Positions 1 through 10,357 of a stretch of 10,357 bases of DNA are shown piece after piece. The stretch spans positions 1-10,357 of the forward strand of contig NW_021827448.1 in the NCBI RefSeq assembly GCF_006345805.1. The letters are read 5' to 3'. A program made the position numbers and the translations under genes. Within the stretch, counting starts at the first letter, position 1, and each line of letters starts with the position of its first letter. Source of the DNA: Octopus sinensis (Eukaryota). The notes under the pieces are model-generated. The model saw only the letters and a list, made by a program, of their open reading frames with translations, had not been told where the DNA came from and ran no database searches.

Positions 1-204
1 TATAAGATACCCGGTTTTGGTTAAACTGCACCGCAAAATGTGGGAGTAGTTAGGAATCTAAATCGTAGGAGACAGACACTCCCACACCTTCACTTTTATA
101 TATAAAGATACATAAAAAAAATCAAACTAAGAATGATTTTTCAAAAGAGGGGAAATCTCTGAGAGCTGCTTATTGAAACCCAACAAAAATCGTAGTGGTC
201 ATCT

Positions 205-791
205 CGCAGCTATCCTTCAACAGTGGAAGAGGCCTTCATCTCCACAACCGAAGAAGGCACGACAGAGCCGCAGCTCCATCAAGAGCTCGCTCATCGTTTT
301 TTTTTCGACATCCACAGTATTGTGCATCGAGAATTCGTCGCCCCCCCCCCCCCGGGGCCAGACCGTAAATCGAGAGTTCTACTGCGACGTTTTGAAGCGT
401 TGGAGGGCGGATATTCGGTGAATGTGACTGGATCTGTGGAGCGCAAAGAATTGGATTCTTCACGACTACAACGCCCCCTGTAACCAAGCTTCGTGAGTTT
501 CTCGCCCCAAACAACATGGTATCGCTTCCATACCCACCCTATTCACCTGATTTAGCACCTGTAGACTTCCATCTCTTCCCCAGGATGAACATTCAGCTCA
601 AAGGTCACCGTTTTAACACCATAGCCAATCGTAGAAGGTCCTCGACTCGTTTAGGGAAATCGACTTCCAGGCCGGATTTCGAAAGTGACAGGAACGCTGG
701 GACCGGTGTATTTCGGAGGAGATGAAGTTAAAACCGAAGTTATTCTTTGATAAATATAACTAGTCCTAGAACTTTATGATACCACCTCGTA
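205..791 (+). mobile_element. Decayed mariner (Tc1/mariner) DNA transposon, 3' portion: transposase pseudogene plus right TIR
   Basis: Mariner motifs are spread over shifting frames: QWK.PSSP.PKKARQS, FFDIHSIVHREFV, GQTVNREFYCDVLKR, decayed LH(D)YNAP (from HHDNA), PYPPYSPDLAPVDFHLFP..LKGHRF. The sequence ends ACTAGTCCTAGAACTTTATGATACCACCTCG followed by TA at 790-791, a mariner-like terminus. The first catalytic Asp region and the left end are not seen; the start is approximate. Confidence 0.9.
759..789. repeat. Probable right terminal inverted repeat of the mariner element
   Basis: The reverse complement reads (TA)CGAGGTGGTATCATAAAGTTCTAGGACTAGT, typical of mariner TIRs. It lies just after the transposase C-terminus. 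The partner TIR is not in the window. Confidence 0.7.
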
Positions 792-1456
792 TATTAATTA
801 ACTTAATTATATGAATTCTTCCTAGACAGAAAGAACTGATTTTGAAACTAAGCAGCAAAGATTAATCACTGGAATTTGGATAACAAAACTGCTAAATATT
901 ACAAGGCGAACTTTAGAAAAATCTTGCAGATATTTACTGTTCCACTAACGGATTGTATTTCCACGTTAATCGATTACTTTCTCTGCTTGAAAATCCTAGT
1001 TTTTATAAATTCTCACTTGATCCATTTCCTAACATACCCAAGTGGACCAATAATTACTGGTATAAATATGACTCTTAATCTGAGTAGTGAATATAGGTTT
1101 CTATAAATACGGAAAGCAGTTTTTCTTTTCGCTGGTTTTGCAAGATATGTCTCGTATCTAAAAGGAAGCTGACTTTTATGACAATACGCAATATTTTAAA
1201 AGCACACAAAAACCATTAGATTCACTTCAACATTTGAATTTAATTTGTCAAAATATTTTCGCCGATTTGAGACCGTGACCTATTCGTTGACAAAATTCCG
1301 TACTGCATCACTGTGTTTTTAAATAATGGCTTATAAACACCTTCCACGCTGCAATTGTTTTTGTTTCAGCACACGATCTCAGATCAGGTCACTTGCTATG
1401 CAAGTACATCTCCGTAATATTTTGCCGGTCCTAAACAATTCTATGAATACTGTCAT

Positions 1457-1865
1457 CTCTCTTTTTTTTTTTTTTTACATGTTTCAGTCATTTTGATTGC
1501 GGCCATGCTGGAGCACCGCCTTTAATCGAGCAACTCGACCCCGGGACATATTCTTTGTAAGCCCAGTACTTATTCTATCGGTCTCTTTTGCTGAACCGCT
1601 AATGACGGGGACGTAAACACACCACCAGCATCGTTGTCAAGCATGCTAGGGGGACAAACAGATACACAACATACACGCACACCCATATATATATCATATT
1701 ATATCGACGGGCTTCTTTCAGTTTCCGTCTAAACCACATCCACTCACAAGGCTTTGGTCGGCCCGAGGCTAGAGTAGAAGACACTTGCCCAAGGTGCCAC
1801 GCAGTGGGACTGAACCCGGAACCATGTGGTTCGTAAACAAGCTACTTATACCACACAGCCACTCC
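1457..1865 (-). mobile_element. tRNA-derived SINE family A, near full length
   Basis: Colinear with the reverse complement of the copies at 5629 and 8212 (head GGAGTGGCTGTGTGG, B box GGTTCAGTCC, tail GCGGTGCTCCAGCATGGCCGC..GACTGAAAC, A-rich end). Flanked by the candidate TSD (C)TGTCAT at 1450-1456 and 1865-1871. Confidence 0.92.
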
Positions 1866-2319
1866 TGTCATGTTTACATTTAGCAGAACTTTTGACGGGG
1901 AATGTTCCATAAATATTTCTTCTTCATTTGTTTGCATGGATTCAAGAATTAGAGGCATTGTTTACGTTTCTCCTCGGGTCAGTCTTTCACACTGACAGGA
2001 TTGTATGTAGTTTTGACAAGAACATAATACAGCAAGGGGAGGTAATAACCTTGATAACATTATCGAGCCGCCATTAATCACATGTATTATGTTTTTCACA
2101 GAAAATGTGACATAATCGGCATTTTCGATAGCATCAGGGGCGTTTAGAGGATATCGCTGTCTTTTTTGTTTATTAAATAATGCGTAGCTATCTTCTGCTG
2201 CTGTTGTTGAACAGTAAAAGTAACGTGACGTGACAGTCACGAGCGCAAGACGAATTTTTTGGTATATAACATAAATCCCATGACGTAAATATCATATTGA
2301 TGGAGTAGTCTTTGATTCG

Positions 2320-2410
2320 TTTCCTTGTTTCAGTTGTTTGAGTCCGGCCCTGCTGGAGCACGGCCTTAAAGGGTTTTAGTCGAAGAAATCGCCCTCTCCC
2401 CAGGACTTAG
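2320..2410 (-). mobile_element. SINE family A 3' tail fragment, diverged
   Basis: TTGTTTCAG..CGGCCCTGCTGGAGCACGGCCTT..TAGTCGAAGAAATCG..CCAGGACTTA matches the tail region of the other copies. Confidence 0.75.
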
Positions 2411-2416
2411 TTAATG

Positions 2417-2513
2417 AATATATATATATATATATATATATATGCTGGCCACTTGATAATTTCGACACTTAAATATCGATATTTCCTCATATATATATAA
2501 TATATATATAGAT

Positions 2514-2549
<36 letters not shown>

Positions 2550-2804
2550 AACCTAATATATATATAATATATATATATATATAATGTATATATATAATAT
2601 ATATATTTCCCTCTGTCCTCCCACCTCGGGATCTTTCTTTCTCCTATGTTTCCGACGAAGAGCTCCGCTCGAAACGTCATGCCCTCCTTCTTTCCCTTTT
2701 TTCCTGAGGCGCCTAATAATACTTTTAATTGTTCCACCCCTCCTTCGCGTTGTTGTCTTTTTGTTTTCTTGTTTGGATTACTTTATATATATATATATAT
2801 ATAA

Positions 2805-2846
<42 letters not shown>

Positions 2847-2866
2847 ATATATATATATATATATAA
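2417..2866. repeat. Interrupted (TA)n microsatellite arrays (about 2417-2443, 2489-2606, 2784-2866)
   Basis: Directly visible TA dinucleotide runs separated by short unique modules. Confidence 0.95.
2652..2678 (+). ncRNA. Variant minimal hammerhead-like motif
   Basis: CCGACGA-A-GAGC(TCC)GCTC-GAAA-CG-TC: variant core, perfect 4-bp stem II, GAAA, ACGT palindromic stem III, GUC triplet. Stem I does not pair. Confidence 0.45.
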
Positions 2867-2938
2867 TAGAAATTCGGGGTGAGTACTTGATAATTATAAG
2901 CAACCTGTGTATACCGTTTGGTGGTGTAGGTGGTGGAG

Positions 2939-3519
2939 TAAATTGATCAAATAAAATAAAAACATGATGCGAAGGATTCAGCGGTACATATGTTTTCGGT
3001 CCTTTATTAGACAGATTTATAACAATGCATAATGTATGTCTGTGGCCTTCTTCTTCACCGCGCCAACAGCTTCCACAAGACAATGTGTTATCAATCAAAA
3101 ATTCTTGGTTGGGGATGCAAATCCTCTCATTCACGTACGACATAATGCGGCAGCAGCATAGAGTTGAGGCGTCCATCTCTTTCTTCTCTCAATGTAGAAT
3201 GAGGAAAATTGGATGTTGAGGTAATTAAATAATAAATACATATATAGAGGTGAAGATTGAGGGCGAGAGTTCGGGACGAGGGAAAAAAAATGTATAAAAA
3301 GTGTAAGTATAAATAATATAAAATGTAGAGGATAAGGGTTGTAAGTAGATGTAAAGGGGGTATAAAGAAATATAAAGTAAAAATAGAAATAGAAATAAAA
3401 GTAAAAAAACCTGATAAAAAACATGATAAAAGTGTAAAAGAATGTAAAGATAAGGGATGTATAGAGGTTATGGACCAAGCATGGTGGTCAGGAGATTGAT
3501 AAAATTTAGTTGTAGAATT
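2939..3519 (-). repeat. Left arm of long inverted repeat (putative Penelope-like pseudo-LTR)
   Basis: Reverse complement of 4844-5437 with scattered substitutions and indels. The ORF track gives near-identical peptides (MVHNLYTSLIFTFFYTFIMF) on opposite strands. Confidence 0.95.
2981..3062 (-). ncRNA. Decayed hammerhead-like motif in the left arm
   Basis: The minus strand reads GCGG-TGAAGAAGAAGGCC...GGACC-GAAAA-CATATG-TA-CCGC. Stem I GCGG/CCGC is intact but the core is damaged (C3 lost, GAA duplicated, extra A). Confidence 0.5.
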
Positions 3520-3534
3520 ACATCCCGCTTTCCT

Positions 3535-3670
3535 ATATGTGCGTGTATATGTGTATGTGTGTGTGTGTGCGTATGTATGTGCACATACGTGTACGTATGT
3601 GTACATATACATATATATGTACATGTGCGTGTGTGTGTGTGTGTGTGTGGGTGTGTGTACGTGCATATAG
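3535..3670. repeat. Compound (TG/TA/CG) purine-pyrimidine microsatellite
   Basis: Alternating GTGT/ATAT/GCGT runs. Confidence 0.85.
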
Positions 3671-3944
3671 GGTTCCCTGCATTTTCCCCCTATATATCAA
3701 ATTTTTCTCCCATATATGACTTCTTTCCCTAAATATTTCTTCTCCTACACCCTATCCTCCCTATGTAGTCTCTTTAATCCCCTATATCTATAACCCTTTC
3801 ACATTTCTCACTCAGATGTTGAACGCACCACCGCCAAACTCCATTTCCCACCCTTCCAATTTTCAGTTCCCCCCGCCCGCCCCTACGTTAAACACCACCT
3901 CTAACTTTCAACCACCTTCATCTCATGTTAAACTTACAAAATTA

Positions 3945-4230
3945 ATATTTTATCTTATTTTATTTTATTTTTATTTTTACTTTTATTTTTACTTTTTCCT
4001 ACTTCCTTTATTTTTATTTTTATTTTTACTTTTATTCTACTTCCATTTATTCTCATTTTCATTTTCATCCCTTACCTTAACTCTTATAATTTTTATAATT
4101 CTTATACTTCATTTCTAACTATTACATTGTATTTCTTATTTTATACTGTATTTTTTATTTCTAATCTTTACCCTTACCCTCATTCTTACCCCTAACTTAT
4201 CGCTTTACACCTCTATATATGTTTATTTAC
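3945..4230. repeat. Pyrimidine-rich low-complexity tract (TTTTA/TTTTTA-like units)
   Basis: Nearly G-free plus strand with degenerate TTTTAT repeats. Confidence 0.8.
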
Positions 4231-4254
4231 TTACCTATGGATCCACCTTTTGAA

Positions 4255-4750
4255 TATACGAGCGTCCGCGTACGTGTGTATACGCATACATACATATGCA
4301 CGCGCATATATGTACATGCATACTTCGATATCTTATAGCTATACCCATGTGCGCGTGTGTCTCTGTGTGTGTGTATGAGTGTATATGTGCACGCACATAC
4401 GGACACACCAGCCGTGTGTTGCGTGCGCGTATTGACATGAGTACGGGATTCTTTACATACGTTCTTATACACATCCTTTAATATCTTATACCTGGACCTA
4501 GAGGCGTGGGCATATACGTGTGTGTATGTAGTGATGGCGCGCGTATATACATGTGAGCGTGTACGCGCGTAATGTCCGTGTATATATGCGGATATTCTGT
4601 TGTATGTATGTGTGTGTACGCGCGTGCGTGTGGGTGCGTGTGTGTTTATGTACGTGTTTACACGCGAGTGCGTGTGTATGCTTATAGGCTTGGAGGCGTA
4701 TATGTACGCGTGTATGTGGGTGCATATATCCATGATGATATGTATGTACT
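4255..4750. repeat. Degenerate alternating purine-pyrimidine (TG/CG/TA) tract
   Basis: Long imperfect RY alternation, e.g. GTGTGTACGCGCGTGCGTGTG. Confidence 0.8.
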
Positions 4751-4843
4751 AGAAGTCCATTTAATTCAAGGAACCAGATTAAATGCTCATCAGCTCTGAT
4801 TTACAACGCATTAAGTCCCCAGACAAACTGTTGATGTACTGAC

Positions 4844-5435
4844 AATTCTACAACTAAATTTTATCAATCTCCTGACCACCATGCTTGGTCCATAACCTCT
4901 ATACATCCCTTATCTTTACATTCTTTTACACTTTTATCATGTTTTTATCAGGTTTTTTTTTACTTTTATTTCTATTTCTATTTTTACTTTATATTTCTTT
5001 ATACCCCCTTTACATCTACTTACACCCTTTATCCTCTACATTTTTATATTATTCTATACTTACACTTTTTATACATTTTTTAATCCCTCGTCCCGAACTC
5101 TCGCCCCTCCATCTTCACCTCTATATATGTATTTATTTTATTTACATTACCTACCTCAACATCCATTTTCCTCCTCATTCTACATTGAGAGAAGAAAGAG
5201 ATGGACGCCTCAACTCTATGCTGCTGCCGCATTATGTCGTACGTGAATGAGAGGATTTGCATCCCCAACCAAGAATTTTTGATGTAACACATGTCCTTGT
5301 GGAAGCTGTTGTGCGCGCTGAAGAAGGCCACAGAGACATACATTATGCATTGTTATAAATCTGTCTAATAAAGGCCCGAAACATATGTACCTCTGAATCC
5401 TTCGCATCATGTTTTTTATTTTATTTTGATCAATT

Positions 5436-5437
<2 letters not shown>
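4844..5437 (+). repeat. Right arm of long inverted repeat (putative Penelope-like pseudo-LTR)
   Basis: Starts AATTCTACAACTAAATTTTATC (rc of the left arm's inner end) and ends TTGATCAATTTA, running directly into (TA)n. Confidence 0.95.
5313..5393 (+). ncRNA. Type I hammerhead ribozyme-like motif in the right arm
   Basis: CTGAAGA at 5318-5324; stem II GGCC 5326-5329 / GGCC 5373-5376 with internal AGACA/TGTCT; GAAA at 5378-5381; palindromic stem III A-CATATG-T; GUA triplet ending at 5389. Stem I is weak in this copy. Confidence 0.65.
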
Positions 5438-5627
<190 letters not shown>

Positions 5628-5628
5628 A

Positions 5629-6013
5629 GGCGCAGGAGTGGCTGTGTGGTAAGTAGCTTGCTAACCAACCACATGGTTCCGGGTTCAGTCCCGCTGCGTG
5701 GCATCTTGGGCAAGTGTCTTCTGCTGTAGCCCCGGGCCGACCAATGCCTTGTGAGTGGATTTGGTAGACGGAAACTGAAAGAAGCCTGTTGTATATATGT
5801 ATATATATATATATATGTGTGTGTTTGTGTGTCTGTGTTTGTCCCCCAAGCATTGCTTGACAACCGATGCTGGTGTGTTCGGCAAAAGAGACCGATAGAA
5901 TAAGTACTGGGCTTACAAAGAATAAGTCCCTGGGTCGATTTGCTCGACAAAAGGCGGTGCTCCAGCATGGCCGCAGTCAAATGACTGAAACAAGTAAAGA
6001 GTAAAAGAGTAAA
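5629..6013 (+). mobile_element. tRNA-derived SINE family A, full length with a 23-bp internal deletion
   Basis: Starts GGCGCAGGAGTGGCTGTGTGG (A box), GGTTCAGTCC (B box), central TA/TG microsatellite, tail hairpin CAGTCA-AA-TGACTG, ends in AGTAAAG-like repeats. Confidence 0.95.
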
Positions 6014-6094
6014 GTGTATATATATATATATATACACATATATATACACATATATATATATAATATGTATATGTATATGCATATATGTATATAT

Positions 6095-6180
6095 ATGTGT
6101 GTGTTTGTGTGTGTGTATTTGTGCCTCTGTGTTTGTCCCCCCACTATCGCTTGATAACCGATGTTGATATGTTTACGTCC
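6095..6180 (+). mobile_element. SINE family A middle fragment
   Basis: TGTGTTTGTCCCCCCACTATCGCTTGATAACCGATGTTGATATGTTTACGTCC matches the post-microsatellite body. Confidence 0.8.
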
Positions 6181-6182
6181 AC

Positions 6183-6440
6183 ATTCTTTGTAAGCTTAGT
6201 TCTTGTATCGGTCTCTTTTGCCGACTCGGTAAGTTCCAGGGGCATAAACACGCCAGCATTGGTTGTTAAGCGATGGCGGGGCGGGAGGGGGGTACAAACA
6301 CAGACACACAAATATATACACGTACATATATATGCGACGGGCTTCTTTCAGTTTCCGTCTACCAAATCCGAGGCTATAGTAAAAGACACTTGCACATGGG
6401 GCTACGTAGTGGGTCTGAACCCGGAATCAAGTGGTTGGGT
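6183..6440 (-). mobile_element. SINE family A, diverged, internally deleted and truncated copy
   Basis: Contains CGACGGGCTTCTTTCAGTTTCCGTCTACCAAATCC and CTGAACCCGGAA. The head is cut off at the MITE boundary. Confidence 0.85.
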
Positions 6441-6604
6441 CCGTATTTTAACGTGTATAAGGAAACCCCTAATTCTTGGGGCTTAAAATATGGAAAAAAT
6501 GGTTTTGTAAGGGGTCATAATACTATCCATGTATAAGAAACTCCAATATTTTTTTAAACCTAATTTTTGACAAAAAAGGGTTCGTTATACACGTTAAAAT
6601 ACGG
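6441..6604. mobile_element. MITE, probably Tc1/mariner-pogo superfamily
   Basis: Perfect 20-bp TIRs: CCGTATTTTAACGTGTATAA (6441-6460) and TTATACACGTTAAAATACGG (6585-6604). TA lies on the right flank (6605-6606); the left flank is GT. An internal copy of TGTATAAGAAAC lies near 6530. Confidence 0.88.
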
Positions 6605-6606
6605 TA

Positions 6607-6699
6607 TACTCTTTTACTTGTTTCAGATGCCACGCAGTGGGATTGAACCCGGAACCATGTGGTTGGTTAGCAAGGTACTTACCACACAGCCACTCCTGC
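6607..6699 (-). mobile_element. Miniature SINE A: tRNA head fused directly to the extreme 3' tail
   Basis: The tail TACTCTTTTACTTGTTTCAG is joined to the head ATGCCACGCAGTGGG..CCACACAGCCACTCCTGC. Confidence 0.8.
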
Positions 6700-6850
6700 T
6701 GTGATCAGATTTATTTGATGTTATTTGTATTTTCTGACGAAGCGGTTCTCTACAGAAACCATTGTTGGAAGATGGTTAACTTCTATAAACCTAACTTGTT
6801 TCTTTCTTTTTTTCTTTCTTTTTCATATTCATTTCATAATAAAGGTTTTG

Positions 6851-6925
6851 AAGGCGGTGGAGCTGAGAGACTGCTTAGTAGCATTTCATTGGGCTTTCCA
6901 CATTCTGACTTCAAATTCCGACGAA
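6851..6925 (+). mobile_element. Decayed head fragment of SINE family B
   Basis: AAGGCGGTGGAGCTG...CATTCTGACTTCAAATTCCGACGA resembles 9783-9875. Confidence 0.55.
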
Positions 6926-6949
6926 TTATGGAGATGTCGGTGCTTATAA

Positions 6950-6996
6950 TGGTAATGGTGGTGGTGGTGGTGGTGTGGTGATGGTGGTAGTGGTCG
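6950..6996. repeat. (GGT)n microsatellite
   Basis: GGTGGTGGT run with variants. Confidence 0.85.
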
Positions 6997-7109
6997 TAGG
7001 GGCGGTTTCAGCAATCTAACAAGCGCATACGCAATAAAACAATCAAAACAAAAAAGAAAAAAGAAAGAAAAAAAAAGGGGAAAGTCGTTAACCAAGAAAT
7101 GCAGTACAT

Positions 7110-7236
7110 ATGGTTCCAAGTTCGATCGGAGTGAGCGGCATGGAGCAAATGCCATTTACTGACCTTTGGTGTTGATTCGAAGTTGCAGGAGAAGGAATAT
7201 GATAAATGGAAACTGTACAGAAGCCTTTGTGTGTAC
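7110..7236 (+). mobile_element. Highly decayed SINE A-related head/body
   Basis: CATATGGTTCCAAGTTCGATC and GGAAACTGTACAGAAGCC parallel CACATGGTTCCGGGTTCAGTC and GGAAACTGAAAGAAGCC, and are followed by the microsatellite. Confidence 0.5.
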
Positions 7237-7237
7237 G

Positions 7238-7295
7238 TAATATATATCTATATATAATATATATATATAATATAATATATTATGTTTGTATGTAT

Positions 7296-7390
<95 letters not shown>
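7238..7390. repeat. (TA)n microsatellite
   Basis: Pure TA from about 7299 to 7390, degenerate upstream. Confidence 0.97.
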
Positions 7391-7393
<3 letters not shown>

Positions 7394-7519
7394 TATTAAA
7401 TTAGAGATAAAACCTCTATTAGGCAAATCATACAATGAAAACTAAGCCAATACATAAGATTATTTAATTTATATTATTTAAATATATACAAAAATTATTA
7501 AAAAATATAATTAATATAA

Positions 7520-7583
7520 CACTACGATCGTTTCATGGCTGTTAATTTCTTTAAATTTTCGAGTTACAGTCATTCATCAGGTG
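7520..7583 (-). ncRNA. Minimal type I hammerhead ribozyme with intact catalytic core
   Basis: The minus strand reads CAC-CTGATGA-ATGACTGT...ACAGCCAT-GAAA-CGATCG-TA-GTG. Stem I is CAC/GTG, stem II pairs 7 of 8, stem III is the palindrome ACGATCGT, and the triplet is GUA. The predicted cut lies between 7523 and 7522. Confidence 0.8.
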
Positions 7584-7845
7584 GTTTAAATATTTAGCTT
7601 GGCGAGGTTTAATCAATATATATATATATATATTATATATACATTGTTGTATTTCGGGATGGGAATTTTTTTGCCAAATAAACACACTCACTATATATAT
7701 TCGTTCTTCACTTGTTTATTACTGTTCTTATTTTATGTCCATAGTCTGGAAGTCTTTCATTACACACCTGGGACCTCTTCAGCGACTTTTCGTCCCACGT
7801 ATCCTCTAATATTCGTATATATATATAAATAAATTTTATATATAT

Positions 7846-7865
7846 GATGTATGTATGTATGTATG

Positions 7866-7932
<67 letters not shown>

Positions 7933-7940
7933 ACATACAT
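7846..7940. repeat. (TATG)n-(TATC)n tetranucleotide microsatellite
   Basis: Directly visible. Confidence 0.95.
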
Positions 7941-7942
7941 AT

Positions 7943-8165
7943 TCTCTTATTCCTTTACTAGGTTCAGTCATTTGACTGCGGCCATGCTGGAGCGCCGCCT
8001 TTAGTCGAACATATCGACTCCAGGACTTATTCTTTGTAAGCCTAGCACTTATTCTATCGGCTCTTTTGCCGAACCGCTAAGATAGTGGGACGTAAACATA
8101 TCAACAACGGTTGTCAAGTGATAGTGGGGGGATAAACACAGAAGCACAAATACACACACACATAC
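7943..8165 (-). mobile_element. SINE family A 3' half
   Basis: TTCAGTCATTTGACTGCGGCCATGCTGGAGC..TTTTGCCGAACCGCTAAG..GGTTGTCAAG, extending up to the central microsatellite. Confidence 0.9.
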
Positions 8166-8211
8166 ACATATATACATATATACATATACATACATACATA
8201 CATACATACAT

Positions 8212-8610
8212 GGCGCAGGAGTGGCTGTGTGGTAAGTAGCTTGTTTACCAACCACATGGTTCCGGGTTCAGTCCCACTGCGTGGCATCTTGGGCAAGTGT
8301 CTTCTGCTATAGCCTCGGGCCGACCAAAGCCTTGTGAGTGGATTTGGTAGACGGAAACTGAAAGAAGCCCGTCGTATATATGTATATATATGTATGTGCG
8401 TGTATGTTTGTGTGTCTGTGTTTGTCCCCCTAGCATTGCTTGACAACCGATGGTGGTGTGTTTACGTCAACGTAACTTAGCGGTTCGGCAAAACAGACCG
8501 ATAGAATAAGTACTGGACTTACAAAGAATAAGTCCCGGGGTCGAGTTGCTCGATTAAAGGCGGTGCTCCAGCATGGCCGCAGTCAAAATGACTGAAACAA
8601 GAAAATAAAT
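8212..8610 (+). mobile_element. tRNA-derived SINE family A, full length
   Basis: GGCGCAGGAGTGGCTGTGTGG head with A and B boxes, complete body, and tail ending GACTGAAACAAGAAAATAAAT. Confidence 0.95.

Positions 8611-8662
<52 letters not shown>
8611..8662. repeat. (CA)n(TA)n microsatellite
   Basis: Directly visible. Confidence 0.95.
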
Positions 8663-8780
8663 CATTCAACTACGGTAGTAGTTGGATAATATTCTTAAAG
8701 CAGCAATTTACTCACAAGCAGCATCTTTCAGAGCTTGTCACTAATTCAGTTCTTAACCAAGTCGATAACCGTTAATATTT

Positions 8781-8851
8781 CTGAAGAGGACTGGTCCTTA
8801 GCCCCATTTTGGCATCAAAAATTGAGATTTGGTCCAGTAGAAAAACGTTTA
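8781..8851 (+). ncRNA. Decayed hammerhead-like motif
   Basis: CTGAAGA at 8781-8787; stem II ACTGG-T-CC / GG-T-CCAGT; GAAA at 8840-8843; palindrome A-AACGTT-T; UUA triplet. Stem I does not pair. Confidence 0.5.
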
Positions 8852-8930
8852 CATCGAAATTTGTAGCAACGTTATAGGAGAGTAAGTGCTGCCACCAATG
8901 AAGCTTAGATCTAATTACCTTTGTTAATGT

Positions 8931-9200
8931 GAAAGCAAAATATATTTATCTTAGCTTCAATGATAGAAGAAAGCATGAAGAATTTCATAGTTTTGTCCCC
9001 ATGCAACAAAGATTTGTATAAAAAAAGTTGTGAGATAAAATATCATGAAAAAAATAAAAGGCAAAAAATTGGATTTAAGTATAATTTATTTCTTTATTTT
9101 AAAAGCAAATTATATTTTAATTAAGCTTAAATGATAGAGCTCAAATCGAGGAATTTCATGGTATCAATCTCATGCAATGAAGTTCTGAAAGAAAAATGTT
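8931..9200. repeat. Diverged direct repeat, 170-bp spacing
   Basis: AAAGCAAA.TATATTT..AGCTT.AATGATAGA..GAATTTCAT.GT..CATGCAA..AAAA.GTT occurs from 8932 and again from 9102. Confidence 0.7.
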
Positions 9201-9400
9201 ATGACTGTTTGTTTCTCAAATTTGAGGGTGATAATATAGTTGTATACTTTTTTATGAATATAGTTCTATAAGGAAAAATTATCAACGACACCGCTAATTG
9301 ACACATTTGACACATTGTCAATTAACAAAATAGTTTAGCCTGGAAAAAATGTGGATTACATGGAAAAATGCGAGCAATGATATTCTTAAAGTTATAAGCC

Positions 9401-9480
9401 TGGAAAATTACAGGACAGGTTATTACTCTTGGATAGGTTGAGGACAAGTCATTACATCTGGTAAAGTACAGGACAAGAAA
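9401..9480. repeat. Degenerate 29-bp tandem repeat, about 3 units
   Basis: TGG at 9401/9430/9459 and AGGACA at 9412/9441/9470. Confidence 0.65.
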
Positions 9481-9784
9481 ATTTTTACTTAGAATACTGG
9501 AGTTAAAGATAAAACGTGAATATTAAAAATTATTTGATTTTAATTTACAAAGTAACATTGTGATTAAAAAAGGTACCATCATTTTGTTAAAATATTGACA
9601 TCCTAGAATACTTAAAAAATGAAAGCCAGAAGTACCAATATAGCTAAAGTTTTATGCAAAGTAGAATAGTATATATGGCAGGCAAATTCATAATGAAAAA
9701 AATAAGTATTGGGTTAAGACTAAAAATGTGAAGACTTAATCGTAGCATAATTGCCAACCAAGTGTGACGTCCCCTATTAGTGAA

Positions 9785-10014
9785 GGTGGTGAGCTGGCAG
9801 AAACGTTAGCACGCCGGGCGAAATGCGTAGCCGTATTTCGTCTGTCGTTACGTTCCGAGTTCAAATTCCGCCGAGGTCGACTTTGCCTTTCATCCTTTCG
9901 GGGTCGATAAATTAAGTACCAGTTACGCACTGGGGTCGACGTAATCGACTTAATCCATTTGTCTGTCCTTGTTTGTCCCCTCTATGTTTAGCCCCTTGCG
10001 GGTAGTAAAGAAAT
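9785..10014 (+). mobile_element. tRNA-derived SINE family B, apparently full length
   Basis: GGTGGTGAGCTGGCAGAA head, B box GAGTTCAAATTCC, body GCCTTTCATCCTTTCGGGGTCGATAAATTAAGTACCAG (recognised SINE central domain), and A-rich end. A related fragment lies at 6851. Confidence 0.85.
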
Positions 10015-10357
10015 ATATATGGAACAGTGCTACTGACGTTTATAACCCCAGGAAGATATCTCTTCCACTTGGCTAACGACGCACATTTTGTGTCCGATTA
10101 GTATTTGCGAGGAGAGATCATCGCTCCCAACTCTAGCCTTACGTGATACACACGGACTCGAGTTTCTGGGTGGTTACCCATCTCCAGCGTGTGTTAACCA
10201 CCAGGTAGTGACGAAAACTCTCTCCACTCGCAAAATACTGTATGCTTTTTCCAGCAACAAACTGTCGCTGATCCCGTAAAAGGAAAGATAAGCTATAATA
10301 AATCCCTGAGCGCGATATAAACAGTAGCAATACGGAATCGTAACATATAATTGCCCG

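What the first reader, a model, noticed from the sequence alone, without database searches (positions are those of the whole stretch)
2868..5437. 2.5-kb unit with ~580-bp inverted arms, each carrying an outward-facing hammerhead, inserted in (TA)n
Seen: arms 2939-3519 and 4844-5437 are inverted around a 1.3-kb low-complexity spacer with no RT or GIY-YIG ORF. TA arrays bound the unit on both sides, and a hammerhead-like motif lies near each outer end. Known: Penelope-like elements often form inverted pseudo-LTR arrangements, and their pLTRs carry hammerheads. Inference: a non-autonomous PLE derivative or template-switch product; if transcribed it forms a long dsRNA hairpin.
Basis: partly seen in the sequence, partly recalled or inferred. 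Interest (0 to 1): 0.75.

Follow-up and report, generated by a model that had tools for sequence, protein, structure and literature searches.

The report
Head-to-head Hydra-Penelope retrotransposon ends
The 2.5-kb mirror-image unit is two cut-short copies of the tail end of a protein-coding Penelope-type jumping gene, joined back to back in a TA repeat, a known layout; in this family one arm always ends about 73 bases further out than the other, which likely means both ends of the cut DNA prime copying of the same element RNA.

Summary
The arms, the TA arrays and two outward-facing hammerhead-like motifs are present as described. The 'spacer' is not a spacer: w3520-5437 is one continuous piece of the ~2-kb 3' UTR of an autonomous Penelope-like element (PLE). 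w2866-3519 is an inverted, shorter second copy plus a ~73-nt tail. Full-length copies elsewhere in G000 encode an 836-aa telomerase-like RT with a C-terminal GIY-YIG nuclease and Hydra-clade motifs. The window's junction occurs in no other locus fetched, so this is a one-off insertion, not a non-autonomous family. The layout is published (PMC8557442, PMC3846280). What is added here is counts. All 39 of 39 inverted pairs have one tailed and one untailed end. The two arms share the same allele of a 65:57 dimorphic site in 34 of 34 pairs. The tailed arm is the longer in only 19 of 39. This disfavours simple cDNA fold-back and favours priming from both target ends at two RNA sites. Both window hammerheads fail a strict descriptor, likely through contig errors; 110 of 131 family copies pass. 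The scan noted the two-fixed-ends pattern before in other families. Verdict: new family of a known kind, with a testable mechanism clue.

The parts
2784..2865 (.). left (TA)n target array
   Evidence: TRF
2866..2938 (-). 72-73-nt tail, equal to the first half of the 149-nt 5' leader of full-length copies; this is the long 3' end
   Evidence: 99% to L060 positions R1-72; tail length; leader length
2883..2904 (-). small hairpin inside the tail; stem kept in a sister family of 64% protein identity; role untested
   Evidence: 67 of 75 tails identical; L079
2939..3519 (-). left half: 5'-truncated copy of the last ~580 nt of the 3' UTR/pLTR
2981..3061 (-). type I hammerhead motif, defective as assembled (core C3 missing, extra bases)
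   Evidence: coordinates read
3519..3520 (.). head-to-head junction with 0-1 nt overlap, not found in any other fetched locus
   Evidence: loose ends show both family continuations breaking here
3520..5437 (+). right half: 5'-truncated copy covering nearly the whole 3' UTR (starts 61 nt after the ORF stop) and ending at the short, untailed 3' end
   Evidence: colinear at 90-97% in chromosome-scale copies
5314..5393 (+). type I hammerhead: core CUGAAGA...GAAAC, palindromic stem III, extended stem II with AATAAA (5367-5372) in its bulge, predicted cut after 5389; stem I mismatched as assembled
5436..5625 (.). right (TA)n target array
   Evidence: TRF

Best explanation
This is a single dead insertion made of two 5'-truncated copies of an autonomous Hydra-type Penelope-like retrotransposon joined head to head in (TA)n, likely formed when both 3' ends of the cut TA repeat primed reverse transcription on RNA of one source element at two sites 73 nt apart. 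Shown: the identity of the pieces, the parent RT plus GIY-YIG ORF, TA targeting, two discrete 3' ends, strictly one of each per pair, and the same haplotype on both arms. Inferred: the element's nuclease cuts both strands of (TA)n. One DNA end would prime at the outer site (...UUCUAUA) and the other at the inner site (...CAAUUUA); both sites end in UA and could pair with the target. Each cDNA would stop at an independent point, and the two would be joined by end joining with 0-3 nt overlap or small inserts. The hammerhead would process tandem or circular transcripts and plays no necessary part in this copy. The parts carry different confidence: identity about 0.95, double-priming mechanism about 0.55.
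For: Parent ORF: intact at 836 aa in L062, L065 and L067; the best fold match is TERT (E 1.5e-8, model pLDDT 85.6); RT D263 and YRDD and GIY-YIG Y717/Y730/R740/H744/E799/N814 are >=90% conserved in 112 aligned sequences. Ends: 122 of 123 termini abut (TA)n; 65 are long (48 at +73) and 58 short. Pairs: 39 of 39 are long/short, including 12 of 12 from queries that held no tail; chance is about 1e-4 at the observed end frequencies (my arithmetic). Same source: 34 of 34 pairs agree at a C65/T57 site, with 17 mismatches against a permutation mean of 68 and 0 of 10,000 permutations as low. The tailed arm is longer in 19 of 39. Junctions: 26 of 47 overlap by 0-3 nt and 17 of 47 have inserts. The 20-mer after the inner site has its best match in the element in register at the outer site (score 24 against next 23). 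An Anolis PLE cuts and extends both strands and initiates at two sites that bracket its tail (PMC11167929).
Against: 5 of 47 junctions are near-symmetric against 1.7% expected, as fold-back would give. Arm concordance could also come from gene conversion, or from two RNAs of one dominant donor. Many insertions are single halves (37 examined), so double priming is not obligatory. Two cDNAs on one RNA need strand displacement, which is untested. The duplicated motif wins by only one point. The 39 pairs come from top-scoring hits, that is young copies, and 22 were found with a query holding 9 nt of tail.
Confidence: 0.6

Rival explanations
1. Same element, but the inversion arises by self-priming or fold-back (of the cDNA, or on an antisense template as proposed in PMC3846280), and the one-sided tail by nuclease resolution of the intermediate (as suggested in PMC8557442).
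For: Near-symmetric junctions in 5 of 47 against 1.7% expected. Haplotype identity of the arms in 34 of 34 follows naturally. This is the published view.
Against: In cDNA fold-back the first-made arm is the longer one and must already hold any tail. Yet the untailed arm is the longer in 20 of 39 pairs, including the window. In 42 of 47 junctions the two truncation points are more than 30 nt apart.
Confidence: 0.25
2. Both target ends prime, but on two separate RNA molecules held by two enzymes, and the long/short rule is set by asymmetric protein geometry.
For: Arm lengths are independent. No strand displacement is needed. One donor may dominate in a cell.
Against: The two alleles are near 50:50 in the genome, yet 34 of 34 pairs agree. 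The strict long/short rule is simpler on one RNA.
Confidence: 0.1
3. A non-autonomous PLE derivative (a fixed 2.5-kb unit with inverted arms) that is copied as a whole.
For: The window holds no coding DNA and has hammerheads at both ends.
Against: The junction is unique. Truncation points scatter from the last 100 nt into the ORF. The spacer is the parent's 3' UTR.
Confidence: 0.02
4. An assembly or long-read artefact (read fold-back, or a chimeric small contig).
For: The window is a whole unplaced 10.3-kb contig with an indel excess.
Against: The flanks on the two sides are different and have no close second copy. The ends differ in the family-typical long/short way. The same layout recurs in many chromosome-scale loci.
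Confidence: 0.03

Closest known systems
Hydra clade of C-terminal EN+ Penelope-like elements (Craig et al. 2021, PMC8557442; passages, section 11, part 2 of 59 and search hits of the supplement seen), especially Penelope-13_HM and Hydra-1_Obim
   Same: Single ORF with RT then GIY-YIG; DKT, CxCX5C linker, CxxC and CxH; no CCHH; sense hammerhead near the 3' end; (TA)n target. Penelope-13_HM is listed with a 5'-truncated inverted copy and a hammerhead on each strand.
   Different: Unit 4.4-4.8 kb against 2.1-2.7 kb for complete listed members; 3' UTR ~2 kb; two ~55-aa low-confidence inserts in the protein; RWA instead of RWK; tail 73 nt against the 30-40 bp given for PLEs; hammerhead with a ~40-nt loop II holding AATAAA. 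Protein and hammerhead differ from Hydra-1_Obim (compared by eye).
Inverted-pLTR insertions of Adineta vaga Penelope (Arkhipova et al. 2013, PMC3846280; passages seen)
   Same: Head-to-head inverted copies with a tail on one of them.
   Different: There the pLTRs are ~200 bp with TSDs and junction palindromes, and self-priming on an antisense template is proposed. Here arms run to kilobases, most junctions are asymmetric, and TSDs are hidden in (TA)n.
PAc (Poseidon of Anolis carolinensis) in vitro (Frangieh et al. 2024, PMC11167929; parts 1-2 of 4 read)
   Same: Two RT start sites bracket the tail; AT-rich target; both strands cut and extended; AC-rich sequence at the start sites.
   Different: Penelope/Poseidon clade; start sites and hammerhead cut lie inside the ORF there but upstream of the ATG here. 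The parts read do not link the two sites to the two arms of an inverted insertion.
L1 twin priming (recalled, not read)
   Same: Two target 3' ends prime on one RNA and give an inverted junction.
   Different: In L1 the second primer lands far upstream and the two cDNAs do not overlap. Here the second site is fixed 73 nt away and the arms duplicate each other.
Animal non-LTR retrozymes (bioRxiv 10.64898/2026.07.22.740005, part 1 of 5 read) and PLE hammerheads (PMC4209133, passages seen)
   Same: Type I hammerhead with palindromic stem III; cofolding of two copies forms an intermolecular stem III.
   Different: Not a short tandem non-coding unit; the parent encodes its own enzyme.

Membership tests
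EN+ Penelope-like elements | single ORF with TERT-related RT | tested here: met
   836-aa ORF in L062, L065, L067; TERT is the best fold match; Pfam itself gave no RT hit
EN+ Penelope-like elements | C-terminal GIY-YIG nuclease with catalytic Y, R, H, E, N | tested here: met
   conserved columns; Pfam GIY-YIG above cut-off in 2 of 10 homologues scanned, not in the query
EN+ Penelope-like elements | pLTR from partial tandems, inverted 5'-truncated copy, one-sided tail | tested here: met
EN+ Penelope-like elements | type I hammerhead motif in the pLTR | tested here: met
   110 of 131 family copies meet the descriptor; the two window copies do not
EN+ Penelope-like elements | hammerhead self-cleavage | not testable with these tools
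   needs an in vitro assay
Hydra clade | DKG changed to DKT | tested here: met
   DKT at 126
Hydra clade | CxCX5C linker; CxxC and CxH around the catalytic E and N; no CCHH | tested here: met
   696, 793, 823; no cysteine pair inside the GIY-YIG core (read)
Hydra clade | RWK motif present, GxKF/Y not conserved | tested here: inconclusive
   query has RWA at 39, while 86 of 111 homologues have RWK; no GxK[F/Y] seen by eye
Hydra clade | insertion into (TA)n | tested here: met
   122 of 123 termini
Hydra clade | generally short (<3 kb); descriptive rather than diagnostic | tested here: not met
   unit 4.4-4.8 kb
Hydra clade | placement in an RT tree with the published members | not tested
   the published sequences were seen only as supplement text and compared by eye
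Naiad/Chlamys PLEs | N-terminal nuclease, no canonical hammerhead | tested here: not met
   nuclease is C-terminal and the hammerhead is present
Non-autonomous fixed-structure element (MITE, foldback or retrozyme) | many copies with the same ends and internal junction | tested here: not met
   junction unique among fetched loci

The most novel reading that the evidence does not exclude
Inverted Penelope insertions are made by twin priming with duplication. One RNA carries two AC-rich start sites 73 nt apart with a hairpin between them, and each end of a double-strand cut in (TA)n is assigned to one site. Two overlapping cDNAs are copied from the same template and joined head to head. The sole AAUAAA of the 2-kb 3' UTR, placed 17 nt before the ribozyme cut, would make polyadenylation and self-cleavage competing fates of the transcript.
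Probability: 0.4. Interest if true: 0.65.

Novelty: new member of a known kind. Interest (0 to 1): 0.36.

Why it matters
The copy itself is ordinary mobile-element debris. The family is useful because it is young (copies ~1% apart), has intact ORFs, and leaves many long two-armed insertions. How PLEs form tandem/inverted structures is named as an open question in PMC8557442. The strict long/short rule, arm-haplotype concordance and unbiased arm lengths constrain that mechanism and define an experiment. Kilobase inverted arms would also be a source of long dsRNA if read through, which may matter in an animal lineage with heavy A-to-I editing (recalled); this was not shown.

Tried and rejected
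Rfam scan: only microsatellite-driven miRNA matches below threshold, no hammerhead. Pfam: no RT or GIY-YIG hit for the family protein. PDB sequence search: nothing. Unconstrained folding of wider hammerhead windows did not give the ribozyme fold, z 0.3 to 1.5; the trimmed modal family sequence did form stems I and II. Sequencing runs: no RNA holder on record was listed, and all laid runs were contigs. No listed piece bridged the junction, with 130 pieces not shown; this is no evidence either way on the junction, expression or editing. Search for an empty allele: the flanks have no close second copy in G000. Homodimer prediction of residues 1-485: no answer. Exact-match junction scoring was confounded by nearby variants and was replaced. 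One search included three wrongly paired rows (two of L042, one of L099), dropped; with them the result was 41 against a mean of 90. A pile-up of 5' ends at the ribozyme cut was not seen: 1 of 9 partial tandems (L068) starts within 3 nt of it. Rejected: DNA-transposon TIR, unique segmental inversion, Naiad, fixed non-autonomous unit. Literature searches found no paper applying twin priming to PLEs or noting AAUAAA inside PLE hammerheads. Subscription papers and bioRxiv supplements were not visible, and only parts of the PMC8557442 supplement were read.

Full report
Observation. The window is an entire unplaced contig of a 2.72-Gb genome. The host is likely an octopus: a hammerhead in locus L047 closely matches the one listed for Hydra-1_oBim, and an argonaut protein is among the top homologues. 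The inverted arms are at 2939-3519 and 4844-5437, with 565 identities, 8 mismatches and 29 gap columns. TA arrays bound the unit, and no coding DNA of the family lies in the window.

What it is. A search of G000 with the left arm gave 1,582 first-look candidates, of which 40 were scored; this is not a copy number. I fetched 91 stretches of up to 10 kb from four queries. w3520-5437 maps as one colinear block in many copies. Upstream of it lies an ORF whose stop is 60 nt before the base matching w3520. Full-length units are 4.4-4.8 kb: a 149-nt leader, a 2.5-kb ORF (intact at 836 aa in L062, L065, L067) and a ~2-kb 3' UTR. Several are preceded by a partial tandem copy, the pLTR. The window is therefore a right half covering almost the whole 3' UTR, and an inverted left half covering its last ~580 nt plus a 72-73-nt tail that equals the start of the leader.

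The protein. It has 1,372 homologues at E<=1e-10; nearly all of the best 120 are unnamed ~700-aa proteins at 30-39% identity. A model built on 112 aligned sequences (pLDDT 85.6) matches TERT best. RT aspartates and GIY-YIG catalytic residues are conserved. The Hydra diagnostics of PMC8557442 section 11 are met for DKT, CxCX5C, CxxC, CxH and absence of CCHH; RWK appears as RWA. The element is longer than described Hydra members, and no tree with them was built. It differs from Hydra-1_Obim by eye.

Hammerhead. Of 131 copies extracted, 82 are identical and 110 meet a strict type I descriptor. The modal sequence folds into stem I and an extended stem II, and two copies cofold through the palindromic stem III, as described for PLE hammerheads (PMC4209133). 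Both window copies fail the descriptor. The contig shows 14-19 indel bases per arm against copies that differ from each other by 0-1, so sequencing error is the likely cause, though this is unproven. Cleavage was not tested.

End rule. After dropping six duplicate or overlapping stretches (L065, L069, L072, L073, L075, L097) and the sister-family locus L079, 123 terminal 3' ends remained. Of these, 122 abut (TA)n, 65 are long (48 at +73, 8 at +80 to +83) and 58 are short, 12 of the short ones stopping slightly early or lacking the search motif. All 39 outward-facing pairs with both ends visible are long/short: the window, 22 from a query holding 9 nt of tail, 4 from an ORF-start query and 12 from queries without tail. 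Eight further loci have an inversion junction but no second end in view. The tailed arm is longer in 19 of 39. Of 37 single halves examined, 23 have (TA)n at their 5' end.

Source of the arms. In 34 pairs with enough overlap, both arms carry the same allele of a C65/T57 site in 34 of 34. Summed mismatches at 44 informative columns are 17, against a permutation mean of 68 and minimum of 37 (three mis-paired rows dropped). Of 49 junctions, 47 were scored: 26 overlap by 0-3 nt, 4 by 6-8 nt, and 17 have inserts of 1-235 nt. Five are near-symmetric against 1.7% expected. The window's junction overlaps by 0-1 nt and is unique among fetched loci.

Mechanism. Shown: TA targeting, two discrete ends, one of each per pair, same-source arms, independent arm lengths, de novo junctions. 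Inferred: the nuclease cuts both strands of (TA)n. Each DNA 3' end would prime RT on element RNA, one at each of two UA-ending sites that are followed by a similar AC-rich motif (weak support) and flank a small hairpin (stem kept in sister family L079). The cDNAs would stop independently and be end-joined. This agrees with PAc, which cuts and extends both strands and starts at two sites bracketing its tail (PMC11167929). Fold-back (PMC3846280) explains haplotype identity and the symmetric minority, but not the 20 pairs in which the untailed arm is longer. Gene conversion or two RNAs from one donor cannot be excluded.

Comparison and novelty. [quoted passage not shown] Penelope-13_HM is a Hydra element with this two-hammerhead layout. 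Searches found no paper applying twin priming to PLEs, within a library that lacks most subscription journals. Earlier notes of this scan report the two-fixed-ends pattern and a tail hairpin in other families. I reached the end rule before reading them; the hairpin was their lead and I checked it only partly. Verdict: a new family of a known clade and an ordinary copy, with a quantitative and testable clue to an open mechanism. Interest 0.36.

Noticed in passing
window 5367-5372; L025:5432+, L045:2398+, L051:2945+, L056 (minus), L029:378+: The only AATAAA in the 2,008-nt sense 3' UTR sits in the hammerhead's stem II bulge, 17 nt before the predicted cut and ahead of a U-rich tract. Five of six unrelated long-loop hammerheads checked in fetched loci also hold AATAAA in loop II, four at a similar offset; none of three short-loop ones does. 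The loops are AT-rich, so chance is not excluded.
   Followed up: partly
window 2607-2783: Another abundant repeat (2,270 first-look candidates) between TA arrays. It has a minimal hammerhead-like motif whose core reads CCGACGA instead of CUGANGA in all 11 other copies viewed and ends in TA; likely the end of a different PLE.
   Followed up: partly
window 7523-7580 (-), 6734-6766 (+), 8781-8851 (+): Further hammerhead-like motifs from a relaxed scan (0.23 expected per shuffled window); the one at 7580 lies between TA arrays.
   Followed up: no
L044 ~5297-5365; L045 ~967 and 2398: Other hammerhead families also occur as outward-facing pairs.
   Followed up: no
L079 (G000:C28:15404015-15414014): Sister family at ~64% protein identity with a conserved leader and tail hairpin.
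   Followed up: partly
L068 ~3406: A partial-tandem 5' end begins within 3 nt of the predicted ribozyme cut; eight other partial tandems extend past it.
   Followed up: partly
window 196-725: Fragmented ORF resembling a mariner transposase (motifs recalled).
   Followed up: no
window 1469-1867, 5589-5998, 7954-8609, 6064-6438, 6625-6699: Several copies of a dispersed SINE-like repeat in both orientations.
   Followed up: no
P0003 residues 490-543 and 639-691: Two low-confidence N/R/T-rich inserts, recalling the N-rich inserts of Adineta Penelope ORFs.
   Followed up: no
singles in L080-L111: Among single halves from tail-free queries, 12 end short and 3 long, suggesting the inner site more often succeeds alone.
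   Followed up: partly
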